Under the pieces are notes generated by a model. It was given only the letters and a program-made list of their open reading frames with translations, did no database searches and was not told where the DNA came from. Below are positions 1 to 57,867 of a stretch of 57,867 nt of DNA, piece by piece. Positions within the stretch are counted from its first letter, which is position 1, and each line of letters begins with the position of its first letter. Origin of the DNA: an uncultured Thermoplasmata archaeon (lineage in GTDB: Archaea; Thermoplasmatota; Thermoplasmata; Halarchaeoplasmatales; Halarchaeoplasmataceae); NCBI GenBank assembly GCA_964394465.1, contig CAYMXS010000004.1, positions 16,905 through 74,771 on the forward strand, in the 5' to 3' direction. The translations under genes were made by a program, and so were the position numbers.

Positions 1-133
1 CTATACAAAGCTCGGAACCGCCGTTCTCTACTTTCAGTTCTCTGTCTTCCGGCCTCTCTAAATTCAGACCTGCCTCCTTCAACAGATCGTAACTTTTTTC
101 GAACAGCCGCCCCTTTGGAAGTACTACTTTCAT
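1..133 (-). CDS. hisG: ATP phosphoribosyltransferase, probably short form (partial, runs off window start)
   Basis: Manual translation of minus strand from ATG at 133: MKVVLPKGRLFEKSYDLLKEAGL..., containing the HisG N-terminal LPKGRL motif. ATGA overlap with the hisZ stop. Confidence 0.9.
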   Translation of the reverse strand, partial: MKVVLPKGRLFEKSYDLLKEAGLNLERPEDRELKVENGGSELCI

Positions 134-1026
134 CCTTTCACCTCTACAGATATACCGTTCTCGACCAGCTGTTTCGCCACCCTGTAAGATTCCTTCAGGT
201 CGCCTTCCACTTCACGACGGTCCTCTCCCTTTTCACCGTCAGTTCGTTGATAAAGCTCCAGCAACGGCTCCAGCTTGAAGGCGAAGCCTACCGCCTCCTT
301 CCCGTTCACCTCATAAGCGCCTCCAGCCCCTATCGGATAGCCGACTTTTGGGGAGTAAACCTCGAAGATTATGTCCTCGTAGTAGGAGAACGGCCGTATA
401 GTTCCCAGGTCTATGAATATCCTCTCATCGTTCAATATCTTTGAGAGTTCGTTCAGCCTCTCATGATCGCTCTCTTTGCCTCTGAAATTGAACAGCTCCC
501 ACAGCTCTTCCTTCTTCTCCTCCGGTATGGACATCTCCTCTATTGTGCCGAAGTTCCTCTTCTCTAGAGCTTCAAATATCTCTTCTTCGTATTCCGATAC
601 TTCTTCAACAGCTTTTTCCCATACCTTTAGATTTCCCACGTCAACATAGAAATCATCTATGCCCAGAGATTCGAGCGAACTGACGATCACGCTTAGAGCC
701 TCCACTTGCATCTTTCGATTATTTCCACCTATGTACTCGAAGCCGGCCTGCCACTCGCCCTCTAGACCGTCCAGTACCTCAGAAACGTAGTAAAGGCGAA
801 GGTCTTCCGGTTCCTTCAGGTTCTTCACTATCTGTGAAGTTATGTCGGGTTTAACAAGGTAAAACTCGTTATCCCTGGCCAGTTTCATCCCCTTTCTCAC
901 TTTCTTATCATAAGGCTCTATAGCGGGCAAAAAGACCTCGCTGTAGTTCCAACTGTTAAAGACCCTTCTCAGCTTTTTGGTGACTTCCGCCGTCCGTAGA
1001 GACTCTGATATGATGTCCTTTTTCAT
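130..1026 (-). CDS. hisZ: ATP phosphoribosyltransferase regulatory subunit (HisRS paralog)
   Basis: HisRS-like motifs (VKPDITSQI, QAGFEYIG, YYEDIIFEVY, GAGGAY, AVGFAF), no anticodon-binding domain, directly upstream of hisG. Confidence 0.9.
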   Translation of the reverse strand: MKKDIISESLRTAEVTKKLRRVFNSWNYSEVFLPAIEPYDKKVRKGMKLARDNEFYLVKPDITSQIVKNLKEPEDLRLYYVSEVLDGLEGEWQAGFEYIGGNNRKMQVEALSVIVSSLESLGIDDFYVDVGNLKVWEKAVEEVSEYEEEIFEALEKRNFGTIEEMSIPEEKKEELWELFNFRGKESDHERLNELSKILNDERIFIDLGTIRPFSYYEDIIFEVYSPKVGYPIGAGGAYEVNGKEAVGFAFKLEPLLELYQRTDGEKGEDRREVEGDLKESYRVAKQLVENGISVEVKG

Positions 1027-1109
1027 GTTAGACCCTCTTCTAGATGTATTTTGAACTGGTTCAGAAAAGTTGTAAGATTAGATGAGATAACACTACAGCT
1101 AGATAAAAA

Positions 1110-1247
1110 GTAGGATATGGAACAAATCAGAATCAAAAAAATCTGAGAATCTAGATTTTCGAGCAACTCAATGATGAACGTATTGCCCCTTCTCTCTGTC
1201 GCATGAAGGGGCGTGTACCATCTTTTCACGAGCTGCTAGTTCCATAT
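1110..1247 (-). promoter_or_regulatory. Putative attenuator-like structured leader of the his operon
   Basis: Stems 1205-1212/1185-1192 (8 bp perfect), 1229-1237/1162-1170 (9 bp with G-U) and 1239-1247/1115-1123 (9 bp perfect, covers the leader ATG). U7 tract at 1135-1141. Confidence 0.55.
1168..1245 (-). CDS. Putative his operon leader peptide, 25 aa: MELAAREKMVHAPSCDREKGQYVHH
   Basis: ATG at 1245 about 27 nt downstream of the TTATAAAT box. Ends CAT CAT TGA. Located between the promoter and hisZ. Too short for the ORF track. Confidence 0.6.
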   Translation of the reverse strand: MELAAREKMVHAPSCDREKGQYVHH

Positions 1248-1270
1248 AATCGAAGGTATATCTTGTAGGT

Positions 1271-1287
1271 AATTTATAAGGTTTTGG
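1271..1287 (-). promoter_or_regulatory. Archaeal BRE/TATA promoter for the his operon
   Basis: Minus strand CCAAAACC-TTATAAATT upstream of the leader ORF. Confidence 0.6.
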
Positions 1288-1370
1288 TTAGTGAGAAACC
1301 AGACCACTAAATGGATAAAGGGTAAATTTATTATAACACATAATCGACTTTTAGGGTGAGGGAAAATTAG

Positions 1371-4300
1371 ATGAGTCAAGACCCTCCTGAACCAGACGAA
1401 AACGCATCGCCTAACAGAAAATGCCCTAATTGTGGAAAAGAAACTTTAGTTATAGAGGATGATTTTTCTGCACACTGTGAATCTTGTTCTTATGAGGTGG
1501 AGGGCATAAATAGAAGTGGAGATGGAGAAGGGACACCTTCGGAGGATATCCCGCCGGAACCAAAACCACCTGAGGTTATGGGCCGAGCCGCCGAAGGAAA
1601 GGAGAAGGAATCGATTTCAAAGGACGATTTTATCGAAAATCTCAAGACAGTTAAAGGGGTAGGTCATAGCACTGCCGAAGATATCTATAACTCTGGATTT
1701 GAAAATTTTGATGATATCATAGATACAGAGATCGACGAACTGGAGGGTATAAGGAACGTAACAAGGGAAAAAGCCGAGCAGATTAAGGAACTCGCAGAAG
1801 ATAAGACTAAAACTGAAAAGGAAAAAAAAGAAGTTGAAAATGAAGAGGTCCCACCGCCCGCAGAGACATCAGGGCCTGAAACTCCGCCACCTCCGCCCGG
1901 TGAAGGGGTACCCCAGGATGGAGCGCAGCCAAAGGTGGTCAAGAAAAAACTCGCTGATGAAACACCACCCCCACCAGAAAGCGACAATGCAGGAAATGAA
2001 AATGAGGATGTGGTAGTGGAAGGTCCCATACCCAAGAAAAAAGTAAAGAAAAAAGAACAAAAACAGCCTCCCCCTCCGTCCGACTTCGATGTTGAACCTC
2101 CCGAATCAAAAGAGGAAGAGCCTGAAAGACAGCCGGGCCAACCCACAGAGGACGGGATACCATGGGAGACCACACCACCTCCGCCGGAAGAGATAGAAGA
2201 GGATAGCCCACAGGAGGCAGAGATGAAGAGCGAGTCGGGGCCGTCGGTGCCTCCCCCGCCGGAGAGCTTAGCTCCGGAAGAAAATATACAGGATATAGAG
2301 ACGCCTCCAAAACCCGAAGGGATCCCCGTTGAGGAGGAAGGGGAAGAAGAGAGCCCAGAAGAAAAGGAAAAGAGATTAGATGAGAAGGAAGAGAAACTCA
2401 AGGAATTCGAAGAGGAACTGGATAAATACCACGAGAAATTGGATGAGAAAACAGCAGACCTGAAAGAAGAGAAGAGGATGATAGATGATAAAGAAGGAGA
2501 CCTCAAGAAGTGGGAGGAGAGCATCCAAGAAGAGAAAGATGAGCTGGAAGATAAGAAAAGACCCTTGATGGAAAAAGAAGTAGAGCTGGAAGAATGGGAG
2601 ACCGAATTGGAGGAGAGAGAAGACGAAGTCGAGAAACATCTTAAGGAAGTCGAGGAAGAAAAACAGGATATCGAAGATAGAGAAAAAAGCCTCGACGTGA
2701 GAGCCGACGAACTCTCAGAGTGGGAGAATACCCTACAAGAGAAGGAAGAAAGACTCGATAACAGGAAAGAAGAGATAGAACACTGGGAGAACGGTCTGAA
2801 AGAGACAGAGAAGATGTTGGACGAGAGAGAGGACGAACTCCAGAATTGGGAGCAGGACATACAAGAAGAAGAGGATGAACTGGAGAAGAAGAAAAAGCCG
2901 CTTATGGAAAAGGAAGCAGAATTGGAGGAATGGGAGATAGAACTGGAGAAAAGAGAGAACGACGTCGAAAAGCAACTGAAAGGGGTCAAGGAAGAGGGAA
3001 AGAGACTCAGCGAAAAGGCCCAGGATCTCGACGAAAGAGAGATAAAGCTCGGGGAGCTAGAAGACGAACTCCAGGAGAAGGAAAAAGATATCGAGGAGAG
3101 AAGATCAGAACTTGAACAGTGGGAGAATGGACTTCAAGATACAGAGGAGATGCTGAGTGTAAAAGAAGATGAATTATCAGAGAAAGAGGAAACCCTGCAG
3201 GAAAAGGAATCCGTCCTGAATGAATGTGAGGGGGAACTCGACGAGAAAGCCGAGGAACTAGGCGACTGGGAAGCAGACCTACAGGAGAGAGAAGATAAGA
3301 TCGAAGAAAATCTAGAAAAGATCAAAGAAGAAAGAAAGGAGCTCAACGAGAAAGAGAAGGAGATCGAAAACAGAGAGGATGAGATCGAGGAGAACAGAGA
3401 GGAGATAAAGGCAGAAAGAGAAGAGATAGAAGAAAAGAGAAACAAACTTGAGGAAAGAGGGCAAGAGATAGAAGAGGAAGAGGAAAGACTCGATGAAAAG
3501 AGAGAAGAGTTACAGGAGAGAGAAGATAAAATAGAGGATAAAGAGAACACCCTGGAATACAGAGAAGAAGACCTACAGACGTGGGAAGACAATCTAAAAG
3601 AGAAAGAGAAAGAGGTCAACCAAAAACTGGATGAAGTGAAGGAAGAGAGAGAAGCTGTAGAAGAAGAGAAAGTCAAGATAGAAGAGAAGGAGACCGAGAT
3701 CGAGGAGAGAGAAGATAAAATAGAGGATATAAAGGTGAATCTGGAGAAGAAGAGAAAAGAACTTCAGGAAAGAGAGAATAAGATAGAAGAAGAAGAAGAA
3801 AGACTAGAGAAGAAGAAAGAGAGGTTCAAACAGAGGACTACCGAGCTGGACAACAGAGAGGAAAAATTGAACGAGAAAGCCAAAGAGATAGGGAAGCTGA
3901 GAGAGACACTGAAGGAGAAAAGAGACGAAGTCTCAGAAAGAGTAGAAAAATTGAAAAATCGAAACGAGGAGCTGAAAGAGAAACTAGAGGAAACAGAGGA
4001 GAAGAAGGAGAAATTCCAGGAGAAGAAAGAGGAGTTCGAAGAGAAGAACAAAGAACTGGTGGATTGGGAAGTAGAACTGGAAGATATGGAAGACTGGTTG
4101 GACAAGCGAGAGGGTGAACTAAGAGAGAAAAAAGATGCTCTGAACGAGAGAGAAAGTAAATTGGATGATAGAGAAGAGAAGATAGATAAGAAGGAAGAGG
4201 AGCTTGAAGATAAAGAAGAAGAGGTTTCTGAGAGACTCCAGAAACTCAGAGAGAGAAAGGACGAGATCGAGGAGAAGAAGGAAGAACTCAATGAGAGACT

Positions 4301-4526
4301 GGAAAAGGTCAAGGAGAGGAATAAATCTCTCAAGGAGAAGAAGAAGAAACTACAGGAAGCTAGAGAGAAAGTAGACAGAGAGAAGATAAAGGACCCCTTG
4401 AGGGTACAACGCCTCCTAGAGGACGGCTATTCAAAGGAAGAGATCTCTAACTTCACTGGCCTCTCCATTGACGAGGTCGAGGAATACGTCGACGTTATAG
4501 AAAAGTTCCACGCCAAGAAAGATTGA
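1371..4526 (+). CDS. Large acidic coiled-coil protein: N-terminal Zn ribbon, helix-hairpin-helix, Pro-rich linker, ~700-aa coiled coil, C-terminal HTH-like motif
   Basis: CPNC...CESC; VKGVGHSTAEDIYNSGF (HhH); repeated PPPP motifs; E/K heptads; LLEDGYSKEEISNFTGLSIDEVEEY; SD GGGTGAGG before the ATG. Confidence 0.85.
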   Translation: MSQDPPEPDENASPNRKCPNCGKETLVIEDDFSAHCESCSYEVEGINRSGDGEGTPSEDIPPEPKPPEVMGRAAEGKEKESISKDDFIENLKTVKGVGHSTAEDIYNSGFENFDDIIDTEIDELEGIRNVTREKAEQIKELAEDKTKTEKEKKEVENEEVPPPAETSGPETPPPPPGEGVPQDGAQPKVVKKKLADETPPPPESDNAGNENEDVVVEGPIPKKKVKKKEQKQPPPPSDFDVEPPESKEEEPERQPGQPTEDGIPWETTPPPPEEIEEDSPQEAEMKSESGPSVPPPPESLAPEENIQDIETPPKPEGIPVEEEGEEESPEEKEKRLDEKEEKLKEFEEELDKYHEKLDEKTADLKEEKRMIDDKEGDLKKWEESIQEEKDELEDKKRPLMEKEVELEEWETELEEREDEVEKHLKEVEEEKQDIEDREKSLDVRADELSEWENTLQEKEERLDNRKEEIEHWENGLKETEKMLDEREDELQNWEQDIQEEEDELEKKKKPLMEKEAELEEWEIELEKRENDVEKQLKGVKEEGKRLSEKAQDLDEREIKLGELEDELQEKEKDIEERRSELEQWENGLQDTEEMLSVKEDELSEKEETLQEKESVLNECEGELDEKAEELGDWEADLQEREDKIEENLEKIKEERKELNEKEKEIENREDEIEENREEIKAEREEIEEKRNKLEERGQEIEEEEERLDEKREELQEREDKIEDKENTLEYREEDLQTWEDNLKEKEKEVNQKLDEVKEEREAVEEEKVKIEEKETEIEEREDKIEDIKVNLEKKRKELQERENKIEEEEERLEKKKERFKQRTTELDNREEKLNEKAKEIGKLRETLKEKRDEVSERVEKLKNRNEELKEKLEETEEKKEKFQEKKEEFEEKNKELVDWEVELEDMEDWLDKREGELREKKDALNERESKLDDREEKIDKKEEELEDKEEEVSERLQKLRERKDEIEEKKEELNERLEKVKERNKSLKEKKKKLQEAREKVDREKIKDPLRVQRLLEDGYSKEEISNFTGLSIDEVEEYVDVIEKFHAKKD
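2500..3200 (+). repeat. Internal ~336-bp (112-aa) tandem duplication in the coiled coil
   Basis: PLMEKEVELEEWETELEERE at 2562 recurs as PLMEKEAELEEWEIELEKRE at 2898. WENGL also recurs at the same spacing. Confidence 0.8.
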
Positions 4527-4548
4527 CGTATAAAACCGGGCGGACACC

Positions 4549-4580
4549 CTTCTTTCTTTTTACTCTTTTTTACCACTTTT
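4549..4580 (+). terminator. Oligo-T terminator
   Basis: T-rich tracts immediately after the 4526 stop. Confidence 0.55.
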
Positions 4581-4611
4581 AACTACTACTGGATTCTTTA
4601 CAACTGGCCTC

Positions 4612-4962
4612 TCATGCCTTGTTCTGAAAACCCTTCGGGAAGAAAAGAGAGGCTATAAAGAGAGCCGCTATGCTCAGAGCAGAAACCCAAGTCAATAGGA
4701 CGTTCGCAGGTGGGATCGTGACCGTGGTCATAACGATATATATCAGATAGATTATCAACAGAACGCTGCCGATAGTCACTAGAACATACGCTGACTCCTT
4801 CGTTCCCATGCTCCAATCCTCTACCCCTTCGGGATATCTAAAGCCAAGATAGAGCATCACCGTGTAGACGAGGATAAATATAGCCCAGAGAGGGTTCATC
4901 CCAAGAGAGAGGAGGACGATGAATCCGATCACCGAGAGGAGCAGGAGAAAGGTGTCTTTCAT
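4612..4962 (-). CDS. Small integral membrane protein (~4 TM), last gene of the surface-protein/vWA/AAA operon
   Basis: Four hydrophobic segments. Starts 4 nt after the AAA gene stop. Confidence 0.75.
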   Translation of the reverse strand: MKDTFLLLLSVIGFIVLLSLGMNPLWAIFILVYTVMLYLGFRYPEGVEDWSMGTKESAYVLVTIGSVLLIIYLIYIVMTTVTIPPANVLLTWVSALSIAALFIASLFFPKGFQNKA

Positions 4963-4966
4963 CTAT

Positions 4967-7900
4967 CTAACCCCTCTCCTCCTCGAACTCCTCGGCGGAT
5001 TCGACCATCTCTTCCTTGAGAGAAGGTGTAGTCTCCATGATTACCTCCTCCAGGAGATCCTGTGTTATCCTCTTGGCCTTCCCTTCAGAACCCTCGCTAA
5101 TAGCCCGGATCTTGGCCTCCTCGACACAGCTCTTTATGTCGTCTGAAGTGAAGTCCTCCGTTAGGATTGCCAGATCGTGGTAATCTATGTCGGGATGTGT
5201 AGGTACGCCTTCGAGTCCTTTTCGCAGGAGAGCCTCTTTTCTTTCATCGTCTGGAGGCGGAACGCGGATGGTCTTCTCGAAACGGCCCCTCTCGAACAGT
5301 ATATCCTTTATCTTGTCTGGATAATGCGATGTCGCGACCAGAGCTACGTTGTCGACGCCGTTCACGTCCTCCATCAGGTTCAAAAGAGATGAGAATGCTT
5401 TAGGTCCGGCGATCCCAGATATATCCACACCGGCTATCTCCTCCAATTCCGTGACGGTTATCACTGCAGGAGCCATGTCCCTTACCTCCTTGAAGAGTTT
5501 CTTTACGACACCCCTACCCTCTTCATCGATGGCCTCCTTGAGTTCTCTAGCGGATAGGACTCTCATGGGTATGCCCACATCGTTGGCGGCCGCTTTTATG
5601 AGTGTCTCCTTATCGCAACCCTTGGGACCGTAGAAAAGGACGTTTTTAACACCAGATATGTTGAACTTCTCGACCATATCGGATTCTGTCAACGGATAAA
5701 GGACCTGATTCTTGAGCACGTTCTTCTGTTCCTGAAGGTCCGGCACATCGTCCAGTGTAGTACCTCGGTCCATCTCGGGTTTCTTGGCCTCGTGGACCTT
5801 TCTTTCATATTTCGACTTGACCCGCTCGTATTCCTCCTTCATGCTGGGCGTTATACTCGGACTCATCTGCTTCAAGACCTTGTTGAAGGTGCCCTTGTGT
5901 ATGGGCTTCATATCTCCCGTGTCTATGGCGCTCCTCATGGCCTGTGTGGCGGCTTCCTTTGCCAGGTTGGCCATGTCGGCACCGGAGAAACCCTCCGTCT
6001 TCCTGGCCAAGGCGTCCATGTCGACATCCGAGGAGAGGGGCTTTCCGCTAAGGTGTATGTCCAGTATCTCTTTTCTCGCTTCTTTCTCCGGAGGCGGTAC
6101 GTATATTATCTTATCGAATCTTCCCGGCCTCAAGAGGGCTGGATCCACCATATCCGGCTTGTTCGTAGAACCGACCATGATTATGCCCTCGGCTCTGTCC
6201 ATGCCGTCCAGTTCAGAGAGAAGGAGTGATAGTAATCTCGGTGTCACATCATCAGCCGAATACATATCCCTCTTCTTCGCTATCGCGTCTATCTCATCGA
6301 AGAAGATTATACACGGCTTTCTTTCACGGGCCGCCTTGAACAGTGTCATCATCTTGTCCTCGCTTTCACCATACCATCTCGACATGACGTCACCGCACTT
6401 CACGTTGATCATCTCTACATCTAGTTCGGTGGCTAATGCCTTCATCAGCATGGTCTTTCCACAGCCCGGAGGCCCGTAGAGAAGAACACCTTTAGATGTT
6501 TCAACGCCGAACTTGTCCGATATATCAGGTCGTAGAAGAGGAATGAGTATACTCTCTTTCACCTCTTCCTTCACGTCATCCAAACCGCCTATGTTTTCAA
6601 ATGTCGTTTCGCCAAGGTCGGCCATCTCGGCCACTCGTGTTCCGACATCAGTAATACCGAGCTTGCTCCTGTAGTATTCCTTGAACAGCCCTTTGGTCAT
6701 GGCACCTAGTCCCTGTGAAACGAAGGCTAAAATCACGGATCCCACGATCACGCCTACGGCGACGAGTAGACCGAGGGGCTCTAAGCCGTCGAGATAACCA
6801 AAGTAAACGAGGCCTGGAAGTGATGAAAGACCTAGGACCAATGACCCAGCCACAGAATACCACCAGTCCTTCTTCAACGGGTATTTCAACCAATCCATCA
6901 ACTTCTCCAACCTAGGTTGTCTAGCCTCGATTATCAATGAGACTAAATAAACGCCTACACACCACAACAGTATCTGGAAGAATGGTATGATCGACGCACC
7001 GAAGTTATCGGCTATAACGGTGGTTATGATATTACCTCTAGCAGATGATATGCTGGCCAGTGCTCCACCCAGAGCTCCAGGGGTGAAATCGCTTACGACA
7101 TTTTTGCTGAACAGCATGAATGAAGTGTCATGAGGAGCAGAAGTGACCAGACCGAGTACCTCTAGGTTGCTGGTCGAAGATGCCAGGACCAGGAAGAGTC
7201 CCGCCGCTGCCGTTGAGATCAGCGCGAGATAAGTCGAGAAGAGCACCACGGACATGACTGGGACGAAGAAAACCGCACCGAACCTCGCCAAAAATATGAT
7301 CGAAAAGACCAGATAGCCAAAACGCCAGTCGAAGAAAGAGGCCAATACGACTATCAATGAGAAAACCAGGAATACTAGACCGAATTCCGGGGTTTGATAC
7401 GCCGCGGCCCCGGTGACTAGCAGTGCCAGGATTATCAGCGCATTGTAGGGATACTTGTAAGCCACAGCACCCACGACTATCGACAGAGTGAGAACCATCC
7501 ACCAGGGATAGAACGGTATGAAGGCTAAACCGAATATAGAGAGCAGGAAGAAGCCTGCGGGGATTATATATTCCGGGTCCATGGTCTCATTTATGATGGC
7601 CTCCCATATCTTACCGGTCAAGGTCCCCTTGTTAAGATCCTCTATATTGGTATCCTCCTCCGTCAGGGCCATCCTTTTCTCATGTTTTTTCTTGTAAACC
7701 GACCATAGGCATACTAGAGGGACGAAAACAGCACCGAAAACTCCAGCTATCAGATAGTTCTGTGGAAAAGCTATATTGTCATGTTCAAGAGTGGATTTAG
7801 GACTTATATCGAACCTGAAGGTCGCCTCCTCACCCGACTCCATCCCGGTCAACTGTATCGACTTGCTCTTCTCTTCACCGGAGTAGATGGTGGTCAATGT

Positions 7901-8848
7901 ATACTCGCCGGGACTTAGAGGTGTGGACACCTGAACCTTTCCGTTATCAGTGGTACCTTCGAAGACAACGCCGCTGCTGTTCTCCACTCTCACAGTAGCT
8001 TTATCCACGTACTCGTTGTTGAGTTCATCGAAGACAACGATCAGTGGTTTGACGAACTGAGCACCTCTTCCCACGGTATATGAATAGTTCTGTGACTGAA
8101 TCCTCTCTCCGTAGGTGTCGAAGGCCGCTACATGAAACGAAACCGAGGTGTTCTCTGGATAGGCCGGTATTGTGGTGGTCCATTCCCCGTTATCCTTCTC
8201 GAAAGCACTGCCGCCCTCCTGGGGTGAACTATCCGGCTGTTGGATAGTAGCGATGAGATTCACGTTATTCACTACGATATCCTCGGATGTTTTGCTGACG
8301 GTGATCTCCACGGATTCGTTGGATTTAGGGCCCTTCGGCTCAAAATCCAATCCAAGGTTATCTGAGAACTCATCTGAGGTCCAACCTCCGGTCTTCTGGA
8401 CGGTATACGTGTACGCATCTGATCTATACCATTCGGTGCCATCTATAGTGGCGTTCACCCAGAATTTGATCGTCCAGCCACCCTGGTTCCACTGCTTGGG
8501 TATCCACCCTCTCATAACGGTTTTGTTCGAACCATAGGTGAACTGATAATCGGAATCCACTCCTCCAGAATCGCTGAAATCATCCATCTCTTCCGTCTTG
8601 TAACTGAATATCAGGTGGGCGTCCGATATATTTTCTGAAGTTGTGCTAGTCAGGGTTATCTCCACAGTTTCGTTATGCTCTGGATTCTCCGGCGAATAAG
8701 ACACGGAAAAGAGCCCATCGAAGGACTGTTGAGACAGCTGGGCCTTATCCTCGTTAAGTTGAGTTCCGTTTGTAAAAAGGCCTAGATTGGCAATCACTAA
8801 TATGCCTAATATAACAGCTATTATGATATAACTTATCTTTCGTTCCAT
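4967..8848 (-). CDS. Polytopic membrane protein with extracellular beta-rich domains fused to tandem CDC48-like AAA+ domains
   Basis: N-terminal signal/anchor; ~340 aa Ig-like region with NxS/T sequons; multi-TM block. D1 has GPPGCGKT, IIFFDEID, SRWYGESE and DPALLRPGRFD. D2 is degenerate (GPKGCDKET, VITVTELEE, ERGRFE). Confidence 0.9.
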   Translation of the reverse strand: MERKISYIIIAVILGILVIANLGLFTNGTQLNEDKAQLSQQSFDGLFSVSYSPENPEHNETVEITLTSTTSENISDAHLIFSYKTEEMDDFSDSGGVDSDYQFTYGSNKTVMRGWIPKQWNQGGWTIKFWVNATIDGTEWYRSDAYTYTVQKTGGWTSDEFSDNLGLDFEPKGPKSNESVEITVSKTSEDIVVNNVNLIATIQQPDSSPQEGGSAFEKDNGEWTTTIPAYPENTSVSFHVAAFDTYGERIQSQNYSYTVGRGAQFVKPLIVVFDELNNEYVDKATVRVENSSGVVFEGTTDNGKVQVSTPLSPGEYTLTTIYSGEEKSKSIQLTGMESGEEATFRFDISPKSTLEHDNIAFPQNYLIAGVFGAVFVPLVCLWSVYKKKHEKRMALTEEDTNIEDLNKGTLTGKIWEAIINETMDPEYIIPAGFFLLSIFGLAFIPFYPWWMVLTLSIVVGAVAYKYPYNALIILALLVTGAAAYQTPEFGLVFLVFSLIVVLASFFDWRFGYLVFSIIFLARFGAVFFVPVMSVVLFSTYLALISTAAAGLFLVLASSTSNLEVLGLVTSAPHDTSFMLFSKNVVSDFTPGALGGALASISSARGNIITTVIADNFGASIIPFFQILLWCVGVYLVSLIIEARQPRLEKLMDWLKYPLKKDWWYSVAGSLVLGLSSLPGLVYFGYLDGLEPLGLLVAVGVIVGSVILAFVSQGLGAMTKGLFKEYYRSKLGITDVGTRVAEMADLGETTFENIGGLDDVKEEVKESILIPLLRPDISDKFGVETSKGVLLYGPPGCGKTMLMKALATELDVEMINVKCGDVMSRWYGESEDKMMTLFKAARERKPCIIFFDEIDAIAKKRDMYSADDVTPRLLSLLLSELDGMDRAEGIIMVGSTNKPDMVDPALLRPGRFDKIIYVPPPEKEARKEILDIHLSGKPLSSDVDMDALARKTEGFSGADMANLAKEAATQAMRSAIDTGDMKPIHKGTFNKVLKQMSPSITPSMKEEYERVKSKYERKVHEAKKPEMDRGTTLDDVPDLQEQKNVLKNQVLYPLTESDMVEKFNISGVKNVLFYGPKGCDKETLIKAAANDVGIPMRVLSARELKEAIDEEGRGVVKKLFKEVRDMAPAVITVTELEEIAGVDISGIAGPKAFSSLLNLMEDVNGVDNVALVATSHYPDKIKDILFERGRFEKTIRVPPPDDERKEALLRKGLEGVPTHPDIDYHDLAILTEDFTSDDIKSCVEEAKIRAISEGSEGKAKRITQDLLEEVIMETTPSLKEEMVESAEEFEEERG

Positions 8849-18661: not shown

Positions 18662-20008
18662 TTGCTGGAACTGCCGCCTGAGATGGAGGAAAGGCTGGAA
18701 GATGCAGCCGATATACTAGATGAACATGATAAGTTCAGGATCCTGACCCATTACGACGGCGACGGTATCTCTGCAGCGGCCGTGCTTTCCACGGCGTTGA
18801 TGAAGGTCAAGAAGGGATTTCACGCTTCTTTTTTGCATTCATTTCCAGACAGGTTGCCGGAAGGTTTGCCCCTTATCTTCACCGACTTGGGCAACGCCGA
18901 TCTTGAGGATATATTGAACTCCAAGATGGATGAACCGGTCATCGTGCTGGATCATCACAAAGTAGAGAACGGCGTGGATAGTCAAGAGGGGAATGTCTTC
19001 ATAAACCCCCACGATTACGGCATAGACGGGGCTAGGGAGATAAGCGGTTCTACGCTGGCCTTTCTACTGGCCATCACCTTCAACGAGGAGAATTGGACAG
19101 AAACATTATATGGATTGGCCGGAGCCGCCGCCGATAAACAGAACGTTGACGGAGGCTTCATCGGACCGAACAAAAAAATACTCAAAGCGGCATTGGAAAG
19201 GGAGGTGCTGAAAGAGAGAGAAGGCCTTTTTATAGACGGCGAAGACCTCGAAGACTCACTGAAGAAGGCAGGCGATCCCTATTTTCCAGGGATATCCGGG
19301 AGAGAAAAAGAGATCGAAAAATTACTGGAAGATGTCGGTTTGGATCCAGAGATCTCTGTGGAAGATATACCGAGTGATAAAGACAGGAAGCTGACATCCC
19401 TCCTCGCTCTGTCCCTCTTGAAGAAAGATATCCCTTCCCATGTCATCGAATCGATCAGAGGAGCCAAGTATTACCAACCTCAGAAGGAGATGGACATAGA
19501 CCGGCTTTACAAGTTGCTGAACGCGTGTGCACGGACTGAAAGACAGAGCCTGGGTCTATCGCTCTGTTTGGGCGATAAAAGCTCACTACAGGAGGCCGTG
19601 GAGATAAGAAAGGATTATCGAAGAGAAATGATAGGATGTCTTAAAACCCTGGAAGAGGAGGGGCCAGAGAAAAAGGACAATATCCAGTACTTCTACGAGG
19701 AGAAGAGAGAAAGGAAGGGCGAGGTTGCGGGTTTAGGGATGCTCTATTTCCTGGAACAGGACAAGCCCGTTTTCGGTCTCTCTGAGTACAGTGAAGATGG
19801 AAAAGAAAAGGTGGATATATCCGCGAGAGGAACGAAAAAGATGATCCAAAAAGGAGTGGACCTGGGTAAGCTGTGCCGGGAAGTCTCTAGCGACTTCGCT
19901 GGTTCTGGTGGAGGACACGATATAGCTGCGGGGGCCACGGTGGACAAAAAGGATATAGAGGATTTCTTGACGAGAATGGATGACAGGATAGGAGAGATCC
20001 TAGGATGA
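18662..20008 (+). CDS. DHH-family phosphoesterase, RecJ/Cdc45-like
   Basis: HYDGDG, FTDLG, LDHH, DISARG and GGGHDIAAGA (DHHA1). Conserved position after rps15 in archaea. Confidence 0.9.
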   Translation: MLELPPEMEERLEDAADILDEHDKFRILTHYDGDGISAAAVLSTALMKVKKGFHASFLHSFPDRLPEGLPLIFTDLGNADLEDILNSKMDEPVIVLDHHKVENGVDSQEGNVFINPHDYGIDGAREISGSTLAFLLAITFNEENWTETLYGLAGAAADKQNVDGGFIGPNKKILKAALEREVLKEREGLFIDGEDLEDSLKKAGDPYFPGISGREKEIEKLLEDVGLDPEISVEDIPSDKDRKLTSLLALSLLKKDIPSHVIESIRGAKYYQPQKEMDIDRLYKLLNACARTERQSLGLSLCLGDKSSLQEAVEIRKDYRREMIGCLKTLEEEGPEKKDNIQYFYEEKRERKGEVAGLGMLYFLEQDKPVFGLSEYSEDGKEKVDISARGTKKMIQKGVDLGKLCREVSSDFAGSGGGHDIAAGATVDKKDIEDFLTRMDDRIGEILG

Positions 20009-20111
20009 AAAATCTAGTCCATGTGGTATAGACCTTCATAACCGAAGGTTTTATATCGGGTTTAAAGAATTGGAACGATAATCAAGAAAAGTTTGACAAG
20101 GGGTCTGAAAA

Positions 20112-21551
20112 TTGGTTTTTGGAAGAGGTAAGAAGGAAAAAGCCATAAAAAAATTGAAGTCACTGGAATCAAAGGCTGAGAAGGCTAAGAGAAAAGGAAA
20201 CACAGAGGAGGCCGCCAGGAAATACCAGGAGATGATGGACTATCTCAAGGAACACGAGAGAGATATAAAGGACACCGGAAGGGTCTCCGAGATATTCACC
20301 AGGATAGGCGACGGTCTCTACAGCCTGGGAAAGTACAGAGAATCTCTAGAGTGCTTCGAAAAGGCGCTCAATAGAAATCCTGACAATATGAACGCACTCC
20401 TGAAGAAGGGGCTGAGCTATGTAAGCATGGACGAGATGGAGGAATACGCCCTCGAGTGCTTCAACGACGTCCTTAGAAAGGACCCGGACAACCACAAAGC
20501 ATTGGTCAACAAGGCAAACGTTTTCAGACATCTTGGATGGACAGACAGGGCAATGGAGACATTCAGAGGACTTCTAGAGGACGACCCCTCGAACATCTCC
20601 TATATAAACAAACTAGTCAAACAGAACCCTGATGATCCCAACCTATGGAAATTGGAGGGAGAAAATTTCGAGAGAAAAGGGGACCTGGACAAAGCCGCAA
20701 AGGCATACCAGAAGGTCATAGCTCTAGGATCCAAGGAAGAAGAGGTCTTCGAGAAACTCATCGAGTTGAAGCCGGATGATAAAGATTTCATACTTAAGCA
20801 GGCTAAGAATCTTGAGAACAACGATGAACAGGAGAAGGCAAAAAAACTCTACAAGAAATATCTAGACAAGAACTCAGTGGATGTAGACGTTCTAGATAGA
20901 CTGCTCAATATACAGCCTGAAAATCCAGAACTACTTAAGAAAAAGGCTGAGATCCTAGAAGAGAAGGGGGAAACATCTGAAGCGCTCTCTATCTATGAAG
21001 AACTCTATGAGATGAAAGACGATGAGCTCGGCTATTATGACAAGGCACTAGAGCTTCAACCCGATAATATAGACCTGCTCTACGATAAGGGTGAACTCCT
21101 TTACACCTCCAGGGAGTTCGAAAAGGCCGCGGAGGTATACGACGAATTACTGGAACAGGGAGAGAAAAACATCGACGTCTGGCATAACAAAGGTGTCTGC
21201 TTGTTCAACAGCGAGCAGTACGAAGAAGCTATCGAGGCCTTCGATAAGGCCCTCGAGGAGGATGAGGAAGAATTAGATATCTGGCTCAGCAGGGGGGTTG
21301 CTGAATATAAACTGGAGAATTATCAGGAGGCCGAGGACTCCTTCAACGAGGTAGTGAAGAGAGACCAGGACGAACCCCGAGCGTGGTTCTTCAAGTCGAA
21401 GATAGCCGCCATACGAGGGAAAGAGAAGCCATCCAATCAGTTCCTTAAGAGGGCTATACAGCTGGACGATGAGTTCAAACAGAAAGCCGAGGATGACGAA
21501 GACTTAGAGATAATAAAAGACACGGATAAGTACAAAGAACTTGTTTCCTAG
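20112..21551 (+). CDS. Tetratricopeptide repeat protein
   Basis: Multiple TPR units (e.g. WHNKGVCLFNSEQYEEAIEAFDKALE). TTG start with SD. Confidence 0.88.
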   Translation: MVFGRGKKEKAIKKLKSLESKAEKAKRKGNTEEAARKYQEMMDYLKEHERDIKDTGRVSEIFTRIGDGLYSLGKYRESLECFEKALNRNPDNMNALLKKGLSYVSMDEMEEYALECFNDVLRKDPDNHKALVNKANVFRHLGWTDRAMETFRGLLEDDPSNISYINKLVKQNPDDPNLWKLEGENFERKGDLDKAAKAYQKVIALGSKEEEVFEKLIELKPDDKDFILKQAKNLENNDEQEKAKKLYKKYLDKNSVDVDVLDRLLNIQPENPELLKKKAEILEEKGETSEALSIYEELYEMKDDELGYYDKALELQPDNIDLLYDKGELLYTSREFEKAAEVYDELLEQGEKNIDVWHNKGVCLFNSEQYEEAIEAFDKALEEDEEELDIWLSRGVAEYKLENYQEAEDSFNEVVKRDQDEPRAWFFKSKIAAIRGKEKPSNQFLKRAIQLDDEFKQKAEDDEDLEIIKDTDKYKELVS

Positions 21552-21556
21552 ACAAG

Positions 21557-22303
21557 ATGAACGAAGTTAAGATCGATACCGACCTTTTTATAAGCGCGAA
21601 TCTGTGTGCCTGGCATAGTGGAAGGCAGGCCGTTTTACTCTCGGACCTACATCTGGGATACGAAGCTAGTCTAGAAGACGAAGGCTTTTCCTTCCCCGTG
21701 ATCCAAAAAGAAGAGATACTGGATAGATTATCCACCATGAAAAGAAGGTATGATCCTGAAGCGTTCATCGTTCTTGGAGATTTTAAACACGAGTTCGGGA
21801 GGAGCGATAAGAAGGAGTTCAAAGAAGTCCTAGATGTGATGGACTACATCCTGGAGGACTCAGAACTCATAATAGTGAGGGGGAACCACGATAATTATCT
21901 CAGAAACCTGACCGAGATGAAGAACGTCGTGCTCTATGAAGAGGATCTTCACATGGACTCTCTGCTTCTAGCCCACGGCCACGAACGTTTGAAAGAAAGA
22001 GGCGATTCCTTGAGTATAATAGGTCATGAACACCCCGCGATCCAGACGACCGGAGAACTGGGCGACAGGATGAAGTTGAAGTGCTTTCTATACCATCCCA
22101 AAGAGAAGATACTCGTCCTGCCGGCCCTATCACCCATGGCCGAAGGAAGAGATGTGATCAAGCCAGAGGGCTTCTTCTCCGAGGCTTTAAGGCCCTTTGA
22201 AAGGGTAAAGGATGAATTCCAAGTCTACGCTATAACGGACCAGGGCTTGATGGATTTTCAGACCATCGGTGCCATTAGAGAGGCCTCCTTAAAAGATAGA
22301 TAG
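21557..22303 (+). CDS. Metallophosphoesterase (SbcD/Mre11-related calcineurin-like family)
   Basis: SDLHLG, LGDFKH, RGNHD, HGH, GHEHP. Confidence 0.88.
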   Translation: MNEVKIDTDLFISANLCAWHSGRQAVLLSDLHLGYEASLEDEGFSFPVIQKEEILDRLSTMKRRYDPEAFIVLGDFKHEFGRSDKKEFKEVLDVMDYILEDSELIIVRGNHDNYLRNLTEMKNVVLYEEDLHMDSLLLAHGHERLKERGDSLSIIGHEHPAIQTTGELGDRMKLKCFLYHPKEKILVLPALSPMAEGRDVIKPEGFFSEALRPFERVKDEFQVYAITDQGLMDFQTIGAIREASLKDR

Positions 22304-22344
22304 ATCACGGGGGAAGATTTAAATACTCAATCATAGCTTTTCGC

Positions 22345-22542
22345 CTTGAAACAGTTGAAAATATCGATAGAGAGGAATAGATAATTATTTACGCGTTCCT
22401 CAATTGATTCATCCCTCAATTACCCTTCACTACCTTCAAACTATCATCAAAGGACGGTATAAGGTATAGTGTATGGTACTTTGTGTATTTCAGGTGATGG
22501 GGTGTAGATATTTTCAGCTGTTTTACATACATCAAGAGGTGG
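22345..22542 (+). ncRNA. Putative structured 5' leader RNA of dnaG (multi-stem junction)
   Basis: 17-bp stem 22349-22365/22507-22523 with one U-G; hairpin 22372-22377/22396-22401; stem 22410-22418/22495-22504; stem 22421-22436/22461-22478; upstream TTTAAATA box around 22318-22325. Confidence 0.6.
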
Positions 22543-22548
22543 TCATAT

Positions 22549-23802
22549 ATGGATATTGATCCAAGTACAACTAAATACGTAATCAAAACAAGACTGGAAG
22601 CTAACGGCGTTGTAGAGAAACCAGACGTAGTCGGTGCTATATTCGGACAGACAGAAGGACTTCTAGGTGACGAGTTGGACCTCCGTAATCTCCAAAAGAG
22701 TGGAAGGATGGGCAGGATAGAAGTGGACGTCCATTCTTCCAAGGGGACTTCAAAAGGTACGATAACCATCCCTTCAAGTCTCGACCTGGTGGAGACATCG
22801 ATCATAGCGGCGGCCCTGGAAACCATAGACAGAGTCGGACCCTGTAAAGCCGACATATCGATAGAGGAGATAGAGGACGTCAGAGAATCCAAGAGAGCGA
22901 AGATAGTAGAGAGGGCTAAACAGTTGCTTTCACAGACATTGGAGAAGAGCAAGGTCCCTACAGGGAACATAACCGAATCAGTTAGACAGGAAGTCCAGAT
23001 GGAGGAGATCAGCAGGTACGGTGACGATAAATCTCCTGCCGGTCCTAACATAAAGGATTCCGACGCTATAATAATCGTCGAAGGTAGGTCCGATGTTCTC
23101 AACCTTTTAAGGTACGGTATCAAGAACGCTATCGCAGTTGAAGGCACAGACATACCAGACCCCATCAAGCAGCTCTCATCCGAGAGGGTCACTACGGCCT
23201 TCGTCGACGGGGACAGAGGCGGCTCTTTGATACTGAAGGAACTGCTGGAGACGGCGGAAGTGGACTACGTGGCCAGAGCACCGGACAACAGCGAGGTCGA
23301 AGAACTGACCCAAAAACAGATCATGAAGGCTTTACGAAGTAAGATACCGGTGGACCAGTACATAGAGATGTACGATCTAGATGTGGAAAGAAAGACTACA
23401 CAGGACAGGGGATACCAAGAGAAGGATAGTTCCGAGCCCGACGTAGCTAAGGCCGATTCCTCGGATACCGATTCTAGTTCTGACTCCGAAAGCGAAGAGC
23501 AGGACCAATACGCTCGGTACAAAGACGTGATAAAGGAGATCAGGAACGACAAGATAGCCAGGCTGTTCAACGGGGACGGCAAACTCATCAAGGAAGTCAA
23601 AACCAGAGAACTAGCTGACACGCTGTTGGACACGGACACGGAGATAAACGACGTGATCTTCAACGGTATAATAACCCAAAGACTGGTGGACATAGCAGCC
23701 GATGAAGGGATCAAACGGTTGATGGGCAGGAAGGTTGGCAACATACCTAAGAGACCGACGTCAGTGGAACTGCTTCCATGGAAAAAGATCATGAACAATT
23801 AA
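22549..23802 (+). CDS. dnaG: Archaeal DnaG (TOPRIM; primase-like exosome-associated protein)
   Basis: GVVEKPDVVGAIFGQTEGLLG, IIVEGRSDVLNLL, FVDGDRGG, GIITQRLVD. Confidence 0.96.
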   Translation: MDIDPSTTKYVIKTRLEANGVVEKPDVVGAIFGQTEGLLGDELDLRNLQKSGRMGRIEVDVHSSKGTSKGTITIPSSLDLVETSIIAAALETIDRVGPCKADISIEEIEDVRESKRAKIVERAKQLLSQTLEKSKVPTGNITESVRQEVQMEEISRYGDDKSPAGPNIKDSDAIIIVEGRSDVLNLLRYGIKNAIAVEGTDIPDPIKQLSSERVTTAFVDGDRGGSLILKELLETAEVDYVARAPDNSEVEELTQKQIMKALRSKIPVDQYIEMYDLDVERKTTQDRGYQEKDSSEPDVAKADSSDTDSSSDSESEEQDQYARYKDVIKEIRNDKIARLFNGDGKLIKEVKTRELADTLLDTDTEINDVIFNGIITQRLVDIAADEGIKRLMGRKVGNIPKRPTSVELLPWKKIMNN

Positions 23803-23806
23803 AACC

Positions 23807-23841
23807 CTTTATTTTCTTTTTCTTGATTTTACGTTCTTTTT
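23807..23841 (+). terminator. Oligo-T terminator
   Basis: T tracts after the dnaG stop. Confidence 0.55.
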
Positions 23842-23939
23842 ACGTTCTATGTCCCTGTTTTCAGATGCGATAAAGAGCTGTCTCCAACTTCTTACCAGAA
23901 TTTTTTTATATATAGACCCTTGCTCCATGTTAGATAACC

Positions 23940-26558
23940 ATGAAATACGTCTATTCGTTCGAAGAAGGGAGCGCCGATATGAAGGATCAACTCGGCGGTA
24001 AAGGGTCGAATCTGGCAGAGATGACTACGATAGGATTGAACGTTCCTCCGGGTTATACCGTAACCACGGAAGCGTGCTTGGATTATCTTGACAAGGGAAG
24101 ACTGAGTGAAGAGATAAAGGAACAGATGAAGGAGTACATGAATAAGTTGGAGGAAAAGATGGGTCAGGAGTTCGGCGACCCCGACAATCCTCTGCTCGTT
24201 TCAGTAAGGTCCGGGGCCGCGGTTTCCATGCCCGGCATGATGGATACCATCCTCAATCTGGGGCTGAACGAAGAGACCGTAGAGGGTCTTGTAAAGAAGA
24301 CCGACGAGAGGTTCGCCTACGACAGCTATAGAAGATTCGTCAACATGTTCGGTGAAGTCGTGAGGGGCATACCCCATAGAGAGTTTGAAGACATCATGGA
24401 CAAGGTCAAAGACAAGCGGGGTGCGGATCAGGATGTGGACCTCGATGCAGAAGGGATGAAGGAAGTGACCAGAAGATACAAGGAGTTGGTGGGAGACATA
24501 CCTGACGATCCCTGGGAACAGCTGAAAGAGGCGACGAAAGCGGTCTTCGGTTCCTGGGACAACGAAAGAGCCATACGGTATAGGAACCTGAACGATCTTC
24601 CCCACGATATGGGGACCGCGGTCAACGTACAGACCATGGTCTATGGTAACACGGGAGAGAACTCCGGCAGCGGTGTGGCCTTTACAAGAGACCCGTCCAC
24701 GGGAGAGAACAAGATATATGGAGAGTTCCTACAGAATGCGCAGGGCGAAGACGTCGTTGCTGGTATCAGAACGCCCTTAGACATCTCCGACCTGAAGGAT
24801 ATGTGGCCCGAGATATATGAAGAGTTAGAAGAGGTGTGCCACACCCTGGAAGAGGAGTACAAGGACATGCAGGACCTGGAGTTCACCGTAGAGGACAAGG
24901 AACTTTACATACTGCAGACAAGGACGGGAAAGAGGACCCCTAATGCGGCAGTGAAGATAGCCCACGACATGCACGAAGAGGGTATTATCAGCAAGAAAGT
25001 AGCGTTGTTGAGAGTCGAAGGTGAACAGATAGAGAAGATACTGCACAAGAGGATCGATCCCGACGCAGAGCTGGATAAACTCACCCAGGGGCTCAACGCC
25101 TCTCCAGGAGCAGCGTCAGGCAAAGTCGTGTTCGATACGGACGAGGCGGAGAAAAGAGGAAACGAAGGTGAGAACATCATCCTTGTCAGGCCGGAGACCA
25201 CGCCTGAGGACATCCACGGTCTGGCGGCCGCCCAAGGTGTGTTGACCAGCAGAGGCGGGATGACAAGTCATGCGGCGGTCGTTGCTAGAGGAATGGGTGA
25301 GCCATGTGTTGCGGGAGCGGAAGAGATAGATATAGACCTTGAAGGAGAAACGTTCAAGGTCAAAGGTAAAACGATAAAGAAGGACGATATAATAACGATA
25401 GACGGCACGACTGGAGACGTGATCGTCGGTGAAGCTCCTCTGATAGAGCCCGAGTTCACTGAAGAGTTCGAGAAACTGCTCGGATGGGCCGACAACATCA
25501 GAAAGATGGGCGTCTGGACAAACGCGGATACACCAGAAGACGCGCAGAAAGCCCTGGACTTCGGGGCGGAAGGTATAGGCCTCTGCAGGACTGAGCACAT
25601 GTTCTTCGAGCCCGGAAGATTAGAAGTCGTACACGAGATGATCATCGCAGAGGACGAGGAGCAGAGGAAAGAGGCCCTCGATGAACTCTTACCGATGCAG
25701 AAGAAGGACTTCAAAGAGCTCTTCGAAGTCATGGACGGCCTCACTTTGACTATACGCCTGCTCGATCCTCCACTACATGAATTCGCTCCGACGGACAGGG
25801 AATCTCAAGAGGAACTGGCTGAAAAGTTGGACGTGGATGTCGAAACCATCCAGAATAGAGTGGCCCGCCTGGACGAGGCGAACCCCATGCTCGGACATAG
25901 AGGATGCAGGCTGGGGATAACCTATCCAGATATATACAAGATGCAGGTACAGGCTATACTAGAAGCCGCCGCCGAAGTCAAAGAAGAGGGCACGGAAGTA
26001 GAACCTCACATAATGGTACCTCTGGTCGGCAACGTGAAGGAACTGGAGAACGTCAAAGAGAATATCGTAGAACCGGTCGTAGAGGACGTCTTCGATGAAT
26101 ATGGTGAAATGGACTATCAAGTGGGAACCATGATAGAGATACCCAGAGCGGCGCTCACCGCGGACGAGATAGCGGAGGAAGCGGAGTTCTTCTCCTTCGG
26201 TACAAATGACTTAACGCAGATGGGATTCGGATTCAGTAGAGACGACGTAGGTACCTTCGTCCCCAACTACTTGGATGAAGGTATAATGGACGACGATCCG
26301 TTCCAGGTGTTAGACCAAGAAGGCATAGGAGAACTGGTCAAGATGGGAACCGAGAGAGGCAGAGAAACCCAGGAAGATCTTTCAGTAGGGATCTGCGGAG
26401 AGCACGGCGGAGAGCCAAAATCAGTAAAATTCTGCTACCGCTCCGGTCTAGACTACGTCAGCTGCTCGCCTTACAGAGTTCCAGTAGCCAGGATAGCCGC
26501 AGCAAAGGTGGTCATAGAGGACGAGATGGAAGTCGACGAAGGAGTAGAAGGGTACTGA
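23940..26558 (+). CDS. ppdK: Pyruvate, phosphate dikinase
   Basis: LGGKG, PLLVSVRSGA, GGMTSHAAVVARG (phospho-His), GLCRTEHM, GICGEHGG. Confidence 0.97.
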   Translation: MKYVYSFEEGSADMKDQLGGKGSNLAEMTTIGLNVPPGYTVTTEACLDYLDKGRLSEEIKEQMKEYMNKLEEKMGQEFGDPDNPLLVSVRSGAAVSMPGMMDTILNLGLNEETVEGLVKKTDERFAYDSYRRFVNMFGEVVRGIPHREFEDIMDKVKDKRGADQDVDLDAEGMKEVTRRYKELVGDIPDDPWEQLKEATKAVFGSWDNERAIRYRNLNDLPHDMGTAVNVQTMVYGNTGENSGSGVAFTRDPSTGENKIYGEFLQNAQGEDVVAGIRTPLDISDLKDMWPEIYEELEEVCHTLEEEYKDMQDLEFTVEDKELYILQTRTGKRTPNAAVKIAHDMHEEGIISKKVALLRVEGEQIEKILHKRIDPDAELDKLTQGLNASPGAASGKVVFDTDEAEKRGNEGENIILVRPETTPEDIHGLAAAQGVLTSRGGMTSHAAVVARGMGEPCVAGAEEIDIDLEGETFKVKGKTIKKDDIITIDGTTGDVIVGEAPLIEPEFTEEFEKLLGWADNIRKMGVWTNADTPEDAQKALDFGAEGIGLCRTEHMFFEPGRLEVVHEMIIAEDEEQRKEALDELLPMQKKDFKELFEVMDGLTLTIRLLDPPLHEFAPTDRESQEELAEKLDVDVETIQNRVARLDEANPMLGHRGCRLGITYPDIYKMQVQAILEAAAEVKEEGTEVEPHIMVPLVGNVKELENVKENIVEPVVEDVFDEYGEMDYQVGTMIEIPRAALTADEIAEEAEFFSFGTNDLTQMGFGFSRDDVGTFVPNYLDEGIMDDDPFQVLDQEGIGELVKMGTERGRETQEDLSVGICGEHGGEPKSVKFCYRSGLDYVSCSPYRVPVARIAAAKVVIEDEMEVDEGVEGY

Positions 26559-26582
26559 ACCCTCAAAACTTTTTTCTTTTTT

Positions 26583-27023
26583 TCAATCGCTGGGTTTGAA
26601 TTCTCCGTTCTTAGAAGTGCTCTTCTTGAAACGTTTATGCGTCAGTTGAAAATCAAGCTTCTCGTAGAACTCCTCTAGACCTGGATTATCCACGTTCAGA
26701 TGCACAGAGGCAGAAGCGTTCTCCGGAACTACTTCTTCAACCAATCTAGAGCCTATACCTTTTCCCTGGAACTCTTCTTCCACGGCAAGATGGGCGATGT
26801 GAAACTTATCGAAAAAAGGTGTGTGAACGCCCGCAGCCGCACCGATCAAACGCTCTTCATGGTAAGCACCTATGACTCTGCCCTCCTGAAAGCAATACTC
26901 CAGGTCCTCCTTCAAGGCATCTTCAGAGATGAATTCCTCGAGATATCCGTGGAGGAGGTTAAGATAATCCTCTTTCCTTTCTAGCTCCCTTTCATGGGCC
27001 TCTATGTATTCCACGTCAATCAT
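26583..27023 (-). CDS. GNAT family N-acetyltransferase
   Basis: LAVEEEFQGKGIGSRL acetyl-CoA motif; FYEKLDF. Confidence 0.88.
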   Translation of the reverse strand: MIDVEYIEAHERELERKEDYLNLLHGYLEEFISEDALKEDLEYCFQEGRVIGAYHEERLIGAAAGVHTPFFDKFHIAHLAVEEEFQGKGIGSRLVEEVVPENASASVHLNVDNPGLEEFYEKLDFQLTHKRFKKSTSKNGEFKPSD

Positions 27024-28098
27024 CCTTTTCCTCGGTCATGAACCTGTTTTCTATCTCGTCGGCTATCTCATCTACTCCGTGCACTAAGGCGTCCTGGGCC
27101 GGTACATTGTATCTCTTTTCGTACATCTCCTTCCACTCGTCCGGGTCTATGCCACCCTCGTGGTTTATTCCTATGGCTATGACCGAATCCGGATAGAAGA
27201 ACTCTATGGTTTTTTTCTCTTCTTCAAGGTCTGGTGGGGGAAAATCCGGAAGACCGTCCTTTTCCTTTCTACCCGGCGCGTGGATAAGTACGACACCGTG
27301 AGGATGGACGCCCTTCATCAGAGCTAGAGGATTACCTCCCTGAGGATGTGCTATACATGCTTGACCTTCTATTATTATCACGTCGTGATCGTTCTCTGAC
27401 GCCTCTAAAACAACTCGTTCGGCCTCTCCGCTGAGAAAGTCTCCTCTTATTCCATCTAGTGGAAAACCGTATTTGGCTCCCTGCATCATGCCCGTCTGGC
27501 CCGTGGCTACGAAAGCCGGGTTATAGCCCCTTCTGGTGAACTCTTTATATATCTCTATACAGAAAGTCCTTTTTCCTATAGCGCAGTCCGTACCGGAAAC
27601 GAGGATCCTAGGCGGCTTATCCATATCTCTCAGTTCTCCAGTGAAGAACTGGGGGTTCTCCAGTTCTTTTCTTACGTCCCAGATGTCAACGCCATGCTTC
27701 TCCGCCTTCTTTTTGAATTCCTCTTCCTCTGATATATGGTCGTGGCACCCGTGGACTACGTCCATGCCGTTCTCAATGGCTCTTAGAAAAACTTCTTTCT
27801 GGTCGTAGGGGAAACCGCCTCCATCTCTAGCTATGCCGTTGATGAAGGCCTCCGGTTTGACCTCTAAACGTCCCAAGGCTTCCTCCAGACCATCGAATAT
27901 CGGGATATCTTTTTCGACGTCTTGAAGGACCTCCTTAACGGAGTCTTCCTCCCTTGTGCTGTCTATAACTCCGACTATCTCGTACTTCTCGGAGAACCTT
28001 ACAAGGCCATTGGCCGTTTTCCCGTCTATCTTTCCGAACTCTCCTTCCGCATATATCAAAGCGGGTATCTTTTCCTCTATATCAAACATCTTCAACAC
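27016..28098 (-). CDS. DUF1611 family P-loop protein (DgcN-like)
   Basis: GKTANGLVRFS, GTDCAIGKRT, FVATGQTGMMQG, IIIEGQ. Confidence 0.85.
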   Translation of the reverse strand: MLKMFDIEEKIPALIYAEGEFGKIDGKTANGLVRFSEKYEIVGVIDSTREEDSVKEVLQDVEKDIPIFDGLEEALGRLEVKPEAFINGIARDGGGFPYDQKEVFLRAIENGMDVVHGCHDHISEEEEFKKKAEKHGVDIWDVRKELENPQFFTGELRDMDKPPRILVSGTDCAIGKRTFCIEIYKEFTRRGYNPAFVATGQTGMMQGAKYGFPLDGIRGDFLSGEAERVVLEASENDHDVIIIEGQACIAHPQGGNPLALMKGVHPHGVVLIHAPGRKEKDGLPDFPPPDLEEEKKTIEFFYPDSVIAIGINHEGGIDPDEWKEMYEKRYNVPAQDALVHGVDEIADEIENRFMTEEKDD

Positions 28099-29020
28099 CC
28101 GAAGTCAAGACGACTACGTGTTTTCCTTCTATATCGTTATCGTTTAGATACTTATCTAAGGCCCCTAAAGCTGTTGCAGAGCATGGTATGACTCTGATGT
28201 TCTCCTTCTTCAGGAGTTCCTGATAGTGAACTATCTCATCGTCGGTCAACCCAAAAGCGGTTCCACCGGTATCATAGATAGCGTTTATAGCTTCCTGGCC
28301 GTCGAAGGCCCGCCAGTTCAAGAGGGGTTCGTTTATCTCTGTTTCATGCAGACTGTCGGGATCTAGTTCTAGAATCTCCTCGCTCCTCTTTCTTATGGTT
28401 TCGACGATGGCGTTGTTGTTCCTGCTCGATGCGGCGATCATCCTAGGTACATCTTTAGCCCTCTGTTTTCTAGTAAGCAAACGATAGCCCAGATGTATAC
28501 CAGCTATGGTTGTTCCATTTCCCACCGCGACTGAGAGGGTTTCTGGGCACTCACCCAGTTGTTCCTGGATCTCCTCCGCGATCTCCGTGTAAGCCACCAG
28601 TGATATAGGCGTGTTCTTCTTACCCGGGTTGGCGTCGTACCAGCCGTTCTCCTCCGCTTTTCTTTTGCTTTCATCCACGGATTCCTCGTAACCACCTTCG
28701 ACCTTGAATACCTCAGCGCCGTACTTCTCCATACGATCTTTATGGTCGGAAACGTACTTCTTGGGAGTGAATATCTTGCAGTTCAAATTGGTTTTGTAGG
28801 CCACGAAGCTCATCGCAACGGCGTAATTTCCGCAGGAACCTACAGTTATGGTGTCGTAGTTGCGGATTATAGCGTCATCTACGTGCTGTATCGCCAGACG
28901 GTCTTTGTGCGTACCTGTAGGATTCTCTCCCTCCAGTTTCAAATATAATTCATCGATATCCAATATCTCAGACAGTACATCTGCCTTCTTCAAGCAAGTG
29001 TTTCCGATATCATAGGTCAT
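28082..29020 (-). CDS. PLP-dependent fold-type II enzyme (threonine synthase-like)
   Basis: LYLKLEGENPTGTHKDR (PLP lysine), GSCGNYA, VAVGNGTT. Confidence 0.85.
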   Translation of the reverse strand: MTYDIGNTCLKKADVLSEILDIDELYLKLEGENPTGTHKDRLAIQHVDDAIIRNYDTITVGSCGNYAVAMSFVAYKTNLNCKIFTPKKYVSDHKDRMEKYGAEVFKVEGGYEESVDESKRKAEENGWYDANPGKKNTPISLVAYTEIAEEIQEQLGECPETLSVAVGNGTTIAGIHLGYRLLTRKQRAKDVPRMIAASSRNNNAIVETIRKRSEEILELDPDSLHETEINEPLLNWRAFDGQEAINAIYDTGGTAFGLTDDEIVHYQELLKKENIRVIPCSATALGALDKYLNDNDIEGKHVVVLTSGVEDV

Positions 29021-29129
29021 GAGTACAAATATTGAACGTATCTATCATAAAAAGCTTTGTGTAATGGAGAACGACTTGAAGATTATGAAAAAAATAAAAA
29101 ATAAAACAAGGGGTTTTGAGTAGTACTGT

Positions 29130-29459
29130 TTATCTCTGTGGCGGTTGATTGTACTGTTGCTGCTGATACTGCTGCTGTTGCTGCTCTTCTCTTCTGACCT
29201 CTTCCATGCTGGGTCTAACGACAAACCAGATGATCAAACCGATGAGACCCAAAACGAGGCCTATGATGAGCCAGAGAACAGCATTTTCGTTTCTCTTCTT
29301 GGCATCCTTGTACATCCAGTAGCCTATGAATAGCCATATGATTAATGGAACTATGGATACAAAACACATAGCTCCACCACATAGGCCCACTCCCAGCCAA
29401 TCCGTGGCTTGTAAGGGGAGATATTGGGATGCTCCAAGATTCAAGAGGGTTCCTAACAT
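29130..29459 (-). CDS. Small membrane protein (PLDc_N-like) with Gln-rich tail
   Basis: WMYKDAKKRNENAVLWLIIGLVLGLIGLIIWFVVRP; SD GGTGA. Confidence 0.75.
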   Translation of the reverse strand: MLGTLLNLGASQYLPLQATDWLGVGLCGGAMCFVSIVPLIIWLFIGYWMYKDAKKRNENAVLWLIIGLVLGLIGLIIWFVVRPSMEEVRREEQQQQQYQQQQYNQPPQR

Positions 29460-29693
29460 CGTGTCACCTTGATGGTAGAGGGTTAATCATAATTATAGTA
29501 TAAATTCTTTTTCATGTACCTGTATGAATAAGTTGAGATAAGATATCTCAAAACGTGAATCTTTTGATATCTCCAGTGAATATCTAACCAATTAGATTAT
29601 TGAGGTGTTATTGATATCAAATCCCTCTTATGTAAATAGAAAAGAATAAATAACATCTTTAAGTTCACCAATTAGCTTTATAGGTGATAAAAG

Positions 29694-30572
29694 ATGGCTC
29701 AATCTGGTTATGGTGGATATCAACAACAACCACAGCAGAAAGAAGAGAAGCACTCGAAGATAGGAGGTATTTTAATCCTGGTGGGCTCCATACTTGGAAT
29801 TATAGGTGGGGTTATACCAGCGCTTGTAGGTGGCGGCATGCTATTTGGAATGGGCGGAATTTTAGGCGGCCTTGGCATGCTATGTTTGGTTTTACCCCTG
29901 ATCTTCGGGATAATAGGAGCTGTAGGCGGGTTCATGGCGATAAAGAAGAAGAACTTCATGATCGCGATAATAGGCGGAGTCCTAGGGATGTTCTCAGTTG
30001 GATATGGTCTGGGTTTCATCCTGTGTTTAGTCGGAGTTATATTAGTAGGCATCTCCAAGCAGGACTTCAAAACTGAGACAGAAGAATTCGGCGCAGGCGG
30101 CCCTGGAGGACAACAGCAGTGGCAGGAACCTCAGCAAAAAGAACAACAATGGCAGGAACCTCAGCAGAAAGAACAGCAGCAGTGGCAAGAACCTCAACAG
30201 CAACAGCCTCAGCAGAGAGGAGGTGCCCGACAGCAGCCCAGCCAACCAAGTGGTAGAGAACAGCCCCCGCAAAGAGGAGGTACTCAGCAGCAACAACCTC
30301 AACAGAGAGGTAGAGAACAGCCTCAACAAAGAGAAGGTACTCAGCAGCAACAACCTCAACAGAGAGGTAGAGAACAGCCTCAACAACAGCAATATGAAGA
30401 GCCAGAATGGGAAGAGGAAACTACTACTACCTCCGAACCTGAGCCGGAACCTGAGCCCGAGCCTGAACCGGAGGAAGAGAAAGAAAACGTCTGCCCTGAC
30501 TGTGGCTCCGAGATGAGGTACATAGATCAGTACGAGAGATGGTACTGCGACAGCTGCCAGGAATACAAGTAA
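29694..30572 (+). CDS. Membrane protein with Gln/Pro-rich repeats and C-terminal Zn ribbon
   Basis: Gly-rich TM segments; QQWQEPQQ and QQRGREQPQQ repeats; CPDCG...RYIDQYERWYCDSC. Confidence 0.85.
   Translation: MAQSGYGGYQQQPQQKEEKHSKIGGILILVGSILGIIGGVIPALVGGGMLFGMGGILGGLGMLCLVLPLIFGIIGAVGGFMAIKKKNFMIAIIGGVLGMFSVGYGLGFILCLVGVILVGISKQDFKTETEEFGAGGPGGQQQWQEPQQKEQQWQEPQQKEQQQWQEPQQQQPQQRGGARQQPSQPSGREQPPQRGGTQQQQPQQRGREQPQQREGTQQQQPQQRGREQPQQQQYEEPEWEEETTTTSEPEPEPEPEPEPEEEKENVCPDCGSEMRYIDQYERWYCDSCQEYK
30114..30470 (+). repeat. Coding tandem repeats (30-33-bp units, 60-bp units, EP hexamers)
   Basis: TGGCAGGAACCTCAGCA x3; GGTACTCAGCAGCAACAACCTCAACAGAGAGGTAGAGAACAGCC x2 at 60-bp spacing; GAACCT/GAGCCG run. 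Confidence 0.85.
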
Positions 30573-30656
30573 AAACCTTTACTTTTCTTACCTTTTCTTT
30601 TTCTGACTATTCTCTATAAACATATAGGTCACTTCCAAGGTTAAGATTATTACACA

Positions 30657-31268
30657 TTGGTTTCATGGAAGCGGTTGAATGAAGGAGCCCTATGGGTTAG
30701 TTTAGATACCATCGACCCAGAGGTATATGAAGAGATAACCGGTAGACGAGAAGTGGAGAGAGTCAAGAGAGGGATCAAAAAAGCTAGGGCGGTAGGTCTT
30801 TTCCCAGCCAAGATAAACATGCTCCTGATTAAGGAGATAAACGAAGATATTATAGAGGAGATGATCGAGTTTTCAAGTGAAGCCAGGGCGATACTCCAGA
30901 TAATAGAACTGACCGCGGACCAGGAGGATATAAAAAGGAATTCTACGAACAGTATCACCTTCCTTTAGAGGATATAGCCGATGAATTGGAGGGGTGAGCG
31001 GTGGAGACAAAAGAAAGGAGGATACACGCTGGGAAGAAATATTTCTTGAAAAAACCGGAGGCTGAAGTTGAATTGGTCAGGACCATGCATAATACAACTT
31101 TCTGCGCTTACTGCACCAGATTGAGGGTCACTTCCAATGCAGAGTTGAAAACCTTACTTGTTGAGAACGGACAATCACGTACCCTTAAGAGAGGACCTTA
31201 AAAACGGAAATAACATAAAGGAGAAGTTCATCGAAGCTATAAATAGAAGAGAGCCCTATTGGAGCTAA
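30657..31268 (+). pseudogene. moaA: GTP 3',8-cyclase remnant
   Basis: VSLDTID, KINM, HNTTFCAYCTRLRVTSNAELK. N-terminal CxxxCxxC region absent; frameshifts near 30931 and 31150; in-frame TGA at 30995-30997. Confidence 0.85.
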
Positions 31269-31288
31269 GGAGAGCGGAGCGGACCTAT

Positions 31289-31714
31289 ATGAACGGAGAA
31301 GTGATGATAAGAGAAGAGGATTTTTCCATAGACGATCTGAAGAAAGAAGTCCAGAACGATAACTCTGGAGCCGTGGTGATCTTCGACGGTATCGTTAGAG
31401 CGAACAACGAAGGAGCAAAGATAAGGAAGATGGAGGTTCAGCGGTACGAGGACATGACGGAACAGGAACTGGACAAAGTGAAGGAAGAGGCGGTCAACAA
31501 CTTCGAAGTGGAGAAGATATTGATAGTCCACAGGTACGGTAGATTCGACGTGGGAGACAACATAGTGGGTATAGCTGTAGCCTCCGAACATAGAAAGGAG
31601 GCATTCGACGCATGCCGGTACTGTATAGACAGATTGAAGGAAAAAGTACCCCTCTGGAAGAAGGAGATCACGGAAACGGGAGAAGAGAAATGGGTGGAAG
31701 GGGAAGATGATTGA
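31289..31714 (+). CDS. moaE: Molybdopterin synthase catalytic subunit
   Basis: SGAVVIFDGIVR, HRYG, SEHRKEAFDACRYCIDRLKEKVPLWKKE. Frame apparently intact. Confidence 0.88.
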   Translation: MNGEVMIREEDFSIDDLKKEVQNDNSGAVVIFDGIVRANNEGAKIRKMEVQRYEDMTEQELDKVKEEAVNNFEVEKILIVHRYGRFDVGDNIVGIAVASEHRKEAFDACRYCIDRLKEKVPLWKKEITETGEEKWVEGEDD

Positions 31715-32135
31715 CATAAGCGAAAAAGACGTCGTTTTCCGGGAGGCGGAGACAGAAGGGAGCATCGAGTTGAGCAGGAAGAGTTTAAAGAAGATAGAAG
31801 AAGGAGAAACGAAGAAGGGAGACGTTTTTCAAGTGAAGGAGATATCCGCGATCCAGGCCGTCAAGAAAACTCCTGAGAATAAACCGTATTGCCCCCGATA
31901 CCCATAGAATGGTGGACGGCTCTTTTGAGATCGATAGAAAGAAGACCACGATCAGATGTAAAGTGAAGACTAGGTCCAAGACCGGGTGGAGACGGAGGCA
32001 CTTTCCGGTGTTAACGCGGCCCTACTGACCGTATGGGATATGGTCAAATATTTGGAAAAGGACGAAGAAGGCCAGTATCCCGAGACCAAAATATCGGACG
32101 TGAAGGTGACTGAGAAAAGAAAGGATCACGATTAG
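31707..32135 (+). pseudogene. moaC: Cyclic pyranopterin monophosphate synthase, frameshifted
   Basis: MIDISEK...KKGDV...AVKKTP, continuing in other frames as [34 protein letters not shown]. Confidence 0.85.
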
Positions 32136-32156
32136 ATTAAGTATTGGAGGAGTATC

Positions 32157-32650
32157 ATGGGACATTAAGAGCATAAGGAGAAGGCACTAGATGTCTTAAG
32201 ATGTGCCGTTCTGACCGTTAGCGATACGAGAGACGTAGAGAAAGACGGATCAGGCAAGAAGATAGAAGAGATGTTGAAGGAAGAGGACCACGAAGTCGTG
32301 GCTTACGAGATAGTGAAGAACGAGAAAGAGAAGATCAGAAAAAACCATAAGGGAGATAGATGCTCAGATCTTCGTACTCAATGGTGGTAACCGGAATAAG
32401 CGAGAGGGATATGAGGCCAGAGGCCGTTGAACCGCTTCTAGACAAAGAGATACCGGGCTTTGGAGAGGCCTTCAGGTATCTGAGTTACGAGGAGGTGGGT
32501 TTACCAGCCATCTTGAGCAAAGCCACGGCGGGAAAGATGGATGAAAGCTTGATCTTCGCTTTACCAGGGTCTACGGCGGCAGTCGAGCTCGCCTTGAAAG
32601 AACTAATCCTTCCAGAAATGGGTCACATGATCTACGAGGTGAACAAGTGA
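32157..32650 (+). pseudogene. moaB: Molybdopterin adenylyltransferase MoaB, disrupted
   Basis: ATG GGA CAT TAA (stop at codon 4), then AVLTVSDTR...DGSG; frameshifts around 32340-32390; TGISERD...[11 protein letters not shown]...FALPGS. Confidence 0.85.
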
Positions 32651-33880
32651 TGCCGGAATAGCGCCCCTTCGGAGAGTTGATACCGTACGAAGAGGCCCTC
32701 CATACTATCCTGTCTGAAATAAGTGCTTCGGATGAAACAGAGACTATAAATATCACGGAAACAACAGGTTCAAAAACAAGGATTTTAGCAGAAGACATAA
32801 AGAGCGAGAGGAATGTCCTCCCCCCCCTTCGCTAGAGCAAACATGGACGGTTTTACTGTCAAAGCAGCCGACACAAATGGCGCGGGAAAATTCGATCCCG
32901 TCAATCTAGAAGTCATAGGGAACATCCACGCTGGTGACGAACCTACAACCCCTATAGAAGAAGGACAGGCTATCCAGATAGCTACTGGTGCGCCCATGCC
33001 TGAGGGTGCAGACGCTGTGGTCAAGGTGGGGAGGACTGAATTGGAGGACGGCACTGTCAGGATATATAAACCGGTTCATCCCAGTGAGAACGTTTCTCCG
33101 AGAGGGGAGATTATCGAGAAGGGGGAGACCATACTGAACGAGGGGGACATCTTGAGCCCCTCTAAGATCGGTTCTTTAGGAGCCATCGGAAGAGAAACTT
33201 TCGAAGTTTACCGTTCGCCCCAAATCGGTATAATACCAACAGGAGATGAAGTGATCCCACTCGGAGAAGAACTTGAACCTGAGCAGATATACGACGTGAA
33301 TTCATATACCCTTAGCAGTGTCGTTGAACGCAACGGGGGACAGCCGTGAGAGGAACGGTGGTTCAGGACGGTCTAGAGGGCCTTCAGAACGAGATAAAAA
33401 ATAAAGCTCAGGAAGTCGATATGGTGCTTTTCTCAGGCGCCAGTTCCGTGGGAGATAGAGATATGCTTGTAGATGCACTAGGGATAATAGGCGAAGTGAT
33501 ATTCCACGGGGTAAAGCTGAAGCCAGGTAAACCGACCCCTCTTCGGTAAGGTCGACGGAACACCTGTTATAGGCATGCCTAGTTATCCCACATCATGTCT
33601 TAACACCGCTCTGAATCTTATAAAGCCAGCCCTGAGAAAGATGGCTAGGCTCCCAGAAGCTGTGGAAAGGACCACGGAAGCGGTCCTCGATAAAAGGGTG
33701 ACTTCTTCTCTTGGAAGAAAACAGTACATGACGGTAAGGTTGGCTGACGGGAAAGCCCATCCCGTCTACAAGCAGTCCGGAGCCATAACTAGCATGGCCC
33801 AAGCGGATGGATACTTCGAGATACCGGAGAACGTAGCACTCGTTGATAAAGGGGAAAATATCACGGTCACTTTTCTATAA
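32650..33880 (+). pseudogene. moeA: Molybdopterin molybdotransferase, disrupted
   Basis: TAG at codon 4 (32659-32661); frameshifts at the C8 run 32820-32827, near 33345 and near 33538. Motifs PPFARANMDGF, IATGAPMPEGADAVV, PTGDE, SVGDRD and KPGKP. Confidence 0.88.
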
Positions 33881-33946
33881 GGAAAATACAACTACATTGG
33901 ATTGAAGGCCAAAATTATTTGTAATCCATCCGCTTCATTATGAAGG

Positions 33947-35065
33947 ATGCCAGAAGACACTGAACATGACAAAACAGATTACAGCAGCATATGGGCCCTG
34001 GACACCGACTCGGTCATAAAAGATAAATCCTGGTTCTGGTGGTGGTGGATATTCTTCCTCGAGGATGAGGAACACAAGGACAGGACCAAGCAGCTGATGA
34101 TACTCTGGTCTATGAAGTATACTGACGACATAAAGGTGATGGACAAGCACTGGTCATTGGATAACTATCCTGAATGGGACGACGGAACCCTGGAGTTCAA
34201 CGGGATGGTGGCCGCATGGTGGTACGACGGCGAAGAGATGCACGATCCACTGCTGCTGAAGGACATGGACTTCAAGGTGGAGCATCACGGGAAGGAAGGG
34301 GGCCTGTATTCCCTGAGTGAGAACCAAAACGAGGAATACAGCTTCTATGGAAGCCCGAAAAAGTATACCGTCGAGATAAAGGACGAAGAACGAGATTTTC
34401 ATTTTGAACTTACTCCCTGGAACCCATATCTTCAGAAACATAGATACAACGCCCAGAAATACGGGGGTGATTACAGTTATAATATCCAGAAGGTCTATGG
34501 GATGAAACTGGATGGAACCATAGAGGGCGAGAAAACAAGGGGATCTGGTTACTTCCAGAGGGTCTGCGTTAACGCTCCGGCAGCCCCGTGGTATTGGGGC
34601 CTGGTTCACTGTGAAGATGGGTCGTTCATACATTATTTCAACCCCTTCATTGGCCCACAGATATTCCGAAAGAAGAAGAAAAACAAGTCTTGGCTAGACT
34701 GGGGTGACATAAGCCTTTCGAAATCCGTAACTTTTTACCATCGAGATACGAACAGGGAGTTCAAGTTCAAGAAGGGCAAGATAAAGATAGACCACACAAT
34801 CAAGAACAGGCTACCCGTGTTCGACGTGAGAGGGGAAGACAAAAGAAAGAAGATACATCTTCGATTGAAGGCTTACTCCAGGGCCTATTGGCGTTTCGAA
34901 GAGCCCAGAAAATATCTGATGAAACCGATCCTTTACTACAACGAGTATCCCTCGCAACTTGTAGATTTCAAATTTGCCCTCAAAGACGGCAGCCTAGAGG
35001 TAGATAAGGAGGACCTAGGCAAAACCTCGAGCAACTTAGAACATACCTGGGGAAAGATAATTTAG
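33947..35065 (+). CDS. Conserved hypothetical aromatic-rich beta protein (possibly CrtC/tocopherol-cyclase-like fold)
   Basis: 372-aa ORF with normal codon usage; WFWWWWIFF, GSGYFQRV, PWYWG. The fold assignment is only an impression. Confidence 0.65.
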   Translation: MPEDTEHDKTDYSSIWALDTDSVIKDKSWFWWWWIFFLEDEEHKDRTKQLMILWSMKYTDDIKVMDKHWSLDNYPEWDDGTLEFNGMVAAWWYDGEEMHDPLLLKDMDFKVEHHGKEGGLYSLSENQNEEYSFYGSPKKYTVEIKDEERDFHFELTPWNPYLQKHRYNAQKYGGDYSYNIQKVYGMKLDGTIEGEKTRGSGYFQRVCVNAPAAPWYWGLVHCEDGSFIHYFNPFIGPQIFRKKKKNKSWLDWGDISLSKSVTFYHRDTNREFKFKKGKIKIDHTIKNRLPVFDVRGEDKRKKIHLRLKAYSRAYWRFEEPRKYLMKPILYYNEYPSQLVDFKFALKDGSLEVDKEDLGKTSSNLEHTWGKII

Positions 35066-35406
35066 ACTCCATATCAACTTACTAATCGTCTGACGGCCTT
35101 TATCGATATGAGCTTTACGTCTACTTCGAAGTAAACTTTCGAGGCGTGAATAATAATATTTTAAGGACTTAATTTAATAAGGGGTCGTGCTTAAACCCCT
35201 ATAATAAAAAAATTCACCTCTAAAATAAATGTAGAACGGCGCATATTGTCTGACAAATTTTTATTTTTACCAGCAAAAATCCAGTTTTTTTATGACAAAA
35301 TAGGGGGTGTTTTGCTGGATATTAGGGAAACATATTTATATTAATAGTCAATTTAGGGTCTGGGGTCGAACATGACGCCCTCCCCTCGAAAAAGGAGGTA
35401 GAAAAA

Positions 35407-35625
35407 ATGAGTATGGAAAAAATTAGTGTCGAAAAAGCGAAGGAAATAGCAGAAGAAAAAGGACTACAACCCGGTCAAGTAAGTGGTACAAACGGTATAC
35501 AGTTCACCAAGGGTAACAACGACAGGATAGAAGTTATCGATTGGGACGATTTTGAGAATAAATTGGACAATAGAGGACTAGCCGTTTACGAATCCGGAGG
35601 ATGGATGAAGATAATGGAAGAATAA
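35407..35625 (+). CDS. Small conserved hypothetical protein (72 aa)
   Basis: Strong SD AGGAGGT, own TATA (TTTATATT ~35335) and own terminator. Confidence 0.8.
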   Translation: MSMEKISVEKAKEIAEEKGLQPGQVSGTNGIQFTKGNNDRIEVIDWDDFENKLDNRGLAVYESGGWMKIMEE

Positions 35626-35628
35626 TGG

Positions 35629-35671
35629 AGGACTAAGGACAACTTAGTCCTTTCATTTTTTATTTTTATTT
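35629..35671 (+). terminator. Hairpin plus T-tract terminator
   Basis: AGGACTAAG-gacaa-CTTAGTCCT (9-bp stem) followed by TTCATTTTTTATTTTTATTT. Confidence 0.7.
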
Positions 35672-35744
35672 CGTTCACGTCTTTGCTCTTTTCGAACGGT
35701 TTTTGGACAAATACTTTTTTTACACCCTATACTTTCTTTAGACG

Positions 35745-37475
35745 ATGATAGAGATCACCGACCGTTGGGGACTGGCTAAAAAGGGACGATGGGAATCAAA
35801 GGACAGTACCATAGAAACGCCGAATATATTCTTTTTAGAAGGAAAGAATTTCGAGGAACCAGACGATGCGGAACTAACATTAGCTCATCACACTTCAGAG
35901 AACTCTAGAGAGAGTATATTCACTATTTCACCTTCTTTCTTTAAAGAAGAATCTGAGGATGCCTCGTTTCCATCGGCCTTCGGATATCCCAAGGAATTAG
36001 ATTCCCGGTTGATCGAAAGCATGGGGGGACAAGAGAACATACAGATAATATACGATCAGGAACCGGATCCAGACGTCGAGTTGTATATCTTGGCCAACGC
36101 GCCTCAACTCTTCAAGAGAAGTAGAGACCTCTTCGATAGGCTTATCAGTCTTCGAGAAAAGATCGCGTATCATAAACTGATCTACGTGCCCGGTATTGCC
36201 AACCCAAGGAACATCGCATTTTTATCCTATCTAGGGGCAGACCTGTTCGATTCCGCCTTCGTGGATTACATCTCTTCCTTCGGTCAGACTCTAACAAACA
36301 GTCTTGATTTTAGCGGTGGAAGTGAAGAAGAGAGTGTAAACAAAAGTAAGATGAACCTCAAGAACGAACTCCAGCTTGTCAGGAAAAGCATCGAAGAGGG
36401 AAGTATCAGGGAGTTGGTGGAAAGCCGTGTGAGAACGGAGCCCTGGCTGGTGGAATGTCTTAGGATGACAGACAAAAGATACAGTCTATTCTCGGAGGAT
36501 GTCCCCATATCTAACAGGAACATCAACGTGACCACGAGAGAAGGGTTGAACAGACCGGACGTGATGCGTTATATCAAAAGGATAGATGAGAGGTACAGTC
36601 CTCCAGAGAGAGATGTTCTTCTACTTCTTCCATGTTCAGCGTCTAAACCCTATTTCAACTCGAGGTCTCATAGACGGTTCAGAGAGGCAACCCAGAAAGG
36701 AAACTGGACCGAACTGCATGAGGTCATACTCACGTCTCCTTTAGGTGCGGTCCCTAGAGAGATAGAGGTCTTCCCTCCGGCCCAGAGTTATGACGTACCG
36801 GTTTCACATGAGTGGTACGAGGAAGAAAAAGACCTGATAACGAGCCAGTTAGAAACGATACTCGAAAAGGGTTCTTACAAGACCATCATAGATCACCTGC
36901 CAGAAGATATGGGCTTCGTTTCAGAGAGAAACAATTTTGAAGGGGGATGGATAGACACGACCAAGGGTGATCATCCGACCGATAAAAGCTCTCTTGAAAG
37001 GTTGTCCGAGGAGGTGGTTGAACACACCCATGGAAAAGGCAGACCCGTTTCCCAGTTCCTAGAAGAGAACCTGCGTTCGTTCAGCAGATTCCAGTTCGGT
37101 GAGAACGGAGATAAACTTCTCGAAAACGCTAGAGTGAAGGGAAGATACCCCAGATACAGGATCCTAGAAGAAAGAGACAAAAAAAAGCAGAGAGGCATGC
37201 TGGTCCCCCAAAGAGGTCTCATCTCACTGACGTTGAAGGGCGCCTCTATACTGAAAGATGAGATCGATTACAGGGCGGAGATCGACGACTTCAGACCGAA
37301 GGGGAGCGTTTTCGCCGTCGGGGTCAAAGACGCATCCGAGAAGATCAGGCCAGAGGACGAGGTCATAGTGGTTCATGAAGGTGATTTGCGGGGTGTGGGC
37401 CCGGCCTCCATGTCCGGAAGGGAGATGGTGGAGGCTAAAAAGGGAGAGGCGGTAAGGATAAGGCACTATGAATGA
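35745..37475 (+). CDS. arcS: Archaeosine synthase subunit alpha (TGT-like + PUA)
   Basis: YLGADLFD, IRELVESR, LLLPCSASKPYFNSRSH, ILTSPLGAVPREIE, C-terminal PUA domain. Confidence 0.9.
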   Translation: MIEITDRWGLAKKGRWESKDSTIETPNIFFLEGKNFEEPDDAELTLAHHTSENSRESIFTISPSFFKEESEDASFPSAFGYPKELDSRLIESMGGQENIQIIYDQEPDPDVELYILANAPQLFKRSRDLFDRLISLREKIAYHKLIYVPGIANPRNIAFLSYLGADLFDSAFVDYISSFGQTLTNSLDFSGGSEEESVNKSKMNLKNELQLVRKSIEEGSIRELVESRVRTEPWLVECLRMTDKRYSLFSEDVPISNRNINVTTREGLNRPDVMRYIKRIDERYSPPERDVLLLLPCSASKPYFNSRSHRRFREATQKGNWTELHEVILTSPLGAVPREIEVFPPAQSYDVPVSHEWYEEEKDLITSQLETILEKGSYKTIIDHLPEDMGFVSERNNFEGGWIDTTKGDHPTDKSSLERLSEEVVEHTHGKGRPVSQFLEENLRSFSRFQFGENGDKLLENARVKGRYPRYRILEERDKKKQRGMLVPQRGLISLTLKGASILKDEIDYRAEIDDFRPKGSVFAVGVKDASEKIRPEDEVIVVHEGDLRGVGPASMSGREMVEAKKGEAVRIRHYE

Positions 37476-37483
37476 GTAAAAGG

Positions 37484-38692
37484 TTAAAAGAAAAAGTATG
37501 AGCCATTGACGCCCACCCAGACTATTATCGCCAGAGCCAATAATGTGAATGGAAAGATCATCTTCCGGTAGAACTCCCTGAGTTCTACGCCGAAGTACTC
37601 TATGGTCAGGATTATGCACAGATGTATGGGAGAGACGAAGTAACCCATGAAGATGAAGAGAAATATCATGCCTACAGTCTGAACATTGACAACTGGTAAA
37701 AGGGACAACAGCACTGGAAAGCCGACCCCAACGGCACCCGGGAGATGTCCGAAGAGCAGACCTATGGCCACCGCCACAACTATGACCACGGCGAGAAGAG
37801 GCACGTAGGCCTGAAGCGAAGCTACAGCAGGGCTGATCGGGTTCCCCCTCTCGATGATACCTTTGAACAGCATTATGCCGTAGGAGGCTAGAAGCAGGTC
37901 GAGAGAGAAGCCCTCTTTGAAAAGGGAAGGCGCCTTTTTGAAGGGATATCTCTCCTGATTCTGGATCAGAAGTATAAGTATAGCAACGACTAGGGTTATG
38001 TATAACGGGATACCGAAGAATATATTAAGGCCTAAGGCCAGGATTATGGGCAAGAGTTCCCAGACCAACGACGAAGGATCGATATCCACTCCCTTCGTGG
38101 GCTTGGCATCTATCTTCTTGTAGAGCCAGTAGGCCCCTATGGCTAGATGGACGATGAAGATGGGCAGGTTGAAAAGCGCGATCTTATAAAGACCTATACC
38201 GGAGATGGTCGATGCCAGGATGAGGCCCAAAGAGAGAGGATACACGGTGAACCACACGTGTCTGAACCACCAGTTTATGAAGGTCCTCTGAACCCCGTCG
38301 GCCTTCAGGGCCTTTCCCTCGCCGTCGATCATAGGCGCAGAGACTAGTGCACCTCCAGGCATGGGGAGTAAGCCGAAGATGGCCGGTATCGAAGCCACGA
38401 CCCACCTTCTATCAGGAACCAGTCCTCTCAGCTCTTTTATCATCCTCTTTACTTGATCCGAGTCCTTGTAGAGAAAACCGAGGAAGCCGATCTGCACGAT
38501 TATAAGAACGAGACGTATGGTTTCGTACTCCAGACTTATGTCGTATATCCAGTGAAGGCCAGCAAGAGAAGGTTTGGACAGTAGAAGAAGGACACCCACC
38601 GCAATCAAGATGGCCCTGCCGAACTCGATCTCCTCGTATATCAAGAAGCCCAAAACGCCGAAGGCCGCCAGTACCGCTAGGAGACCGTACAT
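37484..38692 (-). CDS. DUF401 family membrane protein (ion transporter superfamily)
   Basis: PAIFGLLPMPGGALVSAPM, NWWFRH, GYFVSPIHLC; ~11 TM. Confidence 0.75.
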   Translation of the reverse strand: MYGLLAVLAAFGVLGFLIYEEIEFGRAILIAVGVLLLLSKPSLAGLHWIYDISLEYETIRLVLIIVQIGFLGFLYKDSDQVKRMIKELRGLVPDRRWVVASIPAIFGLLPMPGGALVSAPMIDGEGKALKADGVQRTFINWWFRHVWFTVYPLSLGLILASTISGIGLYKIALFNLPIFIVHLAIGAYWLYKKIDAKPTKGVDIDPSSLVWELLPIILALGLNIFFGIPLYITLVVAILILLIQNQERYPFKKAPSLFKEGFSLDLLLASYGIMLFKGIIERGNPISPAVASLQAYVPLLAVVIVVAVAIGLLFGHLPGAVGVGFPVLLSLLPVVNVQTVGMIFLFIFMGYFVSPIHLCIILTIEYFGVELREFYRKMIFPFTLLALAIIVWVGVNGSYFFF

Positions 38693-38806
38693 CTTTGCTA
38701 AGGAAGTGATGAAGTATAAAATATTTTCTTGTCATATATCATCCTGTAATCATATTCAAGATATAGGAAAAGGAAGAGATTAGAAAGGGTTTTTTCCCTT
38801 GAGCGA

Positions 38807-39493
38807 TCAGCCGCTGCTTTCCTGTGAGATGTAGGGCGAAAGGCTCCCAGCTAGTTCCGGCAGGGTCATGCTCTGGATCCAGACTTTACCAGGCCCAGTG
38901 AGGGTGGTCATGAAGAGACCTTCACCGGAGAAAAGTGAGCTCTTGATACCGCCCGTACTCTGGATATCGAACTCTACAGATTTTTCCCAGGCCACTACAT
39001 TACCAGTAGACACCTTCAGGCTTTCATCATGTGATAGCCTTCTCTCGATGACATCGCCTATCACATGTATAAAAGCTGCTCCAGAACCACTGAACTTCTG
39101 GAGCATGAAGCCTTCTCCTCCAAACAGACCACCGCCGAGATCCTTCTGGAACGCTATGTCCAAATCTACTCCTTTCTGGGCACAGAGGAATGAATCCTTC
39201 TGGGCTAGATACTCCTGGTCGGGGGTCACTCTGAGGGATTTTATCCTGCCTGGGGCGTTGCCAGAGAACGCAACTATCCCTTCGTCCCTTTTCACACCGA
39301 ACTGGGTCACGAAGAAACTCTCACCGGTGAACTTCCGCTTCAAACTCTTCATGAAACCACCAGAAGCCTCCGTTTCCATCTCGATGTTCGGTGTCATGTA
39401 AATCATCGAACCGGCTTCCCCATAGACCTCTTCGTCTCCTCTGAGTCTTATCGCTACTACTTCAAGATTGTCTCCATATATTTTATGCTGCAT
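38807..39493 (-). CDS. AIM24 (TIGR00266) family protein
   Basis: EAGSMIYM, TGESFF, QKDSFLCA, FGGEGF, LTGPGKVWIQSM. Confidence 0.9.
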   Translation of the reverse strand: MQHKIYGDNLEVVAIRLRGDEEVYGEAGSMIYMTPNIEMETEASGGFMKSLKRKFTGESFFVTQFGVKRDEGIVAFSGNAPGRIKSLRVTPDQEYLAQKDSFLCAQKGVDLDIAFQKDLGGGLFGGEGFMLQKFSGSGAAFIHVIGDVIERRLSHDESLKVSTGNVVAWEKSVEFDIQSTGGIKSSLFSGEGLFMTTLTGPGKVWIQSMTLPELAGSLSPYISQESSG

Positions 39494-39606
39494 ACGATAA
39501 ACATATTTTTAGTCTTTATATGTCTTTTTTCGATTTTGCAAAGATACGCAAATTGGTAAGAACACATCCGAAAGTATTAAATCATTTATTTTCTCTTTTT
39601 TTTTAT

Positions 39607-40737
39607 ATGAATCCATGGCTGTTCCTGATGATAATCGGCGTGTTCATAGCCATTATATCGATTGTTTGGTATTACTTCGAGAGGACCAAACCGAAGAGAA
39701 TCAGAGCCATCAAAGACGAGAAAAGTATGTCCCCTAAAGACGAGGCCTATAACGCTATCCAGACTACCAAAAGTATAATGAAAGTGTTCAGGAGAAAGGG
39801 TAAGAAAGTCAAAGGCCCCGCTGAGAAGGTGGAAGAAGCTGAAGTAGCTTTGGACTCAGGTAAGTTCTCCAAAGCACAGAATCTAGCTGAGGAAGCTAGG
39901 GACGATCTCAAGGATCTAGCTGGCTCTGAAGGCTCAAGCGGAGTCCAGGCAGTTCAGAGTGAAGACGATAAGAAGGCATACACAGTCGAAGACCTGGACG
40001 ATCTCGAGGAGGATACAGGCATAGAAGAAAGCGAGAAGGCTAAAGAACTGGAGGAGCAAAAGGAAAGGCTTAGAAACTTCCCCGAAAACTATCTAGAATC
40101 CAAATTCGAACTTAGAGTCGCTAGAGAGATGATGGAAGAGGAAGAGGAAGAGGACAACCCGGATGCAGAAGAATATCTGGAAAAGGCCGAAGAGTTTTTC
40201 GAGACTGAGGATTATACCAAAGCTCTGTCTTACAGTGTCAAGTGCAAGAAAGCGATAGACAAAGAGGGCGCAGGATTGATCAAGGCCCAGAGAGTGGATA
40301 GAAAAGCAGATATTCCGGAAGAGATGAAGAAAAAGATAGAAGAGATGCCCGGGTTGAGCCTGGAGCCAAAGGAGGAAAAAGAGGAAACTGAAACAGGAGT
40401 ACAAGGGGTACAGGAAGAGGAAAAAGGTGAAGAAGTGGAAGAGACAGAGAGCGAGAAGAAACCGTCGGGACGTTCTCTACTTGAAGGTAAGAATATCTGC
40501 CCGGACTGTGGATACGAGGGAGAAGAAGACGATAAGTTCTGTCCAAAGTGCGGAACGGAATTGGAGAAACATATGGTCTGTCCTTCATGCGGCAACGAGG
40601 TTAGCGAAGACGACCAGTTCTGTTCAAAGTGCGGTACAAAGATAAAATTAGAGAGCTCCATGAGCAAGTGTCCAGAGTGCGGCGTAGAACTGAGCGTCGA
40701 GGCAAAATTCTGTCCCAACTGCGGCAGTGAACTCTGA
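39607..40737 (+). CDS. Membrane-anchored protein with C-terminal triple zinc ribbon (DZR)
   Basis: N-terminal TM after the likely ATG at 39607; three CPxCG...FCxxCG ribbons. Confidence 0.85.
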   Translation: MNPWLFLMIIGVFIAIISIVWYYFERTKPKRIRAIKDEKSMSPKDEAYNAIQTTKSIMKVFRRKGKKVKGPAEKVEEAEVALDSGKFSKAQNLAEEARDDLKDLAGSEGSSGVQAVQSEDDKKAYTVEDLDDLEEDTGIEESEKAKELEEQKERLRNFPENYLESKFELRVAREMMEEEEEEDNPDAEEYLEKAEEFFETEDYTKALSYSVKCKKAIDKEGAGLIKAQRVDRKADIPEEMKKKIEEMPGLSLEPKEEKEETETGVQGVQEEEKGEEVEETESEKKPSGRSLLEGKNICPDCGYEGEEDDKFCPKCGTELEKHMVCPSCGNEVSEDDQFCSKCGTKIKLESSMSKCPECGVELSVEAKFCPNCGSEL

Positions 40738-40741
40738 GATC

Positions 40742-41545
40742 TCAAACAGGCTTATCGATCATTCCCCTCTCGACCAAAAAATTCGTCAGTTCTGATATCT
40801 GTTCCAGGTCAAGGTTCTCTATCCTCCTGTCCTTGTAGGGCAACCTTTCTAAGTCATCATCTATATCGAAGCCCATCTGGAGCCCGTTTTTGATCTTCTT
40901 CCTGCGGTAGTTGAACAGCTGTTTAACCACCTCAGCATAGGCGTCAGGATACTTCAGATCGAACTCCGGCTCCCTTTTGGACAGTTTAATTACCGTTGCG
41001 TGTACCTTTGGAGGGGGATAGAACCTGTCTCTTTTTATATCGAACAGCCTTTCAACGTCCGCATAGGTAGAGACCATCACGGAAAGTCGAGAGTGATCGG
41101 ACTCTCCAGGTTTCGCCAGCATACGCTCGGCATACTGTTTCTGGTAGGTTAGAACCCCTCTCTTGAAGTCCTTCTCTAAAAGTTTGAAAGTCACTGGCGA
41201 GGATATACTGAAAGGTAGATTGGAGACCACTCTGTCGAACTTAGGCAGTTCTACATCTAGTACGTCCCCTTTGATCATTTCCACACGGTCGCCGTACTCC
41301 CTTTCAAGATGTTCTACCAACCGGCTGTCCTTCTCTATGAGCGTTAACTCACAGGGCTCTTCCACTAGAAATTCGGTGAGGACGCCGGTCCCCGGGCCTA
41401 TCTCGAGGACCTTATCTACGCTCTCTATTCTTGCCCCTTCAACTATCCTTCTAGCTATATCTCTGTCCCAGAGAAAGTGTTGGCCCAAACTCTTTGTCGG
41501 ATCGATCCCGATGGTTCTGAGTTCCTTCTTTATCTCTCGTTTCAT
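40742..41545 (-). CDS. rsmA: 16S rRNA adenine dimethyltransferase
   Basis: KSLGQHFL, VLEIGPGTG, VSNLPFSISSP, FYPPPKV. Confidence 0.95.
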   Translation of the reverse strand: MKREIKKELRTIGIDPTKSLGQHFLWDRDIARRIVEGARIESVDKVLEIGPGTGVLTEFLVEEPCELTLIEKDSRLVEHLEREYGDRVEMIKGDVLDVELPKFDRVVSNLPFSISSPVTFKLLEKDFKRGVLTYQKQYAERMLAKPGESDHSRLSVMVSTYADVERLFDIKRDRFYPPPKVHATVIKLSKREPEFDLKYPDAYAEVVKQLFNYRRKKIKNGLQMGFDIDDDLERLPYKDRRIENLDLEQISELTNFLVERGMIDKPV

Positions 41546-41618
41546 AGATGACGGTAAATATAGTTACAGATGTAAAAGAGAGGCGGTAAAGGAAAGAGGT
41601 TCTTTTTAGTTTAGTACC

Positions 41619-41867
41619 CTAGTCCATGCTGATGTTTTCCATAACGACTACGTCACGGACGGCTTTCATCCCTTCAAAGGGCAGAACCAGGCGGTCCTCT
41701 GCATCAGTGGTAAACAGCTGTGGTTCTATATCCTCTGCTGGAGAGACCAGAACATGCTTGATGTTTCCGTTGTCTGTATTTACCACGAAATTGTCTATCA
41801 TTCCAAGTATCTGCCCGTCATTTGTCATCACGGTCTTTCCGCGCATCTCAGTCACAAACATCCTCAT
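41619..41867 (-). CDS. PRC-barrel domain protein (CdpB-like)
   Basis: MRGKTVMTNDGQILGMIDNFVVNTDNGNI...AVRDVVVM. Confidence 0.85.
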   Translation of the reverse strand: MRMFVTEMRGKTVMTNDGQILGMIDNFVVNTDNGNIKHVLVSPAEDIEPQLFTTDAEDRLVLPFEGMKAVRDVVVMENISMD

Positions 41868-41905
41868 TCTTTTACCTCCAATTTTTAATATATATTATCT
41901 ATCTA

Positions 41906-44113
41906 TTACCGGTATAGGCCAACCCTATTATAATCTTTCTTCTTTTTAACTCCTTTTCCCATCTCTTCTTCCAACTTCTCGTACATCTCTAGAACTTCCT
42001 CATCGACCGAGGGCTCTATATTTTCTAAAGCCTCTCTAAAGTCGTCCATGCCTACCTCACTCTTCTCCTTCTTTATCGCCAGTAAGCCCGCTTCTCTACA
42101 TATGGATTCTATATCCGCACCGACGTAGGACTCCGTCTTTCTAGTAAGGGCATCAAAATCGACGTCTTCAGCTAAAGGTATCTCCTTCGTATGCACTTTG
42201 AATATCTCTTCCCGTTCCGCTGCATCGGGAAGCGAGATGGAAAGGCGCTGATCGAACCTACCGGCCCTTAAAAGAGCGTTGTCTATCCTGTCAGGCCGGT
42301 TCGTAGCGGCTAAAACGATTATATCGTTGGCGGAGCCTAAACTGTCCAAGCTCGTCAAGAGTTGATTTACCACACGATCGGTCACTCCGTCGTTCCCACT
42401 CGAACCTCTCTCCGGAGCAAGTGCATCCAATTCGTCGAAGAAAACGATGGTCGGAGCGGCCTGCTTGGCCTTTTTGAAGACCTCTCTCACCGCCTTTTCG
42501 CTCTCACCGACCCATTTACTCAGCAATTCAGGTCCCTTCACAGAGATGAAGTTCGCGTTGCTCTCATTAGCTATAGCCTTCGCCACCATGGTCTTACCAG
42601 TACCCGGAGGCCCGTACAACAGTATCCCTTTGGGGGGAGATATACCCATATCTTCGAAGGTTTCTGGATCAGCTAAGGATTTCTGAACCGAGTCCTTAAG
42701 CTTCTCCTTTAACTCCTGAAGGCCGCCTATATCCTCCCATGAGACTCTAGGCAGCTCGACTAGGATCTCTCTCAGACTGCTGGGCTCGATCTCTCTTATG
42801 GCGGTGTCAAAATCGCTCTGTCTGACCTCCATCTTCTCCAGTATCTCACCCGAAACGGGTTGATCCAATTCTATCTCAGGAAGATATCTCCTGAGTGCTC
42901 TCATGGCCGCTTCCTTCGCCAAGGACTCCAGGTCTGCTCCTGCGAAGCCGTGTGTCCTCTCGGCCAGCTGGTTAAGGTCTACGTCGTCTGACAACGGCAT
43001 ACCTCTAGTATGGATCTGTATGATCTCCTTCCTGCCCTCTCTGTCCGGGAGGCCTATCTCTATCTCTCTATCGAACCTACCAGGTCTACGCAGAGCCGGG
43101 TCTATGGCCTCAACTCTGTTCGTAGCGGCTATGACGATGGTCTCACCGCGCTGTGTCAGACCGTCCATCAGGGTCAGTAATTGAGCTACAACTCTTCTCT
43201 CAACTTCGCCCTTCACCTCGTCCCTTTTCGGAGCGATAGAGTCCAACTCATCGATGAATATTATTGACGGTGACTGTTCCTTGGCCTCTTCGAACCTCTC
43301 CCTCAACTTCTCCTCGCTCTGACCGTAGTACTTCGACATGATCTCCGGCCCTTGTACTGAAAAGAAATTGGCGCCTGCTTCGTTGGCAACGGCTTTAGCT
43401 ATCCAGGTCTTACCGGTACCTGGAGGCCCGTGAAGTAGAACGCCTTTCGGAGGCTCTATACCTATCCTGTCGAAGAGTTTTGGATGTTTTAGGGGCAGTT
43501 CTATCATCTCCCTAACCCTGGTGAGTTCTTCATCCAGGCCGCCGACGTCTTCATATGTAACGTGGGTAGCGGTTGCTATCTCACCTTCACTCACTGGCTC
43601 CTCCTTGACGAATATTTCCGTACTCTTATCTATCTCAACGGGCATGTCCACCGGGGTCGTAGAGATCACCATGAAGGGGACTCTTCCGCCCATCAGTGCT
43701 ATGCCTGCTACGACTATAACGTCGCCGCTCAGAACCGGTCTCTTCAGAAGTCTTTTCTTCACGTAGGATTGTATCCCTTCACCGAAACTGAGACGGTTAC
43801 CTTCCTCTATCACCGGTGCTATGACGACCTTCTCGGCCGGTTCTACTGAGACCTTCTTGACTTTGACCTTATCACCGATAGATATCTGGGCGTTCTTCCT
43901 GACGAGACCATCTATCCTTATGATGCCCTTACCTTCATCTTTGGATGAGAGACGGAAGACCTTGGCTACCGTTTCTTTATCGCCCTTGATCTTCACTATA
44001 TCTCCCACTTCTACGTCGAGCTTCATGCGTGTCCTAGGACCCAATCTAGCTCTATTTCTACCTATATCGTCCTGAGGCGCTTCCTGTGCTTTCAGTACTA
44101 CGGTCTCTGCCAT
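41906..44113 (-). CDS. cdc48: CDC48/VAT AAA+ ATPase
   Basis: N-domain; two intact AAA modules (GPPGTGKT x2, FIDELD/FFDELD); C-terminal HbYX-type LYR. Confidence 0.96.
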
Positions 44114-44298
44114 CGGTCTCAAACTCGTAGGCTTCTGGGATATAAAATATTTATGGGATTATGGAGTCTAGTTTCTGGTTGATCCGGAGTTTTTAACAGT
44201 ATAACTGACGGTATAGGTGAGCATTTAAATTTATAAAACAAATTGTAAAATTTAGTAAAATATATATACTTTGTTTGGCTTATTTTTTTGAGTTATTT

Positions 44299-44916
44299 AT
44301 GAACGAAAGAGACATTTCACTGGTTGAGGACCTGATGAACGAGATCGAGAGTTTAAAAGATGATGGTTCCAATCTCCTTGTTCTCGACACATCGTTCACC
44401 CAGATCGCAAAAACCAACCTTCTCCTATTAAAGGGACTATTGGATATGGAGCAAAGGGGTGGCTATTTTGTGGTCCTGGATAGGCCCCATCAGTACATGG
44501 CCTATCTACTGCATATGCACGACGTGAGCCAGGACAGGTTATGGTTCATCGATACCGTCACCCATATGTCAGGGCAGAAAAAGGTGGATAAGGAAAACGT
44601 CGACTTCGTTGAGGGGCCCTTCCACATAGAGAACGTATTCGAGGCTTTACAGTCCAAGGAGAGCCAGGGCTCTGATTATTTTAAATCTATGGAGGAGATC
44701 GATTTTATCGTTATCGACAACATCTCCTCGATGCTGAACTATAACAGTCTTGAAAAGATAGACGATTTCATAGGTTCTTTGGACGAGGTTTTAAAGCCCG
44801 TACCCAACACCTTGGGCTGTATAACACTGGATAGTGAATCTAATCCAGATCTTTATGATCTGGTCCTAGACCATTCTGAAAGTGTGATAGATATAGATGA
44901 TCTTAAATCGAGGTAG
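44299..44916 (+). CDS. Hypothetical protein, probable inactive RecA/KaiC-like fold
   Basis: VVLDRP, WFIDTV and FIVIDNISSML resemble the RecA core without a Walker A. Coupled to the KaiC-like gene. Confidence 0.6.
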   Translation: MNERDISLVEDLMNEIESLKDDGSNLLVLDTSFTQIAKTNLLLLKGLLDMEQRGGYFVVLDRPHQYMAYLLHMHDVSQDRLWFIDTVTHMSGQKKVDKENVDFVEGPFHIENVFEALQSKESQGSDYFKSMEEIDFIVIDNISSMLNYNSLEKIDDFIGSLDEVLKPVPNTLGCITLDSESNPDLYDLVLDHSESVIDIDDLKSR

Positions 44917-44918
44917 AT

Positions 44919-45605
44919 ATGATGAACGGAAATTTAAGAAGGATTCCCACCGGAGTTAAAGGTCTCGACGAGATGGTCGCAGGAGGCTTCCCATTTCCTT
45001 CAGTAGTTCTAGTTGCGGGTGGAGCAGGGACCGGTAAGACTACATTCGCTATGGAGTTCCTCACAGAGGGCGCTAAAAACGGCGAGCAGGGGCTTTTCTT
45101 CACCACCTTATCAGAGCCTACACAGTGGATGTTGAGATATGCCAGTCAATTCAGTTTTATCGATAAAGACTACTTTGGAAACGAGATAAAGTATGAAGAT
45201 ATAGGACTGATGCTCCAGAAAGAGAATTCAGAGGAGCTACTTGACTTCATAGATGACAAGATAGCCGAAGTGATGCCCCAGAGAATAGTCATAGACCCAA
45301 TAACGGTCGTAGGTACTTTCTTTGAAGAAGATTACCGGGCCTTTCTTTTTGAACTGACCAACCTTCTAAAGAACTGGCAGGCAGTTACCCTGCTCACCGG
45401 GGAGGTCGGACCGGACGAGCCCTATCCAGCCGAGATAAGCTACGCCGTCGACAGCCTGATATTACTATCCATGCTCGAAGAAGAGGGCTCCCGGAGGAAG
45501 TACCTGGAGGTATTGAAGATGAGAGGTACCGACCATACAACGGGTAGGCAGCCCATAAGTATAACCACGAGTGACGGCATAGTTGTCCTGAAATCAAGGT
45601 TCTAA
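44919..45605 (+). CDS. KaiC/RAD55-like single-domain ATPase
   Basis: IPTGVKGLDEM, GGAGTGKT, RIVIDPIT, LEVLKMRGT. Confidence 0.9.
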   Translation: MMNGNLRRIPTGVKGLDEMVAGGFPFPSVVLVAGGAGTGKTTFAMEFLTEGAKNGEQGLFFTTLSEPTQWMLRYASQFSFIDKDYFGNEIKYEDIGLMLQKENSEELLDFIDDKIAEVMPQRIVIDPITVVGTFFEEDYRAFLFELTNLLKNWQAVTLLTGEVGPDEPYPAEISYAVDSLILLSMLEEEGSRRKYLEVLKMRGTDHTTGRQPISITTSDGIVVLKSRF

Positions 45606-45719
45606 GTATTTTCCGGTACTGACCTATTATGAGCTATTAAAATCTATCAACCATCTTCCAAATTGAAGTGAAAAGTTAAGTTATATATACCGGGTCAAAT
45701 GTCCCACTCTTGTGAAAAG

Positions 45720-46499
45720 ATGATCGATGACGTTAAGGTAACTAACTGTATCTCTAAAAGATATTTCAAGGAGTTTTCCGACCATACAGAGGTGGACGTA
45801 GCGATAGCGGGAGCGGGGCCTGCAGGACTGGTGGCCTCTCGATATCTAGCTGAGATGGGTTATAAAACTGTAGTATTCGAGAGAAAACTATCACCCGGCG
45901 GAGGTATGTGGGGTGGAGGAATGGGTTATCCAGTCATAGTTGTACAGGAGGAATCAAAGGACGAATTGGAAGCCGTGGGCATAGAGACGGAGAGATGCAG
46001 CGAGGGATACTACACGGCGGATTCCATCGAAGGAGTTTCAAAACTGCTCGCTGGAGCCATAGATGCCGGAGCAAGGATATTCAACCTCGTTACGGTCGAG
46101 GACGTACTCTACGAAGAGGAGAAGATAAACGGGTTCGTGATCAATTCCTCCGCTATAGATGAAGCTGGTCTTCACGTCGACCCCTTGACCATAAGGGCCA
46201 AAGCTACACTAGACGCTACAGGACACGACGCCGAGGTATGTAAAGTGGTGGAGAAGAAGGCCGGAGAGCTGGATACGGAGCACGGGATAGTCATAGGAGA
46301 ACGGTCCATGTGGGCTGAGAAAGGAGAGAGGACCGTGGTCGAAAACACTCAGGAGGTCTTCCCCGGTTTGTGGGTTGCTGGGATGTGTGCCAACGCCGTG
46401 ATGGGCGCCCCGAGGATGGGACCTATCTTCGGAGGCATGCTGTTGTCCGGTAAGAAAGCCGCTAACGAGATCGCGGACTATATAGACAGTAAATTATAA
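45720..46499 (+). CDS. thi4: Sulfide-dependent thiazole synthase
   Basis: GAGPAG, GGGMWGGG, LHVDP (His in place of the suicide Cys), DATGHDA, PRMGPIFGGMLLSG. The start could also be 45699. Confidence 0.93.
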   Translation: MIDDVKVTNCISKRYFKEFSDHTEVDVAIAGAGPAGLVASRYLAEMGYKTVVFERKLSPGGGMWGGGMGYPVIVVQEESKDELEAVGIETERCSEGYYTADSIEGVSKLLAGAIDAGARIFNLVTVEDVLYEEEKINGFVINSSAIDEAGLHVDPLTIRAKATLDATGHDAEVCKVVEKKAGELDTEHGIVIGERSMWAEKGERTVVENTQEVFPGLWVAGMCANAVMGAPRMGPIFGGMLLSGKKAANEIADYIDSKL

Positions 46500-46564
46500 G
46501 GCCCCCAAAAGCTAATATAGTAGGTAATCAGACATAGAGGCACATCAGATTTTGGAGAAAAAAG

Positions 46565-47659
46565 ATGTCTAAGGAAACCGATGAAAAAAAGGACGACAAG
46601 AGAGAGGTGTTCAATAAATTCATGAACATGGAATTGCCCAGACGAGTCGTCCTCGGCAGAGACGCCCTGGATAAGATCGGTAAGACCTGCAACGAGTTGA
46701 AACTCAAAAAGTCTGGTCTGATCGTCTGTGACCCCACGACCCGTGAGATAGCCGGAGAACGTATTCAGGGTATATTAAATGAAGAAGATTACAATATTGA
46801 TATAATCGAGATAGACGAGGCAGACCAGGAGACGGTAGAGGAGGTCCAAGAGGCACTTGGTGAGAAGGATGGTTTTACCTTAGGAGTAGGTGGTGGTAAA
46901 CCCATCGATGTGGCAAAATACTCATCTCATCTTTCAGACATACCGTTCATATCGGTTCCAACGGCGTCCTCCCACGACGGTATAGCCTCTGGGAGGGCAT
47001 CCATAGAGAGGAATGGGAACAAGACATCTGTAAAGGCGCATACACCTCTTGCAGTGGTAGCCGACACAGGTATAATCGCGGACAGTCCCCACCGGTTGAT
47101 GGCGGCGGGATGTGGAGACATAGTGGCCAACGCAACGGCAGTGAAAGATTGGAGACTCGCAAAAAGATTGAGGCACGAATCCTTTTCTCATTACGCTGCC
47201 CAGTTATCCGAGATGACCGCGAACATACTTATAGAAAACGCGGACGATATAAAGCCAGGATCCCAGGATAGCGCCTGGCTGGTCGTCAAAGCCCTCGTCA
47301 GTTCAAGCGTGGCCATGAGCATCGCCGGAACTTCCAGACCGGCTAGTGGGAGCGAGCATAAATTCAGTCACACCCTTGACAGTCAGGTGGATAAACCGGC
47401 CCTTCACGGAGAACAGTGTGGTGTCGGGACCATAATAATGATGTACCTGCACGGCGGAGACTGGAAAAAGATAAAAGAGACTTTACAGGCAGTGGGCGCA
47501 CCGACAACGGCGAGAGGACTTGAACTGACTGAAGAGGAGATAATAGATGCATTGGTAGAGGCCCCAAAGATAAGACCAGAGAGGTACACCATATTGGGCA
47601 ATAGGAGGATGAACAGAAAGGCTGCTGAAGAGGCAGCCAAGGAGACCGGTGTGATCTAA
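46565..47659 (+). CDS. egsA: sn-glycerol-1-phosphate dehydrogenase
   Basis: GVGGGKPIDVAK, VPTASSHDGIAS, SRPASGSEHKFSH, LHGEQCG, RPERYTIL. Confidence 0.96.
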   Translation: MSKETDEKKDDKREVFNKFMNMELPRRVVLGRDALDKIGKTCNELKLKKSGLIVCDPTTREIAGERIQGILNEEDYNIDIIEIDEADQETVEEVQEALGEKDGFTLGVGGGKPIDVAKYSSHLSDIPFISVPTASSHDGIASGRASIERNGNKTSVKAHTPLAVVADTGIIADSPHRLMAAGCGDIVANATAVKDWRLAKRLRHESFSHYAAQLSEMTANILIENADDIKPGSQDSAWLVVKALVSSSVAMSIAGTSRPASGSEHKFSHTLDSQVDKPALHGEQCGVGTIIMMYLHGGDWKKIKETLQAVGAPTTARGLELTEEEIIDALVEAPKIRPERYTILGNRRMNRKAAEEAAKETGVI

Positions 47660-47749
47660 GATTTCAAATTAATTACCTATTCATGATTTATGATCAACTA
47701 GATAGAGTAGAGAAACACAAAAAAAGAAAATAGAACGGAGGCGATAGAT

Positions 47750-48175
47750 ATGACGTCGGTCACGTTAATCGGTAAGAAACTAGCAAAAGAAGGTCTAGTC
47801 TTCTCCTTCGGGGGATGTCTTTCGAGGTGCCAGAACTGTGAGTTGAAAAACTCGTGCTGCGGCCTGGAGAAGAACAAGTGGTACAAGGTAGAGAACGTGA
47901 GGGATAAGACCCATCGTTGTAAGGTCCATCACGAGGACGTTGTGGTGGTGGAGGTTTCACAGGTGCCCGTAAAGACGGTAGCCCCAGGTAGGACCGCGGT
48001 AGAAGGATCGGTGATAACCCGGGACGGGATAGACTGTGACAAGCTAAACTGTGAGAACTACCGGATCTGTAATCCACCGGGAGTCGAAGCGGACACCAAG
48101 TACAGCATCGAGAAGGTCGGGAAGAGCATAGACTGTCCAAAGGGGAAAGACCTAAAACTGGTAGAACTGATCTGA
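47750..48175 (+). CDS. UPF0179 family Cys-rich protein
   Basis: VTLIGKKLAKEG, CQNCELKNSC, HRCKVH, CPKG. Confidence 0.85.
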   Translation: MTSVTLIGKKLAKEGLVFSFGGCLSRCQNCELKNSCCGLEKNKWYKVENVRDKTHRCKVHHEDVVVVEVSQVPVKTVAPGRTAVEGSVITRDGIDCDKLNCENYRICNPPGVEADTKYSIEKVGKSIDCPKGKDLKLVELI

Positions 48176-48241
48176 CCTGACTTGTCAACCCGTCAGGCAA
48201 TAAAAACTCTTTGTTTTTTATTTTACTTTGTTTTCTTTTTC
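48176..48241 (+). terminator. Hairpin plus T-tract between convergent genes
   Basis: CCTGAC...GTCAGG at 48176-48197, then T tracts. Confidence 0.5.
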
Positions 48242-48273
48242 TAAGTAACCGAGTTCGAGCTTGAGTTTGATCT

Positions 48274-49422
48274 CTATTTACCCCTTATCCTATCGAACCA
48301 GCTCTTGTTCTTTTCTTTCTCTATATCTTTGAACTTTTTCAGGATCTCTTTCTGCTCCTTGTTCAGTTTTTCCGGGATCTTCACATCGATCTCCACCAGT
48401 TCGTCTCCGTAGCCCGAACGTCTCCTGCGGGACAGGCCTTTGCCCGACAATCGCAATATATCACCGGGTTGAGTCCCTGAAGGTACGTCCATCTCTACTT
48501 CGCCATCAAGGGTAGGTACTTTGATCTTCGTTCCTAGTGCCGCCTCCGTCATGCTGACCGTGGCTCTTGTGTATAGATCGCTGCCCTTCCTCTCGAAGTC
48601 CTTTTCTGGCTTCACTCGGAGTATTATGTAGAGGTCACCTGGAGGTGCTCCTCTCACCCCGGCTTCTCCCTTGCCTCTGACCCTCAAACGGGTGCCGTCT
48701 TGAGCACCCGGCGGTATATCGATGGAAATCGTTTCTGTTTTTTCCACGACTCCTGTACCTCCACAGTTGCCGCACGGGTCTTCAACGATCTCTCCAATGC
48801 CGTCACACTTGGGACAGCTGGAGACCCTTATCAGCTGTTGAAAGCCGCGTTTCTGAGCTCTTTTGATCTGGCCAGAACCGCCACACTCGGGGCATGTTTT
48901 GGTACTTCCCGTTTTACTGCCGCTCCCCCCACATTCCTCGCAGGGGGCCTTTCGGTTCAGTCTTACAGTTTTTTCCGTTCCGTCCCTGATGTCCTTCAAA
49001 TTTACTTCGAAGGCCATCTTGAGGTCGTTGCCCCTTCTTTTTCTTCTAGATGATCTTCCTCTTCTACCGCCGAAGAACTCCGAGAATATGTCCTCGAATC
49101 CTCCGCCACCCCCTCCGAAGAATTCGGAGAATATGTCCTCGACATCTCCTCGATGTGAGAAGTCAGACCAGTCGAAATCTCCCCCGCTGAACTGCTGCTT
49201 TACACCCTGCTTACCGTACCTATCATACCTTTTACGTTTCTCCTCGTCGGCTAAGACTTCATAGGCCTCTGAGATCTCCTTGAACTTCTCCCTAGCTTCG
49301 TCTGGATTCTCTGGATTCTTATCTGGATGATACTTCTTAGCCTTCTCTCTATAGGCCTTTTTGATCTCCTTCTGAGATGCGTCCTTATCGATGCCCAAGA
49401 TGTCGTAATAGTCCTCCGCCAT
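48274..49422 (-). CDS. dnaJ: Chaperone DnaJ
   Basis: J domain with HPD, G/F region, four CxxCxGxG repeats. Confidence 0.97.
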
Positions 49423-49482
49423 AATGCTTCACGTCTACGTCTAAATCAGATGGAAAGATAAGAGTTAAAGGGTTTTTGGAAC

Positions 49483-51429
49483 TCAGGCCTCTTCTTCTTC
49501 CTCTTCCTCTTCATCGACGACTTCGTAGTCCGCGTCGACGTATTCCTCGTCATCACTGGATTTCTCCTTTGAAGCTCCGGCCGCTCCTGCTCCCGGGGCT
49601 CCTTGTCCCATGCCTTGACCCATGTTCTGTCCTACGCCTTGTCCTGCTCCCTGTGCTGCACCCTGTCCTGGCTGTCCACCGGCACCCTGTTGGGCCTGAT
49701 ACATCTGCTGGCCGATCTCCTGTACCTTCTTGGAGAGCTCTTCCTTCTTCTCTTTGATCAGCTCATAGTCTTCTTCGTCGATAGCTTCCTGAAGCTCGTC
49801 CTTCTTCTCCTCGATCTCCTGTTTGATGGATTCGTCTATCTTGTCACCCATCTCTTCCAGCGTTCTTTCGGTAGAATAGACCAACTGCTGGGCCTCGTTC
49901 TTGGTCTGGATGCGTTCCTTCTTCTTCTTGTCCTCTTCGGCGTGCTGCTCGGCTTCTTCCTTCATCCTCTCGACTTCTTCTTCGGAAAGTTGGCCGGTTG
50001 CTTCTACAGTTATACTCTCTTCCTTACCCGTACCTTTGTCTTCGGCCGAGACGTTCAAAATACCGTTCTCGTCCATCTGGAAGGTCACTTCTATCTGCGG
50101 TACACCCTTCGGTGAAGGAGGTATACCTGTTAATGTGAACTGGCCTAAACTGTGGTTGTCCTTGGCCATGGCTCTTTCTCCCTGTACCACGTGGACGGTT
50201 ACAGCTGTCTGGTTGTCCGCCGCCGTGGTGAATACCTTGCTCTCCTCCGTAGGTATGGTGGTGTTCCTCTCGATCAATGTCTCGACCACGCCGCCCAGGG
50301 TCTCAACGCCCATGGAAAGCGGTGTGACGTCCAAAAGGACTATGTCGTCTTCGACATCGCCGGATATGACACCGGCCTGTATAGCGGCCCCTACGGCCAC
50401 GCATTCGTCCGGGTTGATCTTCATGTGGGGATCCTTGCCGAAGAAGTCATTCACGAAGTCCTTCACTGCAGGAAGTCTAGTAGACCCTCCGACCAGTATG
50501 ACCTCATCTATCTCTTTAGGATCCAAACCTGTATCATCCAGTGCAATATTGACCGGCTTCTTGGTCTTCTCAACGAGGTCTCTCGTCATGTTCTGGAATT
50601 CGGCCCTCGTGACCTCAAGCTCTAGATGCTGGGGCTCGCCGTCCTTGGCGGTCAAATAAGGCAGGTTTATCTCCGTTTTCTGCCTGCTGGACAGCTCTTT
50701 TTTCGCCTTCTCCGACGCCTCATAGACTCTCTGCAGTGCTTCTCTATCGTCCCGTTCTTTTAGATCAATACCAGTATCCTTCTGGAACTCTTCGAGACAG
50801 TGATCCATCAATTTTTCAGTCCAGTCATCGCCTCCGAGCTCGGTGTTTCCAGAGGTTGCTAGGACTTCATAGACTCCTCCACCCACTTCCAGGATGGAAA
50901 CGTCGAAGGTGCCTCCACCTAGATCGTAAACCAGTATAGTTTCGGCCTCCTTTTCCTCCATCCTGTAGGCCATGGATGAAGCCGTGGGCTCGTTGAAGAC
51001 CCTTTTAACTTCGAAACCGGCTATCTCCCCTGCGTTCTTCGTGGCCTCTCTCTGGGGCTCGTTGAAGTAAGCGGGAACCGTTATAACTGCCTGATCTATC
51101 TCCTCTCCAAGGTAGTCCTCTGCGTCCTGTTTCAGTTTCTGGAGTATCATCGCCGAGATCTGTTCAGGCGTGTAATCCTTGCCGTCTATATTCACCTTGT
51201 GATCTGTACCCATCTTCCTCTTGATGGATGTGATCGTCCTATCTGGGTTCTTGACTGCCTGTCTCTTCGCCATCTCACCTACTAAACGTTCACCGTCTTC
51301 CTTGAAAGCGACGACAGAAGGGGTCGTTCTTTCCCCCTCAGCGTTAGGGATGATAGTCGGTTCGCCACCTTCCATTATCGCCATCGCGGAATTCGTCGTT
51401 CCTAGATCTATACCTAATACTTTAGCCAT
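49483..51429 (-). CDS. dnaK: Chaperone DnaK (Hsp70)
   Basis: [33 protein letters not shown]. Confidence 0.98.
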
Positions 51430-51463
51430 CTTTATCACCTCATTCTTGAGTATGAAATCATCA

Positions 51464-52063
51464 TCATTTAGCTACCACAACTTTAGCGGGTCTGATTACC
51501 TTATCCTTTAGTTTATAACCCTTTTGGTACTCTTCTATTATCTTATCCTTCTCCACATCCTCTTTTTCAAGGGATTGGATGCATTCATGATACATCGGAT
51601 CGAACTTTTCGTCTTCAGCCTCTATCTCTTCTAGGCCGTGGTCGCTAAGGGTCCTGTAGAACTTCTTGTATATCATCCTGACGCCGTCCTCTTCGATCTC
51701 TGTATCTTCTTCTAGCGCTCTTTCGAAGTCGTCCAGTACCTCCAAGAGGTCCGTCACCAGGTCCTCAGCGGCTATCTTCCTGATCCTCTTCTTCTCCTTG
51801 TTCATCCTCTTCCGGTAGTTATCGAAGTCGGCCATCACCTTCTTCAGCGAAGATTCCAGGTCTTCCACTTCCTCCTTCAGCTGTTCCCTAGTGGGCTCTT
51901 CTTCCTCTTCTTCCTCTTTTTCTTCTTTTACTTCTTCTTCCAGTTCTTCTTCGATCTCCTCGCCTAGTTCATCTGTTTTCTGTTCCTCTGTTCCTGTCTT
52001 TCCTGCTCCCTGTTCAGCTATCTCAGTCTCTTCCTCTCCATCTTCCGATGTATCATCGTTCAT
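51464..52063 (-). CDS. grpE: Nucleotide exchange factor GrpE
   Basis: [34 protein letters not shown]. Confidence 0.95.
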
Positions 52064-52084
52064 GGTAACTCACTCTGTACTGAT

Positions 52085-52666
52085 CTATTCTATCTCTATC
52101 GGTTCTCCCGCCTCCTCGGTCATCTTCTGGAGCTCCACCTCTAGAACTCCGTTGTTGTAACTGGCCTTCGCTTCATCGGGCAGTGCCTTGGCGGGTAGAT
52201 TTATCGTCTTCCTGTACCTTCTCTTACCGTCGACTGAAACGGTCAGATAGTCATCCTTCACGCTGAGGTCTATGTTCTCCTTCTCTACTCCAGGCACTTC
52301 GATCGTGACGAGTATAGAATCCTCGGTCTCCTGCACATCGGTCAACGGGGTCCACTCTGACCTTTCATCCTCGTCCTTGCTGTAGAAGTAGTCCTTGGCA
52401 TTTCCAAACTCTTCGACCTTCGGTTGGCCGTCGGGACCAGTCCTTACTGAGAAACCGTACACGAAGGGATCTTTTCCAGTTCTTGCCCTGTTCTTCTTGA
52501 GCATCTCCTCGGCCAGTTTCTGCATCTTCTCGAATTCCTTATCTATGTCCGTGAAGCCGAACATATCTGAGGAACCGAACATATCTCCAAATATGTCTCT
52601 ACCGAACGTACCGAATGGGTCTCTTCTACTTCTATCTTCATCCTTTTTTTCATCATCTTCGCTCAT
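52085..52666 (-). CDS. hsp20: Archaeal small heat shock protein Hsp20
   Basis: PFVYGFSVRTGPDGQPKVEEFGN, PLTDV, IEVPGVEKENI, ASYNNGVLEV. Confidence 0.9.
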   Translation of the reverse strand: MSEDDEKKDEDRSRRDPFGTFGRDIFGDMFGSSDMFGFTDIDKEFEKMQKLAEEMLKKNRARTGKDPFVYGFSVRTGPDGQPKVEEFGNAKDYFYSKDEDERSEWTPLTDVQETEDSILVTIEVPGVEKENIDLSVKDDYLTVSVDGKRRYRKTINLPAKALPDEAKASYNNGVLEVELQKMTEEAGEPIEIE

Positions 52667-52670
52667 ATTA

Positions 52671-53321
52671 TCACCATATCTCGGTTTTTTCTTTAATCTC
52701 ATCAATCAACATCTCAACTCTATCTTCTCTGACCTCGAACTCCTTAGCGATCTTTTTGGGATCCTTCTCCCCCGTCTCCAGGACGTAATAAAGTAGGTTT
52801 CTCTTTTCATAATCCTCGAAATTTTTCCGTACCAAACGACAGGCATGGGAAAGGGCATCTTCCTTCAGCTTCAGTAGGTACCTTCTTTTCTTCTCCAATT
52901 CCTCTATCTCGTCGCTTATCTGTTCTATCAACTCTCGACGCTCCTCCAGGGATATATCATTACCGTCTTTAGTCTGGATCTTCTCCCTGAACCCATCGTA
53001 TTCCTCCACCGATTCCGGCTCGATATCCTCAATCTCCGTCTTAAAAACTCTAGGTCCCAGATCGACGCGAAGCGAGAACTCGCTGTTCAGCCGGTATATC
53101 TTGGTCGGGGGTCCCCCTCTAGAACTCTTTCCCGTTGTGGAGACCACGAGACCTTCTTCCTCCAATCGTTTCAGGTGCTTGGAAACAGCCTGCTGGCTGG
53201 TGTTCAGACTCCTAGATATCTGGAGTGGATACTGCTCCTCCTTGCTCAGTATCTCGAGGATCCTCCTTCTAGTGCGGTTGTGGAGGAGTTCTATTATCTC
53301 GTTGAACTTTTCGCTCTCCAT
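52671..53321 (-). CDS. ArsR-type wHTH regulator (Phr/HSR-like heat-shock regulator candidate)
   Basis: NRTRRRILEIL, SQQAVSKHLKRLEEEGLV, GGPPTKIY, coiled coil. Embedded in the chaperone operon. Confidence 0.85.
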   Translation of the reverse strand: MESEKFNEIIELLHNRTRRRILEILSKEEQYPLQISRSLNTSQQAVSKHLKRLEEEGLVVSTTGKSSRGGPPTKIYRLNSEFSLRVDLGPRVFKTEIEDIEPESVEEYDGFREKIQTKDGNDISLEERRELIEQISDEIEELEKKRRYLLKLKEDALSHACRLVRKNFEDYEKRNLLYYVLETGEKDPKKIAKEFEVREDRVEMLIDEIKEKTEIW

Positions 53322-53394
53322 TGGATCCCTTTCCTTTTACTATTTTTTAGGAATATATATTATATATAAAGAAATATGAGAGGAATGGTTTTTC

Positions 53395-53913
53395 TTACTT
53401 GATCTCGATCTTCTTGCCCTCTTTCTTCTCCTCTGGTTCTTTCTTGGGTAGGGTTATCTCTAAGACCCCATTGGATAGGCTCGCCTCGGCCTCTTCCGTC
53501 AGGACCTCGTCTGGAAGCGGCAGTTCTCTGTAGAACGACCTGTAGCCCCTCTCGTGTCTGAGGTAATCCTCTCCTTCCTCTTTGGTCTCTTCTTTAGTCT
53601 CAGCCTTGATGGTCAACTTATCATCCCGGAGTTCGATCTCTATATCGTCTTTGTCTATCCCCGGTAATTCCGCTTCACAGAGATACATGTCACCCCTGTC
53701 CTGTATATCACATGCGGGAGCTCTGAACGACGGACGTCCCCTCCGCTTCGATATCATCGGTCTACCGAAGAAGCGGTCGAAGGTCTTGTCTAGTTCCTCG
53801 AACATCTCGTCCATCTCTCCGAAAGGACCGAAGAACCAATCGCCACGTCTTCGCTTCGCTAGTCCTCTTTCTTCTTCACCCTCATTCTCTTCTTTCTTTT
53901 CTTCTTCAACCAT
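53395..53913 (-). CDS. Hsp20/alpha-crystallin family protein
   Basis: AELPGIDKDDI, ERGYRSFYRELPLP, NGVLEITLPK. SD GAGGTGG before ATG 53913. Confidence 0.92.
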   Translation of the reverse strand: MVEEEKKEENEGEEERGLAKRRRGDWFFGPFGEMDEMFEELDKTFDRFFGRPMISKRRGRPSFRAPACDIQDRGDMYLCEAELPGIDKDDIEIELRDDKLTIKAETKEETKEEGEDYLRHERGYRSFYRELPLPDEVLTEEAEASLSNGVLEITLPKKEPEEKKEGKKIEIK

Positions 53914-53929
53914 TTTAACCACCTCTATT

Positions 53930-53990
53930 TGACAACTCTTTCTTGTAATGTTGTCATTTGGTAAATGGCAGAGGTTCTATATAAAAATTT
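53930..53990 (-). promoter_or_regulatory. Heat-shock operon promoter with downstream inverted repeat
   Basis: TATA-like TTTTTATATA (~53978-53987, minus); TGACAAC-N13-GTTGTCA at 53930-53956. Confidence 0.55.
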
Positions 53991-54075
53991 TGTTTAGGGG
54001 GTGGTTTGTAAAACAACGAAAGTTTAATAAGAGATATCAGGATATATAAATAAGTTCAAAACCAAGGTGAAACCT

Positions 54076-54894
54076 TTGGAAGGTAAAACCAACAGAAAAA
54101 AGGTCAATCTTTTGGGCCCACCAGGCGTAGGAAAGACTTCACTCGTCCTGCGCTTCGTCAAGAACGTCTTTGGGGAGGAGTATCTCAAGACGATCGGAAC
54201 GAACGTGTACACCAAAACTGTATCCTTCAAGGAAGGAGAAGTGAAACTGATAATAAACGACATAATGGGAGAAAAAGTATACAAATCAGTCAGGGAAACC
54301 GCTTTTAGAGGATCTACCGGGGCCATCGCAGTAGTGGATATCACTAGAAAAGAGACTCTAGAGAGCATCATCGAGAACTGGCTGCCGGCCTATTACAGGA
54401 TAGCGAGTGAGGAAAATCCCGTAATATTAGCGGTCAATAAATTCGACCTGGAGGACAAGAAGATCACCTCTGAGTATCTTCAGGATATCTCATCTGAGTT
54501 TCAAAATACAGTCTTCACCTCGGCAAAGACCGGAAGGAACGTAGAGTACATGTTCCAGGAGCTGGCATCTGCAGTGGCCTTCAATCTTCAGGTCTCTATC
54601 GAGGATATAGACGACATCATTGATAAGAGGACGATAGATACACCTAGAGAACTCCTAGATGTTGTATTCGCTGCGGTTTCTGAGCTCAACGATATACCCT
54701 ATGCATTTAGAGAGGTCATGCTCAAGGACAGCGGTATAGAGAAGTTCGACCTGGACGAAGAACTCTTCGATATAGGTGAAGAAGAGGTCTTTTCCTACGC
54801 CGAGAAGCTGAAGGGATGGTACAAGGAAAGAGGAGACGACTACTCTCGTAAGGTCATCGATAAAGCCATCAAGAAATATAGGGAAGAGAGTTGA
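54076..54894 (+). CDS. Rab/Ras-like small GTPase with C-terminal helical extension, paralog 1
   Basis: G1 GPPGVGKTS, G2 YLKTIG, G3 DIMG, G4 NKFD, G5 SAK. Likely TTG start after GGTGA. Confidence 0.88.
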   Translation: MEGKTNRKKVNLLGPPGVGKTSLVLRFVKNVFGEEYLKTIGTNVYTKTVSFKEGEVKLIINDIMGEKVYKSVRETAFRGSTGAIAVVDITRKETLESIIENWLPAYYRIASEENPVILAVNKFDLEDKKITSEYLQDISSEFQNTVFTSAKTGRNVEYMFQELASAVAFNLQVSIEDIDDIIDKRTIDTPRELLDVVFAAVSELNDIPYAFREVMLKDSGIEKFDLDEELFDIGEEEVFSYAEKLKGWYKERGDDYSRKVIDKAIKKYREES

Positions 54895-55027
54895 ACAGGT
54901 TACAACAGCTTACCATCTTTTACTCTAAAATCATGCCTTCAAATAGCTTTATTTTGACTCACTATTGACAAAGATTTAATAGGGAATCCAAGTTAATGTG
55001 GTACAGCCAAAGATAAAGGTGGAGATC

Positions 55028-55846
55028 TTGTCAGGAAAGGTATATAAGAAAAAGGTCAATCTCTTGGGAGCACCAGGTGTTGGAAAGACATCTCTGATAC
55101 TGCGCTTCGTCAAGAACGTCTACGGTGAAGAATATCTTAAAACTATAGGTACGAACATATATACCAAGACGGTACCGTTCAAGGAAGGGGAAGTGAAATT
55201 GGTACTGCACGATATAATGGGTGAAAAGGCCTATGAGTCAGTAAGAGCCACCGCTTTTAGAGGATCTACCGGGGCTATAGCGGTTGCCGATGTAACCAGG
55301 AAAGATACCTTGGATGCCCTGATGAATGACTGGATCCCAGAATACAAGGAGCAATCGAGCGAGTCCAATCCTCTGATACTTGCCATAAACAAGTTCGACT
55401 TAGATGAAAAGAAGATCGGTCTAGAAGAGATAGAACGGGTGTCATCCGAATTCGAAAGGACCGTTTTTACCTCTGCGAAGTCAGGGAGGAATGTGGAGTA
55501 TATCTTCAAAGAGTTAGCATCTGCAGTAGCTTACAACCTTCAGGTCTCCATCGAGGATATAGACGATGTGATCGCTAAACGGGAGATGGAAACCCCAAGG
55601 GATCTTTTAGATGTGATATTCGCGGCTTGCTCAGAACTTGGGGATCTCTCCTACGACGAGAGAGAGGAACTGCTGAGAGAAAGCAATATCGAGAAATTCG
55701 ATCTTGATGAAGAACTCTTCGAGATAAAAGAGGACAAGGTATTGACATTCTCCCAAAAAGTCAAGGAGTGGTACCAGAAGAAAGACAAGGATTACTCAAA
55801 GTCCGTTATAGAGAAAGCCATAGAGAAGTATAAAGAGGATTCCTGA
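55028..55846 (+). CDS. Rab/Ras-like small GTPase with C-terminal helical extension, paralog 2
   Basis: G1 GAPGVGKTS, G2 YLKTIG, G3 DIMG, G4 NKFD, G5 SAK. Likely TTG start after GGTGGAG. Confidence 0.88.
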   Translation: MSGKVYKKKVNLLGAPGVGKTSLILRFVKNVYGEEYLKTIGTNIYTKTVPFKEGEVKLVLHDIMGEKAYESVRATAFRGSTGAIAVADVTRKDTLDALMNDWIPEYKEQSSESNPLILAINKFDLDEKKIGLEEIERVSSEFERTVFTSAKSGRNVEYIFKELASAVAYNLQVSIEDIDDVIAKREMETPRDLLDVIFAACSELGDLSYDEREELLRESNIEKFDLDEELFEIKEDKVLTFSQKVKEWYQKKDKDYSKSVIEKAIEKYKEDS

Positions 55847-55863
55847 TTTTTTTACAGACCGTT

Positions 55864-56508
55864 TCATCTCTGGTGCGCCACGATCAGGTATACCATACCA
55901 GCCATATTTCTCTCTATCTCTTTCGTCCGGAAGACTTCTTGAACCATCCCTGGTATATCTCTATCCATATGGGTCCTCCCAAACAGCTTGGCAGAGAGCA
56001 TCATGGGGACAAAGAGCAACTTTGAAAGGATATGATCCGGCCATCCAGTGTCCAAGATTATCATCTTTCCATCCTCCTTCAACAGCCGGGCTGATTCCTC
56101 TAGTGCCTTTTCGGGATGAGGTACAGTGGTAAGGGTGAATGTGGAGATTATCCTATCGAAATGATCGTCTGGATAATCTGATTCCTCGATGTCATCGTAG
56201 TTCAAGCGAGCCCTTTCCATAATATTTTCTTTCTCAACTCTAGCTCTCGCTCTTTCTATCATAGCCTGACTGATATCGGTGCCTATCACCTCTCCTCCAT
56301 CCAATGATTGCACTATCCAGGGGAGTATCTCACCGGTTCCGGTTCCTATATCTAGAACCCTTTCATCACCCATGAGGGACAACTCATCTACAGCCCTTCT
56401 CTTCCATCTCTTCTGGGGTCTAGAAACTAGGGGAAAGCTGTCTATCTTGTCGTAGAAGCGAGTCCATTTATCATATCTAGACGAAATCTTCTGTTTTTTA
56501 TCTACCAT
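55864..56508 (-). CDS. Class I SAM-dependent methyltransferase (UbiE/MenG-like)
   Basis: VLDIGTGTG, GTDISQAM, FDRIISTF, LLKEDG. Confidence 0.85.
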   Translation of the reverse strand: MVDKKQKISSRYDKWTRFYDKIDSFPLVSRPQKRWKRRAVDELSLMGDERVLDIGTGTGEILPWIVQSLDGGEVIGTDISQAMIERARARVEKENIMERARLNYDDIEESDYPDDHFDRIISTFTLTTVPHPEKALEESARLLKEDGKMIILDTGWPDHILSKLLFVPMMLSAKLFGRTHMDRDIPGMVQEVFRTKEIERNMAGMVYLIVAHQR

Positions 56509-56525
56509 ATTTACCTACATCTTCC

Positions 56526-57497
56526 CTACCAGGGCAGTTGTATACCGAACATCAGATCCTGGTACATGACGTAATATGATATCATGTAACCTAGGATAGC
56601 TCCGGAGTTCAATAATGGGAGACCGGCATGTGCTTTGCCCTTGAGCACGAAACGGAGCAGGATGAGCATACCTATTATAGCACCAACCATGGAACCCAAG
56701 GCCACTAAAAGAGGTGCATAGAAACCTGAGACCATGATTTTGGGCAGGTAAAGTGAAGCAGAAACGGGTAGGATACCAGGGATGATAACATCTCCAAGCC
56801 CAACGAACATAGCATCTCTACTCCCTTCCTTGCCTTTTGATTTCTTCTGTCTCTCCTTCATCGGATCTTTTTGCTCAGAGAAGGAGTAGTTCTTTTTATT
56901 CGGCATCACCATCATCACCGGTAGCTTCTGCTTCATCACTCCAGAGGCTAGAGTAAGCATATGTTTCGTCTTGTACACGGATATAAAATCGTAGACTGCT
57001 AGTACGATGAGTAGGATCAGAACAGGCAATATCCCGAAACTCATGCCGAATATACCGGCGATCCCGGCACCCATGACCGCTCCTATAGAATCTATAACGT
57101 ACCATTCTGGCTTCTTGTATAGAGTGTATGTGAGCAGGATGGCCAGAGGAACAGAAAGCACGAACGCGAGATCGAAGGGTATGATTATCAACAAGGGATA
57201 CATAAGATGGAACAGGACCGGGTAGAACACATAGAATAACGTGAGTCCTACCACTCCCAGTATGGCATACTGAAGAAAATTTCCTTCAGTATACTTCATC
57301 ACCAGTAGAAGCCCACCTGTGAATAATATGATGAATCCTATATATATAAGGGGGTTTATGGGGTTGTTCGTATCGCTTCCAAAGGCCCTGTACTCCTGAG
57401 GGTAGGTCTGGACCACGGTCAGAGCCAGCATATGTGTTAAGACCATGGTGCAAGCGATCGCAACTATCGGTAGATGTTTCCTCTGGATCAGGGCCAT
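56526..57497 (-). CDS. Presenilin-family intramembrane aspartyl protease (PSH)
   Basis: LAVYDFISVYKTKHM (YD), GLGD, AGLPLLN (PAL-equivalent); ~9 TM. Confidence 0.92.
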   Translation of the reverse strand: MALIQRKHLPIVAIACTMVLTHMLALTVVQTYPQEYRAFGSDTNNPINPLIYIGFIILFTGGLLLVMKYTEGNFLQYAILGVVGLTLFYVFYPVLFHLMYPLLIIIPFDLAFVLSVPLAILLTYTLYKKPEWYVIDSIGAVMGAGIAGIFGMSFGILPVLILLIVLAVYDFISVYKTKHMLTLASGVMKQKLPVMMVMPNKKNYSFSEQKDPMKERQKKSKGKEGSRDAMFVGLGDVIIPGILPVSASLYLPKIMVSGFYAPLLVALGSMVGAIIGMLILLRFVLKGKAHAGLPLLNSGAILGYMISYYVMYQDLMFGIQLPW

Positions 57498-57515
57498 ATA
57501 TTTCCTTCCTCACGC

Positions 57516-57867
57516 TCAGCCGACTGGTTTTCCAAAGGCCAGGGTGCCTTTCACTTTGTTTATCCGTACCTTTACCTTATCTCCCTTCGTTGTTCCCGGT
57601 ACATAGATGGTGTACTTTCCTCTCTTGGCCTTGCCGTCGCCTTCCTTGCCTATATCTTGTATCATTAGCTCGTAGGTCTTTCCTTCTCTTATCTCCTTGC
57701 TGCTGGTAGAGGCTTTGGATTTCTTCTTCTTGCCTCTTATCGGATGATGGGCCCCGCAGGCGTCACATCTAAGAACGGTGACCCTACCTTCCTTCTCCAA
57801 TCTCGTATCTGGCCTACCACACTCGCTGCACAATACGTATTTCTCCACATAGGCCTTCAGCTTATCA
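57516..57867 (-). CDS. eif2b: Translation initiation factor aIF-2 beta with C-terminal TRAM domain (partial, 5' end outside window)
   Basis: YVLCSECGRPDT...LRCDACGA Zn finger; IQDIGKEGDG...IYVPGT TRAM. Confidence 0.93.
   Translation of the reverse strand, partial: DKLKAYVEKYVLCSECGRPDTRLEKEGRVTVLRCDACGAHHPIRGKKKKSKASTSSKEIREGKTYELMIQDIGKEGDGKAKRGKYTIYVPGTTKGDKVKVRINKVKGTLAFGKPVG

What the first reader, a model, noticed from the sequence alone, without database searches (positions are those of the whole stretch)
1027..1287. Candidate histidine leader-peptide attenuator in an archaeon
Seen: TATA box, then an essentially leaderless 25-codon ORF (1245-1168) with three His codons, two of them tandem right before the stop. 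The ORF folds into a long hairpin (GCCCCUUC/GAAGGGGC core; AGCAGCUCG/UGAGUUGCU base spanning the stop codon). A small hairpin and U7 follow. GUUCCAUAU at 1123-1115 is perfectly complementary to the start region AUAUGGAAC. hisZ-hisG begins ~140 nt after the leader stop. Known: ribosome stalling on His codons controls bacterial his operons, archaea couple transcription and translation, and they terminate at U-tracts or via FttA/aCPSF1. To my knowledge leader-peptide attenuation is not experimentally established in archaea. Inference: His starvation stalls the ribosome at CAU-CAU and permits read-through. Caveat: only two tandem His codons.
Basis: partly seen in the sequence, partly recalled or inferred. 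Interest (0 to 1): 0.85.

Follow-up and report, generated by a model that had tools for sequence, protein, structure and literature searches.

The report
Conserved histidine leader ORF in archaea
A tiny upstream reading frame ending in histidine codons sits in front of the histidine-synthesis operon of this archaeon and is kept in many relatives, which makes it a strong candidate for the bacterial trick of sensing an amino acid by ribosome stalling, so far not demonstrated in archaea.

Summary
On the minus strand a TATA box (1279-1272) precedes a 25-codon ORF (1245-1168) that ends CAT-CAT-TGA. The ORF folds into the stated hairpin, and a T7 run (1141-1135) and a 9-nt complement of the start region (1123-1115) follow. 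Downstream is a nine-gene his operon, hisZ-G-D-B-H-A-F-IE plus a HAD hydrolase.

Of 61 non-identical hisZ loci, 35 carry a sense-strand uORF with at least 2 His in its last 8 codons, against 2 of 61 on the antisense strand. In 20 of 20 representative leaders the last His codon stays in frame with an ATG at least 15 codons upstream. ORF lengths range from 24 to 43 codons, and shuffles reach this at 0.04-0.19 each. The nearest metagenomic relatives, probably archaeal, end in three or four tandem His codons. T5+ runs follow the uORF stop in 11 of 15 leaders of the window's family, against a background of 0.14.

Stalling, termination and histidine response are all untested, and no RNA data exist. 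I read this as a ribosome-mediated His-sensing leader. The output step, U-tract termination or something else, is still open. In one genome alone the ORF would be weak evidence: 22 of 1105 uORFs pass the same His filter.

The parts
1272..1279 (-). TATA-box-like promoter element (TTATAAAT), about 31 nt upstream of the uORF ATG; implies a nearly leaderless uORF
   Evidence: Read. Relatives have TATA-like boxes at comparable positions upstream of their uORFs. The transcription start is inferred from textbook archaeal spacing and was not measured.
1168..1245 (-). Leader ORF (uORF): 25 codons plus TGA, peptide ending ..Tyr-Val-His-His
   Evidence: Homologous uORFs lie upstream of hisZ in relatives.
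1171..1176 (-). Tandem His codons CAT-CAT immediately before the stop: the proposed sensor codons
   Evidence: A Tyr-x-His motif at the uORF end recurs in relatives. In 20 leaders, 48 of 52 His codons are CAT, while the genome's genes use CAT:CAC at 6499:6386.
1213..1215 (-). Third His codon (CAC), codon 11 of the uORF; not conserved in relatives
1185..1212 (-). Core hairpin inside the uORF (arms 1212-1205 and 1192-1185, 8 bp, 12-nt loop)
   Evidence: I3, 100% complementary; MFE.
1162..1237 (-). Long hairpin whose base stem pairs uORF codons 3-6 (1237-1229) with the stop codon and the 6 nt after it (1170-1162)
   Evidence: MFE and centroid. A ribosome held at 1176-1171 would cover the 3' arm (inference).
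1135..1141 (-). T7 run, 27 nt after the uORF stop: candidate archaeal termination signal
   Evidence: T5+ within 50 nt after the stop occurs in 11 of 15 family leaders against a background of 0.138; A5+ in 1 of 15. Poly-U tracts together with aCPSF1 drive archaeal termination (passages of PMC10450193). No 3' end was mapped.
1115..1123 (-). 9-nt perfect complement of the uORF start region (1247-1239), downstream of the T7 run
   Evidence: I1. In relatives the start region also has a downstream partner, but at other places: L002 has 18 nt at 78% next to its T5 run, and L127 has 13 nt at 100% with the first His region.
1032..1037 (-). Shine-Dalgarno-like GAGGGT, 5-6 nt before the hisZ ATG
   Evidence: Relatives have GGAGG at the same place.
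130..1026 (-). hisZ (ATP phosphoribosyltransferase regulatory subunit, 298 aa), first gene of the operon
   Evidence: best family is TIGR00443 hisZ, E 6.9e-37, 127 bits, below the curated cut-off of 272. Orthologues.
2..133 (-). Start of hisG (runs off the window); hisD, hisB, hisH, hisA, hisF, hisIE and a HAD hydrolase follow on the same strand in the contig
   Evidence: L110.

Best explanation
The ORF at 1245-1168 (minus strand) is a hisL-like leader-peptide gene for a nine-gene histidine operon (hisZ-G-D-B-H-A-F-IE-HAD) of a Thermoplasmata-class archaeon.

It is the first ORF of the transcript made from the TATA box at 1279-1272. It has almost no 5' leader, so a ribosome can load while the leader is still being transcribed.

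Its last two sense codons, CAU-CAU, read the supply of charged tRNA-His.

- When His-tRNA is plentiful, the ribosome reaches UGA and leaves. The long hairpin closes (1237-1229 with 1170-1162), the RNA behind the polymerase is bare, and transcription ends at the U7 tract (1141-1135). Termination could be intrinsic or helped by the archaeal factor aCPSF1/FttA. The operon stays low.
- When His-tRNA is scarce, the ribosome stays on CAU-CAU. It then covers the 3' arm of the hairpin and most of the roughly 30 nt between itself and a polymerase sitting on the U tract. Hairpin formation and factor access are blocked, and the polymerase reads on into hisZ.

Shown here: the anatomy; conservation of the uORF, its frame and its terminal His codons; and enrichment of T runs in this family.

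Inferred: translation of the uORF, stalling, termination at U7, and the direction of the response. An output at the level of hisZ translation or mRNA stability, instead of termination, is a live variant (see rivals).
For: (1) Context. The uORF lies directly upstream of the first gene of a complete his operon.

(2) Conservation across loci found through HisZ, not through the leader.
- 35 of 61 non-identical loci have a sense uORF of 15-50 codons with at least 2 His in the last 8 codons; 2 of 61 do on the antisense strand.
- Six more loci (L008, L010, L043, L052, L056, L084) carry the same homologous uORF but fail that strict filter. The cause is an upstream in-frame ATG or wider His spacing.

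(3) Frame. In 20 of 20 representative leaders the last His codon is in frame with an ATG at least 15 codons upstream, with no stop between. Lengths are 24-43 codons, so indels came in threes. Dinucleotide shuffles reach this at 0.04-0.19 per sequence. I chose these 20 because they have the uORF.

(4) Pattern of conservation.
- The N-terminal parts diverge freely. The C-terminal Tyr-x-His(-His) is kept.
- Third-position synonymous changes occur in the metagenomic group (Ser AGT/AGC, Tyr TAC/TAT, Cys TGC/TGT; alignment A3).
- The window's ..Tyr-Val-His-His-stop lines up codon for codon with their ..Tyr-Cys/Tyr-His-His-His-stop.

(5) Ribosome-binding signals. A GGAG motif lies 7 nt before the uORF ATG in the family alignment (columns 4-7 against 15-17). 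GGAGGTG precedes it in the metagenomic group. The window itself looks leaderless.

(6) T runs. T5+ occurs within 50 nt after the uORF stop in 11 of 15 family leaders, against 0.138 of 688 random intergenic 50-nt windows of G000. A5+ occurs in 1 of 15.

(7) Codon choice. 48 of 52 leader His codons are CAT. Genes of G000 use CAT:CAC at 6499:6386.

(8) Bacterial parallel. HisZ relatives labelled Thermotogota and Bipolaricaulota carry classical His-rich leader peptides of about 30 codons in the same position. They have sigma-70-like promoters and hairpin-plus-T-run terminators. The HisZ tree interleaves them with the archaeal loci.

(9) Copy number. The leader model R1 hits exactly one place per genome in 14 of 44 family genomes, as expected of a cis element.

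(10) Two adjacent regulatory codons are enough in a classical case: the E. coli trp leader (recalled textbook knowledge, not from a call).
Against: - The window has only two tandem His codons. Its relative L002 keeps a single one. Most family members have two His codons separated by four other codons.
- No bacterial-type terminator is present (0 sites), and no conserved terminator/antiterminator pair was found.
- T5+ runs are not enriched in the tandem-His metagenomic group (3 of 13). U-tract termination therefore cannot be the general output.
- CAU is the reverse complement of AUG, and in the family the first His region pairs with the start-codon region (13 bp, 94% of cells paired). Part of the CAT conservation could be an RNA-pairing constraint rather than a codon constraint. 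Covariation in that helix is weak: 2 pairs with changes on both sides, and 33 of 500 shuffles reach the percentage paired.
- One clade of the family (5 loci) has no uORF and only a palindrome near the promoter.
- In G000 alone, 22 of 1105 uORFs pass the His filter by chance.
- The leader model R1 does not find the window's own leader. Homology of the window's leader to the family type rests on short shared stretches.
- No analogous Trp leader turned up in this genome.
- There are no RNA or ribosome data.
Confidence: 0.55

Rival explanations
1. Same sensor, different output. The uORF senses His-tRNA by stalling, but what changes is hisZ translation or mRNA stability through refolding of the leader (ermC-like translational attenuation), not transcription termination. 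The start-region complement (1123-1115) and the structured 140-nt spacer would be the expression platform.
For: - The metagenomic tandem-His group lacks enriched T5+ runs (3 of 13). It still keeps the uORF and a conserved CTnTTCT block right after it.
- In every lineage the uORF start region has a strong downstream partner, but the partner's position differs.
- The window has no bacterial-type terminator.
Against: - A direct test for an anti-Shine-Dalgarno segment just after the His codons was negative. That window gave the best duplex with the hisZ ribosome-binding region in only 2 of 28 leaders.
- T runs are strand-specifically enriched in the window's own family (11 of 15, against A5+ in 1 of 15). 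That enrichment fits termination.
Confidence: 0.2
2. The leader is a structured RNA element that binds a protein, tRNA or metabolite, or simply folds, and is not translated. The open frame and the CAT triplets are by-products of helices that pair CAUC with GAUG.
For: - The start region and the first His region form a 13-bp helix that is 94% paired in 14 sequences.
- The second His region can pair upstream or downstream.
- In L002 the motif homologous to the family's start codon is followed by a stop after 3 codons, yet it still pairs.
- The use of CAT is almost exclusive.
- The fold z-score is -2.85.
Against: - The reading frame is kept in 20 of 20 leaders despite length changes.
- Shine-Dalgarno motifs sit at the right distance before the uORF.
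- Synonymous third-position changes occur in the conserved C-terminal codons.
- In most of the tandem-His group no upstream AUG-rich partner for the His run is visible in the folds.
- No Rfam family matches, including T-box and His_leader.
- The helix shows little covariation.
Confidence: 0.12
3. In this genome the ORF no longer regulates anything. It is either a decaying remnant of a leader that came with a transferred his operon or a chance ORF, and the operon is controlled by a DNA-binding regulator or by feedback on HisG/HisZ only.
For: - 22 of 1105 uORFs in G000 pass the His filter by chance.
- The window has two sensor codons and L002 has one.
- A palindrome of the type GTGTACA-N4-TGTRCA lies between the TATA box and the uORF or hisZ in many relatives, including those without a uORF. 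It suggests a protein regulator.
- HisZ phylogeny mixes archaea and bacteria.
Against: - The uORF, its frame, its terminal His codons and the T run are kept across genera whose HisZ proteins are only 47-57% identical, while the rest of the intergenic sequence has diverged.
- I did not see the palindrome in the window's own leader.
Confidence: 0.1
4. The ORF encodes a small protein that acts in trans.
For: The ORF is conserved and has ribosome-binding signals.
Against: Only the last 3-8 residues are conserved. Length and the remaining sequence vary freely. There is one copy per genome, always directly upstream of hisZ.
Confidence: 0.03

Closest known systems
Bacterial his operon leader peptide attenuator (hisL of enterobacteria; Rfam His_leader RF00514)
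   Same: A short ORF directly upstream of the first his gene, with His codons clustered at its end. The leader RNA has competing helices that involve the His codons, and a T run lies before the first structural gene. The logic is sensing charged tRNA-His through the speed of a leader ribosome. The mechanism is described in the background passages of PMC9413887.
   Different: - The promoter is an archaeal TATA box, not sigma-70.
- There are 2 (window) to 4 His codons, rather than a long run.
- No GC-rich hairpin abuts the T run.
- No match to RF00514.
- Termination in archaea depends on U tracts and aCPSF1 rather than hairpin terminators or Rho (passages of PMC10450193).
His-leader attenuators predicted in Firmicutes (Bacillus cereus group, Peptostreptococcaceae, Erysipelotrichales)
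   Same: They were found in the same way, as short uORFs with three to five consecutive His codons upstream of his operons. They are also not matched by RF00514 (passages of PMC9413887).
   Different: Those are bacterial, with terminator and antiterminator hairpins. Here the hosts are archaeal and no such pair is evident.
His-rich leader peptides upstream of hisZ in MAGs labelled Thermotogota and Bipolaricaulota
   Same: The downstream gene family (HisZ) is 44-48% identical to the window's and interleaved with the archaeal sequences in the tree. The uORFs are of similar size, 23-31 codons among the single leaders and 19 and 26 codons for the tandem pair in L061. The His codons lie in GAUG/CAUC helices.
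   Different: They have 3-6 His codons, sigma-70-like promoters and hairpin-plus-T-run terminators. Whether leader and operon moved between domains together is not resolved.
Leaderless polycysteine short ORFs that act as cysteine-responsive attenuators in mycobacteria (bioRxiv 10.1101/834739; only the listing and abstract start were seen)
   Same: A leaderless short ORF is the first cistron of a biosynthetic operon, and its amino-acid-specific codons set the expression of the downstream genes.
   Different: Bacterial, cysteine rather than histidine. Mechanistic details were not read here.

Membership tests
Ribosome-mediated amino-acid attenuator (hisL/trpL type) | Short ORF in the 5' leader of an amino-acid biosynthesis operon, first ORF of the transcript | tested here: met
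   The uORF 1245-1168 lies 141 nt upstream of hisZ, the first gene of hisZ-G-D-B-H-A-F-IE. A TATA-like box lies 31 nt upstream. The transcription start was not mapped.
Ribosome-mediated amino-acid attenuator (hisL/trpL type) | Clustered codons for the cognate amino acid in the leader ORF, conserved among orthologous leaders | tested here: met
   The window has CAT-CAT before the stop. 35 of 61 hisZ loci have at least 2 His in the last 8 uORF codons, against 2 of 61 on the antisense strand. The frame is kept in 20 of 20 leaders. Caveat: L002 has one His codon, and one clade has no uORF.
Ribosome-mediated amino-acid attenuator (hisL/trpL type) | Mutually exclusive terminator and antiterminator structures, chosen by ribosome position | tested here: inconclusive
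   Competing pairings exist. The start region pairs with the first or the second His region in L127, and the second His region pairs upstream or downstream. No conserved terminator/antiterminator pair could be defined, and helix P1 shows weak covariation.
Ribosome-mediated amino-acid attenuator (hisL/trpL type) | Intrinsic terminator (GC-rich hairpin directly followed by a U run) before the first structural gene | tested here: not met
   One search found 0 terminator-like sites in 900-1500. A T7 run is present, but only weak AU-rich stems adjoin it. This is the bacterial definition. Archaeal termination needs only a U tract (passages).
Ribosome-mediated amino-acid attenuator (hisL/trpL type) | Read-through that responds to the amino acid and depends on leader translation | not testable with these tools
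   No RNA run holds the region. The organism is known only as an assembled genome.
Rfam His_leader (RF00514) | Match to the covariance model | tested here: not met
   No hit at E up to 10 in window 1-6000. No hit at gathering score in 20 related loci, including the bacterial ones.
T-box riboswitch (RF00230) | Match to the covariance model; specifier loop and T-box sequence | tested here: not met
   No hit. The conserved CAU triplets lie in helices and in an open frame, not in a specifier loop.
Archaeal U-tract (aCPSF1/FttA-assisted) termination signal | Run of at least 5 U on the transcript at the termination site | tested here: met
   T7 at 1141-1135. T5+ occurs in 11 of 15 family leaders within 50 nt of the uORF stop, against 0.138 background.
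Archaeal U-tract (aCPSF1/FttA-assisted) termination signal | Mapped RNA 3' ends at the tract | not testable with these tools
   No RNA holder listed.

The most novel reading that the evidence does not exclude
Leader-peptide attenuation exists in Archaea. A histidine-codon uORF, kept in at least two archaeal lineages, would couple the pace of the first ribosome to U-tract/aCPSF1-type termination or to another archaeal output. The two lineages are the window's Thermoplasmata family and a second group of metagenomic loci with tandem His codons, which is probably archaeal. The element may have crossed domains together with a hisZ-type his operon and then been rewired from a sigma-70 promoter and hairpin terminator to a TATA box and a bare U tract. 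It would be the first amino-acid-sensing attenuator of this kind in the archaeal domain.
Probability: 0.4. Interest if true: 0.9.

Novelty: new variant of a known kind. Interest (0 to 1): 0.8.

Why it matters
Ribosome-mediated attenuation is a textbook bacterial mechanism. It requires transcription and translation to be physically and kinetically coupled.

Archaea do couple the two processes. However, they use a eukaryote-like polymerase and terminate at U tracts with the help of aCPSF1/FttA (passages of PMC10450193). My six library searches found no described archaeal leader-peptide attenuator. One tool paper says in general terms that uORFs regulate in archaea too (PMC10219788, passage).

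A conserved His-codon uORF in front of archaeal his operons gives a concrete and compact test case of about 230 nt. It could show whether a trailing ribosome controls archaeal termination, and how such a device is re-engineered when an operon changes domain.

Tried and rejected
1. Anti-Shine-Dalgarno idea. I asked whether the segment just after the His codons masks the hisZ ribosome-binding site. That window gave the best duplex in only 2 of 28 leaders. I dropped it as a general mechanism.

2. Analogous leaders in the same genome.
- Of 1105 uORFs, 8 had at least 2 Trp in the last 10 codons.
- Seven downstream genes of the Trp- or His-rich uORFs went to Pfam. The four behind Trp-rich uORFs are a nucleotidyltransferase/MarR protein, NMD3, a rhomboid and RIO1. 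One behind a His-rich uORF holds DUF835 and zinc ribbons, and two had no family.
- None is an amino-acid biosynthesis gene. The other four Trp candidates were not checked.
- I did not locate the trp, leu, thr or ilv operons.

3. Regulon. blastn of the leader against G000 found only itself. The best hisC candidate (C8) has a gap of about 50 nt between the upstream ORF's stop and its own start, and no uORF.

4. Expression. No RNA holder is listed for window 1-3000; four DNA runs of one study hold it.

5. Rfam. No family matched.

6. Placing the tandem-His metagenomic group taxonomically.
- Their records are not held as genomes.
- An exact look-up of 10 HisZ translations found nothing, probably because I gave match ranges rather than whole proteins.
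- HisZ searches gave only 4, 2 and 2 genomes with a match. These were 401 genomes of the window's phylum, 43 of G437's phylum and 121 of G401's order. None carried that leader.
- The evidence that they are archaeal is indirect. An AGOG glycosylase gene lies upstream in 2 loci. The nearest Atlas cluster is 82% Archaea (a lead only). L083 and L085 are sister to a Thermoplasmata-class genome in the HisZ tree. They also have TATA-like boxes.

7. The covariance model R1 did not recover the window's own leader or L002.

Supplementary files of papers were not opened, so supplements of PMC9413887 and PMC10450193 could hold leader lists that I did not see.
Full report
**What is in the window**

Read on the minus strand, the 344-nt gap between hisZ (130-1026) and a divergent 1051-codon gene (1371-4526, plus strand) holds these elements:
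- a TATA-like box, TTATAAAT, at 1279-1272;
- a 25-codon ORF at 1245-1168 that ends Tyr-Val-His-His-stop, with CAT-CAT at 1176-1171 and TGA at 1170-1168;
- a further His codon (CAC) at 1215-1213;
- a T7 run at 1141-1135;
- a GAGGG motif 6 nt before the hisZ ATG (1026-1024).

The repeat finder confirms an 8-bp perfect hairpin core (1212-1205 with 1192-1185). It also confirms a 9-nt perfect complement of the start region (1247-1239 with 1123-1115). The MFE of the 234-nt leader contains both, plus the base stem 1237-1229 with 1170-1162, which spans the stop codon. The energy is -59.8 kcal/mol against -46.8 (sd 4.6) for shuffles, z = -2.85, and 0 of 200 shuffles fold as well.

The sigma-70/terminator scan finds no bacterial-type terminator. 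Rfam finds nothing in the region at E up to 10.

Downstream, the contig carries hisZ, hisG, hisD, hisB, hisH, hisA, hisF, hisIE and a HAD-type hydrolase, head to tail on one strand. The ORF therefore precedes an almost complete his operon. hisC lies elsewhere, without such a leader.

**Is it more than chance?**

Within this genome alone the case is thin. Among 1105 ATG-started uORFs of 8-60 codons in 1151 upstream regions, 22 have at least 2 His in their last 8 codons and 2 end in His-His. The decisive evidence is comparative.

**Comparison within the family**

HisZ orthologues (47-57% identity) occur in 11 further genomes of the same family among the 40 relatives searched. Public record titles of the corresponding contigs call them Thermoplasmata or Thermoplasmatota MAGs, including Candidatus Halarchaeoplasma, Natronoplasma and Saliniplasma.

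Upstream of hisZ, 8 of these 11 loci, like the window's own, carry an ATG-started ORF of 24-34 codons read from the family's conserved ATG. Its end reads ..Tyr-Val-His-Leu-stop, or ..His-Leu-x-x-Val-His followed by 1-4 more codons and a stop. The N-terminal parts are unrelated between genera.

More members came from named genome records, from metagenome contigs, and from a covariance model built on 14 of them. That model hits one place per genome in 14 of 44 family genomes. One new, divergent hit (G584, L127) has a 31-codon uORF with His at codons 25 and 30. It has a T6 run 11 nt after the stop, and it shares the stretch just after the stop codon with the window.

A GGAG motif lies 7 nt before the uORF ATG in the family alignment. 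The window's own uORF has no such motif and appears leaderless.

One clade of five loci (L003, L004, L005, L031, L041) has no uORF. Instead it has a short leader with a palindrome.

**A second group with tandem His codons**

The metagenome loci whose HisZ is most like the window's (46-58% identity: L064-L072, L076, L077, L081, L083, L085; also L088 at 49%) have uORFs of 27-43 codons (L081 is cut off at its contig's end). These end in two to four consecutive His codons, either directly before the stop or followed by Leu-Phe-stop. They are preceded by GGAGGTG-like motifs and TATA-like boxes.

Only the last 7-8 codons are conserved. The differences there include third-position synonymous changes (Ser AGT/AGC, Tyr TAC/TAT, Cys TGC/TGT), which is the signature of a translated sequence.

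The window's TAC-GTT-CAT-CAT-TGA aligns codon for codon with their TAC-TGC/TAC-CAT-CAT-CAT-TGA.

That these contigs are archaeal is likely but indirect:
- an AGOG glycosylase gene lies upstream in two of them;
- the nearest Atlas cluster is 82% Archaea (a lead only);
- in the HisZ tree L083 and L085 are sister to a genome of the window's class (G401, support 99).

I could not find this type in 401, 43 and 121 sampled genomes.

**Counts**

- Across all 61 non-identical hisZ loci with enough upstream sequence, 35 have a sense-strand uORF of 15-50 codons with at least 2 His in the last 8 codons. On the antisense strand 2 of 61 do, and those two are near-copies.
- Six more loci carry the homologous uORF but fail this filter (longer frame, or wider spacing of the two His).
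- In 20 of 20 representative leaders the last His codon is in frame with an ATG at least 15 codons upstream. Shuffles give 0.04-0.19 per sequence. These 20 were picked because they have the uORF, so the number speaks to frame maintenance, not to prevalence.
- 48 of their 52 His codons are CAT, while genes of G000 use CAT and CAC equally (6499:6386).
- The last His falls at codon 29 or 30 in 11 of the 20. I cannot explain this.

**Bacterial relatives**

HisZ of MAGs labelled Thermotogota and Bipolaricaulota (44-48% identity) are preceded by classical His-rich leader peptides with 3-6 His codons. Most have 23-31 codons. L061 has two in tandem, of 26 and 19 codons. They have sigma-70-like promoters and hairpin-plus-T-run terminators. 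None matches Rfam His_leader.

The HisZ tree interleaves these with the archaeal sequences, and its backbone is poorly supported (quick method). The gene has therefore crossed domains, but I cannot give direction or say whether the leader travelled with it.

**RNA structure**

In the family the start region pairs with the first His region: 13 bp, 94% of 182 cells paired, against 33-53% when slid. Covariation is slight, however. Two pairs have changes on both sides, and 33 of 500 shuffles reach the percentage paired.

The second His region can pair with an upstream AUG-containing segment or with a downstream segment.

In the window and in L002 the partner of the start region lies elsewhere: after the T7 run in the window, and next to the T5 run in L002.

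The common theme is that the uORF start region always has a strong downstream partner. This would confine uORF translation to the co-transcriptional window. I could not define a conserved terminator/antiterminator pair.

**T runs**

T5+ occurs within 50 nt after the uORF stop in 11 of 15 family leaders, at 11-43 nt. The background is 0.138 of 688 random intergenic windows of G000. A5+ occurs in 1 of 15. In the tandem-His metagenomic group the figure is 3 of 13, which is not enriched.

In archaea, poly-U tracts together with aCPSF1 determine termination (passages of PMC10450193).

In the window the last His codon is about 30 nt upstream of the T7 run. That is roughly the sum of what a ribosome covers downstream of its A site and what a polymerase covers of nascent RNA (textbook footprints; inference). 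A ribosome parked on CAU-CAU would thus abut a polymerase at the U tract and hide the 3' arm of the long hairpin.

**Most likely mechanism**

A His-tRNA-sensing leader peptide. With plenty of His-tRNA the ribosome terminates at UGA and leaves, the leader folds or is exposed, and transcription stops at U7. With scarce His-tRNA the ribosome stalls on CAU-CAU and blocks folding and factor access, so the polymerase continues into hisZ.

I give about 0.55 to this reading as a whole. I give a further 0.2 to the same sensor with a translational or stability output. That variant would fit the tandem-His group better, although my one explicit test of ribosome-binding-site masking was negative.

An untranslated structured RNA gets 0.12. 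It is supported mainly by the AUG/CAU pairing and by L002. A non-functional remnant gets 0.1. A trans-acting peptide gets 0.03.

**Comparison with the known**

The element works like the bacterial hisL/trpL attenuators. It is not a member of Rfam His_leader, lacks a bacterial intrinsic terminator, and sits behind an archaeal promoter.

Similar His-leader predictions exist for Firmicutes (PMC9413887, passages). Leaderless Cys-rich uORF attenuators exist in mycobacteria (bioRxiv 10.1101/834739, abstract start only).

Six full-text searches found no described leader-peptide attenuator in an archaeon. One paper states in general terms that uORFs regulate in archaea too (PMC10219788). The library lacks most subscription journals, so this is not proof of absence.

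**Verdict**

It is a new variant of a known kind and of high interest. It makes the question "can a ribosome control archaeal transcription termination?" testable with a 230-nt element.

**Limits**

- All genomes are MAGs.
- No expression data are available.
- The taxonomy of the tandem-His group is indirect.
- The tree was built with the quick method.
- Supplements of papers were not read.

Noticed in passing
L006, L007, L008, L009, L011, L012, L127 (between TATA box and uORF); L003, L004, L005, L031, L041 (20-40 nt before hisZ): A palindrome of the type GTGTACA-N4-TGTRCA (ATGTACA-N4-TGTACAT in the uORF-less clade) sits at the his promoter in many family members, with or without the uORF. It looks like the operator of a DNA-binding regulator. 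I did not see it in the window's own leader.
   Followed up: partly
L061, L091, L092 (Thermotogaceae-labelled record and two metagenome contigs): Two His-rich leader ORFs in tandem upstream of hisZ (26 and 19 codons, with 4 and 6 His). Each is followed by a GC-rich hairpin and a T7 run, so this looks like a double attenuator. No Rfam family matches it.
   Followed up: no
HisZ tree of 63 loci: HisZ sequences of archaea (Thermoplasmata family, G401, G437/G438) and of bacteria (labels Thermotogota, Bipolaricaulota, Caldisericota) are interleaved at 45-58% identity. This points to transfer of hisZ-type his operons between the domains. Direction is unresolved.
   Followed up: partly
20 representative leaders: The last His codon lies at codon 29 or 30 in 11 of 20 leaders from different subgroups, although the peptides are otherwise unrelated. 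48 of 52 His codons are CAT. No explanation was tested.
   Followed up: no
A3 columns about 206-215 (L064-L085): A conserved CTnTTCT block follows the tandem His codons. It is translated as Leu-Phe in three leaders that lack the intervening stop (L077, L083, L085). In most of the others it lies just after a TGA that occupies one extra in-frame codon. Its role is unknown. It is not a consistent partner of the hisZ ribosome-binding site.
   Followed up: partly
window 1371-4526 (+): The divergent neighbour encodes a 1051-residue protein. It has an N-terminal zinc ribbon, a helix-hairpin-helix domain, proline-rich linkers and about 700 residues of Glu/Lys-rich repeats that look like coiled coil.
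   Followed up: no
window 10335-18026 (-) and 4967-8848 (-): Two very long ORFs of 2563 and 1293 codons, next to a VWA-domain gene (8833-10245). Not examined.
   Followed up: no
L110 1870-3177 (+), i.e. G000:C4 just beyond the end of the his operon: A TrpB-like (TrpB2) pyridoxal-phosphate enzyme gene lies convergent to the last gene of the his operon.
   Followed up: no
L096 (G401, same class, another family): Upstream of its hisZ there is a 19-codon ORF starting about 25 nt after a TATA-like box and ending ..Gln-His-Tyr-stop, with a single His codon. It may be a degenerate relative of the leader.
   Followed up: no

What the first reader, a model, noticed from the sequence alone, without database searches (positions are those of the whole stretch)
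22318..22548. Highly structured ~200-nt RNA in the dnaG 5' leader
Seen: AAACAGUUGAAAAUAUC (22349-22365) pairs with GAUAUUUUCAGCUGUUU (22507-22523), the only deviation being a U-G wobble valid on the + strand. This stem encloses hairpin GAGGAA/UUCCUC and a long arm (CAUCCCUCA with UGA-U-GGGGUG, then UACC/GGUA, CAC/GUG, UACCUU/AAGGUA), giving a three-way junction. CUUGA (22345) can also pair with UCAAG (22532) right at the SD GAGGUGG. A TATA-like box lies just upstream. Known: archaeal DnaG is an RNA-binding exosome subunit. Inference: an undescribed cis-regulatory RNA (autoregulation, processing signal or riboswitch-like element) or a co-transcribed ncRNA.
Basis: partly seen in the sequence, partly recalled or inferred. 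Interest (0 to 1): 0.75.

Follow-up and report, generated by a model that had tools for sequence, protein, structure and literature searches.

The report
Conserved folded leader of archaeal dnaG
The roughly 200-base stretch in front of the dnaG gene of this salt-lake archaeon is a real folded RNA leader, kept with compensating mutations in all sampled relatives, that matches no catalogued RNA family and probably controls how much DnaG is made.

Summary
The 17-nt inverted repeat is there and extends to 19 bp (22347-22365 with 22507-22525). The enclosed 179 nt fold far better than shuffles (z -4.36, 0 of 200), on the + strand only.

It is single-copy in its genome, so it is not a MITE, and it has no Rfam match. 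The organism is a Thermoplasmata MAG from hypersaline settings.

All 34 distinct dnaG upstream regions of the family share one layout:
- a TATA box;
- 20-31 nt further on, a 5' arm reading GAAAWCAGUUG;
- a variable interior of 100-320 nt;
- a 3' arm reading CARCUGUUUUC;
- 19-41 nt further on, SD and AUG.

The closing helix covaries: 13 of 20 pairs change on both sides, and 0 of 500 shuffles reach the score. Its mismatches are G-U rather than A-C (39 versus 4), which points to + strand RNA. The U4 run is invariant.

Similar GAAAA/UUUUC clamps occur in part of the phylum. Interiors are enriched in single-stranded AUCAC.

No conserved uORF, SD-sequestering pairing or riboswitch-like core was found.

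Best reading: a cis-acting dnaG leader that hides the mRNA 5' end and a U-tract. The mechanism is inferred and no transcript data exist. The scan noted dnaG leaders before, in DPANN and Asgard genomes.

The parts
22318..22325 (+). TATA box TTTAAATA, the promoter of the leader and dnaG transcript
   Evidence: Sequence. A box matching TTTWWATA at 7 of 8 positions or better lies 20-31 nt (mode 22) before the 5' arm in 33 of 34 family leaders.
22348..22348 (+). Predicted transcription start (G), 22 nt after the TATA box. Inferred, not mapped.
   Evidence: Spacing rule recalled from archaeal promoters. Constant TATA-to-arm gap.
22347..22365 (+). P1 5' arm (UGAAACAGUUGAAAAUAUC), at the very 5' end of the predicted transcript
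   Evidence: Covariation.
22372..22401 (+). P2 hairpin (GAGGAAU ... GUUCCUC)
   Evidence: MFE and centroid structures. A 5' hairpin at this place is predicted in 6 of the 8 relative groups (A, C, D, F, G, H), and its sequence varies.
22410..22445 (+). C/A-rich strand (CAUCCCUCA, ACCCUUCAC, UACCUUCA). Own counterpart of the C-rich strand and AUCAC motifs of relatives.
22422..22503 (+). Long interrupted arm (P3 and extensions), closed by ACCCU/GGGGU in the MFE
   Evidence: G-strand/C-strand pairing in subgroups.
22494..22505 (+). G-rich strand GGUGAUGGGGUG, next to the 3' arm
22507..22525 (+). P1 3' arm (GAUAUUUUCAGCUGUUUUA), including the invariant U4 run at 22521-22524
   Evidence: (invariant columns).
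22526..22548 (+). A-rich spacer with Shine-Dalgarno GAGGUGG (22536-22542)
   Evidence: The 3' arm ends 19-41 nt before the AUG in 33 of the 34 family leaders as computed. For the 34th (L029), whose 5' arm misplaced, it ends 23 nt before the AUG. The SD is largely unpaired in the centroid.
22549..23802 (+). dnaG (archaeal DnaG primase / exosome-associated protein), 417 aa
   Evidence: NCBIfam NF003108, 521 bits against a cut-off of 300.

Best explanation
This is the structured 5' leader of the dnaG mRNA.

Anatomy (shown or directly predicted). A TATA box at 22318-22325 should start transcription at about G22348. The first 18-19 nt of the transcript pair with 22507-22525. This closes a domain of about 180 nt holding a hairpin, a small hairpin and a long arm. 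The domain ends 23 nt before the AUG, leaving an A-rich, mostly open ribosome-binding stretch.

What relatives keep. The closing helix, its position at the transcript's 5' end, an invariant U4(-5) run in its 3' strand, and single-stranded AUCAC-type motifs inside. The rest of the interior drifts.

Mechanism (inferred). The helix acts as a clamp that decides the fate of the message. It hides the 5' end from 5'-end-dependent decay. It also keeps the U-tract paired with the 5' GAAAA. A U-tract is the kind of signal that the archaeal termination and cleavage factor aCPSF1/FttA binds. The exposed CA-rich segments give endonucleases an entry point. If so, the amount of full-length, translatable dnaG mRNA would follow the state of the RNA-decay and termination machinery that DnaG belongs to. 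This resembles the leaders of E. coli pnp and rne.

Odds. About 0.8 that this is a functional cis-acting leader. About 0.4 for this particular clamp, decay and termination mechanism.
For: Real structure:
- z -4.36 for 22347-22525, with 0 of 200 shuffles as good.
- z -3.20 for the transcript from 22348, in which the helix starts at nt 1.

Tied to dnaG, not to the neighbour:
- The same TATA, arm, interior, arm, SD layout occurs in 34 of 34 distinct family leaders with enough upstream sequence. One further locus (L051) is cut by its contig end, and L029's 5' arm was set by hand.
- The upstream phosphoesterase gene is present in only 12 of 29 relatives' loci.

Covariation of the helix on A2:
- 84.7% of 634 cells are paired.
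- 13 of 20 pairs change on both sides (74 cells).
- The score is 0.323 against 0.181 in shuffles, and 0 of 500 shuffles reach it.
- Slid registers reach at most 53.6% paired.

Strand and molecule: in the 14 core pairs there are 401 Watson-Crick cells, 39 G-U, 4 A-C and 29 other.

The U4 run is invariant in 34 of 34. Its 5' partners vary: G-U in 8, 1, 3 and 5 sequences at the four positions, and at the fourth position 15 sequences do not pair.

Promoter: a TATA box in 33 of 34, 20-31 nt before the arm.

Model R1 was built from 15 compact leaders. It finds 14 of 19 held-out family leaders, the window's own at 20.5 bits, and 3 leaders from outside the family.

Wider reach: a T4+ run 8-60 nt before the start is present in 11 of 14 class loci and 16 of 28 phylum loci. 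Its upstream partner pairs better than shuffles (z below -2) in 4 and 9 of them.

Interior motifs:
- TCAC occurs 57 times against GTGA 19 times, with unpaired probability 0.59 against 0.46 for the interior overall.
- TCAC[GA]NTCA occurs in 6 of 35, 6 of 14, 5 of 28 and 2 of 5 upstream regions, against 0.3 or fewer expected in each set.

Context:
- The genome encodes aCPSF1 (932 bits) and RNase PH exosome genes.
- aCPSF1 binds U4 tracts through its KH domains (PMC8716108, abstract).
- It cuts single-stranded CA (PMC3553952, passages).
- Neighbouring promoters give short leaders, so 200 nt is exceptional here.
Against: - No transcript data. The start, the read-through and any processing are all inferred, and no RNA run was listed.
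- The leader has a single U4 run. dnaG's own terminator has four U4-5 runs, so any termination here would be weak.
- The U-run could be conserved for another reason, such as a protein site.
- The window's own leader lacks a clean AUCACGNUCA motif (one search lists none inside it). Twelve of 28 phylum loci have no U-tract near the start.
- The inner C-strand/G-strand helix is significant in only 7 of 34 leaders, mean z -0.56.
- The relatives are not independent, so shuffle-based counts overstate.
- The role of 5'-end-dependent decay in this lineage was not established. The bacterial RNase J model was not met.
Confidence: 0.4

Rival explanations
1. Translational operator. A protein binds the leader and blocks or admits the ribosome at the nearby SD, as ribosomal-protein and RNase leaders do. 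The protein could be DnaG itself, which binds A-rich RNA, or another RNA-binding protein such as a KH-domain factor. The binding site could be the helix with its conserved CAGUUG/CAACUG core, the AUCAC motifs, or the A-rich spacer.
For: - The helix keeps sequence as well as pairing: A11-U447 is invariant and G12-C446 holds in 33 of 34.
- AUCAC motifs are strand-specific and mostly unpaired, and they recur across classes.
- The helix ends 19-41 nt from the AUG.
- DnaG's preference for A-rich RNA is stated in the abstract of PMC7667871 (listing).
Against: No binding data. The motif number and position vary, and the window's own leader has only degenerate copies. I know of no protein that recognises this helix.
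Confidence: 0.25
2. A separate stable small RNA, or an attenuation product. Transcription often stops at the U-run. The released RNA of about 180 nt has paired 5' and 3' ends and a job of its own, and dnaG is made only by read-through.
For: - It has its own TATA box, and the terminal helix ends exactly in an invariant U4(-5)C.
- A helix followed by U's looks like a terminator.
- Paired ends are typical of stable RNAs (recalled).
- There is no room for a second promoter in the 19-41 nt before the AUG, so read-through must occur anyway.
Against: - The element is always directly in front of dnaG.
- It is single-copy.
- The interior evolves fast, unlike most trans-acting structured RNAs.
- There is only one U4 run, against four in a real terminator nearby.
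Confidence: 0.15
3. Riboswitch or other ligand sensor.
For: A long, multi-branched leader placed near an SD.
Against: No conserved core. The interior ranges from about 100 to 320 nt and cannot be aligned, and RNAalifold keeps only the closing helix. No Rfam match. No alternative pairing with the SD: mean z +0.24, 0 of 34 below -1.64.
Confidence: 0.04
4. Leader-peptide or uORF control, as an earlier scan note proposed for DPANN dnaG leaders.
For: The window's leader has a 20-codon AUG frame (22497-22559) that runs through the 3' arm into the dnaG start.
Against: No AUG-started uORF is conserved in place or in peptide. Four of 34 leaders have no AUG at all (only AUG starts were scanned).
Confidence: 0.03
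5. A DNA-level feature: a MITE or other mobile repeat, or a pair of inverted protein-binding sites.
For: Terminal inverted repeats of 17-19 nt.
Against: A single copy in the 2.5-Mb genome. The place is the same in front of dnaG across 10 genera. G-U outnumbers A-C 39 to 4 among non-Watson-Crick cells, which a DNA palindrome would not show.
Confidence: 0.02

Closest known systems
E. coli pnp (PNPase) leader and rne 5' UTR (Rfam RF00040). These are autoregulatory leaders of RNA-decay enzymes. The mechanisms are recalled, not read here.
   Same: A long structured 5' leader in front of a gene of the RNA-degradation machinery. A helix involving the 5' end of the message governs stability.
   Different: No sequence or structure homology: no Rfam hit even at E up to 10. 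The domain of life and the enzymes differ. Here the helix is long-range, joining the 5' end to a site next to the RBS, rather than a local hairpin. Feedback is not shown.
5'-terminal stabilising stem-loops of bacterial mRNAs, such as the ompA 5' UTR (recalled)
   Same: Base-pairing that starts at or within a few nt of the transcript's first base.
   Different: Those are small local hairpins. This one encloses 140-320 nt and carries an invariant U-run.
Archaeal U-tract terminators read by aCPSF1/FttA (PMC8716108, abstract and outline)
   Same: A U4-5 run, here preceded by a helix strand. The genome has aCPSF1.
   Different: A single U4 run inside a leader, paired with GAAAA. Terminators carry several runs, as after dnaG itself. 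Termination here is not shown.
dnaG leaders noted earlier by this scan in DPANN and Asgard genomes (e1-5167635, e1-5607775, e1-5537848). These are unchecked AI notes.
   Same: A long folded, unannotated leader directly upstream of archaeal dnaG. The DPANN note also describes a long closing helix with compensating changes.
   Different: - Model R1 does not match the 6 DPANN or other-phylum loci held here (L064-L069).
- Only 1 of the 5 of them examined has a T4+ run near the start, and none shows a GAAAA-type partner (L064 was left out).
- No conserved uORF here.
- The sizes differ from the Asgard cases (455-770 nt per the notes).

Membership tests
Any Rfam 15 family (including RF00040 rne 5' UTR, riboswitches, archaeal sRNAs) | Score at or above the family's gathering threshold | tested here: not met
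   0 matches in the whole window at gathering. At E up to 10 there are only two minus-strand snoRNA-type hits far below threshold: 20.1 bits against 38, and 16.4 against 70.
MITE / mobile inverted-repeat element | Several dispersed copies in the genome | tested here: not met
   Only the self match (E 1.7e-117). The next best has E 0.5 over 26 nt. The genome is 94% complete.
MITE / mobile inverted-repeat element | Variable insertion sites among relatives | tested here: not met
   Always between a TATA box and the dnaG SD, in 34 of 34 family leaders.
Structured cis-acting mRNA leader | Lies between the gene's promoter and its start codon, on the gene's strand | tested here: met
   TATA box 22 nt before the helix and SD/AUG 23 nt after it. 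G-U asymmetry favours the + strand. The transcription start is predicted only.
Structured cis-acting mRNA leader | Structure conserved with compensatory changes in orthologous leaders | tested here: met
   13 of 20 helix pairs change on both sides, and 0 of 500 shuffles reach the score. RNAalifold finds the same helix on its own.
Structured cis-acting mRNA leader | Effect on expression of the downstream gene | not testable with these tools
   No RNA run was listed. This needs reporters or transcript mapping.
Riboswitch | Conserved ligand-binding core plus an expression platform with alternative pairing | tested here: not met
   The interior is not conserved. No excess SD complementarity.
Transcription attenuator / terminator | Helix followed by a U-run upstream of the coding region | tested here: met
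   The 3' arm ends in an invariant UUUU(C/A). There is only one U4 run, against four in dnaG's own terminator.
Transcription attenuator / terminator | Mutually exclusive antiterminator structure, or 3' ends at the U-run | not tested
   No alternative fold was searched systematically, and there are no 3' end data.
Leader-peptide (uORF) control | Conserved short ORF in the leader | tested here: not met
   no shared AUG-started frame or peptide, and 4 of 34 leaders have no AUG.
Box C/D or H/ACA guide RNA | C/D boxes with a K-turn, or a hairpin-pocket-ACA architecture of about 60-75 nt per hairpin | tested here: inconclusive
   Only sub-threshold C/D hits, and on the opposite strand. The size and the branched fold do not fit H/ACA (judged by eye). 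No dedicated guide-RNA search was run.
dnaG leaders of DPANN / Asgard archaea (earlier scan notes) | Homology detectable by a sequence and structure model | tested here: not met
   R1 gives no match at E up to 1 in L064-L069. No Asgard loci were held. The model covers only the closing helix and is weak.

The most novel reading that the evidence does not exclude
Archaeal dnaG genes in several phyla carry lineage-specific versions of one regulatory device, a leader that senses RNA-decay and termination capacity.

In Thermoplasmatota it would work as follows. The mRNA's first bases (GAAAA) clamp onto an invariant U-tract just before the ribosome site. This hides the 5' end from exonucleases and hides the U-tract from aCPSF1/FttA. 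Exposed AUCAC/CA motifs invite cleavage. The supply of DnaG, the exosome's RNA-binding cap and a primase, would thus be set by feedback from the decay and termination machinery.

The same AUCACGAU-plus-C-rich module in small transcription units elsewhere in the genome, including upstream of the exosome operon, would belong to the same circuit.
Probability: 0.15. Interest if true: 0.85.

Novelty: new variant of a known kind. Interest (0 to 1): 0.62.

Why it matters
Very few cis-regulatory mRNA leaders are known in archaea, and how archaea set the level of their RNA-degradation machinery is open. This is a covariation-supported leader family that:
- is not in Rfam;
- was not found in the literature I could search;
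- sits in front of a universal archaeal gene, dnaG;
- is kept across a family and, in recognisable form, across part of a phylum.

Earlier scan notes for DPANN and Asgard suggest that long structured leaders are a general trait of archaeal dnaG. The design is unusual: a long-range helix joins the transcript's first nucleotides to an invariant U-tract next to the ribosome site. That gives clear tests with compensatory helix mutants, U-tract mutants, and aCPSF1 or exosome depletion.

Tried and rejected
- Rfam, whole window at gathering and the locus at E up to 10: nothing usable.
- RNA evidence: no RNA holder listed for window 22000-23200.
- MAFFT Q-INS-i is not installed.
- Plain MAFFT alignments misplace the interior, and once the 5' arm, so RNAalifold on A3 gave 0 pairs. 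I relied on end-anchored columns of A2 and on the compact-leader alignment A4.
The smaller R1 was built instead.
- R1 finds nothing in the own genome at E up to 10, not even the window's own leader, so it is too weak for a genome-wide regulon search. In one search it missed 5 of 19 held-out family leaders (L009-L012, L014) and gave two antisense hits.
- A naive genome-wide search for GAAA...UUUC helices gave 98, then 166, mostly chance hits inside genes. It is uninformative. Its first version timed out.
- SD sequestration by the interior: rejected. SD pairing with the stretch before the helix: rejected.
- Conserved uORF: rejected.
- A universal inner C-strand/G-strand helix holds in subgroups only.
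- Literature: three searches and passages of three papers gave nothing on an archaeal dnaG leader. Subscription journals and supplements were not searched.
- The control genomes of the genome search gave no loci, so model archaea with mapped transcription starts could not be inspected.

Full report
**What is at the locus.** dnaG runs from 22549 to 23802 on the + strand (417 aa). It scores 521 bits against NCBIfam NF003108, archaeal DnaG, where the cut-off is 300. The gene upstream (21557-22303, +) is an SbcD-related phosphoesterase (TIGR00024). The 245-nt gap between them is AT-rich, 36% G+C against about 50% in the flanks. Record titles of close DnaG relatives name Thermoplasmata / Thermoplasmatota MAGs from soda-lake and salt-lake samples, among them Candidatus Saliniplasma.

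**Check of the observation.**
- The inverted repeat 22349-22365 / 22507-22523 is real: 17 nt with one mismatch. The mismatch is a U-G wobble on the + strand.
- Two more pairs extend it to 19 bp, 22347-22365 with 22507-22525.
- The arm sequence occurs nowhere else in the window with up to 3 mismatches.
- The + strand folds to -58.3 kcal/mol, z -2.98. The - strand gives only z -1.47.
- The element alone, 22347-22525, gives -52.6 kcal/mol, z -4.36, with 0 of 200 shuffles as stable.
- The predicted fold has the closing helix P1, the GAGGAA/UUCCUC hairpin, a small extra hairpin and a long interrupted arm.

**Not a repeat, not a known RNA.** The element is single-copy in its 2.5-Mb, 94%-complete genome. 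Rfam 15 gives nothing at gathering thresholds in the whole window. At E up to 10 there are only two far sub-threshold snoRNA-type hits, on the opposite strand.

**Conservation in the family.**
- DnaG was found in 39 of 41 related genomes, counting the window's own, and in 22 of 24 other genomes of the family.
- A further 32 loci came from named records.
- After removing duplicates, 35 distinct family upstream regions remained. One (L051) is cut by its contig end.
- The other 34 all show the same layout. L029's 5' arm was set by hand.
- The layout is: a TATA box; 20-31 nt later (mode 22) a 5' arm of consensus GAAAWCAGUUGR; a variable interior, so that the whole element spans 138-353 nt; a 3' arm YCARCUGUUUUC; then 19-41 nt of A-rich spacer, an SD (AGGUGNU) and the AUG.
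- The TATA box matches TTTWWATA at 7 of 8 positions or better in 33 of 34.
- The upstream phosphoesterase gene accompanies dnaG in only 12 of 29 relatives' loci. The element therefore travels with dnaG, not with its neighbour.

**Covariation.** On the 34-sequence alignment A2, I scored the 20 pairs of P1.
- 84.7% of 634 cells form standard pairs.
- 13 pairs show changes on both sides, in 74 cells. Examples are C-G to U-A or A-U at the CAG/CUG core, and G-C to A-U at three inner positions.
- The covariation score is 0.323 against 0.181 for shuffles, and 0 of 500 shuffles reach it.
- Sliding the 3' partners by 1-3 columns drops pairing to 29-54%.
- RNAalifold, run blind on the 15 compact leaders (A4), predicts exactly this helix and nothing else.
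- Among the 14 core pairs there are 401 Watson-Crick cells, 39 G-U, 4 A-C and 29 other. This asymmetry is expected for an RNA read from the + strand. It is not expected for a DNA palindrome or a minus-strand RNA.
- The sequences are related, so the shuffle counts overstate independence. The slide control and the G-U asymmetry do not depend on independence.

**Sequence constraints beyond pairing.** The four U's of the 3' arm are invariant in 34 of 34. Their 5' partners vary: A to G in 8, 1, 3 and 5 sequences, and at the fourth position 15 sequences do not pair. The U-run is thus conserved for its own sake. A11-U447 is invariant and G12-C446 holds in 33 of 34.

**The interior.**
- It cannot be aligned across the family.
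- Within subgroups, RNAalifold predicts a 5' hairpin and a helix between a C-rich strand (CAUCCCUCA-like) and a G-rich strand next to the 3' arm. As a family-wide feature this is weak: mean z -0.56, with 7 of 34 below -1.64. The window's own leader belongs to the subgroup that has it.
- A strand-specific motif is enriched. ATCAC occurs in 23 of 34 interiors against 5.2 expected, and TCAC in 30 of 34 against 12.9.
- TCAC occurs 57 times against 19 for its complement. It lies mostly in the second and third fifths of the interior and is more often unpaired than the interior overall (0.59 against 0.46).
- A longer form, TCAC[GA]NTCA, occurs in 6 of 35 family, 6 of 14 class, 5 of 28 phylum and 2 of 5 other-phylum dnaG upstream regions. 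At most 0.3 is expected in each set.
- The window's own leader has only degenerate versions, CCCUUCACUACCUUCA at about 22423-22438.

**Reach beyond the family.**
- R1, built from the 15 compact leaders with P1 as its only structure, recovers 14 of 19 held-out family leaders. The window's own scores 20.5 bits (E 0.11 in 224 kb).
- R1 also recovers 3 of 49 other sources, all from the phylum. It misses L009-L012 and L014.
- DnaG was found in 120 of 121 genomes sampled across the phylum.
- A T4+ run 8-60 nt before the start is present in 11 of 14 loci from other families of the class, 16 of 28 from other classes, and 1 of 5 from other phyla.
- Its upstream partner pairs better than shuffles (z below -2) in 4, 9 and 0 of them. 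One clade keeps UGAAAAAUAGCAC / GUGCUAUUUUUC almost unchanged.
- The clamp type is therefore widespread in Thermoplasmatota but not universal. Twelve of 28 phylum loci lack the U-run.

**Hypotheses tested and dropped.**
- SD masking by the interior: mean z +0.24, 0 of 34 below -1.64.
That stretch lies between the TATA box and the predicted start.
- Leader peptide: no AUG-started frame is shared, and 4 of 34 leaders have no AUG.
- Riboswitch: no conserved core.
- MITE or DNA palindrome: see above.
- With a start at G22348, the helix begins at nucleotide 1 and the SD is open in the centroid structure.

**Mechanism (inferred).** The helix always begins within a few nucleotides of the predicted start and ends next to the ribosome site. 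The U-run is the most conserved element. Taken together, these suggest a clamp that controls what happens to the message.

Two published properties of aCPSF1/FttA fit the parts. Its KH domains bind terminator U4 tracts (PMC8716108, abstract). Its nuclease prefers single-stranded CA (PMC3553952, abstract and passages). The genome encodes aCPSF1 (932 bits) and the exosome genes.

I therefore favour a leader that shields the 5' end, masks a weak termination or cleavage signal, and offers CA-rich entry sites. This would couple dnaG output to RNA-decay capacity, in the manner of the E. coli pnp and rne leaders (recalled).

Several points weigh against this. The leader has only one U4 run, while dnaG's own terminator has four U4-5 runs. 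There are no transcript data. No protein has been shown to bind. A protein-bound translational operator and a separately terminated small RNA remain serious rivals.

**Literature.** Searches for dnaG with leader, UTR, archaea and structure terms found no description of an archaeal dnaG leader. The passages checked in three papers were irrelevant. This covers open-access full text only.

**Earlier scan notes.** They report long folded dnaG leaders in DPANN (a closing helix with a uORF) and in two Asgard groups. These are unchecked notes. Here the uORF idea fails, and R1 does not match the DPANN loci in hand. The recurrence of long leaders before dnaG is still worth a joint analysis.

**Seen in passing.** The exosome superoperon (psmA, a 211-aa gene, an rrp4-like gene, two RNase PH genes) lies on contig C29. 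Upstream of psmA sits a strongly conserved non-coding unit with its own TATA box, reading ...AUCACGAUAAUCACCCUCCCUCCCUUUUU....
- The 12-mer ACCCTCCCTCCC is present in 22 of 30 family psmA loci, on psmA's strand in the 10 loci where I compared it. The window's genome has a variant.
- It has no Rfam match.
- Look-alike units occur at two other places in the genome.
- It shares the AUCACG-plus-C-rich signature with dnaG leaders of relatives. Whether that reflects a common factor is unknown.

Noticed in passing
Own genome contig C29, about 27560-27680 on the - strand (locus L107/L108). Relatives' loci L109-L137.: A conserved non-coding unit upstream of psmA, the first gene of the exosome superoperon.
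- Layout: own TATA box, then ...AUCACGAUAAUCACCCUCCCUCCCUUUUU, often a hairpin and a second UCACGAUAACCUCCCCCCUUCCC copy, then a separate proximal psmA promoter.
- ACCCTCCCTCCC occurs in 22 of 30 family loci. The own genome has the variant AUCACGAUAACCUCCCACCCCUCCCC.
- No Rfam match.
- It looks like a C-rich, anti-Shine-Dalgarno-like small RNA gene.
   Followed up: partly
Own genome C14:35334 (+) and C10:24375 (-): Two further AUCACGAUAA + C-rich + U-run units in the same genome. The C14 copy has its own TATA box and lies before a gene whose first residues look like glutamine-amidotransferase PurQ (named by eye, not scanned). The C10 copy has no obvious downstream ORF. Together with the psmA copy they suggest a small family of C-rich sRNAs.
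   Followed up: partly
Own genome C2:43813-44200: A perfect or near-perfect 13-nt inverted repeat, GAAGAAAACTGTC ... GACAGTTTCCTTC, 374 nt apart. It turned up in the naive helix search. Context not examined.
   Followed up: no
window 23803-23850: dnaG is followed by four U4-5 runs within about 45 nt (TTTATTTTCTTTTTCTTGATTTTACGTTCTTTTT). This is a typical multi-U-tract archaeal terminator. The next gene, at 23940, has a TATA box about 35 nt before its ATG, which gives a short leader.
   Followed up: no
Loci L066-L069 (DPANN and unclassified archaea): dnaG upstream regions of Aenigmatarchaeota show a closing helix of about 20 bp ending just before the SD. A Pacearchaeota locus and an unclassified one carry AUUCACG(C/U)UCAUUUU in what looks like a hairpin loop. 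All read by eye.
   Followed up: no
window 22416-23192, - strand: A 258-codon ORF antisense to the leader and the start of dnaG. It is most likely a shadow frame of dnaG and was not examined further.
   Followed up: no
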